A stretch of DNA of 64,000 nt from Bacillota bacterium (GTDB lineage Bacteria; Bacillota; Bacilli; Bacillales; Amphibacillaceae): contig DATGSQ010000013.1 of NCBI GenBank assembly GCA_035302425.1, positions 16,965-80,964 on the forward strand, in the 5' to 3' direction. Shown piece by piece: positions 1-64,000 of this stretch; position 1 is the stretch's first letter; the number at the start of each line of letters is the position of its first letter. The notes beneath the pieces were generated by a model. It saw nothing but the letters and a program-made list of their open reading frames with translations, did not search any database and was not told where the DNA came from. The translations under genes and the position numbers were made by a program.

Positions 1-133
1 CAACGGATAAAACCGACGAATCACCATATTGGATCATACATGCGCCATTTGCTTGTTTTGCGAGTTCTCCAATTTCTACTGTAAAAGGTTTTCCAGCTAT
101 TTCTGTAGAGAATACTTGTTTTTCATCATTCAT
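1..133 (-). CDS. pnp: polyribonucleotide nucleotidyltransferase (PNPase), 5' part, runs off window
   Basis: Manual translation [44 protein letters not shown]; SD AAAGGAG upstream; follows rpsO. Confidence 0.95.
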
Positions 134-235
134 TAATATATGGACTCCTTTCAAACTTACATCTATTATCTTCCATTGTAATCATTCATCGATGAAATGT
201 AAATTTTATAAATATTTTACCTAAAAATAATATGT

Positions 236-263
236 AAAAAAAGCAGGAAATCTCCTGCTTTTT
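236..263 (-). terminator. intrinsic terminator after rpsO
   Basis: AAGCAGGA/TCCTGCTT inverted repeat flanked by A and T runs. Confidence 0.85.
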
Positions 264-264
264 G

Positions 265-534
265 TTATCTTCGTAAACCTAGTTTTTGAATTAAGTTACG
301 ATAGCTCGTAATGTCATTGTTACGTAAGTAGTTGAGTAAATTACGACGTCTACCGACTTTCTTCAATAACCCACGACGTGAATGATGATCACGTTTATGA
401 CGTTTTAAATGTTCGTTTAAAATGTTAATTTCTTCTGTTAAAACAGCGATTTGTACTTCTGTTGAACCAGTGTCATTTTCGTGAGTTTTAAATTCATTAA
501 TAATCTCTTGTTTTCTCTCTTTTGTAATTGCCAT
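265..534 (-). CDS. rpsO: 30S ribosomal protein S15
   Basis: [44 protein letters not shown]; SD GGAGGTG sets the start at 534. Confidence 0.98.
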
Positions 535-615
535 GTTGTGCACCTCCTATTTTTTAACATCCCCATTCCCCTAGCAAACGTCGGAGTGTCGTTTTGCCAA
601 GCGATGGTTATCGAT
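535..615 (-). ncRNA. rpsO (S15) autogenous leader, Firmicutes type
   Basis: Structured 5' UTR AACCAUCGCUUGGCAAAACGACACUCCGACGUUUGCUAGGGGAAUGG directly upstream of the rpsO SD. Confidence 0.7.
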
Positions 616-619
616 TTTA

Positions 620-648
620 AGCGTACATGTTTTTACACAAAAAAGCAA
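620..648 (-). promoter_or_regulatory. putative sigmaA promoter of rpsO
   Basis: TTGCTT-17 bp-TACGCT. Confidence 0.55.
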
Positions 649-649
649 G

Positions 650-1597
650 TTAATTTTGTTCGTTTTGAAAAAAATCTCGAATAAATTGTTCATCATGTTG
701 AAGTTGACTAATTAATTCATCGGCTGAAGAAAACTTCTGCTCTTCTCTAACGAACGTATGCCACTGCACGGCAAGCTCACTTTTATAAATATCTTTTTCA
801 AAATCTAATAAATGAACTTCGAGCAAAGGTTTTTGTTGATCCTTTTCAAAGGTTGGACGATATCCTAAATTTGCCATACCTAGATGGGTTTTGCCGTTAA
901 CAGTCGCTTTTACTGCATAAACACCGGGAGCAGGCAGAAGAGCTTCATCATTTACGTCTAAATTGGCTGTTGGAAAGCCAATCGTTCGTCCACGCTTGTT
1001 TCCTTCAACGACAGTACCGATCGTTTGTAACGGGCGACCTAAAAGTTTATGAACATTAGCCATTTCTCCAGACTCGATAAGGGAGCGAATATATGTTGAA
1101 CTAACTTTCTTTTTATCATAGGATACTTTTTCAATAGTCGTATAAGTTAGTTGATCGTTTGCATAGTCTTTGATGTTCGTCATATTACCTTTACCTTTGT
1201 ATCCATATGTAAAATCAAACCCTGCAACTAGATGTTTAATATTAAGTCCGATAATAAAATGGTCAATGAATTGTTTCGGTAACAATGATGAAAGATCTTT
1301 ATTAAAAGTAACCGTATATAAGCAATCGACGCCTAATTGTTTTAAAGCACGCTGCTTTTCTATTGGTGGTGTTATGTATTTTACCGTTTGTTCACCGTTA
1401 CTTAAAACAACCTTTGGGTGGGGAAAAAAAGTCAAAACAGCACTTTGTAAATCGTGTTCTTTAGCGTATTGTACAGCTGTTTTAATGACTTTTTGATGAC
1501 CTAAATGAACGCCGTCAAAAAATCCAATCGCACAAACGGTTTCAGGAATTTTCTCTTTTACCAATTGATGTGGATATGATAGTTTAATAATTTTCAT
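650..1597 (-). CDS. ribF: bifunctional riboflavin kinase/FAD synthetase
   Basis: GFFDGVHLGHQ, GFDFTYG, GRTIGFPTAN motifs. Confidence 0.96.
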   Translation of the reverse strand: MKIIKLSYPHQLVKEKIPETVCAIGFFDGVHLGHQKVIKTAVQYAKEHDLQSAVLTFFPHPKVVLSNGEQTVKYITPPIEKQRALKQLGVDCLYTVTFNKDLSSLLPKQFIDHFIIGLNIKHLVAGFDFTYGYKGKGNMTNIKDYANDQLTYTTIEKVSYDKKKVSSTYIRSLIESGEMANVHKLLGRPLQTIGTVVEGNKRGRTIGFPTANLDVNDEALLPAPGVYAVKATVNGKTHLGMANLGYRPTFEKDQQKPLLEVHLLDFEKDIYKSELAVQWHTFVREEQKFSSADELISQLQHDEQFIRDFFQNEQN

Positions 1598-1608
1598 CAC
1601 TTTCACCT

Positions 1609-2511
1609 TCACTTATGAGTAATAAAGACGCGAATAGGTTTTATTGTATATATATCGTTACGGTCAACTTCATAAATGGCAATAAGTTCATTTTGATAAG
1701 TTAATAAAAATGGTTCTTCGGAGGTTATTTGTTCAATGTTTTTTAATTTTTGCCCATAACTAACTTTTTGCTTCGTTTGCGAATCTACTTCTATTTTAGC
1801 CATATGTTGTAATGCTCGCAACATTGAAACGGTCGTTTGTTCTAAATTGTTATTTACCTTTGCTTTCTCTATTTCAGCAAAAGTGATTGTTTCCTCTTTT
1901 ACAAATGAACTTGCTTCAACACGTATTAAATGAGACATGTGGGCGGGATAGCCAAGTTTTTTACCGATATCTACACATAATGTGCGAATATAAGTTCCTT
2001 GAGAACAATTTACTTTAAATGTAAAAGATGTACCGTTATTCGTCATGGGCGATGTCCGCTCAATGTTATATATGGTCACTTTCCGTTTCGGTCGTTCAAC
2101 ATGTATGTTCGCCCGGGCATATTCATACAGTCGTTTTCCTTTAACACGAACAGCAGAATATAATGGAGGTATTTGTGTAATCGTTCCTTGGAAAGATTGT
2201 AACACTTCATCAACCTTAGCTAATGTTAGTGATTGTTTAACTTGTGTTTCTTTAATAATTTCCCCGTGCGCATCCTCTGTTTCCGTTGCTATACCTAATT
2301 GTATTTCAGCAATATATGTTTTATCCATCGCTGTCAAATAAGGAACGATTTTCGTCGCTTGACCGATACAAATGGGTAATACACCTTCAACCATCGGATC
2401 AAGTGTTCCTGTATGTCCAACTTTACGTGTTTCATATATTTTTCTTATTTGTTGAACACAATCATGTGAAGTCATACCACTAGGTTTCCATAAGGGAATA
2501 ATGCCATCCAT
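1609..2511 (-). CDS. truB: tRNA pseudouridine(55) synthase
   Basis: KPSGMTSHD, GHTGTLDP, CSQGTYIRTL motifs. Confidence 0.97.
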   Translation of the reverse strand: MDGIIPLWKPSGMTSHDCVQQIRKIYETRKVGHTGTLDPMVEGVLPICIGQATKIVPYLTAMDKTYIAEIQLGIATETEDAHGEIIKETQVKQSLTLAKVDEVLQSFQGTITQIPPLYSAVRVKGKRLYEYARANIHVERPKRKVTIYNIERTSPMTNNGTSFTFKVNCSQGTYIRTLCVDIGKKLGYPAHMSHLIRVEASSFVKEETITFAEIEKAKVNNNLEQTTVSMLRALQHMAKIEVDSQTKQKVSYGQKLKNIEQITSEEPFLLTYQNELIAIYEVDRNDIYTIKPIRVFITHK

Positions 2512-2536
2512 ACGATCACCACCATTTTATTAATAG

Positions 2537-2569
2537 AAAAAATCTGATCTGTCACCTAACAGATCAGAT
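2537..2569 (-). terminator. terminator-like hairpin after rbfA
   Basis: ATCTGATCTGT/ACAGATCAGAT stem followed by a U-tract on the minus strand. Confidence 0.75.
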
Positions 2570-2578
2570 ATTAATCGT

Positions 2579-2917
2579 TTATTTGTTTAAGTCACGCAAA
2601 ATTTGTTCAATACGGCTACCACGCTCTAATGTGTCATCAAATTCAAAAGTAATTTCCGGAGTTTTACGTAACTGGATACGTTTGCCGATTTCTGAACGGA
2701 TAAAACCGTTAGCTTTCGCTAAACCGACGAGCGTTGAGTCCTTTTTATCTTCATCTAAAACTGAAATATAAATCGTCGCTTGTTGCAAATCTCCCGTCAC
2801 TTCTACATCAGTAACTGTAACAAAACCAATGCGCGGGTCTTTTAACTTTCGTGTAATAATTTCGCCCATTTCCTTTTTAATTTCTTCTGCAACTCGATTC
2901 GCTCGAATATTACTCAT
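2579..2917 (-). CDS. rbfA: ribosome-binding factor A
   Basis: [40 protein letters not shown]; synteny. Confidence 0.97.
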
Positions 2918-2961
2918 GCTTGTCACCTCGTTTTTAAACAATACTAAAATGTTAAAATTTT

Positions 2962-3240
2962 CTATAGCCGTTCAATATTTGTTAACGTTCGCTCTAATTC
3001 TGAAAACGAATCAATAATCCGCAAAGCTTCTTGAATAATTTGCTCGGCGTGAACCGTCTCATTTGACACGGTTACAATTCCTAATTTCGTTCGTTGCCAT
3101 AAATCATGGTAGTCTAACTCAGCAACAGAGACGTTTAATTTTTGCCGTAATTTATGAATGATTCGTTTAATGAGCGAACGTTTATCTTTCAATGATTGCT
3201 CATTGTATAAAAAACATTCTACTTCAACATAGCAAATCAT
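2962..3240 (-). CDS. ylxP: DUF503 family protein YlxP
   Basis: [22 protein letters not shown]; position between infB and rbfA. Confidence 0.9.
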
Positions 3241-5276
3241 GTACGTTCAATTTCTTCCATAATATAAGCTTCAATAATATCACTTTCTTTAATATCATTG
3301 AAATCTTTAATCGTAATTCCACATTCATAATTTTGTTGGACTTCACGAACATCATCTTTAAAACGTTTCAAAGCAGCAATTTCACCTTCATAGATGACGA
3401 CACCATTACGGATGAGTCGTACAAAACTGTCTCGAGTAATTTTACCGTCAGTAACATAACAACCAGCGATTGTACCGATACGCGATACTTTAAAAGTTTC
3501 ACGTACCTCTGCTTGACCGATTACTTTTTCTGCATATTCAGGATCGAGCATTCCTTTCATCGCTGCTTCAACTTCTTCAATCGCTTGATAGATGACACGA
3601 TGTAATCGTATGTCTACTTTTTCTTCAGAAGCGGCTTTGTTTGCATTAACATCTGGACGAACATTAAAACCAATGATAATCGCATTTGATGCCGACGCTA
3701 AAATAACATCAGATTCTGTAATACCGCCTACACCTGAATGAATGATATTAATATTAACACTTTCCACTTCGATTTTTTGTAATGAAGCAGCCAAAGCTTC
3801 AGCCGACCCTTGAACGTCCGCTTTTATAATAATATTTAATTCTTTCATATCACCTTGTTTAATTTGCTCAAACAAATCATCAAGACTAATTTTCGTCTGT
3901 TCACTTCGACTTTGCAAAATCTCTCTTTGTTGACGGGCTTCACCAATTTGTCGTGCTTGACGTTCATTAGCAAATACTAAAAATTGATCGCCCGCTTGTG
4001 GTACAGCATTTAATCCCGTAATTTCCACAGGTGTTGATGGTCCTGCCGAATTAATTCGGTGACCTAAATCACTAACCATCGCTCTTACACGTCCATATGT
4101 GTTTCCAACGACTAATGAATCACCAACTTTTAATGTACCGTTTTGAATGAGTAAACTTGCTACAGCACCCCGACCGCGATCAAGCTGTGCATCAATAACT
4201 GTTCCGTGGGCAACAGTTTTTGGATTAGCTGTCAATTCTTCCATTTCTGCGACGAGTAAAATCATCTCTAATAACTCATCAATACCTTCACCTTGAAGAG
4301 CTGATAACTTCACGAAAATCGTATCGCCACCCCAGTCTTCGGCAATGAGATTATGTTCTGTTAACTCCTGCATCACACGATCAGGGTTTGCTGATTCTTT
4401 ATCCATTTTATTGACAGCAACTATTATCGGTACTTCAGCTGCTTTAGCATGGTTAATCGCTTCTACTGTCTGTGGCATAACCCCATCATCTGCTGCAACG
4501 ACAAGAATTGCGATATCTGTTACTTGAGCACCACGTGAACGCATGCTCGTAAAAGCCTCGTGACCAGGAGTATCAAGAAACGTTATTTTCTTTCCTTCCG
4601 CTTCAACTTGATAAGCACCAATATGCTGTGTAATACCACCTGCTTCACCTTCAGTCACTTTTGTATGGCGGATTGAATCGAGCAATGTTGTTTTACCATG
4701 GTCAACATGCCCCATAATTGTTACAACAGCTGGTCTTTCTTCTAAATCTTCTTCACGTTCTTCTGGAATATATTTATCAAAGTCAGTTTCATCTAGCTCA
4801 ATAACTTTTTCAACTTCATAGCCGTATTCATTACAAATAAGTTCAATCGCTGCATCATCTAAATCTTGATTTTTCGTCGCCATAACACCTAAAAACATTA
4901 AATTTTTAATAATTTCAGCGGTGTCTTTATTTAGTTTTTCGGCTAGTTCACTTACGGTTAAAGTATCTGAGTACGTAATTTTCCTTTGTGATGATTTTGT
5001 TTCTTCTTTAGGTAGTTCTTTTTTTGACGGTTTCGTTTGCTTTTCCTCGCTTTTCATTTTTTTCTTTTTGTCTTGTTTTTTCCTATTCATTTGCTGTTTT
5101 GATTTGTCTTTTTCTTTTGGTTGTTGAAATGATTTATCTAGCTCTTGTTTAATTTCTGTCGTAATCATTGACATATGATTCGTAATATCGATATTTAACT
5201 TTTTTAACTCATCTAAAACTTTACGGCTCGTTAAGTTATTTTCCTTTGCATATTCATATACACGCATTTTATCCAT
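3237..5276 (-). CDS. infB: translation initiation factor IF-2
   Basis: [21 protein letters not shown] GTPase motifs. Confidence 0.98.
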
Positions 5277-5292
5277 ACGTTCACCCCCGAAA

Positions 5293-5598
5293 TTAGTTAC
5301 CCTTAATTAAAGTTTTTAATTTATGGGCAAATCCATCATTAAGTATAGCGATAGCAACACGATTCGTTTGTCCAATAGCATGCGATATAACTGCTTTTTC
5401 ATCGACCATCATATAAGGTATTTCATAACTAGTACATTTATCCGTTAATTGTTTATACGTTTGTGGGCCACAATCTGACGCTATTAAGACGAGCTTAACC
5501 CGTCTTTGTTGAATATGTTTAATAATTTTATCAACGCCTAGTGAACATTGATTCGCTCGGTATGCTAAACCTAATAAATTTAAATAACTTTCCTTCAT
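5293..5598 (-). CDS. ylxQ: L7Ae-family RNA-binding protein YlxQ
   Basis: [19 protein letters not shown]..; between ylxR and infB; start refined to MKESY. Confidence 0.9.
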
Positions 5599-5602
5599 AT
5601 CA

Positions 5603-5869
5603 TCACTCTTTAACGAGCTTTTTAAGTTCCTCATAAAGCTCTTTATCTACAGGAACTTTTAAATGGTCACTTAAAATATTTGTTTTTTGGGCTTTTTCAA
5701 TGACTTGTTCATTTTTTGATAAGTAGGCGCCACGACCATTTTGTTTTCCTGTTAAATCAATAAATACTTCGCCTTCTTTATTACGAACAATTCTAATTAA
5801 ATTTTGTTTTGGCAACATCTCTTGCGTAACAACACATTTTCTTAAAGGTATTTTTCTTTTTCTACTCAT
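5603..5869 (-). CDS. ylxR: YlxR/RnpM (DUF448) nucleic-acid-binding protein
   Basis: PLRKCVVT..LIRIVR..GRGAYL signature. Confidence 0.93.
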   Translation of the reverse strand: MSRKRKIPLRKCVVTQEMLPKQNLIRIVRNKEGEVFIDLTGKQNGRGAYLSKNEQVIEKAQKTNILSDHLKVPVDKELYEELKKLVKE

Positions 5870-5882
5870 AAAAATACCCCCT

Positions 5883-7016
5883 CTATGGTTCTAACAAAGG
5901 ATCATTGTCAGAATCGTCTTCTTCCAAATCATCAAATAAACTATCGTCGAACAACGGTTCTTCTTCTGAAATGATTCCTTCTTCTTTAGCAGCTGTTTCA
6001 CTTTTTATATCAATTTTCCAGCCTGTTAGTTTGGCCGCTAAACGTGCGTTTTGTCCACGTTTACCAATGGCTAATGACAATTGATAGTCCGGGACGACAA
6101 CCGTTGACTCTCTTTCTTCTTCATTTAATATGACTTGTGACACCTTAGATGGACTTAACGCATTAGATACGAAAATTGCTGGATCATCTGACCATTCGAC
6201 AATATCAATTTTTTCACCATTTAATTCATCAACAATCGCTTGAACTCTTTGGCCTCTTTGCCCAACACAGGAGCCAACAGGATCAATATCTGGGTCATCT
6301 GCATAAACAGCAATCTTCGAACGATCCCCTGCCTCTCGAGCAATCGACTTAATCTCAACGATACCCGAAAATATTTCGGGAACTTCCATTTCAAAAAGTC
6401 TTTTTAAAAGACCTGGATGGGATCGGGAAATGAGTATTTGTGGGCCTTTTGTCGTCTTTTCAACTTTTGTCACATAAACTTTTATTCGATCATGAATATT
6501 GTATTCATCGGTTGGCATTTGATCGGATTCTGATAATTTCGCTTCAATTTTCCCTAAATTAACATAGACAAAACGGTGATCTCTACGTTGAATAATGCCA
6601 GTAATAACATCTTCTTCATGATCGATATACTGTTCATAAATAACACCGCGTTCTGCTTCTCGCACTCGTTGCGTAACAACTTGTTTAGCAGCTTGAGCAG
6701 CAATTCTTCCAAAATCTTTCGGTGTTACTTCTACTTCAATAATATCGTCGACTTCATAATTAGGATCTATTTCTTTAGCTGCTTCTAAAGAAATTTCAAT
6801 TTGATCATTTTCCACATTTTCAACGATGTTTTTTTGGGCAAATAAACGCATTTTGTTTTCTTCGGGATTTAAGTCTACCCGAACATTCGTTGCTGATTGG
6901 AAATTCTTTTTGTAAGCAGAAATTAATGCGGCTTCTAAAGCTTCTAATAATATTTCTTTATCAATTCCTTTTTCTTTTTCAAGAAACTCAAGCGCTTCGA
7001 ACAGTTTGCTATTCAC
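5883..7016 (-). CDS. nusA: transcription elongation factor NusA
   Basis: [13 protein letters not shown]1 and KH domains, [12 protein letters not shown]; GTG start. Confidence 0.98.
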
Positions 7017-7030
7017 AATACTTTCCTCCC

Positions 7031-7498
7031 TTATAATGCAACAGCTAACCTTGCTTTCGCAATTTTATCATACGGTATTTCGACGATTTTTTTACGCGCT
7101 AATACTTGATATTCAATCATTGCAATATCATTGTCAAAGCTTTGTAAAACACCTTGAAATTCCTTCTCACCATCAATATGGACATATAGTGTAACGTAAA
7201 CATTTTTGCCAACACTTTTTTGAAAGTCTTCTTTCGTTTTTAACGGCCGTTCAACTCCAGGTGAAGAAACTTCTAAAAAATAAGCACCATTAATAATATC
7301 GGCATCATCTAACTTTTCACTCAACTCTGTTGATACTAATTCACATTCTTCTAAAGTTACCCCAGATTCTTTGTCGATAAAAACTCGCAAAAACCAATCC
7401 TGCCCTTCTTTAACGTATTCAATGTCGAATAATTCAAGATCATAATGTATGAGAATTGGTTCAACAAGTTCTTCTGTTACACGTTTAATTTGGCTCAT
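7031..7498 (-). CDS. rimP: ribosome maturation factor RimP (YlxS)
   Basis: LRVFID..LEVSSPGVERPL signature. Confidence 0.96.
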   Translation of the reverse strand: MSQIKRVTEELVEPILIHYDLELFDIEYVKEGQDWFLRVFIDKESGVTLEECELVSTELSEKLDDADIINGAYFLEVSSPGVERPLKTKEDFQKSVGKNVYVTLYVHIDGEKEFQGVLQSFDNDIAMIEYQVLARKKIVEIPYDKIAKARLAVAL

Positions 7499-7632
7499 CT
7501 TCAAAACCTCCCTAAGACCATTCTTATACAATATTATGGGCTAATAACTAAAATTCATTTGTACGAATAAGTTTCTGTATTCAATATGACTAGTAAGTGA
7601 TTAAAACAATAATATTTTACTTTATTCAATAT

Positions 7633-7706
7633 AAAACCCCTGCCAACCATTTGGGCAAGGGAATAACAGAAAGGTGTATAAAGAAAGAGTGGTTAGCCCA
7701 CTCTTT
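7633..7706 (-). promoter_or_regulatory. rimP/nusA leader with two tandem terminator-like hairpins
   Basis: AAAGAGUGG-GCUAA-CCACUCUUU-CUUU (7684-7706) and CCCUUGCCC..GGCAGGGG-UUUU (7633-7661). Confidence 0.65.
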
Positions 7707-7729
7707 AACGTAAACTTCATATCAATAGG

Positions 7730-7758
7730 ATTGTAACATATAGGTGATGTGCATGCAA
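7730..7758 (-). promoter_or_regulatory. sigmaA promoter of the rimP-nusA-infB operon
   Basis: TTGCAT-17 bp-TACAAT with extended TG. Confidence 0.7.
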
Positions 7759-7760
7759 GT

Positions 7761-10700
7761 TTAAAATAGAGATAATTGATTTTCCTCCGCCATTCCTTCT
7801 AAACATCCGTGACGATCTAAATAATCTAGCACTGTTTTTGATATTTTACTACGTTCGCGCAAATCTTCTTTTGACAAAAACTCACCTTGTTTACGAGCAT
7901 TGACGATGTTCAATGCTGCGTTCGTTCCAAGACCATCGACGGCATTAAATGGTGGGATAAGAGAATTATGATCAACGATAAAATCTGTCGCATCAGATTT
8001 ATATAAATCGACTTTTTGAAATGAAAATCCGCGTGCATACATTTCTAAAGCGACTTGTAAAACAGTTAATAAATTTTTCTCTTTTGGTGATGCATCGTTG
8101 CCTTTTTCTTTTATCTCAGCAATTCGCTTTTTCAATGCATCATAACCTTTTGTCATCGTGTCTAACTCAAAGTCTCGTGCCCGAATAGAAAAGTAAGCTG
8201 CATAAAATTGTATCGGATAATATACTTTAAAATAAGCGATGCGAACAGCCATTAAGACGTATGCAGCTGCATGTGCCTTCGGGAACATATATTTAATCTT
8301 TTTACACGATTGGATATACCATTCTGGAACGCCGTGATTTTTCATTTCACTAATCCATTCATCCTTTAATCCCCGGCCACGGCGAACATGTTCCATAATG
8401 CTAAAGGCTAATGACGCTTCTAATCCTTGTTGCATTAAATAAACCATAATATCATCACGGCAACCGATAACTTCAGATAGTTCGCAAATACCATCATTAA
8501 TTAAATCTTGAGCATTGCCTAACCAAACGTCCGTCCCATGCGAAAGTCCAGATATAATGACAAGTTCCGCGAAGCTTTTTGGTTTCGTTTCTTCTAACAT
8601 TTGTCTAACAAATGATGTACCAAATTCCGGAACACCTAATGTTCCTGTTTCACAATCGATCTCTTCAGGTTTAATATCGAGTGCACGAGTACTTGAAAAA
8701 ATACTCATTACTTTTTCATCATCAATCGGCACTTTTTTCGGATCAATTCCTGTTAAATCTTGTAACATACGAATAACAGTCGGATCATCGTGGCCGAGTA
8801 TATCTAGTTTTAACAAATTATCTTCAATCGAATGGAAATCAAAATGAGTCGTTTTCCATTCGCTCGATTGATCATCTGCTGGAAATTGGACAGGTGTAAA
8901 ATCGTAAATTTCTTTATCTTGGGGTACAACGATAATTCCGCCAGGGTGTTGACCAGTTGTTCGCTTAACGCCTGAACAGCCGATGACGAGCCGATCAATT
9001 TCAGCATTTTTTAAATGTAAATCATGATCTTGCGCAAAACCTTTTACATATCCATAGGCGGTACGCTCAGCAATCGTTCCAATCGTACCTGCACGATAAA
9101 CATTATCTTCTCCAAAAAGTTCCTTTGTATAGTTATGTGCTTTTGGTTGATATTCTCCCGAGAAATTCAAATCAATATCAGGTACTTTGTCACCTTCGAA
9201 ACCTAAAAATGTTTCAAAGGGAATATCTTGTCCATCTTTTATTAAAGCTTCACCACATGTAGGGCAGTTTTTATTCGGTAAATCATAACCACTAGCGAAT
9301 GAACCGTCTGTAATAAATTCGTTATAATGACATTGCCTACATACGTAGTGTGGTGGTAATGGGTTTACTTCAGTAATCTCAGTCATTGTCGCTACTAACG
9401 ATGACCCAACAGAACCACGGGAACCGACAAGATAACCGTCGAGTAACGATTTGTGGACGAGTTTATGAGATATTAAATAAATAACGGCAAAACCATGGCC
9501 AATAATACTCGACAATTCTTTTTCTAATCGTTTTTCAACAATTTCAGGTAAGGGATCACCATAAATTTTCTTCGCATTCCCATAAGTCAACTGGCGTACT
9601 TCTTCTTCCGCCCCGTCAATTTTCGGTGTATATAAATCTTTTTTCAATGGTGAAATATTATTAATCATCTCATTGATTTTTTGTGTATTAGTGACGACGA
9701 TTTCTTTAGCAATGTCATCTCCCAAAAATTTAAACGTTTCAAGCATTTCGTCAGTCGTACGAAAATGAACGTCTGGTTGTGTTTGGCGGTTTAAAGGGTT
9801 ACCTTTTTGTGACGCAATTAAAATACGACGAAACATTTTTTCATGTTTATCAACATAATGAACATTACCTGTTGCAACGACAATTTTATCCTTTTCTTTA
9901 CCTAATTCTACAATTTTACGAAGGATGTCTAATATTTGTGCCTCCGTTTCTACGACATTTCTTTCGATAAGCCCTATGTAAGTTTCTGGAGGTTGAACTT
10001 CTAAATAATCATAAAATTCTATCGCTTTCTTCGCTTCATCAGGTGTTTTTTGCATCACTGCTTCAAAAACTTCACCATTATCACAAGCCGAGCCGACTAA
10101 CAATCCTTCGCGATGCTGTTGTAATAATGAGCGTGGTATGCGCGGCACCCGATAAAAGTATTTTGTATGGGAAAGAGAAACGAGTTTATATAAGTTTTTT
10201 AAACCTGTTTCATTTTGAGCTAACAATGTGCAGTGAAATGGTCGTGATTGTTGGTAAGCGTTCGTATCGTCTAAATGATTATTTAACTGAGCGAGATTAG
10301 TCATATCTTTTTCATTTAATTGCTGAACAAATTTCCAAAACAAATAAGCTGTCGCTTCAGCATCATAAATCGCCCGGTGATGTTGCACAAGCTCTACATT
10401 TAAATGTTTACACAACGTATTTAAACGATGATTGCCTAATTTTGGATATAAAAATCGTGCAAGTTCAAGGGTATCGATGACCGGTTGTGTAATCGTTTCA
10501 AGATCTAACTGTTTATAACCTTGGTTTAAAAAGCCAATATCAAACGTTGCATTATGAGCTACTAAGACGCTGTCCCCGGCCCATTCTTTAAATTGATGTA
10601 AAACAACGTCAACTTCTGGAGCGTCGACTAACATTTCATCAGTAATTCCCGTAATTTCCGTAATAATTTCTGGAAGTGGTCGATGCGGATTAGCAAAGGA

Positions 10701-12053
10701 TTCAAACTTATCGATGACTTCACCACGATGTAATTTAACCCCAGCAATTTCGATAATCGTATCATAAACGGCTGAAAGACCTGTCGTTTCAACGTCAAAA
10801 ACAACATATGTTGCATCATTTAATGAAAGTTCAGCTTCGTTATAAACAATAGGTACACCATCATCAACTAAATTAGCCTCAAGACCGTAAATGACTTTTA
10901 AATCGTGCTGTTTACTCGCCATATGTGCTTCTGGAAACGCTTGGACGACTGCATGATCGGTAATTGCTATTGCTTCATGTCCCCACTTTTTTGCCTGTTT
11001 AATAAAATTACTTACTGAAACGACACCATCGAGTTGACTCATCGTTGTATGTGTATGTAATTCAATTCTTTTTTCTGAAGGATCAGCTTCATCCATTCGT
11101 TCAGCAACATTTACCGATTGAATGTCGTTGGCCATCATCGTCAATTGGTTCGAATAAGTATCTGTTTGAATGCGGCCCCGGGCTTTAATCCACATACCTT
11201 CTTTAACACGCTCAAGTTGTTCAACATGATCATCACCACGAGAGAACATTTTGATTTCTAATGAATCTGTATAGTCTGTCGCTTTTACGATTAACAAAAA
11301 GCGTTCTGATCTTAATTTTCTTAGCTCCACTGCAAAAACATGACCTTGTACCGTAACTCGGCGTTCCTCCTCAATAATTTGTTCCATTTGTAATGGTTCA
11401 TCATTAATGACTTGACCGATTACGAGTGGCCCGTTGTTATTCGTTTGATTGTTATCATTATTTCGTTTCACTTGTACTTCTCTTGTTTTTGCTGCTAGTT
11501 GTTTATCTTCTAACGCTTTTTCCTCGGCAAATTTAGCAAATTCTTCAGCCGAATTGTTCACATCAATCGTTAAAGCAACGGGTGGTAATCCAATATTTTT
11601 ACAAAAGGGTATAAAGGATTGGTCAATACGTTTTTTTAAAGCTACAGCTTCAGCATCATTTCTAGCTATTAAGGAAAAGTTGTTTCCATCGACTTTCGGT
11701 TGCTGATTCATTACGAGATCTTTTATCCCAGGAGATAAGCCATTTTTCGTTTGTAAAAACAATTGCCAATAGTCTATAAACATTTGTTCGTTTGCGATGT
11801 CGTTTATTACGTTTATCGTTAATTTAATCGTTGCAATTGACTGAAAAGCACTCGTTAATCGCTCTTTAAATTGTTTAAATACAGTTGCTGGGAGTGTTTG
11901 TTCAATCCGAATGTGGAAATGCCACGTTTTCGTCTGACGATAAACATCAAGGCGATCTAAAAAACTATTAGAAAAATACTCATCAATTAATTCCGTTGGC
12001 ATTTTTATTTGTTTAAGTAAAAGTATCAACTTTTCTTGTTTCGTAAGATCCAT
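7761..12053 (-). CDS. polC: DNA polymerase III PolC
   Basis: PHP domain (ELHTHT), inserted DEDDh exonuclease (FDVETTG), GSRGSVGSS, PDIDLNFSG. Confidence 0.98.
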   Translation of the reverse strand: MDLTKQEKLILLLKQIKMPTELIDEYFSNSFLDRLDVYRQTKTWHFHIRIEQTLPATVFKQFKERLTSAFQSIATIKLTINVINDIANEQMFIDYWQLFLQTKNGLSPGIKDLVMNQQPKVDGNNFSLIARNDAEAVALKKRIDQSFIPFCKNIGLPPVALTIDVNNSAEEFAKFAEEKALEDKQLAAKTREVQVKRNNDNNQTNNNGPLVIGQVINDEPLQMEQIIEEERRVTVQGHVFAVELRKLRSERFLLIVKATDYTDSLEIKMFSRGDDHVEQLERVKEGMWIKARGRIQTDTYSNQLTMMANDIQSVNVAERMDEADPSEKRIELHTHTTMSQLDGVVSVSNFIKQAKKWGHEAIAITDHAVVQAFPEAHMASKQHDLKVIYGLEANLVDDGVPIVYNEAELSLNDATYVVFDVETTGLSAVYDTIIEIAGVKLHRGEVIDKFESFANPHRPLPEIITEITGITDEMLVDAPEVDVVLHQFKEWAGDSVLVAHNATFDIGFLNQGYKQLDLETITQPVIDTLELARFLYPKLGNHRLNTLCKHLNVELVQHHRAIYDAEATAYLFWKFVQQLNEKDMTNLAQLNNHLDDTNAYQQSRPFHCTLLAQNETGLKNLYKLVSLSHTKYFYRVPRIPRSLLQQHREGLLVGSACDNGEVFEAVMQKTPDEAKKAIEFYDYLEVQPPETYIGLIERNVVETEAQILDILRKIVELGKEKDKIVVATGNVHYVDKHEKMFRRILIASQKGNPLNRQTQPDVHFRTTDEMLETFKFLGDDIAKEIVVTNTQKINEMINNISPLKKDLYTPKIDGAEEEVRQLTYGNAKKIYGDPLPEIVEKRLEKELSSIIGHGFAVIYLISHKLVHKSLLDGYLVGSRGSVGSSLVATMTEITEVNPLPPHYVCRQCHYNEFITDGSFASGYDLPNKNCPTCGEALIKDGQDIPFETFLGFEGDKVPDIDLNFSGEYQPKAHNYTKELFGEDNVYRAGTIGTIAERTAYGYVKGFAQDHDLHLKNAEIDRLVIGCSGVKRTTGQHPGGIIVVPQDKEIYDFTPVQFPADDQSSEWKTTHFDFHSIEDNLLKLDILGHDDPTVIRMLQDLTGIDPKKVPIDDEKVMSIFSSTRALDIKPEEIDCETGTLGVPEFGTSFVRQMLEETKPKSFAELVIISGLSHGTDVWLGNAQDLINDGICELSEVIGCRDDIMVYLMQQGLEASLAFSIMEHVRRGRGLKDEWISEMKNHGVPEWYIQSCKKIKYMFPKAHAAAYVLMAVRIAYFKVYYPIQFYAAYFSIRARDFELDTMTKGYDALKKRIAEIKEKGNDASPKEKNLLTVLQVALEMYARGFSFQKVDLYKSDATDFIVDHNSLIPPFNAVDGLGTNAALNIVNARKQGEFLSKEDLRERSKISKTVLDYLDRHGCLEGMAEENQLSLF

Positions 12054-12125
12054 TCATAATCCCCCTAGCAAATAATACATATTTTAAAAACGAATCGGAT
12101 CCATTTACTGGACTTGTTTAAATCG

Positions 12126-13400
12126 TTATAAAAACAGTCGTTGAATATCATTCCATGTGACGACAATCATTAATAACATGAGTAAAGCAAAGCCGATAAA
12201 ATGAACGAGACCTTCTTTTTGTGGGTCTACCGGCTTTCCACGCACAGCTTCAATACCGACGAACAAAAGTCGTCCACCATCAAGAGCTGGAAGGGGAACT
12301 AAATTAATAATTCCTAAATTTACACTTAACATTGCTGTCCACATAATAAAATTAACAAATCCTGTTTTAACGACTTGATCCGTCGCATCATAAATACCTA
12401 CTGGACCAGCAAGCATATCGATTGATAACTGACCAGTAATTAACATGAATAAACTTTGTAAAATTAATCTTGTCGTTTCATAGGTTTGGATAAATCCATA
12501 TTTAAAAGTTTTAATAAAGGATTTTTCAACCCCTTGATAAACACCAATTTGACCGATCGTAATTTCCGAACCATCAATATCAATCGCTTCTTGTGGCTGT
12601 GGAGTAACTTCAATATTCACCGTTTCGCCATTTCTAACGACAACCATTGCAAGGGGCTCGTTTGGATGTTCCCTAACAATCGATGTGAATGCTTTCCACG
12701 TTGAAATTGCTGTACCATCAATTTCAACAATTTCATCCTTCGCTTGAAAGCCTGCTGTATGTGCTGGACTATTTTCTACGATATCAGCGATAACTGCTTT
12801 TTCAGTAGGCGTGCCATGAATTAAACCTAAAATAATAAAAAGTGCTATTGCTAATAAAAAGTTCATTAGTGGACCAGCAAAAAGCTGCATCGCCCGTTGA
12901 CCGACTGTTTTTGATGCGAATTGTCGATCATAAGGTGCTATTTGTGTCTCCACTTCATCCATGACAAAAAAAGCTTGCCGATCAACTTTAAACGTTAATT
13001 TTTCATCATGTTCCCCTATTTCATAACCTTCTATAATTAATTCATGGTCAAGGTCAGTTCGTTCAACTTCTATGACACGAGCGTTCGGGTGCTTTGATTT
13101 ATTATTAACGATAATTTTTTGCACAAGTCCTTGCTCATTAAATTCTAATCCAATATGATGACCTGCTCTTAATTTAATGATTTCAGGATCTTCACCGGCA
13201 ACACGCACATAACCACCAATTGGAAGCAAGCGAATTGTATATACCGTTTCATCTCTTTTAAAGGAAAACATTTTCGGGCCAAAACCAATCGCAAATTCAC
13301 GTACTAACATTCCTGCACGTTTTGCGAAAATTAAATGCCCGAATTCATGAACAAACACGAGTAAGCCAAACATAAAAATAAACGCAATGACTGTTTTCAA
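12126..13400 (-). CDS. rseP: RIP metalloprotease RseP/RasP
   Basis: HEFGH, PDZ domain, NLVPLPALDGG; probable TTG start after GGAGG. Confidence 0.95.
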   Translation of the reverse strand: MKTVIAFIFMFGLLVFVHEFGHLIFAKRAGMLVREFAIGFGPKMFSFKRDETVYTIRLLPIGGYVRVAGEDPEIIKLRAGHHIGLEFNEQGLVQKIIVNNKSKHPNARVIEVERTDLDHELIIEGYEIGEHDEKLTFKVDRQAFFVMDEVETQIAPYDRQFASKTVGQRAMQLFAGPLMNFLLAIALFIILGLIHGTPTEKAVIADIVENSPAHTAGFQAKDEIVEIDGTAISTWKAFTSIVREHPNEPLAMVVVRNGETVNIEVTPQPQEAIDIDGSEITIGQIGVYQGVEKSFIKTFKYGFIQTYETTRLILQSLFMLITGQLSIDMLAGPVGIYDATDQVVKTGFVNFIMWTAMLSVNLGIINLVPLPALDGGRLLFVGIEAVRGKPVDPQKEGLVHFIGFALLMLLMIVVTWNDIQRLFL

Positions 13401-13449
13401 AATAAGCACCCTCCTAGCTAATGCCAGCTTTAACTATTTCAAAAAATGT

Positions 13450-14229
13450 TTAAATAAATTGGATAATGTATAAAATGGGTAAAACAAATAACAAACTGTC
13501 GAGTCGATCAAGAATACCACCATGACCAGGTAATATGTTACCAGAATCTTTCACACCGTAATGGCGTTTATATGCAGAAGCGACGAGATCACCAACTTGA
13601 CCAAAGATTGAAATGATAATTGCTACAACGATAATCGAGTATATAGGGATAGAAAAGGGATAAACAAGTTGGAAAATAATTGCGATCACAACAGCAGATA
13701 CTAGTCCACCAATTGCTCCCTCGATCGTTTTGTTCGGGCTAATTTTCGGCCAAAGTTTTCGCCTACCAAGCGCATAACCCGTGAAATATGCGCCGGTGTC
13801 TGTCGCCCATATCGTAAACAAAATAAATAGTAAATAATTTAATCCGAGTAACCGAGTGTGTATAAAAAAATAAAAGCCCATACTTATATATATTAATGTT
13901 ATGACAATAAATCCTACTTCAGTAAATGTAAATTTATTTTCTGTTATAACCGTGTAAATGAGCAACAATATAGCTAAAATTATTAAAACATTAGTTTTTG
14001 GCAATGATGTAAGTTGAATTTGTTCGGGTAATAAAATTAACCATAAACTTATCGTTCCTAAAATTGTCGGAATTAAAAACAATTTTTGCGTCTTGTACAT
14101 TTTCAGTAACTCAAATAAACCAATTGTCGCCATAACATATGTTAATGCGATAAATGGCCAATCTCCGTACAATATAATTGGTATGAACACAATTAATGCT
14201 ATAACAGCTGTAATAATTCGCTGTTTCAT
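13450..14229 (-). CDS. cdsA: phosphatidate cytidylyltransferase
   Basis: [28 protein letters not shown]. Confidence 0.97.
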
Positions 14230-14987
14230 TTTGAAATCCCACCATATCTTCGTGTTCTTTTTTCATAATCATATAATGCTTGCATAAAAACTGTCTTATT
14301 AAAATCAGGCCACAAAACATCAGTAAACCAAAATTCAGTATAAGCTAATTGCCATAATAAAAAATTACTTAAACGTTGTTCCCCACTTGTACGAATTAAT
14401 AAATCAGGATCACTAATATTGTTTGTATACAAATATTTAGAAAAATGTTGTTCATCAAGAGAATCAAGGGATAAGCGATCCCCATTAATATCAGAAACGA
14501 TTTGTTTAATCGCACGGATAATTTCATTTCGACCGCCGTAGTTAAAAGCAAAATTTAATAATAAACCATCATTATCTTTCGTTTTATTTATAGCATGTTC
14601 AACCGCTTTTTGTGTGATGGGTGGTATTTGTTTAAGATCACCAATAACAGATACTTTAACATTGTTTTCCATCAACTCAGGTAAATAGTTGTTCAAAAAA
14701 AGTTTTGGTATTTTCATTAAATATTCTACTTCAGCTGGTGGCCTTTTCCAATTTTCTGTTGAAAAAGCATACAATGTTAAAATTTTTATTTTTAGCTGGG
14801 CTGCTACTTTCGTTATTTCTCGAACAGTATTCATACCTTCTTTATGACCTGCAATTCTTGGTAAGCCACGCTTTTGTGCCCAACGACCGTTACCATCCAT
14901 AATAACCGCGACATGATTAGGCAAATTGACTAATTGAGCAGTTTTAATATCTTTTGTTTTTTCATTTTTAAAAAATGGAAGTTTCAT
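14226..14987 (-). CDS. uppS: undecaprenyl diphosphate synthase
   Basis: [39 protein letters not shown]. Confidence 0.97.
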
Positions 14988-15129
14988 TGACTTATTGTCC
15001 TCCACATACTGTTAATTAAAAAATGACATAAGTAGTCATCCAAGTTAAATAAATAACAGTAGTTTTAATATTGTACTTTTTAAATGATGAGTCTTTATTA
15101 TATCATTATAAAAGAAAAAAATTAACAAG

Positions 15130-15161
15130 AAAATAAAAGCCCACTCATCAACTAGGTGGGC
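15130..15161 (-). terminator. terminator after frr
   Basis: GCCCAC/GTGGGC stem with a U-rich tail on the minus strand. Confidence 0.65.
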
Positions 15162-15191
15162 AAAAGTCGAGCACATAAGAAGTTAATTTTA

Positions 15192-15746
15192 TTATACTTC
15201 CATAATTTCTTCTTCTTTATTTTTTGCTAATTCTTCAATCTTTTCAATATATGCATCTGTTTCTTTTTGGACATTATTTTCTGCCGTTCTTAATTCATCT
15301 TCTGTCAATTCACCGCTTTTTTCTGCTTTTCGGTACGCTTCATTCGCTTCACGACGGGCATTACGTACTTGAATACGTGCTTCTTCTGCGTATTTGCCGA
15401 CGATACGTGTTAATTCTTTACGTCTTTCTTCTGTTAATGCAGGGATGTTGATTCGGATAACATTTCCATCATTTGATGGTGTTAAGCCTAAGTCCGCTTT
15501 TAAAATAGCTTTCTCAACATTGTCAATCGCTGATTTATCAAAGGGTGTTACAACAAGTAAGCGTGCTTCCGGTGCTGAAACAGTAGCTAATTGATTAAGT
15601 GGTGTATAAGTTCCATAATACTCAACAGTAACCGTATCTAACAAACTCGTGTTCGCTCGCCCCGCTCTAACTGTCGCCAAATTTCTTGTAAAAGCTTGAA
15701 TCGATTGTTCCATTTTTTCGCGCATTTGTTTCATATATTCAGCCAT
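15192..15746 (-). CDS. frr: ribosome recycling factor
   Basis: [19 protein letters not shown]. Confidence 0.98.
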
Positions 15747-15747
15747 C

Positions 15748-16538
<791 letters not shown>

Positions 16539-16548
16539 ACATAAACAA

Positions 16549-17436
16549 TTAATTCTTTTTCATTTGACTCATGACTTCTTCAGCAAAATCTTCTTCTCGT
16601 TTTTCCATACCTTCGCCAACTTCATAGCGCACGAAGGTTTTAACAGTTGCATCGTTTTGTTTGACGAACTTTTCAACGGTTACATCGGGATCTTTAACGA
16701 AGCTTTGTTCGAGTAAGCAAATTTCCTCATAAAATTTACCTAAGCGACCTTCAACCATCTTTTCAACGATATGTTCTGGTTTACCTTCGTTAAGGGCTTG
16801 TGTTTTTAAAACTTCTCTTTCACGGTTAACTTCTTCTTCAGATACTTCATCACGGCTAGTATATTTTGGATTTACCGCTGCAACATGCATCGCAACGTCT
16901 TTAGCAACATCTTCCTTTGCTGCACCTTCAAGAAGTGTTAATACGCCGATACGTCCACCCATATGTGTATACTCACCAAAGGTATCTGAATCTTCTTTTT
17001 CTAAAAGAACGAAGCGGCGTAAAGAAATTTTTTCACCGATTTTAGCAATCATTGAGTTAATATAAGCTTCTAACGTTTCATTAGTATTTGCATAAGTTTG
17101 TGCTAAAGCTTCTTCTAAATCTTTTGGATCGTTATTAATAATATGTTCACCAATATTAACTAATAGATTTTGGAACTCTTCATTTTTCGTAACAAAGTCT
17201 GTTTCACAGTTCACTTCAATTAAAACAGCTTTATTACCGTCGATTTTAATGTAAGTTGAACCTTCAGCAGCAATACGGTCAGCTTTTTTCGCTGCTTGTG
17301 CTACACCAGTTTCACGTAAGTAATCAATCGCTTTTTCAATATCACCGTTTGTTTCTTCAAGTGCCTTTTTACAATCCATCATTCCTGCACCTGTACGATC
17401 ACGTAATTCTTTAACCATTTTAGCAGTAATAGCCAT
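16549..17436 (-). CDS. tsf: elongation factor Ts
   Basis: [28 protein letters not shown]. Confidence 0.98.
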
Positions 17437-17487
17437 ACATGTATCCTCCTAAATTTATTTATGTGTCTTATTAAATCGACTGTCTAG

Positions 17488-17525
17488 AAAAAAGGTGATA
17501 AAAGGTTGCTACCCTTATCACCTTT
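17488..17525 (-). terminator. hairpin/terminator between rpsB and tsf
   Basis: AAAGGTGATAA/TTATCACCTTT stem plus U-tract. Confidence 0.7.
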
Positions 17526-17545
17526 AAGAACAAACATATGTTCAA

Positions 17546-18358
17546 TTACTCAGCTTGTTCAGAAACTTCTTCAGTCTCTTTTTCTTCAACTTGTTCTTTT
17601 TTATCATCTTGAGCAACCGCTTTTTGCTCTTGAGCAACTTTTTCTTCCGTTACTTGTTCAGCTTCCTCAGCTTGGCTACCTTGTTTACCTTCTAAAACCG
17701 CATCCGCCATTTTTGAAGTGAGCAATTTAATGGCACGAATAGCATCGTCATTAGCTGGGATGACATAATCGATTTCATCAGGGTCACAGTTCGTGTCTAC
17801 GATACCGATAATTGGAATATTTAACTTTCGCGCTTCAGCTACCGCGATATTTTCTTTACGTGGATCAATAATAAATACGGCATCTGGTAATTTATTCATT
17901 TCTTTAATACCGCCGAGAAACTTAACAAGACGGTCTTTTTCACGAAGTAACTCGACAACTTCACGTTTAGGAAGAACTTCAAATGTACCATCTTCTTCCA
18001 TCTTTTCAATCTCTTTTAGACGGTTAATGCTTTTACGAATAGTTTTGAAGTTTGTTAATGTTCCACCAAGCCAACGCTGGTTAACGTAAAACATACCTGC
18101 CCGTGTTGCTTCCTCATATACTGTATTTTGAGCTTGCTTTTTTGTTCCAACAAAAAGAACTGTACCATCGTTAGCGGCTAAATCTCTCACGAATTTATAC
18201 GCTTCATTTACTTTTTTGACTGTTTTTTGTAAATCAATAATGTAAATGCCGTTACGTTCTGTAAAAATATACTTTTTCATCTTCGGATTCCAACGACGTG
18301 TTTGATGTCCGAAGTGAACTCCAGCTTCTAAAAGCTGTTTCATTGAAATGACTGACAT
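17546..18358 (-). CDS. rpsB: 30S ribosomal protein S2
   Basis: [27 protein letters not shown]; SD GGAGG sets the start at 18358. Confidence 0.98.
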
Positions 18359-18384
18359 ATTTTTTTCCTCCCAATTTGGTTTTA

Positions 18385-18460
18385 ATCCTCCGCTTAGATC
18401 ATTTTTAAGCATATACCATTGTTAGGCACCGTATGCTCAAATCGCTAAACGTGTGTGATT
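18385..18460 (-). ncRNA. rpsB (S2) leader RNA
   Basis: ACACACG...GGUGC...GCGGAGG pattern typical of the conserved rpsB 5' UTR. Confidence 0.75.
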
Positions 18461-18486
18461 ATAAAATTTTAATTTCACCAAAAACA

Positions 18487-18515
18487 AATATAACATATCG
18501 TTATTAGACAATCAA
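18487..18515 (-). promoter_or_regulatory. sigmaA promoter of rpsB-tsf
   Basis: TTGATT-17 bp-TATATT with extended TG. Confidence 0.65.
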
Positions 18516-18523
18516 GAAATAAA

Positions 18524-18985
18524 TCATTCATTATGTTGAAAACGTAAAATTAATTCAACTTCCGTTTTGCCACAATTTAATGTTTGAGCAATTTCCTCTT
18601 TAGTTAGTCCTTTTTCATACAAATGTAAAATTTGCCCATGTAGTGACGGCTCATACTTATCTTCAACTGTATGATTTAATAACGATGATTCGTTTCTATT
18701 TTGGTTTTCGACGTTTTTTGTAATAGATATTCGTTCAGGTTGTATTTCAACATGTTTTTGTTGTTCTAAGTTTTTATCCTTTGCTACGACGGTCGGCTTT
18801 GTATTTTTAATATTTTCGTGGAGCCGTTCATTTTCTTCTTTAATAGCGAAGAGAGTTTGTTCGAGAAGTTCTTTGACATCTGGAAGATTTAACTCATGAA
18901 GTGATTGAAAACGTTTATATATAAAATAAATTAAAAATAATGTAACAATGTGTAAGACTATACTTATGATTATAAATGTTTTCAC
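18524..18985 (-). CDS. swrB: SwrB (YlxL)-like single-pass membrane protein
   Basis: N-terminal TM helix, coiled coil, C-terminal EEIAQTLNCGKTEVELIL; last gene of the fla/che operon. Confidence 0.75.
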   Translation of the reverse strand: MKTFIIISIVLHIVTLFLIYFIYKRFQSLHELNLPDVKELLEQTLFAIKEENERLHENIKNTKPTVVAKDKNLEQQKHVEIQPERISITKNVENQNRNESSLLNHTVEDKYEPSLHGQILHLYEKGLTKEEIAQTLNCGKTEVELILRFQHNE

Positions 18986-18999
18986 TATAGATACTCCTT

Positions 19000-19320
19000 C
19001 TAACGACTAAAATCGATATGTTGACCAAGATATGGATGTGTAATGGTAGGTGTTTGTTTTTCATCTTTCGTTGATTTTTGATCGTCTTGATCATCATGGG
19101 ATTTTTGTTGCTGTTCGTTTTTTTCATCAGGCATTACTTTTTTACCCATCGTTTCCTCAAACTCACGCACTTGTCGACGCTTAATGATTTCCTCTCGTAA
19201 TTGATGTTGGGTTAATGTCTCTTGAAACCGTTGATTTTGTTTTGACATCTGTTCTTGTAATTGACCAGCGTCTTGTGTACGTGGTAAAGCCACTTGTAGT
19301 TCGACTGACTTCCAGCTCAC
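19000..19320 (-). CDS. conserved hypothetical flagellar-operon protein
   Basis: GTG start with SD AAAGGTG; ELQVALPR N-terminus, Q/E-rich middle, HPYLGQHIDFSR C-terminus. Confidence 0.75.
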   Translation of the reverse strand: MSWKSVELQVALPRTQDAGQLQEQMSKQNQRFQETLTQHQLREEIIKRRQVREFEETMGKKVMPDEKNEQQQKSHDDQDDQKSTKDEKQTPTITHPYLGQHIDFSR

Positions 19321-19360
19321 GTACGATCACACCTTTCATTACTTTTTCATCAAATGCGAA

Positions 19361-20740
19361 TTAATTTGCGTGTATGACAATTTCGTTCCCTTCTATTGTA
19401 ACATAAACATAACTTGATTCGGCCTGAAAATTACGTTTATATTTCCCAAAAGAAACGATTACTTGGGGATATAATGTTTGTCTGACGACAAGTTTCGGTC
19501 GATCAATAGTTTTTATTTTTTCATCGAGTACTTGCATGTTGTTCATTACTCGTTTAAGTTGGTCATTTGTCTGAATGAGTGATTGGCGTTGTTTTTTAAA
19601 CATTTCACGAATTTGTGGATTGTTTAATAAATTTTTATCTGTTAACTTATCACCAATCTTTTTTAATTGTGTTAATCTCTGTTCCAGCTGTTCCTTTTCG
19701 TTAAGTAACTTTTCTTTTTCTGCATAATAATCAATAGCTAATGTAAAATTAATTTCTGTTTTCGTACTTAATCGGTTGCCAACATCCTTTGCTTCAATTA
19801 TTTGACTTGCAGTAATTGACCCACCGATGATGCTTCCTACTTTACATATTACTTCATTTGCCGCAACGCATACACTATGGACGATTGACTGTTCAACATA
19901 AATGGATCCTTTCGTTTGAACGTTTCCTTGGTTTATATAACCTATATGAACATCGCCACTAGCCTTAATTTTCCCTTTTTGTAAACCCGCAAAACCTTCC
20001 GAAATAAAAACTGACCCACCGGCTTCAATTTGAGCGGCTTCAACAATACCGAAAATTTTTACATCGCCACCAGCTTTTACTTCATACCCTGTCGGAACAT
20101 CTCCACGAATAACGACAGACCCTACAAAGTTTATGTTACCTGTTTTCATCGACAAACTTTCATTAATTTCATAAACAGGATGAACTTCTATTAAATAATC
20201 ATCAATACTAATTTGTCCTTCACTTGTTGCATAAAACGATTGATCACTTTCTTTATAAACGACGTTTTTTCCAGCACGTGTTAAGACAGATTTTCCAGGT
20301 TTATGCCGGATTTGTTTACCATAAATGTTCTTTCCGTCTTTTCCTTTTACAGGATCAACAATTGTTGCCAGCTTTTCCCCTTCTTTAACCGTAGGAATAC
20401 GGATAACATCACGAAAGTTAATTTTTTCATCAGGAGATACTTTTATTTTTTCGTCCATTTCGACATCATATACAATATAGCCATCTGTTCCATCAACAGG
20501 TTCTTCACCTTTGGCTATCGTTAAAGGGAAATTGATGGAAGAAACATTCTTCGTTAAGCGTTGAACGGCTTGTTCATTAATACCATAAACAATCTTATGT
20601 TCTTGTAAAAACGTCATTAATTCGTCTTCTGTTATTTTGTGAGCCTGTGCTAGCTTTACGTCTGGGCAATTTATTGTCGCCAACATCGCATCATCTATAA
20701 TGTCAATTGTAAAAACTTTTTTAACTTTTTCATGTGACAT
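19361..20740 (-). CDS. DUF342 / FapA family flagellar assembly protein
   Basis: IAKGEEPVDGTDG, TGNINFVGSVVIRGDV beta-helix repeats, C-terminal coiled coil. Confidence 0.85.
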   Translation of the reverse strand: MSHEKVKKVFTIDIIDDAMLATINCPDVKLAQAHKITEDELMTFLQEHKIVYGINEQAVQRLTKNVSSINFPLTIAKGEEPVDGTDGYIVYDVEMDEKIKVSPDEKINFRDVIRIPTVKEGEKLATIVDPVKGKDGKNIYGKQIRHKPGKSVLTRAGKNVVYKESDQSFYATSEGQISIDDYLIEVHPVYEINESLSMKTGNINFVGSVVIRGDVPTGYEVKAGGDVKIFGIVEAAQIEAGGSVFISEGFAGLQKGKIKASGDVHIGYINQGNVQTKGSIYVEQSIVHSVCVAANEVICKVGSIIGGSITASQIIEAKDVGNRLSTKTEINFTLAIDYYAEKEKLLNEKEQLEQRLTQLKKIGDKLTDKNLLNNPQIREMFKKQRQSLIQTNDQLKRVMNNMQVLDEKIKTIDRPKLVVRQTLYPQVIVSFGKYKRNFQAESSYVYVTIEGNEIVIHAN

Positions 20741-20763
20741 AATATCGTTTCCCCCTTATTTTT

Positions 20764-21540
20764 TTATATATTTAATGACAAGTCTTTTAAAGTATCTTTC
20801 ATTTTATATAAAGCTTGCTTATGAATTTGTGAAATTCGTGAAGTAGTTAAGTTAAGCACTTCACCAATTTCTGTCATCGTTAATTCATCATGGTAAAATA
20901 GACTAATGACAAGTTGCTCATTTTTATTTAATAGTTGTATTGCTTTAGCAACTTCCTGTTTCATTTCTAATTTGACAAGTTGTTCATCAGGCGTTTCATT
21001 TTCTTTATCAGGTATGATATAACCAATTCCCTCTGGTTCTTCATCATTTGTATCAGTTGTCCGTTGATCAATCGATAAAACATTTGCAAAAAGTGAGTTT
21101 TTTACCGTTTCTTCAACTTCAGCAGGTGTCATATTTAATTGTTTAGCAATTTCGGAAGGTGTTGGTTTTCGTTGTAATTTTTGTTCAAGCTGATCAGATG
21201 TTTGTTCAACTTGTTTCGTTTTTTCTCTTAATGACCGGGGCAACCAGTCTTCCCTTCGTAGCCCATCGATAATTGAACCTCTTATTCGAAAGGAAGCGTA
21301 AGTATCAAATTTCAGTTTACGACTAGGTTCAAATTTTTTAATCGCATCAAAGAGACCCATATAAGCTAAACTTACAAGATCGTCTTTTTGTACTGATTTT
21401 GGCAAATGCGCTGAGAGACGATCAACATGAAAACTTACTAAATAGTTATATTGTTTCACAAGTTCATTGGCCGCATCCATATCCTGGTTACTTAGCCATT
21501 TATCCCACAATTTTTTGTTAGGAGATGTCGTCATTGTCAT
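20764..21540 (-). CDS. sigD: RNA polymerase sigma-D (FliA/WhiG)
   Basis: KFDTYASFRIRGSIIDGLRREDWLPRS; region 4 EIGEVLNLTTSRISQIH. Confidence 0.96.
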   Translation of the reverse strand: MTMTTSPNKKLWDKWLSNQDMDAANELVKQYNYLVSFHVDRLSAHLPKSVQKDDLVSLAYMGLFDAIKKFEPSRKLKFDTYASFRIRGSIIDGLRREDWLPRSLREKTKQVEQTSDQLEQKLQRKPTPSEIAKQLNMTPAEVEETVKNSLFANVLSIDQRTTDTNDEEPEGIGYIIPDKENETPDEQLVKLEMKQEVAKAIQLLNKNEQLVISLFYHDELTMTEIGEVLNLTTSRISQIHKQALYKMKDTLKDLSLNI

Positions 21541-21568
21541 TTGATCACTCCTCATCACTCAAAGCAAA

Positions 21569-22066
21569 TTAAATACACTTTTCCCCTAGATTAACTGTTC
21601 TTACATTTAAACAACCTGTCTCAGGATCAAACTCGATCGTTCGTCCACTATTTCCACCAACATCTTTGGCAACGATAGGAATATTAATTTGTTGTAAAGC
21701 TTTTTCAACTGCTTCAACATTTCTAGGGCCAATACGCATAACGTTAGAGTCCGCTGATAATTTAAACATTTGTGCGCCACCGGCAATTTTAGCCTTCAAT
21801 GCAAAGGACCGCGCACCGTTTTTCTTTAATAGGTTAACTAAATACGGAATAGCTGTATTAGCATATTTGTAAATATTATAATTTTTCTCTTTCGTCAAAT
21901 TTGAATCGGGTAACATGACATGGGCTAAACCGGCAATTTTTCTTTGTTGATCGTAAATGACAACACCAACACATGATCCTAATCCAGTCGTGCGAATTTT
22001 ATTTGGAGCTAAGGCGATATTTAAATCTGAAATTCCAACTCTAATAACGGTAGCTTGTTTATGCAT
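21569..22066 (-). CDS. cheD: chemoreceptor glutamine deamidase
   Basis: TTGLGSCVG, AHVMLP, AKIAGGAQMF. Confidence 0.96.
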   Translation of the reverse strand: MHKQATVIRVGISDLNIALAPNKIRTTGLGSCVGVVIYDQQRKIAGLAHVMLPDSNLTKEKNYNIYKYANTAIPYLVNLLKKNGARSFALKAKIAGGAQMFKLSADSNVMRIGPRNVEAVEKALQQINIPIVAKDVGGNSGRTIEFDPETGCLNVRTVNLGEKCI

Positions 22067-22688
22067 CGTTATTTATTCCTAAAGACGCAAATATTATTTC
22101 TAAGGAGTCCGGATCAGGTAATAAGAAAAAGTGTCCCGTTATGCCGTTAATCCTTTGATCATTAATTTCTGTATTAATAACGATTGCATAATCGGATATT
22201 CTAGATAATTCGACAAGTCCAACTGTTAAAATCGCCCCGGCCATATCTACCGCTAAATGTGGGATTGATGGACGAATACTTAAATTGAGAAAGTCTGATA
22301 ATGCTGTTAAATAAGCTCCCGTAATAATGTTAGCTGATTCCTTTAACGCAGAAAAAGCTAACGGATCTACTGTATCACCTTGTAAATTAAGGTTTGGATC
22401 ATTCGTCATTTGGTGAACAAGTTTTTCCGCCTCTTCTACCGATAACATAAAAAAGACTGATCCCGTTAAATCACCACATATTTCAAAAAACATCCCGACA
22501 ATAAGCTTTTCTGGCCCACCAACAATATCCATCATTTCATCAAAATTAACAATATTTACAATCGGCACTTCCATATGCACTTGTTGATCAATAAGTTGTG
22601 CCATTGATGTCGCTGCATTACCAGCACCTATATTGCCGATCTCTCGTAATATATCAATGTGCATATTCGTTAATTTGCTTGGTTCCAT
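22059..22688 (-). CDS. cheC: CheY-P phosphatase CheC
   Basis: DILREIGNIGAGNAAT; SALKESANI. Confidence 0.95.
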   Translation of the reverse strand: MEPSKLTNMHIDILREIGNIGAGNAATSMAQLIDQQVHMEVPIVNIVNFDEMMDIVGGPEKLIVGMFFEICGDLTGSVFFMLSVEEAEKLVHQMTNDPNLNLQGDTVDPLAFSALKESANIITGAYLTALSDFLNLSIRPSIPHLAVDMAGAILTVGLVELSRISDYAIVINTEINDQRINGITGHFFLLPDPDSLEIIFASLGINNDA

Positions 22689-22692
22689 AATG

Positions 22693-23163
22693 TTATCCTT
22701 CCACAGTTTTTAGTTCATCAATATCTTGAGTTGTTAAGACTTTTTCTAAATCGAGTAAAATAAGTAAACGGTCATCGACTTTTGCTACTCCTGAAATATA
22801 ATTTACATCTACTGCTCCAACGACTGTGGGTGCCGGCTCAATGCTTTGCTCCGGAATATCTATGACGTCATTTGCAGCATCAACAATTAAACCGACTTCA
22901 ATATCATCGATATATGTAATGATAATTCGTGTTGCATCAGTATGATCCGTTTCAGGTAAATTAAAACGATTCCGCAAATCAATTACAGGAGTAACTACAC
23001 CACGTAAATTAATAACTCCTTTGACAAAGTCAGCCGCTTGTGGCACACGAGTAATCGTTAACATGCGCTCAATTGATCCGACTTGATCAACGGAAAGTGC
23101 ATATTCTTCATCTGCTAATTGAAAGACGATAACTTTTTGATCATTCACCATTTCTTGATTCAT
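22693..23163 (-). CDS. cheW: chemotaxis coupling protein CheW
   Basis: GVINLRGVVTPVIDLR. Confidence 0.96.
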   Translation of the reverse strand: MNQEMVNDQKVIVFQLADEEYALSVDQVGSIERMLTITRVPQAADFVKGVINLRGVVTPVIDLRNRFNLPETDHTDATRIIITYIDDIEVGLIVDAANDVIDIPEQSIEPAPTVVGAVDVNYISGVAKVDDRLLILLDLEKVLTTQDIDELKTVEG

Positions 23164-23178
23164 AAAAACTCCTCCTGA

Positions 23179-25203
23179 TCATTTAATAAGGGCGTTACTG
23201 TCAATAATAAGGGCTACTTCACCATCACCTAAGATCGTTGCACCTGATATAGCAAAAATATTCGTTAAATAATTACCTAAAGACTTTAGAACGACTTCCT
23301 GTTGACCAATAAATGAATCGACGACTAATCCTGTCATCTTTTCACCTTGCTTGACGATTACAATTGAATAATAATCGTCGGCTACTTCCGATGAATTGTC
23401 TGGCACAGAAAAAATATCGTTTAAAAATGCTAACGGTACAACTTTTCCACGAAAATGAATGACTTTTTTATGATGTGCATTTAAAATTTCATCTTTATGA
23501 ACGATTGCCGTTTCTAATATAGAAGATAAAGGAATGGCATATTTTTCTTGTCCTAATTCAACGAGTAAAACTGAAATAATTGATAATGTTAATGGCAATT
23601 GGATAGAAAATACCGAACCTTTTTCATACGTTGAATCAATCGAAATGCTACCACCTAACATTTCAATCGTTGTTTTAACAACGTCTAAGCCGACCCCTCT
23701 ACCGGAGACATCGGAAACTTCCTTTGATGTTGAAAAGCCACTTTCCATAATAAGTTCATATACTTGTTGGTCAGATAATAAGGCTGCTTCATCTTCAGAA
23801 ATAACACCTTTAGATATAGCGCTTGCTAAAACTTTATCTTTATCAATTCCCGCACCATCATCACTTATTTCAATAAATACATGGTTACCACTATGGAATG
23901 CTCTTAACTGAATGGTTCCCTGAGCCGGTTTTCCTTTGTTTACCCGATCTTCAGGCATTTCTATACCATGGTCCATCGCATTTCTAATAAGATGAACGAG
24001 CGGATCACCAATTTCATCAATAACCGTACGATCTAGTTCAGTATCTGCACCGATAATTTCAATATTAACCTCTTTACCTAAATCACGTGATAATTGACGA
24101 ATCATGCGTGGAAACCGATTAAACACTTGATCAATTGGTACCATACGCATGTTTAAAATGATATTTTGTAAATCACCCGAAACCCGGGACATTCTTTCAA
24201 CTGTTTCCCGTAAATCTGCATGATCAAGATCTTGGGAAATTTGTTCGAGTCGTCCCCGATCTATAACTAATTCTTCAAACAAATTCATTAAAATATCGAG
24301 TCGCTCAATGTTAACACGAATCGTTTTTCGAACAGGGGTCGTTGTCGGTTGTTGCGTTGTTTTTGCTGTAGTCGTGTCTGATTTTTTCTTAGTTGCCGCT
24401 TGCTCTTCTTCCGCTTTACGCTGTTTCGTATACGATTCTACCGAAAATGGCTGAATATTAATCGTCTTAATTTCGGATACTTTTGATATTTTATTTCTAA
24501 TTTCATCTATAGGGTTTTTAGAAACTAATATTAATGAAAAACTTAAGTCAAAATTTTCCTCTTCTAAATCAGTCACCGACGGTTCTGATTTAATAATTTC
24601 TCCAAGTTGTTCAAGTACTTCGAAAATCATAAAAACACGAGCGCCTTTTAGTAAACAATGTTCACTTAATTCAATCGCTATTTCGTAGTTTGTATATCCT
24701 TGTTCAGTTGATTCTTGTAAAATTGTTAATTCAAATTCATCTAACGATTTAATCGATTGTAATTGATCTGTTTCTGTAGTTGCCGTCACTTGTTCCGCAG
24801 CAGCTTTTGTTTGTTCAATACCTTTGTTTTGAACAATTAGTTTTAATGAATTCATAATTTGTGTAACATCATGATCACCTGAACCACCACTAGCAATATC
24901 ATCAATCATCGCGTTTAAATGATCACTCGTTTCAAAAACAATATCAATTAATTCGGCGGTTACTGTTAATTCATCGTTACGAATAGCATCAAAAACTTCT
25001 TCCAAATCATGGGTTAAATCTGCTAAACTTTGAAAACCCATCGTTGCGGACATACCTTTTAACGTATGAGCTGCCCGAAAAATTTTTTCAATAATATCTT
25101 CATTTTCAGGGTCATTTTCTAAATTAAGAACTTCTTCATTCAATGTTTGTAAATGCTCCATACTTTCATCAATAAATACGTCTAAATATTGTGATGTATC
25201 CAT
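23179..25203 (-). CDS. cheA: chemotaxis histidine kinase CheA
   Basis: FRAAHTLKG (Hpt), HLIRNAMDHGIE, SGRGVGLDVV. Confidence 0.98.
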   Translation of the reverse strand: MDTSQYLDVFIDESMEHLQTLNEEVLNLENDPENEDIIEKIFRAAHTLKGMSATMGFQSLADLTHDLEEVFDAIRNDELTVTAELIDIVFETSDHLNAMIDDIASGGSGDHDVTQIMNSLKLIVQNKGIEQTKAAAEQVTATTETDQLQSIKSLDEFELTILQESTEQGYTNYEIAIELSEHCLLKGARVFMIFEVLEQLGEIIKSEPSVTDLEEENFDLSFSLILVSKNPIDEIRNKISKVSEIKTINIQPFSVESYTKQRKAEEEQAATKKKSDTTTAKTTQQPTTTPVRKTIRVNIERLDILMNLFEELVIDRGRLEQISQDLDHADLRETVERMSRVSGDLQNIILNMRMVPIDQVFNRFPRMIRQLSRDLGKEVNIEIIGADTELDRTVIDEIGDPLVHLIRNAMDHGIEMPEDRVNKGKPAQGTIQLRAFHSGNHVFIEISDDGAGIDKDKVLASAISKGVISEDEAALLSDQQVYELIMESGFSTSKEVSDVSGRGVGLDVVKTTIEMLGGSISIDSTYEKGSVFSIQLPLTLSIISVLLVELGQEKYAIPLSSILETAIVHKDEILNAHHKKVIHFRGKVVPLAFLNDIFSVPDNSSEVADDYYSIVIVKQGEKMTGLVVDSFIGQQEVVLKSLGNYLTNIFAISGATILGDGEVALIIDSNALIK

Positions 25204-25206
25204 AAA

Positions 25207-26262
25207 CTATTCCCTCCTCGTTTCCTTAATGATTTTTTTAATCGATTTTCCGATATGATCAAGTGGAATGACTTTATCGACACATTTCGTTGCGACAGCT
25301 GCTTTTGGCATTCCATAGACAACAGCCGACTGTTCTGCTTCGGCAATAACTAGCGAATGTGGAGATAATTGTTTCATTATTTTTACACCATCTGCACCAT
25401 CTCTTCCCATTCCCGTTAAAATGATTGATATTTTGTTCATACGCTCTAAACGGGCGATAGATTTAAACAAAACATCAACAGATGGACGATGGTTGTTAAC
25501 GAGTTTATCTTTTGTTAAATGAATGACTTGTCTGTTGCCAACTTGTCTTACTTGCATATGATAATCTCCCGGTGCTATATATGCCTTACCTTGTTCAACG
25601 ACTTCACCATGTTCTGCCTCTTTAACTTTAATATTTGCTACCGTATTTAAGCGATCGGCTAAAGACCGGGTAAATCCTGAAGGCATATGTTGGACAATTA
25701 AAATAGCTGCCTGAAAATCCTTTGGTAAGTATGTAAGAATTTTTTGCAATGCTCTTGGACCGCCTGTAGATGTGCCGATAGCGATGATTGTTTGATCATA
25801 CTTTTGAACAAATGGTTTGTCGTAATTTAGTTGTATATGCTTATTTTCCTTTTCAATATTTGCTTGTGCTGCGGCAATAACTTTAGAAATAATTTCATCC
25901 TTCAACGTATGAATATCTAAAGAAATTGGACCCGATGGTTTCGAAATAAAGTCTACAGCTCCCATTGAAATAGCTTGCAATGTTCTTTTTGCCCCTTCTG
26001 TCGTACTACTAGAGATCATTAAGACTGGAAGTGGATCATTTAACATAATTTGTTCCAATGTCATTAAGCCGTCCATAACAGGCATTTCAACATCTAATGT
26101 GACGACGTCAGGATTTTTAGATTTTATTTTATTTAATGCATCTTTCCCATTTCGTGCTGTACCGATGACTTCTATACGCTCATCAGTTGCTAATATATCA
26201 CGAATAACTTTTCTCATAAACGCTGAATCGTCAACGATGAGAACGCGGACTTTTTTGTTCAA
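25207..26262 (-). CDS. cheB: chemotaxis methylesterase CheB
   Basis: Receiver domain plus STGGP, QHMP, TGMGRDG. Confidence 0.97.
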   Translation of the reverse strand: MNKKVRVLIVDDSAFMRKVIRDILATDERIEVIGTARNGKDALNKIKSKNPDVVTLDVEMPVMDGLMTLEQIMLNDPLPVLMISSSTTEGAKRTLQAISMGAVDFISKPSGPISLDIHTLKDEIISKVIAAAQANIEKENKHIQLNYDKPFVQKYDQTIIAIGTSTGGPRALQKILTYLPKDFQAAILIVQHMPSGFTRSLADRLNTVANIKVKEAEHGEVVEQGKAYIAPGDYHMQVRQVGNRQVIHLTKDKLVNNHRPSVDVLFKSIARLERMNKISIILTGMGRDGADGVKIMKQLSPHSLVIAEAEQSAVVYGMPKAAVATKCVDKVIPLDHIGKSIKKIIKETRRE

Positions 26263-26267
26263 AATGA

Positions 26268-27134
26268 TCACCTCTTCATAAGAAGTTGCTTAAACTTTTG
26301 TATAAATGATGGTTTAGTATTAATGTTATCTGCATTTTTTTTGGTTAAATAATGGTGAGTCATTTGCCGAATTCCCTTCGCCATTGGTGAGCGGTTATTT
26401 TCAATTAATAAAGGTATTTGTCTAATAACTGATTGTGTCACTCGTTTGTCATCAGGCAAATAGCCAAGAGCATGTACATCATAATTTAAAAAATGTTTTA
26501 CGACCTTCTGGAAACGTTCTATCGATTGTTTACCTTGCTTCATAGAAGTCATTCGATTCATAATTAAATAGATGGGAATTGTTTGATTAAGTTTAATAAT
26601 ATGTTTAATCATTCCATATGCATCAGTTATAGCGGTCGGCTCTGGAGTTGTCACAACAAAACATTCATCAGCTGCTAAGACGAAAAACATACTATCTTCA
26701 CTAGCCCCAGCCCCAATATCAAATATTATAAAATCATACATTTGTTGTACTTTTTCATATTGATTAAGGAAATAGCTTGCATCTTCATTAGTCATCTTAA
26801 ACATATGTTCTAATGTTTTTCCACCAGCGACATATGATATGTTGTTTGGCCCACGTTCAATGATTGCTTCAATAGGCATCCGTTGTTTAATCATATCTAC
26901 AACCGTATGTTTGGCGTTTAAACCAAGTAAAATATCGACGTTTCCCATCCCGACATCTAAATCAATTAAAAGTACAGACTTTTTGGAATTGATCAATTCA
27001 AGGGAAAAGTTTACCGATATATTTGATTTACCAACGCCACCTTTCCCGCTAACAACTGCTATCGTATGGCCTTTTTTATTATCTTGATGTTGTTCCACCG
27101 ACTGTCGCAAATATTTCGCCTGATCGTCAATCAT
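26268..27134 (-). CDS. flhG: MinD-like ATPase FlhG (YlxH)
   Basis: DQA N-terminal motif, SGKGGVGKS, TTPEPTAITDAY. Confidence 0.93.
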   Translation of the reverse strand: MIDDQAKYLRQSVEQHQDNKKGHTIAVVSGKGGVGKSNISVNFSLELINSKKSVLLIDLDVGMGNVDILLGLNAKHTVVDMIKQRMPIEAIIERGPNNISYVAGGKTLEHMFKMTNEDASYFLNQYEKVQQMYDFIIFDIGAGASEDSMFFVLAADECFVVTTPEPTAITDAYGMIKHIIKLNQTIPIYLIMNRMTSMKQGKQSIERFQKVVKHFLNYDVHALGYLPDDKRVTQSVIRQIPLLIENNRSPMAKGIRQMTHHYLTKKNADNINTKPSFIQKFKQLLMKR

Positions 27135-28254
27135 AATATTCACTCATTATATAATGACTAATTCGTGTAGCTGTAGGCGTAATAATGTCGTTTGGAACAT
27201 CTTGGCCATTCGTTACATAAGCAATATCAACATTATTTTGCATGCCAATATTTAGAAGGCTACCATATTGTCTTGTTTCATCAGCTTTTGTAAATATTAC
27301 TTTTTTGTTTTTTATATGTGAAAATTGTTCAAGGGTATATAAAATATCGGTATATTTTGCCGTTAATGCAGCAACAAAAAAGACTTCCGTAAATTTCGTT
27401 GCTTCAATATATGGCGTTAATTCATTAACATAATTGCTTTCGCGGAAGTTTCGCCCGGCAGTATCGACGAAAATTAAGTCTACAGATGACAGTTTTTCTA
27501 CAGCACGTTTATAATCTTCTAATGAATAAGCGACCTCAATAGGAACTTCTAAAATGCGCGCATAAGTTTTTAATTGTTCGATCGCTGCAATTCGATAAGT
27601 ATCCATTGTTATAAATGCAACAGACTTTTTCTTTTCTAATAAACTTTTAGCCGCGAGCTTCGCAAGTGTCGTCGTTTTTCCAACACCTGTTGGTCCGATT
27701 AATTGTACGATTCGTGTCGATGCATCTATTCCGGAAAAAGATAAATGTGCTAAGTGATTTTCTATCCATTTTTTTATATCGTCAATTAATTGTTCAATTG
27801 ATACCGTTAAATCTCCCTCGTGTTTTTGTTGTACATGGGAGATAATTTCATGAGCTATTTTTTGGTCAACTTCTTGATCAATTAAAAATTCATATAACAA
27901 TTGATAACTTTTAGAAAATTGCTCATTACCTACTATGTTTTGTTGCTCAAGCATTTTACGTAAATGTTTTATTTCTGAAACGATATTTTGCTGTTTGAAA
28001 TCGTCCAATTGACTTTGTTTTAAAAACTCACTAGGAGTAACGTTTTTAGTTTTTATAGTTGCTTTTTGTTTTCGTTTGACTGGCTGGGGGTCTAAAGCAG
28101 CGATGACCTCTACACGTGGTTTTTTAAATAGGCCAAAAAAACCGCTACTTTTCACTTCTTTCGATTGCAAAATAACAGCATCTTTTCCTAATTGTGTACG
28201 TATTTGTTTCATTGCTTCAGGCATTGTGGCTGCGGTAATTTTTTTTATTTTCAA
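27127..28254 (-). CDS. flhF: SRP-type GTPase FlhF
   Basis: [28 protein letters not shown]. Confidence 0.95.
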   Translation of the reverse strand: MKIKKITAATMPEAMKQIRTQLGKDAVILQSKEVKSSGFFGLFKKPRVEVIAALDPQPVKRKQKATIKTKNVTPSEFLKQSQLDDFKQQNIVSEIKHLRKMLEQQNIVGNEQFSKSYQLLYEFLIDQEVDQKIAHEIISHVQQKHEGDLTVSIEQLIDDIKKWIENHLAHLSFSGIDASTRIVQLIGPTGVGKTTTLAKLAAKSLLEKKKSVAFITMDTYRIAAIEQLKTYARILEVPIEVAYSLEDYKRAVEKLSSVDLIFVDTAGRNFRESNYVNELTPYIEATKFTEVFFVAALTAKYTDILYTLEQFSHIKNKKVIFTKADETRQYGSLLNIGMQNNVDIAYVTNGQDVPNDIITPTATRISHYIMSEYYD

Positions 28255-30284
28255 GTAATATTCACCACCCCAACACTTTCCACTTCAACATGTGGTTCTA
28301 ATTCGTTATATGATAGGACGACGACATCTTGAATAAATCGTTCGATGAGCTGCTTAACATGCATCCGAATAGCTGGTGAACAAATAATGATCGGTGTTGC
28401 TTGTTGTAACCTTACTTGCTCAATAAGTTCGTGTATAGCATGTATAATCGTTTGTTGTTTTTCGATGTCGAGGGATAAGTATTGTCCATGCTCAGATTGT
28501 TGAATATGATCTAAGATTGTTTGTTCAACCTCACTTGATAATGTGACAACTTTAATCGAATCATTGTTGTTTAAATATTGTTCAGTGATTTGTGTTGCTA
28601 AAGATTGACGTACATATTCAGTTAATAAATTTGGATCATGGGTCATTTTTGAGTAATCTGCTACAGCTTCAAATATGACCGGCAAATTACGAATCGAAAC
28701 ATTTTCCTTTAATAAATTCGCTAATACTTTTTGAACATCGCCAATGGCTAAAGGTTCTGGTGTTACTTCTTCAACGAGAATTGGATAACTTTCCGCTAAA
28801 TGGTCAACTAATTGTTTCGTCTCTTGGCGACCTAATAAAACGTGTGCGTGCCTTTTAATAACTTCTGTTAAATGAGTTGAAATAACTGATGGTGGATCAA
28901 CAACTGTATAGCCATATAATTCAGCTTCTTCCTTAATATCTTCACTAATCCATTTAGCTGGTAAGCCAAAAGCGGGTTCAGTCGTATCAATCCCATCAAT
29001 TGAATCATCATCAATATCCGGTGACATCGCTAAATAGTGGTCTAAAAGTATTTCACCGTTAGCAACGACGTTACCTTTAATTTTTAGGCGATATTCATTC
29101 GGTTCTAATTGAATATTATCGCGTATTCTTACAACAGGGATAACTAATCCTAATTCAATCGCAAGTTGTCGCCTAATCATAATGACACGATCAAGCAAAT
29201 CTCCACCTTGACTTGCATCAACTAATGGGATTAACGTGTAGCCAAATTCAAATTCAATCGGGTCCATACTTAATAGTTCAACAACATTCTCTGGTTCCTG
29301 CAAAGCACTCGTCTCCGCTTCAGCAGCTTCAACATCTTCATCAACTTCATCATCGACAGCTCGTTGTTGTAATAAATACCCACCAATAGCTAAAATACTC
29401 GCAATTGACGTCGTTAGGAAAAATTTAATCGGTGTTAAGCCTAATAAAAATATCGTACCGGCTGCAATATAAAGCAATTTCGGATATTGTAAAAGTTGCC
29501 CCGTTACATCAGTACCTAAATTGCCTTCTGTCGTTACTCGGGTTACAACAATACCGGTTGCCGTTGCAATTAACAAGGCAGGTATTTGACTGACGAGACC
29601 ATCGCCAACCGTCAAACGCATATACGTTTCAACAGCTTCTTGAAATGTGAAGCCCATTTGAACCATCCCGATGATCAAGCCAAAGATAATGTTAATGATA
29701 ACGATAATAATTCCTGCAATCGCATCACCTTTAACGAACTTACTCGCACCATCCATCGCTCCATAAAAATCAGCTTCTTGTTCAACTTTTTCTCGGCGTT
29801 CGCGGGCCTCTTTTTCTGAAATTAAGCCAGCATTAAGATCTGCATCAATACTCATCTGTTTACCTGGCATCGCATCTAGCGTAAAACGAGCAGCAACCTC
29901 AGAAACACGTTCTGCTCCTTTTGTAATAACGATAAATTGAATAATAACTAAAATAATAAATACAACAAAACCAACGAGTGGATTGTTACCAATAACAAAC
30001 GATCCGAAAGTATCAACAACTACCCCAGCATCTGCTTTTGATAAAATCGAACGTGTCGTTGAAACGTTAAGCCCTAAACGAAACAATGTTAAGAGTAGTA
30101 AGAGTGATGGAAATATGGAAAATTGTAAAGCATGTTGTGTATTCATAGATACTAAAATAACGATTAAAGCTAGTGAAATATTCGTTAAAATAAGGATACT
30201 TAATAACCATCCCGGAAGTGGAATGACTAACATAATAATTATTAAAATAACGGCTAATAGTACGGATAAATCTCTTACCTTCAT
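28251..30284 (-). CDS. flhA: flagellar export gate protein FlhA
   Basis: EVAARFTLDAMPGKQMSIDADLNAG. Confidence 0.98.
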   Translation of the reverse strand: MKVRDLSVLLAVILIIIMLVIPLPGWLLSILILTNISLALIVILVSMNTQHALQFSIFPSLLLLLTLFRLGLNVSTTRSILSKADAGVVVDTFGSFVIGNNPLVGFVVFIILVIIQFIVITKGAERVSEVAARFTLDAMPGKQMSIDADLNAGLISEKEARERREKVEQEADFYGAMDGASKFVKGDAIAGIIIVIINIIFGLIIGMVQMGFTFQEAVETYMRLTVGDGLVSQIPALLIATATGIVVTRVTTEGNLGTDVTGQLLQYPKLLYIAAGTIFLLGLTPIKFFLTTSIASILAIGGYLLQQRAVDDEVDEDVEAAEAETSALQEPENVVELLSMDPIEFEFGYTLIPLVDASQGGDLLDRVIMIRRQLAIELGLVIPVVRIRDNIQLEPNEYRLKIKGNVVANGEILLDHYLAMSPDIDDDSIDGIDTTEPAFGLPAKWISEDIKEEAELYGYTVVDPPSVISTHLTEVIKRHAHVLLGRQETKQLVDHLAESYPILVEEVTPEPLAIGDVQKVLANLLKENVSIRNLPVIFEAVADYSKMTHDPNLLTEYVRQSLATQITEQYLNNNDSIKVVTLSSEVEQTILDHIQQSEHGQYLSLDIEKQQTIIHAIHELIEQVRLQQATPIIICSPAIRMHVKQLIERFIQDVVVLSYNELEPHVEVESVGVVNIT

Positions 30285-30302
30285 TTATTCCATCCCCTGT
30301 AA

Positions 30303-31382
30303 TTACACTCTGTTTTCTAATTGGTAAACGTATGCTAACACTTCAGCAATTGCTTCATAAAATTTTTCCGGGATAATATCACCTATATCGAGTGAATGAT
30401 AAAGTGATCTGGCGAGTGGTGGGTTTTCCACCGTCGCAATATCATTAGCTTTGGCTACTTCAATAATTTTTAAAGCGATATCGTCTTTTCCCATAGCGAT
30501 GATATAGGGTGCACTTGCTTTATGTTCATCATATTTTAAAGCGACGGCAAAATGGGTTGGGTTTGTTATAACAACATCTGCTGTCGGTATTTCACTCATC
30601 ATTCGGCGCATCGCAAATTCACGTTGCTTTTCTTTCATTTTTGATTTGATAAGCGGATCTCCTTCAATATCTTTATGTTCATCTTTAATATCTTGTTTTG
30701 ACATACGAATATTTTTTTCAAAGTCGTACTTTTGATACATATAATCAAGAACCGCTAAAAATAAAAGGGCAATAATTGCTGAAATGCCCATAACAATTGT
30801 CGTTCGACCAAAAAAAGCAATCGATTCATGAATACTTTTAAAGGAAAGCATCATCATATCGTCTTTAAAAAGCCAAATGACGAAAAATGTAATAATACTT
30901 ATGAGTAATATTTTAAGCAATGATTTTAGTAATTCAACAAGCGCTCGTATAGAAAAAATACGTTTAGCCCCTTGAATCGGATCAAGCTTTTTTAAATCAA
31001 ACTTAAGTGGTTCTGTCGTAAAAAGAAAACCAATTTGTAGTAAATTAGCCCCCACTGAAGCGATAAACGTTACGAGCATTATCGGTACGACAATCATTGC
31101 TAACTGTATAAAAAGATCATTGATAAGTTGCATGAGTGATTGTTCATTAATTTCCCAATGAATATAATTTGTAAAGGTTTGGTGATAAAGTGTTGCCATA
31201 TGATCTTTCATATAACTTCCGTAAAAAGCTAACATCATAAAGGAAAATAATAATATAATTGCTGTGTTGACGTCTTGACTTTTCGCTACTCGACCTTTTT
31301 CTCGTTCATCTTGACGTTTTCTTGGAGTCGCTTTTTCTGTTTTTTCTTCTGCAAAAAACTGTAAATCTAGTTTTAATGGCAC
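30303..31382 (-). CDS. flhB: flagellar export switch protein FlhB
   Basis: EKTEKAT, NPTH autocleavage motif; GTG start 8 nt after GGAGG. Confidence 0.97.
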   Translation of the reverse strand: MPLKLDLQFFAEEKTEKATPRKRQDEREKGRVAKSQDVNTAIILLFSFMMLAFYGSYMKDHMATLYHQTFTNYIHWEINEQSLMQLINDLFIQLAMIVVPIMLVTFIASVGANLLQIGFLFTTEPLKFDLKKLDPIQGAKRIFSIRALVELLKSLLKILLISIITFFVIWLFKDDMMMLSFKSIHESIAFFGRTTIVMGISAIIALLFLAVLDYMYQKYDFEKNIRMSKQDIKDEHKDIEGDPLIKSKMKEKQREFAMRRMMSEIPTADVVITNPTHFAVALKYDEHKASAPYIIAMGKDDIALKIIEVAKANDIATVENPPLARSLYHSLDIGDIIPEKFYEAIAEVLAYVYQLENRV

Positions 31383-31383
31383 A

Positions 31384-32163
31384 TTATGCCCCTCCAAATA
31401 ATAAGAGTAAACGATGAATCGTTTGAAACATAAATTCAAATAGCGATCGTGCCAGTGTCATATACAAAGTTAGAAAGATAAGAATGGCGACGAAACTAAC
31501 GAAAATTTTTAACGGTAAACCGACAACAAATACGTTAACTTGAGGAACCGTGCGCGCAATAATCCCTAGTGCAATATCGACTAAAAATAAAGCCCCGACA
31601 ATTGGTATCGCAATTTGAAAAGCGATAATAACCATTTGATTAAACGTCTTAATAATGAATTTAACGACAGAATCATCACCTAAAGAAATGAACGTATCAA
31701 GCGGAATAATTTGATAACTAAAAAACATTCCATCAATGATTAAATGGTGACCATTAACCGCTAATAAAAATAATAAAGCAAAAATGTAAAAATATTGACC
31801 AATAATTGGGCTTTGAGCACCTGTTTGGGGATCAACAACGTTAGCGATCGCAAATCCCATTTGGAAGTCGATAAATCCTCCCGCTATTTGTACGGCTGAT
31901 AAGACCATGTAAGCAATGAAACCAATTAATAAACCAACAAGTGCTTCTTTAACTAACAAGATTAAATACAATTCATTAACGACTGCTACTGAAGCATCAA
32001 TCGTATAAAAAACAGTTAATGCTAAGAAAAAGCTTAAACCTATCTTGTACATTACAGGTATTGTACGATACGAAAATAACGGCATGACAACGAGAAAACT
32101 AAGCATGCGCACAAATATGAGTAAAAAAATTGGTATATATGCTAAATTAATAAGCTCTAACAT
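31384..32163 (-). CDS. fliR: flagellar export protein FliR
   Basis: AGGFIDFQMGF, RTVPQVNVFVVGLPLK. Confidence 0.96.
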   Translation of the reverse strand: MLELINLAYIPIFLLIFVRMLSFLVVMPLFSYRTIPVMYKIGLSFFLALTVFYTIDASVAVVNELYLILLVKEALVGLLIGFIAYMVLSAVQIAGGFIDFQMGFAIANVVDPQTGAQSPIIGQYFYIFALLFLLAVNGHHLIIDGMFFSYQIIPLDTFISLGDDSVVKFIIKTFNQMVIIAFQIAIPIVGALFLVDIALGIIARTVPQVNVFVVGLPLKIFVSFVAILIFLTLYMTLARSLFEFMFQTIHRLLLLFGGA

Positions 32164-32166
32164 CGT

Positions 32167-32436
32167 TTACCCTACAAACTGATTAATATTTTGATAAATT
32201 TCTACCGTAAATTCAACGATATGTGTGAGCATCCATCGGCCAAATATAACGATACCGACTAAGACAGCGATAATTTTCGGAATAAAGGCTAATGTTTGCT
32301 CTTGTATTTGTGTTGTTGCTTGGAAAATACTAACTAACAAACCTACCGCTAAAGCTAATAATAAAAGTGGGCCAGCAACAAATAAAATTGTTAATATCCC
32401 CTTTTCTGCAAGTATTAAAACAAGTTCATGACTCAA
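32167..32436 (-). CDS. fliQ: flagellar export protein FliQ
   Basis: VSIFQATTQIQEQTLAFIPK; TTG start. Confidence 0.96.
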   Translation of the reverse strand: MSHELVLILAEKGILTILFVAGPLLLLALAVGLLVSIFQATTQIQEQTLAFIPKIIAVLVGIVIFGRWMLTHIVEFTVEIYQNINQFVG

Positions 32437-32470
32437 GCAACACACCTACTTTTCTCATATATGTCATCTA

Positions 32471-33136
32471 TTAAAACCCTTCTAAAATAGAGTGGGTAAT
32501 TAAATACCAACCATCAACTAAAACAAAAAGTAATATTTTAAACGGCAAGGAAATCATGACTGGTGGTAACATCATCATCCCCATTGACATTAAAACACTT
32601 GCAACAGCCATATCGATAACTAAAAACGGAATAAATATCATAAAACCCATTTGAAAGGCCGTTTTTAATTCACTAATAGCAAAAGCTGGAATGAGTGTCG
32701 TCAATGGAATATCAGCAATTGATTCTGGACGCTCCATATCTCTATAGTTCATAAATAAAGCGAGATCTTTTTGTCGTGTATGTTTTGCCATAAAATTTTT
32801 AAATGGTTCACTCGCCCGATCATAAGCTTCATCAAGGGTTATTTCCTCAGAAAATAACGGTTGTAAAGCTTCATCATAAACAGTAGAAAACGTCGGTGCC
32901 ATAATAAAGAATGTTAAAAACAATGCTAAGCCGATTAATACTTGATTCGGCGGCATTTGCTGCGTTGCAAGTGATGTTCTAACAAAACCAAGCACAACGA
33001 TTATTCGTGTGAAACTCGTCATTAAAATAAGTATACTCGGCGCAAGTGAAAGAACCGTCAGTAAGATAAGTAACCGTACGGAAGTTGAAATCGCTGCAGG
33101 CTCCGAACTTGAAAATATGTTAATAAATTCATTCAT
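32471..33136 (-). CDS. fliP: flagellar export protein FliP
   Basis: TSFTRIIVVL, MGMMMLPPVMISLPFK. Confidence 0.97.
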   Translation of the reverse strand: MNEFINIFSSSEPAAISTSVRLLILLTVLSLAPSILILMTSFTRIIVVLGFVRTSLATQQMPPNQVLIGLALFLTFFIMAPTFSTVYDEALQPLFSEEITLDEAYDRASEPFKNFMAKHTRQKDLALFMNYRDMERPESIADIPLTTLIPAFAISELKTAFQMGFMIFIPFLVIDMAVASVLMSMGMMMLPPVMISLPFKILLFVLVDGWYLITHSILEGF

Positions 33137-33830
33137 GCTTATCTTCCTTTTTCTCTAACTGATCAATCATTTGCTGACGGTTTTGTTTCATTTTATCAAG
33201 CTCATCAGCTAGCAAACGATTAAATGAATGTTGTGATCCAATTTTTTCACGATTACTTTTCATTGGAAAAAGTGATTTAAACCATTGTTTAAAGGATAAA
33301 GGCTCGACGACCTGCCTATTCGTTAAAGTTTCTATTATGTCATCATCTTCAATTTCTTTTAAAAGTTGCACATTGTCTCCAACACCGATTAAATACATTT
33401 TCGAACCGACACGAACAACTTGAATCGATTTATTTTGTCCAACACTAATCCCACCGAGGTTTTCTAATGTTTGTGTTTGTTGGAATAATTGTTGGCGCCG
33501 ATTGACGAACTTTAACATGACATAAATTAACCCGAGAACGAGTAACAAGGCAAAAATCATTTTTAAAAAGCTTGAAACTAATGATGGACCATTATCACTT
33601 TCATTCACGATAAACGGATCCTTCGATTGATCAGATTCGTTGCTTTGTTCTTTTTCATCATTTTGTTCGTCAAAATATACATTGTCAAATTGTTCACAAT
33701 CTGCACCATCTTCAAAACAATCTTCTACGTTGTTATCAGCTGCATATGTTGGTTTTAATATGAGAAATGAGAACAATATGAACAAATAAATGTACCGTAT
33801 AAAGCGGTTGTTGTCATCCACGTGTTTCAC
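33129..33830 (-). CDS. fliO: flagellar biosynthesis protein FliO/FliZ
   Basis: TM segment then LGGISVGQNKSIQVVRVG; between cheY and fliP; start uncertain (33821 or 33830). Confidence 0.88.
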   Translation of the reverse strand: MKHVDDNNRFIRYIYLFILFSFLILKPTYAADNNVEDCFEDGADCEQFDNVYFDEQNDEKEQSNESDQSKDPFIVNESDNGPSLVSSFLKMIFALLLVLGLIYVMLKFVNRRQQLFQQTQTLENLGGISVGQNKSIQVVRVGSKMYLIGVGDNVQLLKEIEDDDIIETLTNRQVVEPLSFKQWFKSLFPMKSNREKIGSQHSFNRLLADELDKMKQNRQQMIDQLEKKEDKHE

Positions 33831-33836
33831 TCTTTC

Positions 33837-34199
33837 TTAACTAAGCGCCTTTTCGATAGCTTCTAAAACTCTTTCCGCTTGGAAAGGTTTAACGATAAAA
33901 TCTTTAGCACCTGCTTGAATCGCATCAATAACCATTGCTTGTTGTCCCATCGCCGAACACATAATAACTATTGCGTCAGGATTAAACTCTTTAATTTCTT
34001 TTAAAGCAGTAACTCCATCCATCTCTGGCATAGTAATGTCCATTGTCACTAAATCTGGATTTAATTCTTTATATTTTTCAACAGCTTCGACACCATCCTG
34101 TGCCTCACCAACGACCTCGTAGCCGTTTTTCGTTAAAATATCTTTGATCATCATTCTCATAAATGCGGCATCATCTACAATTAAAATGGTTTTTCCCAT
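33837..34199 (-). CDS. cheY: chemotaxis response regulator CheY
   Basis: VDDAAFMRMMIK, TMDITMPEMDG, FIVKPF. Confidence 0.97.
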   Translation of the reverse strand: MGKTILIVDDAAFMRMMIKDILTKNGYEVVGEAQDGVEAVEKYKELNPDLVTMDITMPEMDGVTALKEIKEFNPDAIVIMCSAMGQQAMVIDAIQAGAKDFIVKPFQAERVLEAIEKALS

Positions 34200-34220
34200 G
34201 ATTTATCCCCCTAGTAAAAA

Positions 34221-35444
34221 TTATTGCAATGACATAATACGAGCGGATTGACTTATAATATCAGTTACTCGTACGCCAAAATTTTCGTCAATAACGACTA
34301 CCTCACCTTTTGCGACTAATGTTTCATTCACTAAAATATCTACAGGCTCTCCTGCAAGTTTATCAAGCTCGATAATTGAGCCAGTTGATAAATCTAAAAT
34401 GTCTTTGATCGGTCGTTTTGTACGGCCAAGTTCGACCGTAACTTTAAGTGGAACATCAAGCAAAAGGTCTAAGTTTCTTTGCTCATGGTCTGTTAACTTC
34501 GGTTGTTCAAAGGTCGAAAAGTTTGCTTTTTTCACATCCGAATCTTCACTAACAAAAGATTGGCCAATGACTTGTTGTTCGATTGGCTTATCTTCACTTG
34601 GTTCTTTCATAAATATATCGTCACTCTCCAAAGGCTCTTTTATAGTTTCTTCAGCGATCGCCGACACTTCTTCTTTACTCGGTTCTATAGTTGATTGCTC
34701 CTGAATTGTCTCTTCTTCAGATTGTACGTCTGTTCCGGATATTTGTAACAACTCTGCTACTAAATCATAGGCAAAGGGAAAAGGTATGAGCTGCATAATG
34801 CTCGAATCAATAAGGTCACCAACCTTTAATTGAAACGCAACTTTTACAAAAACTTCTTCATCCATTTCCTTAACAACAGTATCATCCGAAAGTGCTTCTT
34901 TTAATTCGATACTTGGCGGCGAAATATTCACTAACTTATTAAAGATCGTTGACATACTAGTTGCCGCAGAACCCATCATTTGGTTCATCACTTCTTGAAC
35001 AGCACTTAAATGTATTTCCGATAACTCTGGGTCAGGGTCTGTTCCATCTCCACCGAGCATAATATCGGAAATAATCGCTGCATCTTCCTTTTGGACGACG
35101 AATATGTTTTGACCGACAAATCCTTCTACATAATTAACAGTTACATGAACATGTTCAAAGGAAAAGCTATCATAAAGCTCTGGTTTTTTTATAATTGTAA
35201 TTGTAGGCGTAGTTATACTAACTTTATTATTAAGTAATGTTGATAAAGTTGTAGCTGAACTACCAATCGATATGTTACCAATTTCACCTAATGCATCTGC
35301 TTCAATTGGTGACAAATAATTGGAAACATTTTCACCTTTAATTTCTTCATCTTTTGCATCTTCTATATCATCGGAATCATCGTTTGTAATCGAAAGAAGT
35401 GCATCTATTTCGTCCTGTGATAGTGTGTTGTTTTCATTATCCAT
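34221..35444 (-). CDS. fliY: flagellar switch phosphatase FliY
   Basis: LSQDEIDALL, CheC-like EIGN/EVMN, C-terminal FliN (SpoA) domain. Confidence 0.95.
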   Translation of the reverse strand: MDNENNTLSQDEIDALLSITNDDSDDIEDAKDEEIKGENVSNYLSPIEADALGEIGNISIGSSATTLSTLLNNKVSITTPTITIIKKPELYDSFSFEHVHVTVNYVEGFVGQNIFVVQKEDAAIISDIMLGGDGTDPDPELSEIHLSAVQEVMNQMMGSAATSMSTIFNKLVNISPPSIELKEALSDDTVVKEMDEEVFVKVAFQLKVGDLIDSSIMQLIPFPFAYDLVAELLQISGTDVQSEEETIQEQSTIEPSKEEVSAIAEETIKEPLESDDIFMKEPSEDKPIEQQVIGQSFVSEDSDVKKANFSTFEQPKLTDHEQRNLDLLLDVPLKVTVELGRTKRPIKDILDLSTGSIIELDKLAGEPVDILVNETLVAKGEVVVIDENFGVRVTDIISQSARIMSLQ

Positions 35445-36432
35445 CTATTTCGCCCCCTTTAACTTCATCTAATACTTGTACAGATAGTCTATTTTTTACT
35501 TTACCTGGTTGAACATAAAACTTCGGCTCATCGTTCGCATATAATATTAAAGAATCATCGATCGATTTATCTAGTACAATAATATCATCTTTCATTAATT
35601 TAATAAATTGCTCGATAGAAATTGTTGATTCCCCAAGAACTGTTTTTAAATTTAAAATAGCTGACTCGATATTTTTTGAAATATTTTCAAAGGCTTCTGG
35701 GTCACGCTTTTTAGCAGGGGTTTGCATCCAATAGTGAACCGATAGTTTCGGAATAATCGGCTCAAGAACAACATGGGGAATACATATATTAATCATCCCA
35801 CTCGTCTCCCCGACTTTAGTGTTTAATGAAACGACAACAACTGTCTCATTTGGAGAAACAAGCTGTAAAAATTGTGGGTTCACTTCAAATTCTTCTAAAA
35901 TCGGATTAATTTCTGTAATCGATGACCATGCTTCTTTTAATGTTCCTATTGACTTTTCAAACAGTTGTGACATTAAAAGTGTTTCAATTTCTGTTAAATT
36001 ATCTACATTGCTAACTGTTGACCCTTTTCCACCCAATAATCGATCAAGCAAAGTATAAGCGATATTCGGGTTTACCTCGAGAACTATTCGACCATCTAAC
36101 GGTTCTACACTATAAATATTTAGGACGGTTATCGTCGGAATTGATCGGATAAATTCTTCATAAGGTATTTGATCAACCGAAGCAACAGATATGTCAACAT
36201 ATGTTCTTAGTTGGGCCGAAAAAAATGTCGTTAACAACCTTGCATAATTTTCATGAATACGTGTGATTCCGCGTATCTGATCTTTAGAAAATCTTAACGC
36301 TCGTTTAAAATCATAAACACGAACTTTTTTTTCTTGTTCTTCTTGTTTTAACTCATCAGCATCCATTTCACCTGAAGATATTGCCGATAAAAGGGCGTCT
36401 ATTTCATGTTGTGAAAGAACTTCTTCAACCAA
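35437..36432 (-). CDS. fliM: flagellar motor switch protein FliM
   Basis: LSQHEIDALL, YDFKRALRFSKDQ; TTG start. Confidence 0.97.
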   Translation of the reverse strand: MVEEVLSQHEIDALLSAISSGEMDADELKQEEQEKKVRVYDFKRALRFSKDQIRGITRIHENYARLLTTFFSAQLRTYVDISVASVDQIPYEEFIRSIPTITVLNIYSVEPLDGRIVLEVNPNIAYTLLDRLLGGKGSTVSNVDNLTEIETLLMSQLFEKSIGTLKEAWSSITEINPILEEFEVNPQFLQLVSPNETVVVVSLNTKVGETSGMINICIPHVVLEPIIPKLSVHYWMQTPAKKRDPEAFENISKNIESAILNLKTVLGESTISIEQFIKLMKDDIIVLDKSIDDSLILYANDEPKFYVQPGKVKNRLSVQVLDEVKGGEIDG

Positions 36433-36462
36433 TCGTTCCACCTCCAAACTGGAGTAAAAATA

Positions 36463-36882
36463 TTACTGTAAAATTTTGCTAATTGTATAAACGTCAACAA
36501 CTTCTCCATCAGTCATTAATTCGTTCAGTTTGTTTTTGAGAACTTTTTCCATATTACCTAAACCTGTTTTTACATCTTCTTGTGTCATCGGTGATAGTTC
36601 TTTAATAATGATGTTTTTAATTTGGAAATCGCGATGAGTAATTTCGTTAAAAGCTTTTTTCCCGTCTGTTAAAATTTGAAATTGGATTCTGACAAATGTA
36701 CCATCACTCAAGTCTGTCGTTATTTCAGGAGTTTCATAGGAATGTTTTACGAGATTTTCAATCGAATCTTTTTCACCAAAAAGTGGGTTACCTGTCACAT
36801 TAGCAACAATGACAACAACTATTCCACCACCGACTAATAAAACTGCTAAAGAAGTAATCATCGTTTTAACGAGTCTACTCAT
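36463..36882 (-). CDS. fliL: flagellar basal body protein FliL
   Basis: N-terminal TM, EITTDL..FVRIQF; position. Confidence 0.88.
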   Translation of the reverse strand: MSRLVKTMITSLAVLLVGGGIVVVIVANVTGNPLFGEKDSIENLVKHSYETPEITTDLSDGTFVRIQFQILTDGKKAFNEITHRDFQIKNIIIKELSPMTQEDVKTGLGNMEKVLKNKLNELMTDGEVVDVYTISKILQ

Positions 36883-37087
36883 TTCCTTCACCTACCCTAG
36901 CACCAATTAAACCAAGACCACTGTAATAATCATTAATTTTTTTAACGACATCAGTTTCTGCATCTTTAACAACAAACTTTTTTCCATTAGTTAATGTAAT
37001 TGTTGTATCAGGAAATGACTGAATTTGTTCAATCATCATCACATTTATGTAAAAAGTTTCACCATTTAAGCGAGTTAGTTGTATCAT
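36875..37087 (-). CDS. flbD: FlbD/SwrD family flagellar protein
   Basis: MIQLTRLNG..IEQIQSFPDTTITLTNGKKFVVK. Confidence 0.92.
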   Translation of the reverse strand: MIQLTRLNGETFYINVMMIEQIQSFPDTTITLTNGKKFVVKDAETDVVKKINDYYSGLGLIGARVGEGNE

Positions 37088-37096
37088 TGATATGGC

Positions 37097-37131
37097 GGGA
37101 GAACCGAGCGTTCGATTCCCCCTACCTCCTT
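37097..37131 (-). promoter_or_regulatory. SD followed by an 11-bp hairpin before the flbD start (split RBS)
   Basis: AAGGAGGU (37124-37131), stem GGGGGAAUCGA/UCGGUUCUCCC (37097-37122), then AUG at 37087. Confidence 0.6.
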
Positions 37132-37134
37132 ACT

Positions 37135-37986
37135 TTATCGTTTTAAATTAACGAGTTCTTGTAAAATTTCATCAGACGTTGTAATAATTCGTGTATTCGC
37201 TTGAAAGCCTCGTTGTGCCGTAATCATTTCCGTAAACTCTTCCGCTAAGTCGACATTAGACATCTCAAGTGCTCCACTAATGAGGGAGCCCGCTGTATTG
37301 TTTTCTGGCTGTGTAACTAACGGATCACCAGAGTTTTCTGTTGCACGATATAAATTTTCACCCATTTTTTCTAAACCTGCGGGGTTAGAGAAGACGGCTA
37401 AGCCAATTGGTTGTGTCAATGTCTCCGTTACGTTATTCTGAGTTACAATAACAATCGACCCGTCTTTTTCTATACTAATACTTTGTGGTCTATTATTTTG
37501 ACTATCTTCTATTTTAATTCGATAGCTACTTAAATCATCTACATCGGTATTATCAATAGCATCGTTTAAAACATAATAACCATTCGCATTGACTAAAAAG
37601 CCTTCATGATCTAAATAAAAGTTACCAGCCCGTGTATAGGCAATCCCATTAGGTGTATCAACCATAAAATAACCGTCCCCTTCAATTTGTAAATCGAGAG
37701 GGTTATTCGTCGTTTCTCTAAATCCTTGTGTATGAATGACGTCAATTGAACTTAATGCAGAACCTGTACCGACTTGCATCGGGTTAACACCTCCACGGGT
37801 GCGTGCACCCTCTGGTCCCGCCGGCCCCATCGCTCCCTGGGTCGTTTGACTCATTAAATCTTGAAAAGTTACTCGACTTTTCTTATAACCTACAGTATTA
37901 ACATTCGCGATATTGTTACCGATCACGTCTAATTTCGTTTGAAAGCCACGTAATCCAGATACTCCAGAATATAATGAACGTAACAT
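37135..37986 (-). CDS. flgE: flagellar hook protein (short Bacillus FlgE)
   Basis: LDVIGNNIANVNTVGYK, YTRAGNF, LEMSNVDLAEEF; position after flgD. Confidence 0.9.
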   Translation of the reverse strand: MLRSLYSGVSGLRGFQTKLDVIGNNIANVNTVGYKKSRVTFQDLMSQTTQGAMGPAGPEGARTRGGVNPMQVGTGSALSSIDVIHTQGFRETTNNPLDLQIEGDGYFMVDTPNGIAYTRAGNFYLDHEGFLVNANGYYVLNDAIDNTDVDDLSSYRIKIEDSQNNRPQSISIEKDGSIVIVTQNNVTETLTQPIGLAVFSNPAGLEKMGENLYRATENSGDPLVTQPENNTAGSLISGALEMSNVDLAEEFTEMITAQRGFQANTRIITTSDEILQELVNLKR

Positions 37987-38014
37987 ATTTTTCTCTCCTT
38001 TAGATGATTGCTCT

Positions 38015-38064
38015 AACTGCTTCAGTCACTCAGCAGTTTAACGGCTTCCTAAAAAGGTCCAGCC
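38015..38064 (-). ncRNA. candidate cis-regulatory two-hairpin RNA upstream of flgE
   Basis: GGCUGGACCUUUUUAGGAAGCC and AACUGCUGAGUGACUGAAGCAGUU; GC-rich in an AT-rich context, no U-tract. Confidence 0.5.
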
Positions 38065-38438
38065 TATTTTGTCAAAATAATCGTTCCATTAATATTTGTG
38101 AAAATTTTACTTTCTGCTTCATCATTGTTCAATGCTGTAATAATTGTATGTTTTTCAGCATTAACGAGTAATGTTGCATTATTTAAAACGACGACAGATT
38201 CACGTACACCTTTTTGTTTTGCTTCTTTTAACTTTGAACTAAGGGTGGCCCATTGTCTGTCACTTAAATAAATATTTCTTTCAACCATCCGCTCTTTAGC
38301 ATGTTTACTAATTTTAACAGTCTGTTTATTAGCCAAAATTTCTCCGAAGTTTTTAGTTGATTCGGTCGGTTTTTGGCGATGTTTAACCGTTTGATCATAG
38401 ATTGTTGGATGGTATAGATGATGAATGCGTTCTGTCAT
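38064..38438 (-). CDS. TIGR02530 family flagellar operon protein
   Basis: KISKHAKERM..KGVRESVV..TIITA..IFTNINGTII; between flgD and flgE. Confidence 0.88.
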   Translation of the reverse strand: MTERIHHLYHPTIYDQTVKHRQKPTESTKNFGEILANKQTVKISKHAKERMVERNIYLSDRQWATLSSKLKEAKQKGVRESVVVLNNATLLVNAEKHTIITALNNDEAESKIFTNINGTIILTK

Positions 38439-38442
38439 TCTA

Positions 38443-38901
38443 TCAACTTCCCTCACCCGTATTATTTTTCCCAGTACCTGCCTCGATGATGGAATCAGCA
38501 TAGATTTCTTCGCCGTTTGCTAATTTAAAAATAGCCCAGCCATCTTTTTGAATAACAGATAATACTTCACTCGTATCTGTTCCTTTAATTTGTCCAGTTT
38601 CTTCATCGTACGTATAATAAGAGACGGTTTGTCCAATCATATGGCTATACTGAACAATTGGCGAAATCAGTTGGCTTTGCACGAGTGCATCAATTGATTT
38701 AGCCATATTCATTGTTTGTTCAAGGGATGAAAAAGTAGCCATTTGTGAAATAAATTCTTTATCTTCCATCGGATTTAATGGATCTTGATTTTGTAATTGA
38801 ACCATTAATATTTTTAAAAATTCTTCCTTACCTAGCTCAGTTCCCGGTGTTCTCGTTGGCTGATTCTTAGGTAAATAAAACGAATCATCAATTTTATTCA
38901 T
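38443..38901 (-). CDS. flgD: flagellar hook capping protein FlgD
   Basis: LGKEEFLKILMVQLQNQDPLNPMEDKEFISQMATFSSLEQ. Confidence 0.96.
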   Translation of the reverse strand: MNKIDDSFYLPKNQPTRTPGTELGKEEFLKILMVQLQNQDPLNPMEDKEFISQMATFSSLEQTMNMAKSIDALVQSQLISPIVQYSHMIGQTVSYYTYDEETGQIKGTDTSEVLSVIQKDGWAIFKLANGEEIYADSIIEAGTGKNNTGEGS

Positions 38902-38914
38902 TAGTTCACCTCGT

Positions 38915-40252
38915 TTAAACAAACTCATGTAAAATTTTATGAAAATCTAAATGCTCTTTTTCTTGAGTTAAGTTTTCATCGTCATCATGTTGTTGTTCAT
39001 CGTGTTGTTCTTGAGCATCTTCATCTTTCATAAAGGAGTCATCCTTTGGTAAGACTTCCTGCCCATCAGCAACTTTTTCAATTGACACTTGATGCGGGGC
39101 AAACATATGTTTCAATTGATGAATATTAGATTCGAGAATTGACTTAGTCGCTTGTGATGAAACGATAATTTTTACTGCCATTTCGCCATTAACTTCAACA
39201 AAACGAACGAGCATTTCTCCTAAATTGTCCGGTCTTAATGTAATCGCCAGTTGATTTGTCAATGATTGTGTTGGTGAAAATTGACTCGTTTGGACAATTT
39301 GTCGAAACTGTTTTAACAATTGTTCGTTCATAAAATGATCATTTTCCGATCGTTGCATGTAAATAACATATTGCTCAATCGGTGACATCGTTTGAGTTTT
39401 CAATATGTTAGGAGCAATTGTTTGAGCTTCGTTTATGTTCGTTGTTTTTGTAAGTAATGTCGGTGCCAAATGTTTCATCCATTTAATAACATCCGTTGTT
39501 GTTACTTTACTTTCGGTATTATAAGTTGCTTGTTTGGCAAAATTTGTCCGTTTAGAAAATCGACTCATAAGTTCTTTAAACAAACGTTGCAGCTCATCGT
39601 CACTTTCATTCATTAATTGTGTTAGTTGTAATTGTTCACTTTGATTGAGTTGATGAAATTGTTCTAACAGCCGCAATATTTCTGGTGCTTTTTTCATAAG
39701 CCCTTCTTCTGAACTAATTGATTGCATCATCTGATTAAATTGTTGCAATAATCGTTGATGGTCTATATGTTCTTCCTTCGTCTGTAAGTGTTGGCTTGGC
39801 ATATTCAATGGCATGGACGATTTAAAATTTGTATTGTTAAACAGTTCATATATACGATCCTTCGTTCCATTTTCGGTTGTTAAATTTAACATTAATGGCT
39901 CTATTATTTCTTCTTCCGAAATAGGTGGGCTGATCGCTAACAATTCATTAACTGAAATAACTAATTCTTTTATAAACGTTTCATTTTGCTCCTGTTCACT
40001 AAGTGAATGAACGAGTTCCCATATTTTTTCTATATCAGCATCACTTAACTGAAGTAGCTCACTTATTTGTTGCACAATCGATGAAAGTGTTTCGTCCGAT
40101 AACGATTGATTCAGATTCTCTGACTCCGTAGCTGCAGCTAAAGCATGTAAAAATTGCTCGTTATTAAAGGTAGCCTTACCGTAACTAGTAGTAGATTCAG
40201 AGAAATCCTTTGGTACATAATCATTAAAAAAGAGAAGTTGTAATCCGTTCAC
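38915..40252 (-). CDS. fliK: flagellar hook-length control protein FliK
   Basis: C-terminal LRPDNLGEMLVRF..LESNIHQLK; position. Confidence 0.88.
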   Translation of the reverse strand: MNGLQLLFFNDYVPKDFSESTTSYGKATFNNEQFLHALAAATESENLNQSLSDETLSSIVQQISELLQLSDADIEKIWELVHSLSEQEQNETFIKELVISVNELLAISPPISEEEIIEPLMLNLTTENGTKDRIYELFNNTNFKSSMPLNMPSQHLQTKEEHIDHQRLLQQFNQMMQSISSEEGLMKKAPEILRLLEQFHQLNQSEQLQLTQLMNESDDELQRLFKELMSRFSKRTNFAKQATYNTESKVTTTDVIKWMKHLAPTLLTKTTNINEAQTIAPNILKTQTMSPIEQYVIYMQRSENDHFMNEQLLKQFRQIVQTSQFSPTQSLTNQLAITLRPDNLGEMLVRFVEVNGEMAVKIIVSSQATKSILESNIHQLKHMFAPHQVSIEKVADGQEVLPKDDSFMKDEDAQEQHDEQQHDDDENLTQEKEHLDFHKILHEFV

Positions 40253-40285
40253 TACGCATTCACCCCCTTTCAAAGAATAATAGAT

Positions 40286-40885
40286 CTATTGTTGATCTAT
40301 CATTAACTCTGTTAATTCGGCAGCTAATTTAGGTTCCATCGCTTCAAGTATTTTGCCACGTACATCATTTGAAACTGTGTTAAGTAGTTCGACAGCAATG
40401 TTTTTATCTAAATCAGAAAATATTAATGCGGCTTGTTTCGGTTTCATCGTTTTAAACGAAGCTGACAGTTTTTTAATCATTTCTTCATCGGATGCTGTAA
40501 GCGATGTTTCTTCTTCACTATTATCCTTAGCAAATTCAAGTTGAGCTTCTAGTTTATCAATTTCATTTTCAAGTTGTTCGATCGTGCTTTTATATGATTC
40601 AATTTCTGTTAAATAAGAATTAGTTGTTGTGTCGTGTTCATCTTTTAATTCGTTAAACTTCTCTTCAAGTTCTTGATAGGATTTTTCCTCATCAGTAGTA
40701 ATCATTGCAGAAATAACAGGTACTTTCTTGCCAGTATTTTTTAGCCAGCTGTTTACATCAACACCTGCTAACAATAATACCGTATAAATTAAAACTAACA
40801 TGACGACCATCGGGATGACGATGGCAAAAAGAAACCACAATATTGGATTTGTTTTTTTATTTTGTTGATCCATCTGCTTACTCAA
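40286..40885 (-). CDS. ylxF: YlxF / MotE (MgtE_N-like) flagellar protein
   Basis: TM plus coiled coil plus MKPKQAALI..GKILEAMEPKLAA. Confidence 0.85.
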   Translation of the reverse strand: MSKQMDQQNKKTNPILWFLFAIVIPMVVMLVLIYTVLLLAGVDVNSWLKNTGKKVPVISAMITTDEEKSYQELEEKFNELKDEHDTTTNSYLTEIESYKSTIEQLENEIDKLEAQLEFAKDNSEEETSLTASDEEMIKKLSASFKTMKPKQAALIFSDLDKNIAVELLNTVSNDVRGKILEAMEPKLAAELTELMIDQQ

Positions 40886-40891
40886 AACGAC

Positions 40892-41338
40892 TCACCTATT
40901 TTTTTGACTCATATATTGTTGAATGGATATTTCATCCATTAAAATATTTTCTTCTCTCTTTTCCTTCGCTTTAATTTTCTCGCGGCGAAGTTCGATTATT
41001 TTCTCAATTTTTTTAAATTCGATATGTTTATTCGTTAAATTTGCTTTATGATGTTCCATTAAAGCGCGGGCTTCATTCACTTCTTCTTGAATGGCGATAA
41101 TCTCTCGTTTTAGTTGTTCGATATAAGTAGACTGTTCACGTAATTCAGTAATTGTCATCTTTTTCTGTAATGTTTCATCCAGGAGTTGTTCTGCCGTTTC
41201 TTTCTTTTTTAATTTCTCGTAAAGATTTAAGGCGACCTTTTCAAATGCTTCGACTGAACGATGATGTTTAAGTTGGGCTTCATTTTTTTCATTTTCTTTT
41301 ACGTGTAAAATCTTTTCTAAAGATAACAGTTGACTCAT
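40892..41338 (-). CDS. fliJ: flagellar export chaperone FliJ
   Basis: Coiled coil, LEKILHVKE..MDEISIQQY; follows fliI. Confidence 0.92.
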   Translation of the reverse strand: MSQLLSLEKILHVKENEKNEAQLKHHRSVEAFEKVALNLYEKLKKKETAEQLLDETLQKKMTITELREQSTYIEQLKREIIAIQEEVNEARALMEHHKANLTNKHIEFKKIEKIIELRREKIKAKEKREENILMDEISIQQYMSQKNR

Positions 41339-42657
41339 AAGTTTTCGCTCCCGTTTAACAATTGTTGCAGTTGTTGAATTGACTGATCAATTGTATGATA
41401 TTCTTGAATATCTTGTTGCAAAAATTGTTTGATTTTAGGGTAATAAACAATCGATTGATCGATTTGTTGATCTGAACCATGGTTATAAGCGCCAATTTGG
41501 ATAAGTTCTCGATTTTCTTCATAGATTGCAAGTAAATGACGAATTTGTTGGGCGACTTTTAAATGTTCATCTGTTGCAATGTTTTTCATGAGTCGACTAA
41601 CAGACTGTAAAATATTAATCGATGGATATTGTCCTTGTTCAGCAAGTCGTCGGTCTAATATAAAGTGGCCATCGAGTATACCACGAACGGCATCGGCTAT
41701 CGGCTCATTCATATCATCACCATCGACAAGAACGGTATAAAAGGCAGTGATAGTTCCTTTACTACTCGTACCCGTTCGTTCAAGTAGTTTTGGTAAAGTA
41801 GCAAAAACAGACGGTGTGTAACCTTTTGTTGTCGGTGGTTCGCCAACAGCTAGTCCAACTTCTCGTTGCGCCATAGCAACGCGTGTCACAGAATCCATTA
41901 GTAAATTAACATTGTAACCACGATCGCGAAAATACTCACTAATAGCTGTTGCTGTAAACGCACCTTTAATACGCATTAATGCCGGTTGGTCGGATGTAGC
42001 AGTGACAACAATTGATTTGTTTAGCCCCTCTTCACCAAGGTCATTTTCGATAAACTCACGAACTTCTCGTCCACGCTCACCGACTAAAGCTATAACATTT
42101 ATATCAGCGTTACTATTTCTAGCAATCATGCCTAACAAAGTACTTTTTCCTACACCACTTCCGGCAAATATGCCAACTCTTTGTCCTTTACCGACTGTTA
42201 ATAAACTATCAATCGCTTTAATACCAACTTGAATCGGCTCACTTATTGGTGGACGACTTAGTGGATTAGGTGGTTGTTGTTCTGTTAATACATTTGTGAG
42301 CTGCACATCGTTTAAAGGTTTTTGATCGAGTCGTTGCCCGAGTGCATCGACAACATTACCGATCAAATTTTTCCCAACCTTTATTGTTAATGGATTTCCC
42401 GTCGCTTCAACGAGACATCCTGGACCAATTTCTGTCACTTCTGTGTATGGCATTAAAATAAGTTTATTTTCATTAAAGCCGACAACTTCTGCAAGAATAG
42501 GCTGTTTACTATTTTTCGTATATATAAAACATACTTCACCGATATTTGCTACAGGACCAATCGATTCAATCATTAGGCCAACGACTCGTAAAACTTTTCC
42601 ATAACGTTTATATGGGACGATACGGTCAATAACTTTTTCATAATCTACGACATTCAT
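41335..42657 (-). CDS. fliI: flagellar export ATPase FliI
   Basis: AGSGVGKST, GERGREVREF, MDSVTR. Confidence 0.97.
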   Translation of the reverse strand: MNVVDYEKVIDRIVPYKRYGKVLRVVGLMIESIGPVANIGEVCFIYTKNSKQPILAEVVGFNENKLILMPYTEVTEIGPGCLVEATGNPLTIKVGKNLIGNVVDALGQRLDQKPLNDVQLTNVLTEQQPPNPLSRPPISEPIQVGIKAIDSLLTVGKGQRVGIFAGSGVGKSTLLGMIARNSNADINVIALVGERGREVREFIENDLGEEGLNKSIVVTATSDQPALMRIKGAFTATAISEYFRDRGYNVNLLMDSVTRVAMAQREVGLAVGEPPTTKGYTPSVFATLPKLLERTGTSSKGTITAFYTVLVDGDDMNEPIADAVRGILDGHFILDRRLAEQGQYPSINILQSVSRLMKNIATDEHLKVAQQIRHLLAIYEENRELIQIGAYNHGSDQQIDQSIVYYPKIKQFLQQDIQEYHTIDQSIQQLQQLLNGSENL

Positions 42658-43430
42658 TCGTTTTTCTCCATGACGATATTTAATAGTTCATCTTCAATTA
42701 ATTGTAATTGTGTTTGAATACTCGCATCAGTTTTTCCTGATGGATATTCAATTTTACACATCCCACATTCAAGTTCATCATTAACATAAATTGATAGTTT
42801 GCTTGATTTTTGTAAGATATTTTCAAAATCTTTTTTCTGATGTAATAAATGTTCGTAATCTTTCGGAGAAACAATAATTTTTATTTCTTCCTGTTCTGTT
42901 AAATCGTTAATGACATCACTGACAATTCTTTTAACAACATCTTCATCAATATCTAATTGTTTATGAATAATTTTTTCTGCAATTTGGACGGCAAGCTTTA
43001 TAATTATCGGTTCGCTTTCTTTTATCGTTATTTCATAATCCTCTTGTGCCAACTGTATCGTTTGATTAGCTTCATCAATTAAATGAGCATATTCAGTTAA
43101 GCTTGCTTGTTCACCTTTAATAAAACCTGCCTCATAACCTTCTTTTTGTGCCTCATCGATATATATTTGTTTTTCCTCTGCCCAGGCTTCTTTTAAGGAA
43201 CTAATTTCTGCTTCAGTTTCTTGAATTAACTTTTGTTTATTTGCTTCTAACTGCGCAACTTCATTTGTTAAATTGGCGATTTGTTCGTTTAAAGATGTCG
43301 TTTGTGACTTTAATTGTTTAGTAGCATTCTTCTCATTTTCCTTAGGTTTTCGTTTAATAAATTGGTCAATAGATTTAACTTTAATTGTCTTAGTTGCAAC
43401 TTGTTCATCTCGTTTCAAAACTTTAGACAA
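42654..43430 (-). CDS. fliH: flagellar assembly protein FliH
   Basis: AxxxGxxxGxxxG repeat (AQKEGYEAGFIKG); position. Confidence 0.9.
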   Translation of the reverse strand: MSKVLKRDEQVATKTIKVKSIDQFIKRKPKENEKNATKQLKSQTTSLNEQIANLTNEVAQLEANKQKLIQETEAEISSLKEAWAEEKQIYIDEAQKEGYEAGFIKGEQASLTEYAHLIDEANQTIQLAQEDYEITIKESEPIIIKLAVQIAEKIIHKQLDIDEDVVKRIVSDVINDLTEQEEIKIIVSPKDYEHLLHQKKDFENILQKSSKLSIYVNDELECGMCKIEYPSGKTDASIQTQLQLIEDELLNIVMEKNE

Positions 43431-44439
43431 TGATATCATCACCTCCGCCACGAGCAATGATAATTTCACCAATTTCTTCTAAGCGGCGAATCGTAGCCAC
43501 AATTCGAGTTTGCGCCTCTTCAACATCTCGTAATCGTACAGGCCCCATATATTCCATTTCTTCTTTAAAAGTTTCTGCCATTCGTTGGGACATATTGTTA
43601 AAGACAATTTCTTTAACTTCTTCACTAGCAACTCGTAAGGCTAAGCGTAAATCATCATTGTCAACCTCACGGATGACTCGTTGAATGGCACGATTATCAA
43701 GAATGACAATATCTTCGAAGACGAACATTCGCTTTTTAATTTCTTCAGCTAATTCAGGGTCCTCAACTTCAAGGGCATCAAGTATCGTTCGTTCTGTACT
43801 CCGATCAACACCATTAAGTACTTCAACGACAGATTCAATTCCACCAGTTTGTGTATAATCTTCGGTAAGTGAGGTAGCTAAATTTTTCTCTAATACTTGC
43901 TCTACTTGACTAATAATTTCCGGTGATGTTGAATCCATCGTTGCAATTCTTTTAGCAACTTCAGCTTGCATTTTCTCCGGCAATTCGGATAAAATTTGTC
44001 CCGCTTGCTCAGGATCTAAATATGACAATACGAGAGCAATTGTTTGCGGGTGTTCATTAATAATAAAGTTCAACACTTGTTGTGGATCAGCTTTTCGTGC
44101 AAAATCAAAGGGTCGCACTTGTAAAGATGAAGTTAATCGGTTTATGATCGATGCCGCTTCTTGTTTTCCAAAAGCTTTTTCTAATACTGTTTTCGCGTAG
44201 CCAACGCCACCCTGGGAAATATAATCTTGCGCAAGGGCTATTTGGTGAAATTGATCAACGATCGTTTCCTTCAATTCGTTATTAACTTTTTGGACAGATG
44301 ATATTTCTAAACTTAATTGTTCAATTTCTTCATCTGTTAAATGTTTATACACTTGCGCGGAAACGTCAGGTCCTAATGAAATTAAAAGAATCGCAGCTTT
44401 TTGCTTTCCAGTTAACTTATGCCGTTGGCGCACCATCAT
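43423..44439 (-). CDS. fliG: flagellar motor switch protein FliG
   Basis: KAAILLISLG, EHPQTIAL, MFVFEDI. Confidence 0.98.
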   Translation of the reverse strand: MMVRQRHKLTGKQKAAILLISLGPDVSAQVYKHLTDEEIEQLSLEISSVQKVNNELKETIVDQFHQIALAQDYISQGGVGYAKTVLEKAFGKQEAASIINRLTSSLQVRPFDFARKADPQQVLNFIINEHPQTIALVLSYLDPEQAGQILSELPEKMQAEVAKRIATMDSTSPEIISQVEQVLEKNLATSLTEDYTQTGGIESVVEVLNGVDRSTERTILDALEVEDPELAEEIKKRMFVFEDIVILDNRAIQRVIREVDNDDLRLALRVASEEVKEIVFNNMSQRMAETFKEEMEYMGPVRLRDVEEAQTRIVATIRRLEEIGEIIIARGGGDDIIV

Positions 44440-44447
44440 GACACCCC

Positions 44448-46052
44448 CTAATCATCTGCAATCCAGCTCCTTAACAGTTTTGTAAACTCCTCAGGATTTT
44501 CACGAGCCATTTTTTCTAGTTGTTTGCGACGGACTTCTTCTTCTGTAATCTCGCTCTCCATAAGGTCAGGAATTTCAGTTGGCTGAGGCGTTTCAATAGC
44601 TTCATCCATAATAGAATCCTCACTTTTACGACGACGTATAATAGCAAAAACTATGAGACCGATAATGACGAATAATAATAATCCCCCTATAACATATAGC
44701 CAAATTGATGGTTTTGTTAAAGGTTGACTACTAACTCCTTCGCGACCTTCTTTTCCTGTAAATTCATGAAAAACAATTGAAACTTTTTCGGCTGGGTCGA
44801 TTTCGCCATACCCTTTATCGATAGAAGTTGTGATCATTGAATGTAAAATTGAAGCGACGCCTTCTTCAACGGTTGCCATTTCTTGCTCTGTTAAATATTG
44901 AACGTCGCCCCCATCCGTTGATACGACGTTATCTATAGCAACTTGAACGCCAATATCGCGAACTTTATAGGGACTCTCAACAATTTCCTTACGAATATGG
45001 TTAAATTCATTATTAACCGTTTCTTTTATGAGCTCATATTCGCCATCGTCAGCACCTTCTACGCCAACATAACCAGGAATATCTTCTTCCCCCGTACCAA
45101 CTACACCGCCAGCACCTAAGCCACCTGTATATGTTTCTTGAATGGTCTCGACACTGACAGGTAATCCTTCCATATTTTCTACATCTACCGGATCGACTAA
45201 GTCTTCAATACGATTTTCTTGAGTGAAATCAATATCTGTAGTTACTGAGACGATGACATTATCAATACCAACAATCGAACCGAGCATTTGTTGTAAGCGT
45301 CGTTGGATATCTCGTTCAATATCTCGTTTGATCGATTGTTGATTACTAAACTCATCATGACTTGTAGATCCACTTGATTGAGCAACATCAAAATATTCTA
45401 AATACTGGTTACGAATAAAAATGTTTTCTTTCGGCAAATTAGGAATTGCCTTTGACACTAGATGATACAATGACTCTATTTGATTACCTTCAAATTGGTA
45501 ACCAGGTGATGTGTGAATAATAATTGATGCACTCGCTTCTTCCTTTGAATCATTAATAAAAACGGATTCTTCCGGTAAATTAATCATGACGCTCGCATCT
45601 TCAATACCTTCGATTCCTTTAATAAGGTTAGCGAGTTCTGTTCGCATAGCATCGAGTTTAATCATATTAAATTCGTTATCTGTCATACCCCAAGATACGT
45701 TTTCACTAAAAAATGAATAATCTATATGACCACTTCTTGGAATCCCTTCCCCTGCTAATTCGACGATTAAAGAATCTGCTTGATTTTCTGGAACAGTAAT
45801 TGTCGTCCCACCGTCTTTAATTTCATACGCTACGCCACGCGCTTCTAATTCTTCCTTAATTTGGCTTACTTCTTGCACTGAAAGATTGTTATAAAGTGGA
45901 ACAAAATTTTTTTTCAAAGAAAAGGTTAAAATTAATGCAATTAAGCCGATAATAAAGATAAGGGAAAATATGTACGTTATTTGGCGTTTCTTATTAAGAG
46001 ATTTCCAATGGTTAACTGCTGTATCTCGTGTATCTAATAATTTTTCTTTCAT
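44448..46052 (-). CDS. fliF: flagellar MS-ring protein FliF
   Basis: Two TM helices, WGMTDNEF, ASASI; position. Confidence 0.94.
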   Translation of the reverse strand: MKEKLLDTRDTAVNHWKSLNKKRQITYIFSLIFIIGLIALILTFSLKKNFVPLYNNLSVQEVSQIKEELEARGVAYEIKDGGTTITVPENQADSLIVELAGEGIPRSGHIDYSFFSENVSWGMTDNEFNMIKLDAMRTELANLIKGIEGIEDASVMINLPEESVFINDSKEEASASIIIHTSPGYQFEGNQIESLYHLVSKAIPNLPKENIFIRNQYLEYFDVAQSSGSTSHDEFSNQQSIKRDIERDIQRRLQQMLGSIVGIDNVIVSVTTDIDFTQENRIEDLVDPVDVENMEGLPVSVETIQETYTGGLGAGGVVGTGEEDIPGYVGVEGADDGEYELIKETVNNEFNHIRKEIVESPYKVRDIGVQVAIDNVVSTDGGDVQYLTEQEMATVEEGVASILHSMITTSIDKGYGEIDPAEKVSIVFHEFTGKEGREGVSSQPLTKPSIWLYVIGGLLLFVIIGLIVFAIIRRRKSEDSIMDEAIETPQPTEIPDLMESEITEEEVRRKQLEKMARENPEEFTKLLRSWIADD

Positions 46053-46130
46053 TTATTTACCACCAAGCTCCAACAAAATAGTTAAATAATTGCTACATTT
46101 AAAAATATATAAAAACAGAAAATAGAAAAT

Positions 46131-46436
46131 TTACACTTGCATGCGCATAATTTCGTTGTATGCATCGATGACTTTTCGTTGGATTTGCACTGTTGTCTCC
46201 AAAGTTAAACTTGCTTTTTGAGCGGTGATCATAACATCGTGTAAATCTGTTACTTCACCTTTTACTAATTGTTCTGTTTTAACGTCAGATTGCTTTTGTA
46301 ATTGGTCAACATGTTCTATCGCACTTTTTAAATGGGCTGCAAAGGATTGTTCTTTTATTGAATTGTTCTTAAGTGGAACTTCCCTAAGCGACTGAGGCGC
46401 TATAACTTTCGATAAACCATTTATATTTTCGACCAT
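46131..46436 (-). CDS. fliE: flagellar basal body protein FliE
   Basis: DLHDVMITAQKA..AYNEIMRMQV. Confidence 0.96.
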   Translation of the reverse strand: MVENINGLSKVIAPQSLREVPLKNNSIKEQSFAAHLKSAIEHVDQLQKQSDVKTEQLVKGEVTDLHDVMITAQKASLTLETTVQIQRKVIDAYNEIMRMQV

Positions 46437-46537
46437 TCTCCTACTCCTTTTACAGTTAACTTGGAATTAACCTTTGTAAAATAAAAAAGCTACAAATAAA
46501 TGTATCGCTTCTTCATCGTATATTATTTTGAAAAGTA

Positions 46538-46993
46538 TTATTTACCTATTTCTAATGCTTTTAGTAACATGTTTTTACTTGCATTTAATGATGTAATGTT
46601 TGCCTCATAAGATCTCGTTGCACTCATTAAGTCTACCATCTCTTTTAACGGATCAACATTAGGAAGTTGTACATATCCTTGCTCATTCGCATCTGGGTGT
46701 ATCGGATTATATACTTCTTTAAATGGCGTTTGGTCATTAACAATTTGGCGAACAGAAACACCTTCACCTAGTCGTTGATCAGCACCACGAGCACGCTGCA
46801 ATATAGCAGCAAAGCTTTCTTTCCTTGGAGCAAAGCTAACCATTTTACGTCGATACGGTTCATATGTACCATCCTCATTCAATACAGCGCGGGTCGTCTG
46901 GGCATTAGCGATGTTCGCTGAAACAATATCCATACGTAGGCGCTGCGCTGTTAATGCACTTGCACTCGTATTTAAGCTATGGAAAATTGTCAT
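46538..46993 (-). CDS. flgC: flagellar rod protein FlgC
   Basis: ANIANAQTT, HPDA, PNVD..RSYEAN. Confidence 0.97.
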   Translation of the reverse strand: MTIFHSLNTSASALTAQRLRMDIVSANIANAQTTRAVLNEDGTYEPYRRKMVSFAPRKESFAAILQRARGADQRLGEGVSVRQIVNDQTPFKEVYNPIHPDANEQGYVQLPNVDPLKEMVDLMSATRSYEANITSLNASKNMLLKALEIGK

Positions 46994-46995
46994 CG

Positions 46996-47376
46996 TTAGT
47001 TACCACCCCTTATAACTGTTTGTAGATCAGAAAACTTACCATTTAAGCGATCGATGAGACTTTGGTAGAGAATTTGATTTTTTGCAAGTTCTGACATCTC
47101 TTTGTCAATGTCAACGTTATTTTTGTTATGGTTGTACATTGTTCCCGTTTTAGTCGTTAAATGGAAATGATTCATTTCATTTTTAAACGGTAAATGTTTC
47201 GTATGTGTTTTTTTAGCAAGTAGTTTTCCTTCTAAAACAGACTTAAAAGCTATGTCCTTAGCCTTATAATTAGGAGTGTCGACATTCGCAATATTATGAG
47301 CAATTACTTTGTTTTTAGATGCAGAATAGTCTAAAGAACGCTCAAGTTGTGTAATTGTTCGATCAAAAATGTTCAA
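46996..47376 (-). CDS. flgB: flagellar rod protein FlgB
   Basis: NIANVDTPNYKAKD, NNVDIDKEM; TTG start after GGAGG. Confidence 0.96.
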   Translation of the reverse strand: MNIFDRTITQLERSLDYSASKNKVIAHNIANVDTPNYKAKDIAFKSVLEGKLLAKKTHTKHLPFKNEMNHFHLTTKTGTMYNHNKNNVDIDKEMSELAKNQILYQSLIDRLNGKFSDLQTVIRGGN

Positions 47377-47439
47377 AGTCTTTCCTCCTATACGTTTTTT
47401 CAAAATATGTATATAAAGTGCATATGTTAATTAAATATA

Positions 47440-47468
47440 ATTGTAGTTTATCTAAGAAATAAAGTCTA
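47440..47468 (-). promoter_or_regulatory. sigmaA promoter of the fla/che operon
   Basis: TAGACT-17 bp-TACAAT, the same hexamers I recall for the B. subtilis PA(fla/che) promoter. Confidence 0.8.
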
Positions 47469-47474
47469 CTATTT

Positions 47475-47574
47475 TTCGACAAGGTTATATTATTATCGAC
47501 AATTTGAGAGTAAAGAACTAGGCTTTTTGTCTATTTTATGACAGAAAAAAGCTAATTTTACTAAATTTGTCGAA
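47475..47574. promoter_or_regulatory. Spo0A-box cluster upstream of the fla/che promoter
   Basis: TGTCGAA at 47475-47481 (-) and 47568-47574 (+); TGTCGAT at 47495-47501 (-). Confidence 0.55.
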
Positions 47575-47591
47575 AAAACCTTTTAAAAATC

Positions 47592-47630
47592 AAAAAAATA
47601 AACAGATGTTTTTAATTAAACATCTGTTTA
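47592..47630 (-). terminator. intrinsic terminator after codY
   Basis: TAAACAGATGTTT/AAACATCTGTTTA stem plus U7. Confidence 0.85.
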
Positions 47631-47660
47631 CATAATTAAAATTTTTTTATTGTTTTTTAT

Positions 47661-48440
47661 TTATCGTGATCTTAATTTATCAAGTTCCGCTAAAAACTTA
47701 TCATTAAGAACTTTAATATACGTTCCTTTCATGCCTAATGATCTAGATTCGATCACACCAGCACTTTCTAACTTACGTAAAGCATTGACGATTACTGAAC
47801 GGGTAATGCCGACACGGTCAGCAATTTTACTTGCAACGAGTAAACCTTCTTTTCCATCAAGTTCTTCGAAAATATGGTCAATCGCTTCAAGTTCACTATA
47901 AGATAAGGAACTAATAGCCATTTGAACAACGGCTTTACTTCTCGCTTCCTTTTCAATTTCTGCTGATTTTTCTTGTAATATTTCCATGCCAACGACTGTT
48001 GCCCCGTACTCTGCTAAAAGTAAATCATCAGAATTGAATTCATCAGACAAACGACCTAAAATAAGTGTTCCTAAGCGTTCGCCGCTACCTAAGATAGGTA
48101 CAATAGTTGTTAGACCACTACGGAATAAATCGCGATTTTCTACAGGAAATACTGTATATTCACTATCAATATCAATATTTGCTGTTGTTTCAAAAATGTT
48201 AAATAAACCTTGTGTATAAGCTTCTGGGAATTGGCGCTCCTCTAACATTTTTTTCATTCGTTCATTTTCAATCGCTTGGTTAATTGCATATCCTAACAAT
48301 TTTCCACGTCTATCTAAAATAAAGACATTACTGCTAATAACCTCTGATAATGTTTCTGACATGTCATTAAAGTTAACAGATTTTCCGGCTGTTTTTTGTA
48401 ACATTGCATTAATTTTTCTTGTACGGTTTAAAAGTTCCAT
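47661..48440 (-). CDS. codY: GTP/BCAA-sensing repressor CodY
   Basis: GAF domain plus [29 protein letters not shown]. Confidence 0.98.
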
Positions 48441-48482
48441 AATAAAATATCCTCCATTCTTTATTTAAACAACAAAATAACT

Positions 48483-49874
48483 TTATAAAATATATTGACT
48501 TAAATCTTTATCTGTAGCAATTTTATTAAGTTTCTCGTCAACATAATTTCTTGTAATTTCAATATGTTCTATATTGATGTCTGGAGCTTCAAAGGATATA
48601 TCCTCAAACAATTTTTCTAAAATGGTATGTAGACGACGTGCTCCTATATTATCTGTTTCTTGATTCACTTGATAGGCGATTTCAGCAAGTCTATTGACAG
48701 CTTCGTCTTTAAAAGTAATTTTTATACCTTCAGTCGCCAACAGTGCTTCATATTGTTTTAATAATGCATTTGATGGCTCTTTTAAAATTCGTGTAAAATC
48801 TTCAGTTGAAAGTTTATTTAATTCTACACGGATTGGAAAACGCCCTTGTAGTTCCGGAATTAGATCGGAAGGTTTAGCCATATGAAAAGCACCAGCTGCG
48901 ATAAATAACATATGATCTGTTTTTACTTGCCCATATTTTGTCATAATCGTTGAACCTTCAACAATAGGCAAAATATCACGTTGGACACCTTCCCGGGATA
49001 CATTAGCCGTCTGCTCATGTTGACTGACGATTTTATCAATTTCGTCAATGAAAATTATTCCTGCTTGTTCAGCACGTTCGATCGCTTCTTGGGAAATTTC
49101 ATCCATATCGACAAGTTTATGGGATATTTGTTGTGTTAAAACTCTTCGGGCTTCCGATACGGGTAAACGGCGTTTTTTCTTTCTTTTAGGTAAAAATTGC
49201 TCAAACGTATCTTGCATATTCATTCCCATATGTTCCATACCCGAACCTTGTAACATATCAAACATCGATGGTGTATTATCTTCAATTTCAATCGTCACTA
49301 TACGGTCTTCTAACTCACCGAGTTTCAATTGAAATTCAATTCTTTTACGGTCTGCTTGATAAGACTTTTCATCATCATTTTCATCATTGGCATCTTGTTG
49401 CTCCTGTTGTGGGAAAAACATTTCAAATGGGTTTTTCATCTGTTGCTGTTTTCTTGGTCGTTTTGTCAATAAACGCACGAGTTGTTTGTTAGCTTCTTCT
49501 TCAGCTTTATCAATAACTTGTGCCATTTTTTCTTCTTTAACCATCCTAACAGACATTTCCACTAGATCACGGACCATCGATTCGACATCACGGCCAACAT
49601 AACCGACTTCAGTAAACTTTGTCGCTTCAACTTTAACGAATGGTGCCTCAACTAATTTTGCTAAACGACGAGCAATTTCAGTTTTCCCAACACCTGTTGG
49701 TCCAATCATTAATATGTTTTTAGGGACGATTTCATCTTTAAGTTGATCATCTAAAAGCATGCGCCGATATCGATTCCTTAACGCAATAGCTACTGATTTT
49801 TTAGCATCCTTTTGTCCGATAATATATTTATCTAACTGTTTAACGATGTCTTTTGGTGTATAATTTTTCATCAT
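48483..49874 (-). CDS. hslU: ATP-dependent protease ATPase subunit HslU (ClpY/CodX)
   Basis: [13 protein letters not shown] pore loop, C-terminal DLSQYIL. Confidence 0.98.
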
Positions 49875-49892
49875 TACGTATGCTGCCCTCCT

Positions 49893-50438
49893 TTACTCAA
49901 GTATTTCTACTGAAATATTGTCATTTGTATACACACATAAATCTGCAGCAATTTCAAGTGCAGCTTTAGCAATTTCTTGCGCTGATAAATGATCCGCATA
50001 TTTAACAAGGGCACGCCCAGCACTTAACGCGTAATTTCCACCAGAGCCAATCGCTAAAATGCCATCATCTGGCTCAATAACTTCACCTGTTCCTGATATG
50101 AGCAATAATCTTTCCTGATCCATAACGATAAGCATTGCCTCTAACCGGCGGAGTACTTTATCACTGCGCCATTCTTTAGCTAATTCAACGGCTGAACGTG
50201 TTAAATTTCCATCATAAGTTTGTAAATTACCTTCAAATTTTTCAAACAAAGTAAAAGCATCCGCAACAGAGCCAGCGAAACCGGCTAATATTTTACCATT
50301 AAATAGTTTGCGAATTTTTCTTGCCTTATGTTTCATAACGACGGCTTCTCCCATCGTTACTTGGCCATCACCGCTTATAGCGCACTCACCATTATGGCGT
50401 ATCGCAAAAATTGTCGTTGCTCGTATTTGTTGCGACAT
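49893..50438 (-). CDS. hslV: ATP-dependent protease subunit HslV (ClpQ/CodW)
   Basis: ATTIFAI, GDGQVT, GSGGNYA. Confidence 0.98.
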
Positions 50439-50455
50439 ATTGTCACCTCTTTTTC

Positions 50456-51373
50456 TTACTTATTCTTTGGATTTGCTCGTGGATGACTGTTCATATAAAT
50501 TTGTCGTAAATGATCTTTCGTTACGTGTGTATATATTTGTGTTGAGGATAAGTTTTCATGTCCGAGTAATTCTTGGACAACTCGCAAATCAGCACCTTCA
50601 TTAAGTAAATGCGTCGCAAATGTATGCCTTAGTTTATGCGGATGTACATGGACCGTCAATGTTGTTTTTTTTACGATATTTTCAATAATATATTGAACGC
50701 CTCTAGCTGTTAATGGCCTACCTCGGGCATTTAAAAAAACAACATTCGTCTCTATGTTACTTTTTTGTAAAAGTTTATTACGTCCTTCATTAAGGTACAA
50801 AGATAAAGCACGTTTTGCAAATTCGCCAAACATAACATATCGTTCTTTTCGTCCTTTTCCACGAACAAAAATAGTCCCTAACGAAAAATCAATATTATCA
50901 ATTGTCAGTTGGATACATTCACTTACACGCATTCCCGTAGCGTACAAAACTTCTAACAACGCTTGGTCCCTCTGTCCTAATGGTTCCTTTAAATTGTTCA
51001 CTTTAAACAATTGTTCTAACTCTTCTTCATATAAAAACGAAGGTATATGTTCCGATGTGTTTGGCAGTTGAATATGAATAAAAGGATTTGTCGAAATGAA
51101 ACCTTCACGTTGTAAAAAATTAAAGAAGCTACGTAAACTGGAGATTTTACGTGAAACGGATCTTCTACTCAGTTGCTCATCATATAAATGTGTTAAGTAA
51201 ATGCGGATTAAACGAAACTCTATTTGTTCTAACGTACGAATGCCCTCACTTTGTAAAAACAACTGAAAGGAGTCGATATCATTTAAATAATACTTAATTG
51301 TAAGTGGTGAAGCATTTTTTTCAAGTTGTAAATATTCAACGAACTGGTTAGAAAGTGTTTTTAAACTTTTCAA
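50456..51373 (-). CDS. xerC: tyrosine recombinase XerC (CodV)
   Basis: [25 protein letters not shown]; first gene of the cod operon; probable TTG start. Confidence 0.94.
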
Positions 51374-51574
51374 ATAATTACCCCGCAATACGAGCTTAGT
51401 TAACTTTTTACTGTCAGTTCAGGCAAGCTTCGCATAATTATAAAGATTCTGAACTGAATAATTATTAAAAAATATATGACTAGTTTTGCCTTAATACGAT
51501 ATTTTAAACTTATCCTTTATGTAATATTAAGTCAAATGTTTTTGTGTAAAGGTAATTAGCTTATCCGATTTATA

Positions 51575-51603
51575 ATTATATCGATTACATTTTGTAGAGT
51601 CAA
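51575..51603 (-). promoter_or_regulatory. sigmaA promoter of xerC-hslVU-codY
   Basis: TTGACT-17 bp-TATAAT. Confidence 0.75.
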
Positions 51604-51732
51604 CTAAAAAATTTTCAATTGTTCGGAAAACCGACTAAAAAAACGTTAATTGTGAAAAAATTGTTAAAAGTTTGTGAAACATTTCCATATACGATGTTTA
51701 TGCTTAATAAATATTTAAGGGCCATCAAATAG

Positions 51733-51773
51733 AAAAAGCACCCGATTCACTTTTATAAAGTGTCAGGTGCTTT
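51733..51773 (-). terminator. terminator after topA
   Basis: AAAGCACC...GGTGCTTT stem with inner CACTTT/AAAGTG and a U-tract. Confidence 0.75.
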
Positions 51774-51814
51774 GAATAATTATTGTCAATATAATTGGTT
51801 AAAAAGCAATTATT

Positions 51815-53899
51815 TTATGATGACGTTTGCTCTTTCTTTTCGTAATCACATTCTGTACAACGTGTTGTCGTTTGTTTTTTCGTTTTTTTCTGGACCATCA
51901 TTTTGCCACAGTTTGGACATGGTTCCTTTACTGGACGATCCCATGAGACAAAATCGCAGTTCGGATAATTGTCACATCCGTAAAAAAATCTTCCTCTTCG
52001 TGATCGTCGTTCAACGATATTACCATCTTTACATTTTGGACATTTGACGCCAACTTTTTTCAAAATTGGCTTCGTATTACGGCAGTCAGGGAAGTTAGAG
52101 CAAGCGAGGAACTTACCGTAACGGCCCATTTTATAAACCATTGGATGACCACACTTTTCACAATCAATGCCAGCTGGTTCATCTTTAATTTCGATAGAAG
52201 CCATTTCTTTTTCAGCTTTCTCTAATCGTTTTTCAAATCCTTCATAAAATTGATCCATCACTTGAATCCACGCAGCTTTTCCTTCTTCAATCGAGTCGAG
52301 ATCTTTTTCCATATTTGCAGTGAAATCAACGTCGATAATCTCAGGAAAATGTTGTTGTAATAAATCAATGACAATTGTTCCTATTTCAGTTGGATAAAAG
52401 CGGCGTTCTTCCATAGCAACATAACCGCGACGTTGAATCGTATCAATTGTCGGTGCATATGTCGATGGTCGACCGATTCCTTTTTCTTCTAATGTTGCAA
52501 CAAGTCGTGCTTCCGTATATCTTGGCGGTGGTTGTGTAAAATGTTGCTTTGGTTCAATTTTTTCAGATTTAACGATCATCCCTGTTTCAAGATCAGGTAA
52601 AAATGTCTCTTTTTGTTTTTTCTTCTGGTTGCTACCTTCGACATATATTTTCATAAATCCATCAAACTTTACTTTTGAGCCTGATGCACGAAATTCAACA
52701 TTATTATTCCATAGGTGAACTGTCATTGTATCCATAACTGCAGGTGCCATTTGGCTTGCTAAAAAGCGATCATAAATTAGTTTGTATAATCGATATTGAT
52801 CCTTTGATAATACGCTTTTTAATGATTCTGGATTACGATGAACAGATGTTGGGCGGACAGCTTCATGAGCATCTTGTGCCCCTTCTTGTTGGCCTTTTTG
52901 CCGTCTATTGCCGACATATTGTTCACCAAAGGTTTTTGCAATATGTTTTTTCGTCTCACTAACGGCTGTTGGGGAAACCCGTGTAGAGTCTGTACGCATA
53001 TACGTTATAAGCCCAGTAATTCCACCAGCCTTTGCCCCTAAGTCAATACCTTCATAAAGTTGCTGGGCGATCATCATCGTCTTTTTCGCACGAAAATTAA
53101 GTTTTCGCGCAGCATCCTGTTGTAATGATGAAGTTGTAAAGGGTAAAGCAGGATTCCTCCGTCGTTCACGTTTATTTACTTTTTTAATTTCAAAATCGTC
53201 ACCGGTAATTTTTTGTAAAATTTCATTAACATCTGCTTCCGTTTTTAAATCTTGTTTCTTTCCATCGATTCCGTAAAAAGAACCTTCAAATTTTTCTAGA
53301 TCTTTTTTAAATAAGGATGAAATTGTCCAATATTCTTCAGGTTTAAAGTTTTTAATTTCATTTTCACGATCAATGATTAGTTTTACGGCGACAGATTGCA
53401 CACGACCTGCACTTAAGCCGCGTCTCACTTTTTTCCATAAAAGTGGGCTTATTTTGTAACCGACGAGTCGGTCTAAAATTCTTCGTGCTTGTTGTGCATC
53501 AACTAAATCTTGATCAATTGTCCGTGGCTGTTTAAACGATTCTAAAATAGCATTTTTCGTTATTTCATTAAAAACGACACGACATTTTGAATTCGGATCT
53601 ATTTTTAAAGCGTATGCGAGATGCCAAGCAATCGCTTCACCTTCACGATCCGGGTCAGCAGCCAAATATATATTATCCGCTTTTTTCGCTGCTTGTCGCA
53701 ATTCTTTTAAAATATCACCTTTACCACGTATCGTAATATACTTAGGTGTGAATGAATTTTCTATGTCAACACCGATTTGACTTCTCGGTAAATCTCTTAC
53801 GTGGCCCATTGAGGCTTTAACTGTGTAGCCTTTTCCTAAATAACGTTCAATTGTTCTCGCTTTAGCCGGTGATTCAACAATGACTAAATTTTGTGACAT
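51815..53899 (-). CDS. topA: DNA topoisomerase I
   Basis: [27 protein letters not shown]-terminal zinc ribbons. Confidence 0.98.
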
Positions 53900-53958
53900 A
53901 ATTTTATTGCCTCCTACAATGAGGTTACGAATATTATCGCTTCGTTCAATCGTCCCTT

Positions 53959-53987
53959 ATATTAATTACTTATGTTGCATTTGTCAA
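53959..53987 (-). promoter_or_regulatory. sigmaA promoter of topA
   Basis: TTGACA-17 bp-TAATAT. Confidence 0.7.
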
Positions 53988-54026
53988 ATATACAACAATA
54001 TTTTTTTGAATTTCGATAAAAAACAT

Positions 54027-54935
54027 TCATCTATTATTAACATTTTTCATCAAATGTTTACCTACTAACTCCCAATCATTTATTAAATCTGCTGCATTTA
54101 TAACGAGTTGAGCTCCGTCTTGTATCATTCGATGACACCCTTTACTTTGTATTGTTAGCGGACAGCCCGGTGAAACGTATACTTGTCGTCCTTGATCAAG
54201 CGCTTGATCAACGGTTATTAACGTCCCACTACGCTCCATAGCTTCAATAACTAACGTTCCATAACTTAAACCACTAATAATTCGATTTCGTTCGGGAAAA
54301 TGGTATTTACGGGCGGAAACATGCGGGGGATATTCGGATATGACAAGACCCTTTTGAACAATTTGTTTGAACAATGTAAAGTGTTCCCGTGGATAAATAT
54401 GTTGAAAACCACTTCCTAATACAGCGATAGTAATACCATCTTCAGCAAGTGTTACACGGTGGGCATAACTGTCAATTCCCCGCGCAAGACCACTAACAAT
54501 TGTCCAACCACGACTTAACAATGGACGTAAATAAAACTCAACCTTTTGATAAGCATTTTGCGATGGATTACGTGTACCAATAACACTTAAAAATGGTTTA
54601 TATTGTAATAAATGGCGGTCTCCAGCCAAAAACAAGACAAGAGGTGGATCATTAATTTGTTTTAAAAGTAATGGATAATCATGATCATAAATTGTCATTA
54701 TTTGAAAGGATTGAAGGTGTTTCTTTATGAAAAGTAATAAACGATCATTATGAAGGTCCGCTAAAAATTGCTCAGCATTTTTTAAAGGAAGGAAAAATAA
54801 GTTGTGTAAATCAGAAGATGAATACGAATAAACCTTAGTTAATTTAGGATCTACTGTTAAAAGTTTACGAATGAAATGTCTATTTATGCCGCGACAATAA
54901 TATAGGTGGATGAGTCGCTTTCGAACATTGTGCAA
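54027..54935 (-). CDS. dprA: DNA processing protein DprA (Smf)
   Basis: IVSGLARGID, FPERNRIISGLS, SGTLIT; start approximate. Confidence 0.95.
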   Translation of the reverse strand: MHNVRKRLIHLYYCRGINRHFIRKLLTVDPKLTKVYSYSSSDLHNLFFLPLKNAEQFLADLHNDRLLLFIKKHLQSFQIMTIYDHDYPLLLKQINDPPLVLFLAGDRHLLQYKPFLSVIGTRNPSQNAYQKVEFYLRPLLSRGWTIVSGLARGIDSYAHRVTLAEDGITIAVLGSGFQHIYPREHFTLFKQIVQKGLVISEYPPHVSARKYHFPERNRIISGLSYGTLVIEAMERSGTLITVDQALDQGRQVYVSPGCPLTIQSKGCHRMIQDGAQLVINAADLINDWELVGKHLMKNVNNR

Positions 54936-54969
54936 TTCAATCACCCCATTATATATCATTGAATGGATA

Positions 54970-55004
54970 ATCGAAGCCTAAAATAACGTATTTTAGGCTC
55001 CGAT
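54970..55004 (-). terminator. hairpin after sucD
   Basis: 16-bp stem ATCGGAGCCTAAAATA/TATTTTAGGCTTCGAT; weak U-tract. Confidence 0.6.
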
Positions 55005-55015
55005 ATTTTTATAGG

Positions 55016-55917
55016 TTAATGTGTTTTACACTTTTCATCAATGCCGTGTTCTTTTAACACTTTAATAACTGTTTCGCCCATGACATCAGGTGTTTCTGCT
55101 ACAGTGATGCCACACTCACGCATAACACGCATTTTTTCATCAGCGGTTCCTTGACCACCAGAAATAATCGCTCCCGCGTGTCCCATACGTTTTCCTGGAG
55201 GAGCTGTTTGACCACCGACAAAGCCAATGACAGGCTTATTCATATTTTCTTTTACCCAACGAGCAGCCTCTTCTTCAGCTGTTCCACCGATCTCACCAAT
55301 CATAATGACCGCATGTGTATCAGGGTCTTCGTTATATAACTTTAAAACATCGATAAAGTTCGTTCCATTTACAGGGTCTCCACCGATACCGACAGCTCCT
55401 GATTGACCGTAACCGCGTTGTGATAGTTGGTGAACAGCTTCATAAGTTAATGTACCAGAACGTGAAACGACACCGATATGCCCTTTTGTATGAATATATC
55501 CTGGCATAATACCAACTTTACACTCATCAGGTGTAATAACTCCTGGACAGTTCGGTCCGATTAAACGAGTTTCTTTACCTTCCATGTAACGTTTGACTTT
55601 TACCATATCTAAAACAGGAATATGTTCTGTAATACAAATAACTAAATCCATCTTAGCATCAACAGCCTCTAAAATGGCATCTGCTGCAAATGGCGCAGGT
55701 ACATAAATAACGGAAACTGTTGCACCTGTCGCTTTAACAGCATCGTCGACTGTATTAAAAACAGGTACACCTTCAACTTCTTGTCCAGCACGTCCAGGTG
55801 TTACACCAGCAACAATATTTGTTCCATAATCGAGCATTTCTTTCGTATGAAACGCTGCTGTAGAACCTGTAATACCTTGGACTAAAACTTTTGTATCTTT
55901 ATTTACTAAATACTCAT
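55016..55917 (-). CDS. sucD: succinyl-CoA synthetase alpha subunit (canonical ATG out of frame by 1 nt)
   Basis: [24 protein letters not shown]; the SD-linked ATG at 55917 reads ATG AGT ATT TAG. Confidence 0.93.
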
Positions 55918-55967
55918 TGATGTCCGCCCTTTCTACAATCATTAATCGTCTATGATTTACTTTCAAT

Positions 55968-57128
55968 TTATTTAACAGCGGTAACGATTTTCTCTGCACC
56001 GTCACCCATTGAATCTGCAGAAATAATGTTTAACCCAGACTCATTTAAAATTTTCTTACCTTCTTCAACATTCGTACCTTCAAGTCGGACGACGAGTGGA
56101 ATGTCTAAGTCAACTTGTTTTGTCGCCTCAACGACACCTTCAGCAATAACATCACAGCGCATAATTCCGCCAAAAATGTTAACAAAAATCCCTTTAACGT
56201 TCGGATCAGCTAAAATAATTTTAAAGGCTTCAGTAACTTTTTCTGCTGTTGCTCCACCACCGACATCGAGGAAGTTTGCCGGCTCTCCGCCATAATGTTT
56301 AATAATATCCATTGTAGCCATCGCTAAACCTGCACCATTAACCATACAACCAATATCCCCATCAAGGGCAATATAGCTTAATCCATGCTCAGATGCTTCG
56401 ATTTCTTTTTCGTCCTCTTCATCTAAGTCACGAAGTTCTAAAATATCTTTTTGACGATATAAAGCATTATCATCAAAATTGAGCTTCGCATCAAGTGCTA
56501 ACACTTCACCATCACCTGTTGTGACAAGTGGGTTAATCTCAGCAATTGAACAATCTTTTTCTACAAAGGCTTGATAAAGTCCCATCATAAATTTAACGAC
56601 ATTATTAACCATTTCTACCGGTACGTTCAAATTAAAAGCCATACGACGTGCTTGATAACCTGCTAAGCCAACAACTGGGTCAATGACTTCTTTGAAAATT
56701 TTCTCAGGTGTTTCGGCAGCAACTTCCTCAATTTCAGTACCACCTTCTTCAGAACCCATCATGACGACTTTTGACGTTGAACTGTCAAGAACAAAACCTA
56801 AATAATATTCCTTTTGAATATCGCAACCTTCTTCAATTAATAAACGTTTAACTTCTTTTCCTTCCGGGCCAGTTTGTTCTGTCACTAAAACTTTTCCTAA
56901 AATTTCCTCGGCATATGTACGTACTTCGTCGAGGTTTTGCGCGATTTTAACACCGCCTGCTTTACCACGGCCACCAGCATGGATTTGTGCCTTAACGACT
57001 GTTACATCACTGCCTAATTTTTTAGCTACTTCGACAGCTTCATCGACAGTAAATGCAACATAACCATCAGGCACATTCACTCCATATTGGCGTAAAATGT
57101 CTTTTCCTTGATACTCATGTATGTTCAT
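55968..57128 (-). CDS. sucC: succinyl-CoA synthetase beta subunit
   Basis: [35 protein letters not shown]. Confidence 0.98.
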
Positions 57129-57162
57129 GTTTTATCCTCCAATCAAAATTGACTGCATTCCT

Positions 57163-57191
57163 ATTGTAGTAGAAAATGTTTTTTTTCACAA
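57163..57191 (-). promoter_or_regulatory. sigmaA promoter of sucCD
   Basis: TTGTGA-17 bp-TACAAT. Confidence 0.6.
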
Positions 57192-57214
57192 GAATAACAA
57201 AGTGTTAAGATTAC

Positions 57215-57228
57215 TTTAAACGTTTTCA
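57215..57228 (-). promoter_or_regulatory. cre-like (CcpA) site upstream of the sucC promoter
   Basis: TGAAAACGTTTAAA, one mismatch to TGWAARCGYTWNCA. Confidence 0.4.
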
Positions 57229-57261
57229 TTATATTTTAAACGACTAAATCCCTTAAATAAG

Positions 57262-57534
57262 TTATTTCATATTACGGTCCAATGCATATATAAACGCAAA
57301 TACTTCAGCAACAGCTTCATACAATTCACCTGGAATTACGTCATTAATATTTAAATTAGCTAATAGTTCAACGAGTGAAGGATCCTCTAAAACTGGTACA
57401 TCATATTTTTTCGCTTGAGCTAATATTTTTTCCGCAACAATTCCTTTACCAACTGCTTTCACAACCGGTGCATGATTTTCTTGATGTTCAGGGTTATAAC
57501 TTAAAGCGACTACTTTTTTTCGTTTGTTCGTCAT
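57262..57534 (-). CDS. ylqH: stand-alone FlhB C-terminal-domain protein (YlqH/FlhX)
   Basis: VALSY..APVVKAVGKG..AEKI..IPGELYEAVAEVFAFIY, parallel to the post-NPTH part of FlhB in this window. Confidence 0.9.
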   Translation of the reverse strand: MTNKRKKVVALSYNPEHQENHAPVVKAVGKGIVAEKILAQAKKYDVPVLEDPSLVELLANLNINDVIPGELYEAVAEVFAFIYALDRNMK

Positions 57535-59270
57535 ATGCGAAAATCAACTCCTGAATAATTTTTTCTCATAAATTGCCGCGGCGTCTTTGGTGAAATTTGC
57601 TTATCATCTTTAGCAAGGGGTTTATAAGTAATCGATGATAGTTGATAGTCTATTTCACTTAACTGTCGTTTTAAACTATGTTCTAACGGTTTGACGAGGG
57701 ATTTTAAAAATTGTTGATTATTAAAAACCGTCAGAGAAATAATTCGATCTTGCACGGCCATGTCGACAATTGTATGATCTAACGCTTCCAAATGTAAGAA
57801 AAATAAAATACGACAATGATTCGGATCAATCGTATCATCTTTTGTTTTTTTGCTTTGAAATTGCATGTATAAATCACTGTTAAGCTGCAATTTATCACCA
57901 GGCAGCACAAAGTTACCATATATAAAATGGTTCGTTTCTTCGACAGATTGTAGTTGTAATCCATTAATAAAATGTAATAGTTGTTGAATACGTTCCTGAT
58001 CCATTGGTAATTGCTGCTGCACCATTTGTAACAACGTTTGCTTAAGGGTTAATGGTTGCTCATTAACTTGACCATCTCGAATAAGTTGTTCATAGTTTAA
58101 ACCTAAATGGGCTAATGTATGATGAATTTGTTGTAAAAATTCTGCTTTTGGTGCAAAGTCGTTAGTCATCGTTTGTTGTAGTATTTCATATGTATGTTCA
58201 TCACCTAAAGCAACTAGCATATTTAACAAAAGTGGTAACTGTTCGTGTTGTTGTAAAACATGATTAAATGTCACTATTTGTTCATTAGATAAAAACGTTT
58301 GTAATATCGGTCGTAACTGTTCGCTCATTAGCGATAACCGTTGTGCTGACATAGGTCGCTGTTCTTGAATATGCACTGACAGTTCTTGCTCCCACGTGGC
58401 TAAAAAGTCCTTAATCCGAGAAGTAATTTGTCCTTGTTCACTAACCATTCGTTGCATCATCACTTTTAAAACTGGTAGTTCAACATTAAAAATTGACTCA
58501 CGTTGGCTCAGTAAAGAAAATAGCGAACGATTATTAATAGATAAGTTGGATTTGATTACATTTAATCCTTGGAAAACGTCCCTTACTAATGGATTTTCTT
58601 GTATGCTTTGTAATAAATGTCGGGCAAACTGTTGATCGGGAATTGATTGTTTATAATCTTGTATAAGTGCTAGTAACTGTTGTCCACGAGATGAGTCTTT
58701 TAAAGCTGTTTGTATTGATTGATCATCTATTTGTTGTAATAGATTTGTAAAATTTTCAGTCATTAACGCTTGTTGTGCTTGAAAAACATTTTCCGTTAAT
58801 GGTAAATTTCGAACAATCATATGTTGAATGACTCGAAAAGCCGTTTGCTTATGATCATTTAATGAAAGTAATGGAAGAGATTGGATGAGGGTATTACGAT
58901 CAAATGGTATTTGTTCTTGAATTAAATGTTGGACAAATTGCCTTAACGGCCGGTCAGATGATAATCCTAACTGTTGTAAAAGTGCTTGAACATTGAGCGC
59001 CACTTCCTGTTCAAGTGGGTCTCCGAGCACTTTCAGATGCATGTATTGTTCATTATTGACCACTTGAAAGTAATATTTCTCACCTACTGCTAAAGCTGTA
59101 TCAAGTTGGGCGATTCTTTGTTCCTGACCAATTTGAATTAATGCTTGATTATTAGGAAATAACTTAACAATTGTTCCTTGAATAACCTGATTTGGTTGTA
59201 GTGAGCGAAAACTCGGTTGTACTCGTTCTGTACGTGATAAATGATTTCGTAATATGTTATTAATATTCAT
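57531..59270 (-). CDS. ylqG: YlqG-like protein, Gln-rich, FliK-like C-terminal domain
   Basis: Synteny rnhB-ylqG-ylqH; C-terminal RILFFLHLEALDHTIVDM..GVDFRI. Confidence 0.75.
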   Translation of the reverse strand: MNINNILRNHLSRTERVQPSFRSLQPNQVIQGTIVKLFPNNQALIQIGQEQRIAQLDTALAVGEKYYFQVVNNEQYMHLKVLGDPLEQEVALNVQALLQQLGLSSDRPLRQFVQHLIQEQIPFDRNTLIQSLPLLSLNDHKQTAFRVIQHMIVRNLPLTENVFQAQQALMTENFTNLLQQIDDQSIQTALKDSSRGQQLLALIQDYKQSIPDQQFARHLLQSIQENPLVRDVFQGLNVIKSNLSINNRSLFSLLSQRESIFNVELPVLKVMMQRMVSEQGQITSRIKDFLATWEQELSVHIQEQRPMSAQRLSLMSEQLRPILQTFLSNEQIVTFNHVLQQHEQLPLLLNMLVALGDEHTYEILQQTMTNDFAPKAEFLQQIHHTLAHLGLNYEQLIRDGQVNEQPLTLKQTLLQMVQQQLPMDQERIQQLLHFINGLQLQSVEETNHFIYGNFVLPGDKLQLNSDLYMQFQSKKTKDDTIDPNHCRILFFLHLEALDHTIVDMAVQDRIISLTVFNNQQFLKSLVKPLEHSLKRQLSEIDYQLSSITYKPLAKDDKQISPKTPRQFMRKNYSGVDFRI

Positions 59271-59298
59271 GTAATGATCACCCTTTGTTCCCTTCAGT

Positions 59299-60066
59299 CT
59301 ATATGTAACGTTTGACCGGGGCAAATGAACGGCGATGAATTGGTGAGATACCATGTCGATTTAATTGTTTTAAATGTTCCCTTGTGCCATATCCTTTATG
59401 TTTATGGAAATTGTATTCGGGATACTTTTCGTGTATGTTAGTCATGTAGCGGTCACGACTCACTTTTGCTAAAATACTCGCCGCAGCAATTGTTACACTC
59501 TTTTCGTCACCTTTAATAATAGTATCGGTTTCTATCATCGATTGTTGAAGGTGAACGGCATCAATTAAAGCGATATTTGGTTGTGGTTGAAGGTTTACTA
59601 AAGCTTCTGTCATCGCCCGTTTTGTCGCTTCTAAAATATTATATTGATCAATGATGTCTTCATGAACATAGGAAATATGGTAAGCGATTGCTTTTTCTTT
59701 AATTTTGTCATAAAACATATTACGTTCTTCAGTTGCTAATGCCTTTGAATCATTTATGCCTAACAATGTAAAATCTTCTGGTAAAATAACGGCTGCAGCA
59801 ACGACTGGTCCTGCTAATGGTCCACGCCCCGCTTCATCAACACCTGCAACATATTTAAAACCTTTATTCCATAACTTTTTCTCATAAGTTAACATATTAG
59901 AAAACTGTTCTTTTAATAAAGCCAATTTTGCCTTTTGTCGTTCATATGAACGAATTAACTGTTGTACGCCTTTGCGTTGGTCCTTCATTAATTGTTTAAT
60001 ATGTTCATCAGTCACTATATTTGCTTGAAACATCTGTTTGAGTTCAGCAATCGTTTTATCATTCAT
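59299..60066 (-). CDS. rnhB: ribonuclease HII
   Basis: GVDEAGRGPLAGPVVAAAV, DSK, IAAASILAKV. Confidence 0.97.
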   Translation of the reverse strand: MNDKTIAELKQMFQANIVTDEHIKQLMKDQRKGVQQLIRSYERQKAKLALLKEQFSNMLTYEKKLWNKGFKYVAGVDEAGRGPLAGPVVAAAVILPEDFTLLGINDSKALATEERNMFYDKIKEKAIAYHISYVHEDIIDQYNILEATKRAMTEALVNLQPQPNIALIDAVHLQQSMIETDTIIKGDEKSVTIAAASILAKVSRDRYMTNIHEKYPEYNFHKHKGYGTREHLKQLNRHGISPIHRRSFAPVKRYI

Positions 60067-60071
60067 TCCTA

Positions 60072-60932
60072 TCACTCTTCTTCTAAAGGATCGCACGTTT
60101 CTAACGTTATTTTACCAAGTTTCCCTGTCCGTAAGTCTCGTAATACGAATTCAGCGACTTTATCAAAATTAACATGACCACCACTTTCAAGGGCCCCGCG
60201 CTTTTTACCGATATGTTCAAAAACATCCCACATGTCTGTGAAGGATTCATCTAAGTTGTAACGATCTTTTAAAAGATTCGGATAATACTTTTGTAAATAT
60301 TGTAAAACGTAGGCGGCTATATCTTGCAAAGATAGTAGTTTATCTTTAATCGTCCCAATCGCTGCTAAACGTAGGCCAACTTGTTGGTCATCAAATTTTG
60401 GCCATAAAATACCTGGTGTATCGAGCAATTCAAATGTATTTTTAACTTTTATCCACTGCTGGTGGCGAGTAATACCCGGTCGGTCGCCAATTTTAGTAAT
60501 TTTGCGATTAGCTAAACGATTAATTAATGTTGACTTACCAACGTTTGGTATCCCTAAAATAAGCGCACGTATCGGCCGGGTTTGGATACCACGTTGACGA
60601 TGACGTTCAATCGTCGCGCGTCCACTATGCTCAACGTGACGAATGAGTGCTTGCACATCATTAACATCATTAACATCAACGGCAAGACAATCGATATTTT
60701 CCTCAGAAAAATAATGTAACCATTTTGTCGTCTCTGTTAAGTCTGCTAAATCTTTTTTCATTAAAATTAATATTTTCGGTTTGTTTTTAATAATTTTTTG
60801 TAACATTGGATTTTGTGATGATTTTGGTGCCCGAGCATCGACTAATTCTAAAACGAGATCAACATGTTTTAAATTTTGTTCAATTTCTCGCCGGGCTTTC
60901 GCCATATGTCCTGGAAACCATTGAATGGTCAT
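60072..60932 (-). CDS. rbgA: ribosome biogenesis GTPase RbgA (YlqF)
   Basis: IQWFPGHMAKA, GIPNVGKS, DTPGILWPK. Confidence 0.97.
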   Translation of the reverse strand: MTIQWFPGHMAKARREIEQNLKHVDLVLELVDARAPKSSQNPMLQKIIKNKPKILILMKKDLADLTETTKWLHYFSEENIDCLAVDVNDVNDVQALIRHVEHSGRATIERHRQRGIQTRPIRALILGIPNVGKSTLINRLANRKITKIGDRPGITRHQQWIKVKNTFELLDTPGILWPKFDDQQVGLRLAAIGTIKDKLLSLQDIAAYVLQYLQKYYPNLLKDRYNLDESFTDMWDVFEHIGKKRGALESGGHVNFDKVAEFVLRDLRTGKLGKITLETCDPLEEE

Positions 60933-60944
60933 TATTATTACACC

Positions 60945-61490
60945 CTATTCATTAACAATTTTTAACCTATCCAAAGGCCAATATATAATGCTTGCTTTTC
61001 CGACAATTTGATCGATCGAAATGAGACCTAAACGTCTACTATCTGTTGAATTATTTCGATTATCACCGAGTACAAGAACATATCCTTCTGGTATTTTGTC
61101 ATATTGTCCTGGAAGGTTTTCTAATTTAAAATTACTTTGAATTAATTCATGTTCATCATACGATATGTACGGTTCATCAACAGGTTGACCATTAATATAT
61201 AAAACGTCATTTTTTATCGCTACATGTTCCCCTGGTAAGCCAATCACTCGCTTGATAAAATCTTTTTGTTTAGAAGCATGAAAAACGACAATATCAAATC
61301 TTTCCGGTTCCTGTAAGCGATATACAAATTTATTGACAATCATTCGATCACGATCATATAACGTCGGCTGCATGGAAGGTCCATCGACGATGATCGGAGA
61401 AAATAAAAACGTTCGAATAATAAAGGCAATTGCTAAAGCGATCAAAAGTGCCTTTGTCCATTCATACCATTCACTTCTAGATCTAGTCAT
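60945..61490 (-). CDS. lepB: signal peptidase I
   Basis: GPSMQPT, FIKRVIGLPG, GDNRNNSTDSR. Confidence 0.96.
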   Translation of the reverse strand: MTRSRSEWYEWTKALLIALAIAFIIRTFLFSPIIVDGPSMQPTLYDRDRMIVNKFVYRLQEPERFDIVVFHASKQKDFIKRVIGLPGEHVAIKNDVLYINGQPVDEPYISYDEHELIQSNFKLENLPGQYDKIPEGYVLVLGDNRNNSTDSRRLGLISIDQIVGKASIIYWPLDRLKIVNE

Positions 61491-61623
61491 ATTTAACCCC
61501 CTTGATCGCTAATAAATTTCCATCACAAATATGCTTCTCATTTATTTTAAACGAGCTTATGATGAATAAACAACTATTTTAATCAAATAAAATAAATATG
61601 TATGACATTATCTAAAAAATGAT

Positions 61624-61660
61624 AAAAAAAGAGCTTGCAATGACAGTTGCGAAGCTCTTT
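61624..61660 (-). terminator. intrinsic terminator after rplS
   Basis: AAAGAGCTT(C)GCAA/TTGCAAGCTCTTT stem plus U-tract. Confidence 0.85.
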
Positions 61661-61684
61661 ATCGTGCTCATATTCATGTATAAA

Positions 61685-62029
61685 TTATCGACGTTCTTTA
61701 ATACGTGCTGCTCGGCCACGCAGTTTGCGTAAGTGATAAAGTTTTGCACGTCGAACGGCTCCACGACGTGTGACTTCAATTTTGTCAATTCGTGGTGAGT
61801 GTAATGGAAATGTTCGTTCAACACCTACACCATAAGAAATTTTTCTCACGGTAAACGTTTCATTAATCCCACCGTTTTGTCGCTTAATGACAACACCTTC
61901 AAAAACTTGAATTCGCTCCCGGGATCCTTCAACGACAATCGCATGAACTCTTACGTTGTCACCAGGACGAAATTCAGGATGGTCTGTTCGTAGTTGTTCT
62001 TTCGTTACTGATTCGAGAATTTTTTGCAT
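61685..62029 (-). CDS. rplS: 50S ribosomal protein L19
   Basis: [35 protein letters not shown]. Confidence 0.98.
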
Positions 62030-62051
62030 CGTGTTTCCACTCCTTCCAAAC

Positions 62052-62087
62052 TAATGTTCTTATTTATGAAAAACAGCGGAACATCGT
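62052..62087 (-). ncRNA. L19 (rplS) leader RNA
   Basis: GAUGUUCCGCUG...AAGAACAUU hairpin typical of the Firmicutes L19 leader. Confidence 0.75.
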
Positions 62088-62122
62088 TTTTAATGCTTAT
62101 AACCTATATAAGCACAATAGTT

Positions 62123-62151
62123 AATATAACATAACATGAACTGTACTTCAA
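62123..62151 (-). promoter_or_regulatory. sigmaA promoter of rplS
   Basis: TTGAAG-17 bp-TATATT with extended TG. Confidence 0.65.
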
Positions 62152-62168
62152 CTACATTATTCGAATTA

Positions 62169-62912
62169 TTATTTATCGGTAAGTTCTTCTTTAATTTCCG
62201 CTAAAATTTGTTGTTCTTCTTTAGATAACTTCGTTTGTTTTAACAAATCTTTACGGCGTTTATACGTTCGTTCTAACGCTTTCTTTTTACGCCACTTCAT
62301 AATATTTTCATGATGCCCTGAAAGAAGTATTTCTGGTACTTTATAACCACGGAAATTTGCCGGCCTTGTATAGTGAGGATGTTCTAATAATCCGGTAGAA
62401 AATGAATCATCTACTGCTGATTGACGGTTGCCTAGTACACCAGGTAATAATCTGACAACACTATCCATAATAACGAGGGCCCCTAATTCACCGCTCGTTA
62501 AAACGTAATCACCAATTGATATTTCATCGGTTACTAAATGTTTACGTATTCTTTCATCGTATCCTTCATAATGTCCACATATAAGGACGAGATGATCTTC
62601 TTCAGCAAGTTCTTCAGCTTTTTGTTGATTGTACGTCTCACCTTGTGGACAAAGTAGAACAATACGTGGTTTTTTTACTGCCTGTTCAGTGATCGTCTCG
62701 ACGGCATCAAAGATCGGTTGTGGTGATAAAACCATTCCCGCTCCACCACCGTATGGATAATCGTCGACTTTTTGATGTTTATTGTCAGCATATTCCCGGT
62801 AGTTTATTAAGTTGTAAGAAAACTTTTCCCGTTCGTTAGCCCGTTTTAAAATAGAACTATTTAAAACGCCTGTAAACATTTCCGGAAATAATGTTAAAAC
62901 ATCGATATGCAT
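62169..62912 (-). CDS. trmD: tRNA (guanine37-N1)-methyltransferase
   Basis: [33 protein letters not shown]. Confidence 0.98.
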
Positions 62913-63424
62913 TAATCTAACAACCCTTCCATAAGTTCAATCGTAATTAACTTTTTTGTAATATCAACATGTTTAACGACATCTTTTATGTAAGGTATTA
63001 AAACTTCCTTACCCTTTGTTCGTTTAACGACCCAAACATCATTCGCTCCCGGCGCTAAAATATGATCAACAACACCAATTAATTCACCTTCAGTTGTTAC
63101 GACTTCACAGCCGATTATCTCATAATAATAATATTGTCCTTCAGGAAGTGGTGTCAATTGGCTTTGTTTAATATGTAATGTTATTTGCATAAGTTGTTGG
63201 ACATCTTCTATTCGCTCATATCCCTCAAAACGTAATAAATCAAATTGTTTATGTGTTCGATGACTTTTAATCGTTAATGGTATAGTGTTATTATTTTTTT
63301 TTATATACAATGTATTACCGACATTAAACCGCTCAGGGAAATCTGTTATCCGAATAACACGGACTTCACCTTTTACACCATGTGTATTAACAATTTTACC
63401 CACTTCATAAAGCGTTTCTGACAT
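62912..63424 (-). CDS. rimM: ribosome maturation factor RimM
   Basis: [26 protein letters not shown]. Confidence 0.97.
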
Positions 63425-63433
63425 TTCATTCAC

Positions 63434-63826
63434 CTACACATTTTCTATTTTAATGACAATACCGTCTTTTATAATGATTGCCTGCTGTTGCATTTGTTCA
63501 TACCAATTCATCCCAAGTTCTACTTCAACGAGAGCGTCAACTTCCGTTTCAACAATTTCTGCCCCGTAATTAAGACGTTCCAGTTGACTAAGTTTAAAGT
63601 CAATTAGTGCCATTTTTTCTTCTCGTTTCTTAATTTCCATGGCAAACTTTTTTTCAATTGACTCTTTCGATAAATGTGTACGCTGCATTAATTTACGTTT
63701 TTCAAAGTTTAATTGTTGACACTCTTGTTCAAGTTGCACCTTTTCTTTTTGAAAATTTGCTGTTAAACGTTGCTTACTAGTCGGTGTTAATATTTGTTTA
63801 ACGATAACTTTTTTTATAATTTTCAT
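63434..63826 (-). CDS. ylqD: YlqD family protein
   Basis: VIVKQILT..QLEQECQQLNFEKRK; position between ylqC and rimM. Confidence 0.88.
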   Translation of the reverse strand: MKIIKKVIVKQILTPTSKQRLTANFQKEKVQLEQECQQLNFEKRKLMQRTHLSKESIEKKFAMEIKKREEKMALIDFKLSQLERLNYGAEIVETEVDALVEVELGMNWYEQMQQQAIIIKDGIVIKIENV

Positions 63827-63883
63827 AAATTACTTCATCCTTTAAACAGATAGAGGGAAGGTATATTTCCCTCCCCCCTTCGT

Positions 63884-64000
63884 TTACATAATATCTAAGT
63901 AAACACGTTTTTGTGTATCTGTTTTAGCTGCATAGACGACTGTCCGTAACGCTTTAGCAATTCGTCCGTTTTTACCGATCACTTTTCCTACATCATCTTC
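63884..64000 (-). CDS. khpA: KH-domain RNA-binding protein KhpA (YlqC), 3' part
   Basis: Manual translation EDDVGKVIGKNGRIAKALRTVVYAAKTDTQKRVYLDIM*. Confidence 0.93.
   Translation of the reverse strand, partial: EDDVGKVIGKNGRIAKALRTVVYAAKTDTQKRVYLDIM

Follow-up and report, generated by a model that had tools for sequence, protein, structure and literature searches.

A conserved two-hairpin leader RNA between the TIGR02530 gene and the hook gene flgE of Bacillota

The locus described here lies on the minus strand of the window, by which we mean the whole 64,000-nucleotide stretch of DNA that was analysed. The genes run in the order fliK, flgD, a 124-codon TIGR02530 gene, flgE, flbD and fliL (Table 1). 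NCBIfam labels the window flgE as FlgG via NF009278 (394 bits); the gene sits within the order flgD - TIGR02530 - flgE - flbD. The TIGR02530 (flg_new) gene is flanked by flgD and flgE here and at each of the 30 related loci, and its product also matches Pfam PF12611 (32.4 bits, threshold 21.1). The spacer that separates its stop codon from the flgE start codon consists, from 5' to 3', of hairpin 1, four linker bases, hairpin 2, 14 bases, the Shine-Dalgarno sequence AAAGGAG and the start codon. A first-pass annotation of this DNA had drawn attention to the two hairpins. Its hairpin coordinates and spacer length are correct on re-reading the sequence, and the gap of about 15 nt that it gave between the hairpins and the flgE Shine-Dalgarno sequence measures 14 nt. 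The sequencing runs listed as containing the sequence are of soil and manure metagenome DNA, with no RNA run among them.

Table 1. Coordinates of the flgD-flgE segment, in window numbering.
Feature	Position	Strand	Basis
flgD (hook cap), upstream neighbour	38443..38928	minus	NF007197 145.9 bits (cut-off 129) and Pfam FlgD
TIGR02530 gene, 124 aa plus stop	38064..38438	minus	TIGR02530 106.6 bits (cut-off 83.2)
TIGR02530 coding part, without stop	38438-38067	minus	
TIGR02530 stop codon, TAG	38066-38064	minus	
Full match to covariance model R1 (two-hairpin motif)	38012..38067	minus	65.6 bits, E 1e-14
Spacer, TIGR02530 stop to flgE ATG, 77 nt	37987-38063	minus	
Hairpin 1: GGCU / GGA / CCU / UUUU / AGG / A / AGCC	38043..38064	minus	sequence, pair counts
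Hairpin 1, outer stem	38064-38061 with 38046-38043	minus	
Hairpin 1, internal loop, GGA facing A	38060-38058 facing 38047	minus	
Hairpin 1, inner stem	38057-38055 with 38050-38048	minus	
Hairpin 2: AACUGCU / GAGUGACUGA / AGCAGUU	38015..38038	minus	sequence, covariation of stem pairs
Hairpin 2, loop, 12 nt	38032-38021	minus	
flgE Shine-Dalgarno AAAGGAG, 14 nt past hairpin 2	37994..38000	minus	sequence
flgE, short Bacillus-type hook protein, 283 aa, gene behind leader	37135..37986	minus	FlgE/F/G subfamily 256 bits
flgE start codon, ATG	37986-37984	minus	

Hairpin 1 of the window begins inside the preceding TIGR02530 gene, the G of whose stop codon is the first base to pair. In hairpin 2, a stem of 6-7 bp closes a loop that reads U-GA-GU-GA-CU-GA-A. 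Neither hairpin is followed by a U-tract, so that a reading as intrinsic terminators, which the first-pass annotation had already set aside on this ground, is rejected for both. The minimum free energy of the spacer is -19.4 kcal/mol, with a z-score of -0.65, and 51 of 200 shuffled sequences fold equally well; because the z-score is so slight, a folding-energy criterion would have dismissed a real element.

Comparison with other genomes identifies the spacer as one copy of a conserved, structured and uncatalogued flgE leader RNA composed of two different hairpin modules. We collected the flgD-TIGR02530-flgE region from 30 related genomes, where the spacer is 71-114 nt long, and both hairpin elements are present in every one. 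In a plain MAFFT alignment, made independently of any covariance model, 89% of the cells at the proposed pairs are paired and 10 of the 14 pairs show double-sided changes; compensatory cells number 54, against 20 in shuffles and 3-10 when the pairing partner is slid. A covariance model of 56 positions built from 31 loci, R1, finds a single match in the window's own genome (54976-55031 in contig numbering) and one strong match in each related genome, always directly 3' of TIGR02530. In a larger alignment of 84 copies, which was fitted to the model and thereby favours the structure, 96.2% of cells are paired, double-sided changes occur in 11 of 13 pairs, and there are 256 compensatory cells, where shuffles have 74.5 and slid controls 21-67. 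Among these copies, every one of the six pairs of hairpin 2 and of the four outer pairs of hairpin 1 covaries. The proposal of the first-pass annotation that the hairpins form a conserved RNA element is thus upheld by their presence in all related loci and by heavy covariation, and we regard the reality of the two-hairpin motif as nearly certain.

Across the family, hairpin 1 consists of an outer stem that covaries, a GGA/A internal loop, a CCN/N'GG inner stem and a variable terminal loop. The 5' side of the internal loop is GGA in 72 of the 84 copies, GGC in 10 and GGU in two, facing one A or G. In hairpin 2, a covarying stem of 6-8 bp closes a loop that is 12 nt long in 81 of 84 copies, with the consensus N-G-A-H-Y-G-A-Y-N-G-A-N. 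Loop nucleotides A3, G6, A7 and G10 are invariant, and they form no Watson-Crick pair. The two hairpins therefore differ, each conserved separately, and are not tandem copies of one hairpin type as had first been supposed. The shared GCU/AGC stem that had suggested this is a likeness within the window that the family does not keep, since the stem of hairpin 2 covaries freely. At the majority of loci, the stop codon of TIGR02530 falls within about 3 nt of the start of the motif, often with its last base as the first paired base of hairpin 1, and the flgE start codon follows 15-52 nt past the motif. RNAalifold found no third, closing helix in alignments extended 30 nt upstream and through the flgE start.

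Several other readings of these letters were considered and rejected. The TTGAC found in many hairpin 2 loops could be taken for a -35 box, and CCGAT for a sigma-D -10 box. By eye, the letters of both are unconserved, and we reject the promoter readings because the GA dinucleotides and the covarying stems are kept while the promoter letters are not. A stimulator of stop-codon readthrough or frameshifting is likewise rejected, since in-frame stops come within a few codons.

The motif is absent from Rfam 15, a check that the first-pass annotation had considered decisive for novelty. In a scan of the spacer with E values up to 10, no family reaches its gathering score; the lone overlap is a spurious snoRNA match (18.7 bits, gathering score 80). 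We found no description of the motif in the literature on TIGR02530, in that on structured RNAs of flgE or the hook, or in large motif-discovery surveys, and the literature yielded no functional study of TIGR02530.

The RNA is closely linked to the gene that precedes it. The motif stands directly after TIGR02530 in 86 of the 86 loci fetched across Bacillota (31 + 15 + 40), including 40 of 40 fetched outside Bacilli. In an even sample of 151 Bacilli genomes, FlgD is found in 111, TIGR02530 in 69 and the motif (E < 0.01) in about 50, and every match at this level adjoins TIGR02530. Fifteen TIGR02530 loci had been missed by the filtered search, and with filters off all 15 proved to carry a GC-richer copy scoring 12-34 bits. 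No credible motif match was found in the 42 flagellated Bacilli genomes that lack TIGR02530. The first-pass annotation had raised the possibility that the motif occurs only with TIGR02530, and in the Bacilli sample it does track TIGR02530 rather than flgE as such. The absence of TIGR02530 from B. subtilis 168, which it had also asserted, agrees with our control genome of that species, where the gene was not found although FlgD was. Over the phylum, TIGR02530 is present in 199 of 301 sampled Bacillota genomes. Every checked genome with a strong motif copy has TIGR02530, bar one assembly of 130 contigs, in which a copy in the flgG leader is present and neither TIGR02530 nor FlgD was found. The flgD-TIGR02530 segment of that genome is probably unassembled, so it does not make a clean exception. 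These comparisons covered Bacillota, and the contig scan for relatives of the window returned Bacillaceae-type genomes only. A preprint describes a TIGR02530-like gene in phage G; a tblastn search with the window's TIGR02530 protein gave no match in a phage collection.

Genomes of Bacilli carry one strong motif copy each, and in the window's own lineage this is the flgE copy only. Outside Bacilli, the motif is also found on other flagellar transcripts. A whole-genome search of 151 genomes from the phylum with R1 gave 2-4 strong copies in 28 genomes outside Bacilli, and 20 sites were fetched from such multi-copy genomes. Four are TIGR02530-flgE junctions. About 14 follow a FlgF-like rod gene, with FlgG as the next gene in most (TIGR02488, 363.9 bits, for the one site scored); after one FlgF-like gene, the gene downstream of the motif is not flagellar. 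In roughly half of the copies between flgF and flgG, the stop codon runs into hairpin 1 or directly adjoins it. Two further sites are leaders of flagellin-type genes with no adjoining TIGR02530 gene, and in one of these the motif lies about 245 nt upstream of the start codon with no open reading frame ahead of it on that strand. The invariance of the unpaired purines, together with copies on several axial-subunit transcripts, implies that the motif may be read by a diffusible, trans-acting factor; a device that depends on the upstream reading frame alone would be insufficient, because it leaves both features unexplained.

Outside Bacilli, the motif may act on the ribosome-binding site. There the flgE ribosome-binding region shows complementarity to GGACCUCC, the 5' strand of hairpin 1, and 19 of the 25 flgE loci with GGAGGU extend it to GGAGGUC. 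In a separate set of 20 flagellar regions, C follows GGAGGU at 10 of 12 flgE sites and at 6 of 49 sites of other genes, where G is usual. The duplex outside Bacilli averages -10.2 kcal/mol, against -7.5 for a reversed control, and pairings within a locus are better than shuffled pairings (permutation 0.0045). At one locus a GGC internal-loop variant is accompanied by a compensatory GGAGGGC ribosome-binding variant. From this complementarity, the element outside Bacilli can, we propose, toggle between hairpin 1, with the ribosome site free, and a helix that masks it. In Bacilli, the window included, the duplex between hairpin 1 and the Shine-Dalgarno sequence is no better than the control (-5.9 and -6.0 kcal/mol). 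Overlap with the stop codon could add translational coupling, because a ribosome that terminates on TIGR02530 must melt hairpin 1.

Structural modelling makes an RNA-binding role plausible for the TIGR02530 protein. In an AlphaFold2 model based on 31 homologues, residues 41-124 are predicted with confidence (block means 82-94; pLDDT > 90 for residues 41-110), while residues 1-40, which include a short helix at 31-36, have low confidence; the N-terminus is probably disordered. Foldseek returned weak matches to RelE and HigB2, with E values of 0.05 or higher. A VIA-align comparison with 48,161 chains placed almost exclusively RelE/ParE-superfamily toxins among its top 15 (RelE, PrpT, ParE, YafQ, HigB and YoeB are the names at the top), at middling Z scores of 5.0-5.6. 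The window protein has a sub-threshold match to DUF4258 (15.5 bits, threshold 25, profile positions 1-16) in the segment SKHAKERMVERNI, which follows the pattern HAxxRxxxR; the same weak match recurs in 30 of 31 homologues, with a best E value of 2.6e-4. Within this pattern, H46 and R50 are present in all of 51 sequences drawn from across the phylum, and R54 in 48. DUF4258 has been grouped with BECR-fold RNase toxins, in surveys neither of which mentions flagellar members (PMC11980606; bioRxiv 10.64898/2026.08.28.747851). We hold with middling confidence that residues 41-124 form a RelE/ParE (BECR)-like domain with a weak DUF4258 signature. The model, this signature and the invariant H46 and R50 make it plausible that the protein binds RNA. 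The architecture anticipated by the first-pass annotation, which comprised an unstructured N-terminus, a helix of the FxxxL type and a domain resembling RelE or DUF4258, is matched by the AlphaFold2 model, VIA-align and the homologues.

The N-terminal region resembles an export signal. Rod and hook subunits carry a gate-recognition motif, FxxxPhi, located at least 30 residues in, which docks on the C-terminal domain of FlhB, and also a small hydrophobic signal near the N-terminus (PMC8983047). [quoted passage not shown] Among the 51 sequences, the phenylalanine equivalent to F31 is invariant and lies 26-47 residues from the N-terminus, the residue four positions on is L, F or Y in all, and position 5 is hydrophobic (I, V, L, M or F) in 50. 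The same type of motif is found in FlgD (FLKIL) and FlgE (FQDLM) of the window. Given this two-part signal, TIGR02530 probably docks at the flagellar type III gate or is exported by it. When the C-domain of FlhB was co-folded with TIGR02530 residues 1-60, the score was 0.27, with the mark at 0.32, and counts neither way.

Taken together, these observations suggest a model for control of the hook gene. Regulation of flgE after transcription is likely. The most likely RNA partner would be the TIGR02530 protein encoded immediately upstream, whose BECR-type domain would recognise the unpaired purines, both those of the GGA/A in hairpin 1 and those of the hairpin 2 loop, GA-NN-GA-NN-GA. Binding would set the initiation of flgE translation, the processing and stability of the mRNA, or both. 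If TIGR02530 is docked at or exported by the type III gate, synthesis of hook protein would then track the export apparatus and its state, in a logic like that of the FlgM checkpoint but at an earlier stage and after transcription. We consider the chances about even that TIGR02530 is the partner of the leader RNA, and somewhat lower that it is exported; for the proposal as a whole, in which a BECR-domain TIGR02530 recognises the leader, sets flgE output and is coupled to the export gate, we see belief and doubt in equal balance. Gene adjacency by itself is a weak predictor of interaction, and no residue of the protein cleanly tracks the change from GGA to GGC or GGU in the RNA. What we infer from the comparisons above is binding and export, together with cleavage, if any, and whether flgE is repressed or activated. 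The mechanism sketched in the first-pass annotation, in which the protein binds or cuts the RNA and is itself exported, is plausible on the same footing.

A more tentative form of this proposal extends it to the other transcripts. TIGR02530 would here be a domesticated protein of RNase-toxin fold that binds one leader motif shared by the mRNAs of the most abundant axial subunits (FlgE everywhere; FlgG and some flagellins outside Bacilli), and whose own rod/hook-type signal docks it at the gate or leads to its export. Its export could free the messages, as a translational, FlgM-like checkpoint at the rod/hook stage; alternatively, the protein could tether them to the gate for secretion-coupled translation. 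We think this extended form possible, if doubtful.

The same evidence could be accommodated by other mechanisms. TIGR02530 might be an exported hook-assembly accessory that is merely adjacent, with the leader read by a different trans-acting ligand: another protein, the ribosome or export machinery, or a small molecule, as in a riboswitch. Such a ligand would account for the invariant unpaired nucleotides and for the flgG and flagellin copies that stand without an adjoining TIGR02530 gene; the helix that can mask the flgE Shine-Dalgarno sequence outside Bacilli recalls an expression platform, and the lack of detected protein-RNA co-variation fits as well. However, no other gene shows a phyletic linkage like that of TIGR02530, and the single strong-copy genome in which TIGR02530 was not found is the 130-contig assembly that also lacks FlgD. 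A metabolite in particular would have to find its pocket in an RNA that is small for one, at about 56 nt and two simple hairpins. We judge this reading unlikely, and assign the same weight to a purely cis-acting device with no dedicated factor. The latter could be a coupling or Shine-Dalgarno-masking switch run by the ribosome, or a pair of protective hairpins flanking a cut by a host RNase that uncouples flgE mRNA abundance from the operon. Hook protein is needed in far higher copy number than the products of neighbouring genes in the operon, which such a device would serve. Stop codons that overlap or abut hairpin 1, a feature of most loci and of some half of the copies between flgF and flgG, are also as it would predict, as is the GGAGGUC bias outside Bacilli that lengthens complementarity to the GGACCUCC strand. 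Yet generic stabilising or coupling hairpins need no loop purines that are invariant throughout the phylum, a strong copy lies some 245 nt upstream of a flagellin gene with no reading frame before it, and the alternative pairing is unsupported in Bacilli, including the window.

Two specific RNA-binding proteins deserve consideration. The FliW-CsrA circuit controls flagellin leaders, namely hag of B. subtilis and flaA of C. jejuni (PMC4894983), and if the hairpins were CsrA sites the circuit would extend from flagellin to the hook gene. This suggestion of the first-pass annotation has been weakened to the point that we find it scarcely credible. A GGA does occur in the internal loop of hairpin 1 and another in its 3' strand, the window's genome has a CsrA gene, and two motif copies are in flagellin leaders; but 12 of the 84 copies have GGC or GGU in place of the internal-loop GGA, and hairpin 2 carries GA, not GGA. 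The phyletic patterns also part company, in that many flagellated genomes with CsrA lack the motif, while in one family (f27) CsrA was not found in any of 10 genomes, eight of which have a TIGR02530 match, with the motif in 4 of 4 loci. Very unlikely, too, is the K-loop alternative of the first-pass annotation, in which YlxQ or a relative in the L7Ae family, such as YbxF, would bind hairpin 2. The outer two GA dinucleotides of its 12-nt loop are able to make tandem sheared G-A pairs beside the stem, and U-U or G-A predominates at the positions that flank them, as in the 3b-3n position of a K-turn. Against this, the invariant central GA and the Y-rich positions fall outside the K-loop definition, and hairpin 1 is a misfit for a K-turn, since its internal loop has a single nucleotide on the 3' strand. 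Homologues of L7Ae are general proteins unconnected with TIGR02530 or flagella, which leaves the co-occurrence pattern unexplained, and those of Bacillus reportedly bind K-turns and not K-loops.

How about 100 hook subunits are produced from a gene inside a long operon, the rest of whose products are required in much smaller numbers, is poorly understood in Firmicutes, and the same is true of the matching of hook output to the state of the export gate. The TIGR02530 protein and the RNA, in a pairing that may extend to the 199 of 301 genomes with the gene, would be a widespread and unstudied layer of flagellar control. The motif would be a structured RNA family new to the catalogues. If our model is correct, TIGR02530, a common 'flagellar biosynthesis protein', would gain its first function and provide a case in which a BECR toxin fold has been recruited for housekeeping regulation.

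Conserved, structured RNAs ahead of flagellar genes have precedents. Rfam contains flagellar RNA motifs such as Termite-flg and flg-Rhizobiales, and a c-di-GMP-I riboswitch precedes flgB in Clostridioides. The hook-leader motif differs from these known leader RNAs in its architecture and in the genes it serves, and has no credible Rfam match. Like the FliW-CsrA system, the proposed mechanism would regulate an abundant axial protein after transcription, by way of a structured leader that has conserved purine motifs, and would tie output to the progress of flagellar assembly and export. Unlike that system, the hook-leader motif has GA triplets within its 12-nt loop, its GGA is dispensable, its main target is the hook gene rather than flagellin, and its occurrence is uncoupled from that of CsrA both ways; for the candidate protein a BECR fold is predicted, not the fold of CsrA.

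TIGR02530 itself resembles the RelE/ParE toxins and DUF4258 proteins in the predicted fold of residues 40-112 and in the HAxxRxxxR at the start of the domain. In contrast to these toxins, it has no antitoxin gene and lies inside a flagellar operon, as it does in about two thirds of sampled Bacillota; it also adds an export-like N-terminal region and scores below the Pfam threshold. The arrangement that we propose is also reminiscent of the leaders of ribosomal-protein operons, where a protein encoded in the operon binds its own transcript and sets the output of neighbouring cistrons. Here, however, the RNA lies 3' of the regulator gene and would control the next gene, with copies on other transcripts. 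Finally, FlgM is an anti-sigma factor for sigma-28 that is exported after hook completion. TIGR02530 is likewise a small candidate regulator with a probably disordered N-terminus that may be removed from the cytoplasm through the flagellar type III system. It differs from FlgM in its proposed action on RNA and in a signal of the early-substrate, rod/hook type, by which its putative export would proceed.

The two-hairpin RNA motif found between the TIGR02530 gene and flgE is present at other flagellar genes. Many Bacillota outside Bacilli carry a second copy in the spacer between a FlgF-like rod gene and flgG, where it often abuts the stop codon of the rod gene. The inner stem of hairpin 1 is more variable in these copies (e.g. 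GGACUG...CAG). Two further strong copies lie in the leaders of flagellin-type genes; one of these precedes the start codon by ~245 nt, and on that strand there is no ORF in front of it.

Locations of RNA motif copies and associated genes (L, fetched loci)
Feature	Location	Strand	Context
RNA motif copy	L211:1567-1621	-	49.6 bits; leader of flagellin-type gene, non-Bacilli genome
RNA motif copy	L221:1352-1407	+	38.7 bits; leader of flagellin-type gene, second non-Bacilli genome
Second RNA motif copy	L212-L217, L219, L222, L226-L230		FlgF-like rod gene/flgG spacer
TIGR02530-like genes with motif	L122-L125		family f27, class sample
TIGR02530 frame, upstream extension	window 38439-38501	-	21 codons
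Hook gene (flgE position)	window 37135-37986	-	283 aa
FlhB-C-like ORF	window 57274-57534	-	~90 aa

With scores of 60-73 bits, the TIGR02530-like genes of family f27 fall short of the curated cut-off; their open frames are longer (150-265 aa), and the motif still lies downstream of them. CsrA was found in none of the 10 genomes of this family.

Outside Bacilli, the Shine-Dalgarno region of flgE usually reads GGAGGUC in place of the canonical GGAGGUG (L127-L166, L191-L210), and the 5' strand of hairpin 1 is complementary to this form over a longer stretch.

In the window, the TIGR02530 frame stays open as far back as an ATG at 38501, in an overlap with the end of flgD. The ATG at 38438 is the more likely start, judging from the family alignment and a GAGGGAAG ribosome site. 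The small FlhB-C-like ORF resembles the FlhB C-terminal domain (44% identity to residues 291-376), and this paralogue is found in every relative searched.

The assembly that holds the window is 0.99 Mb in 43 contigs and ~60% complete. DNA near-identical to the window is also contained in soil and manure metagenome runs. The locus has its nearest named relatives in Virgibacillus, Oceanobacillus and Gracilibacillus. The product encoded at the flgE position is short, and NCBIfam names it FlgG (NF009278, 394 bits; cut-off 350). The label is a case of the ambiguous naming that affects short Bacillus-type hook proteins.
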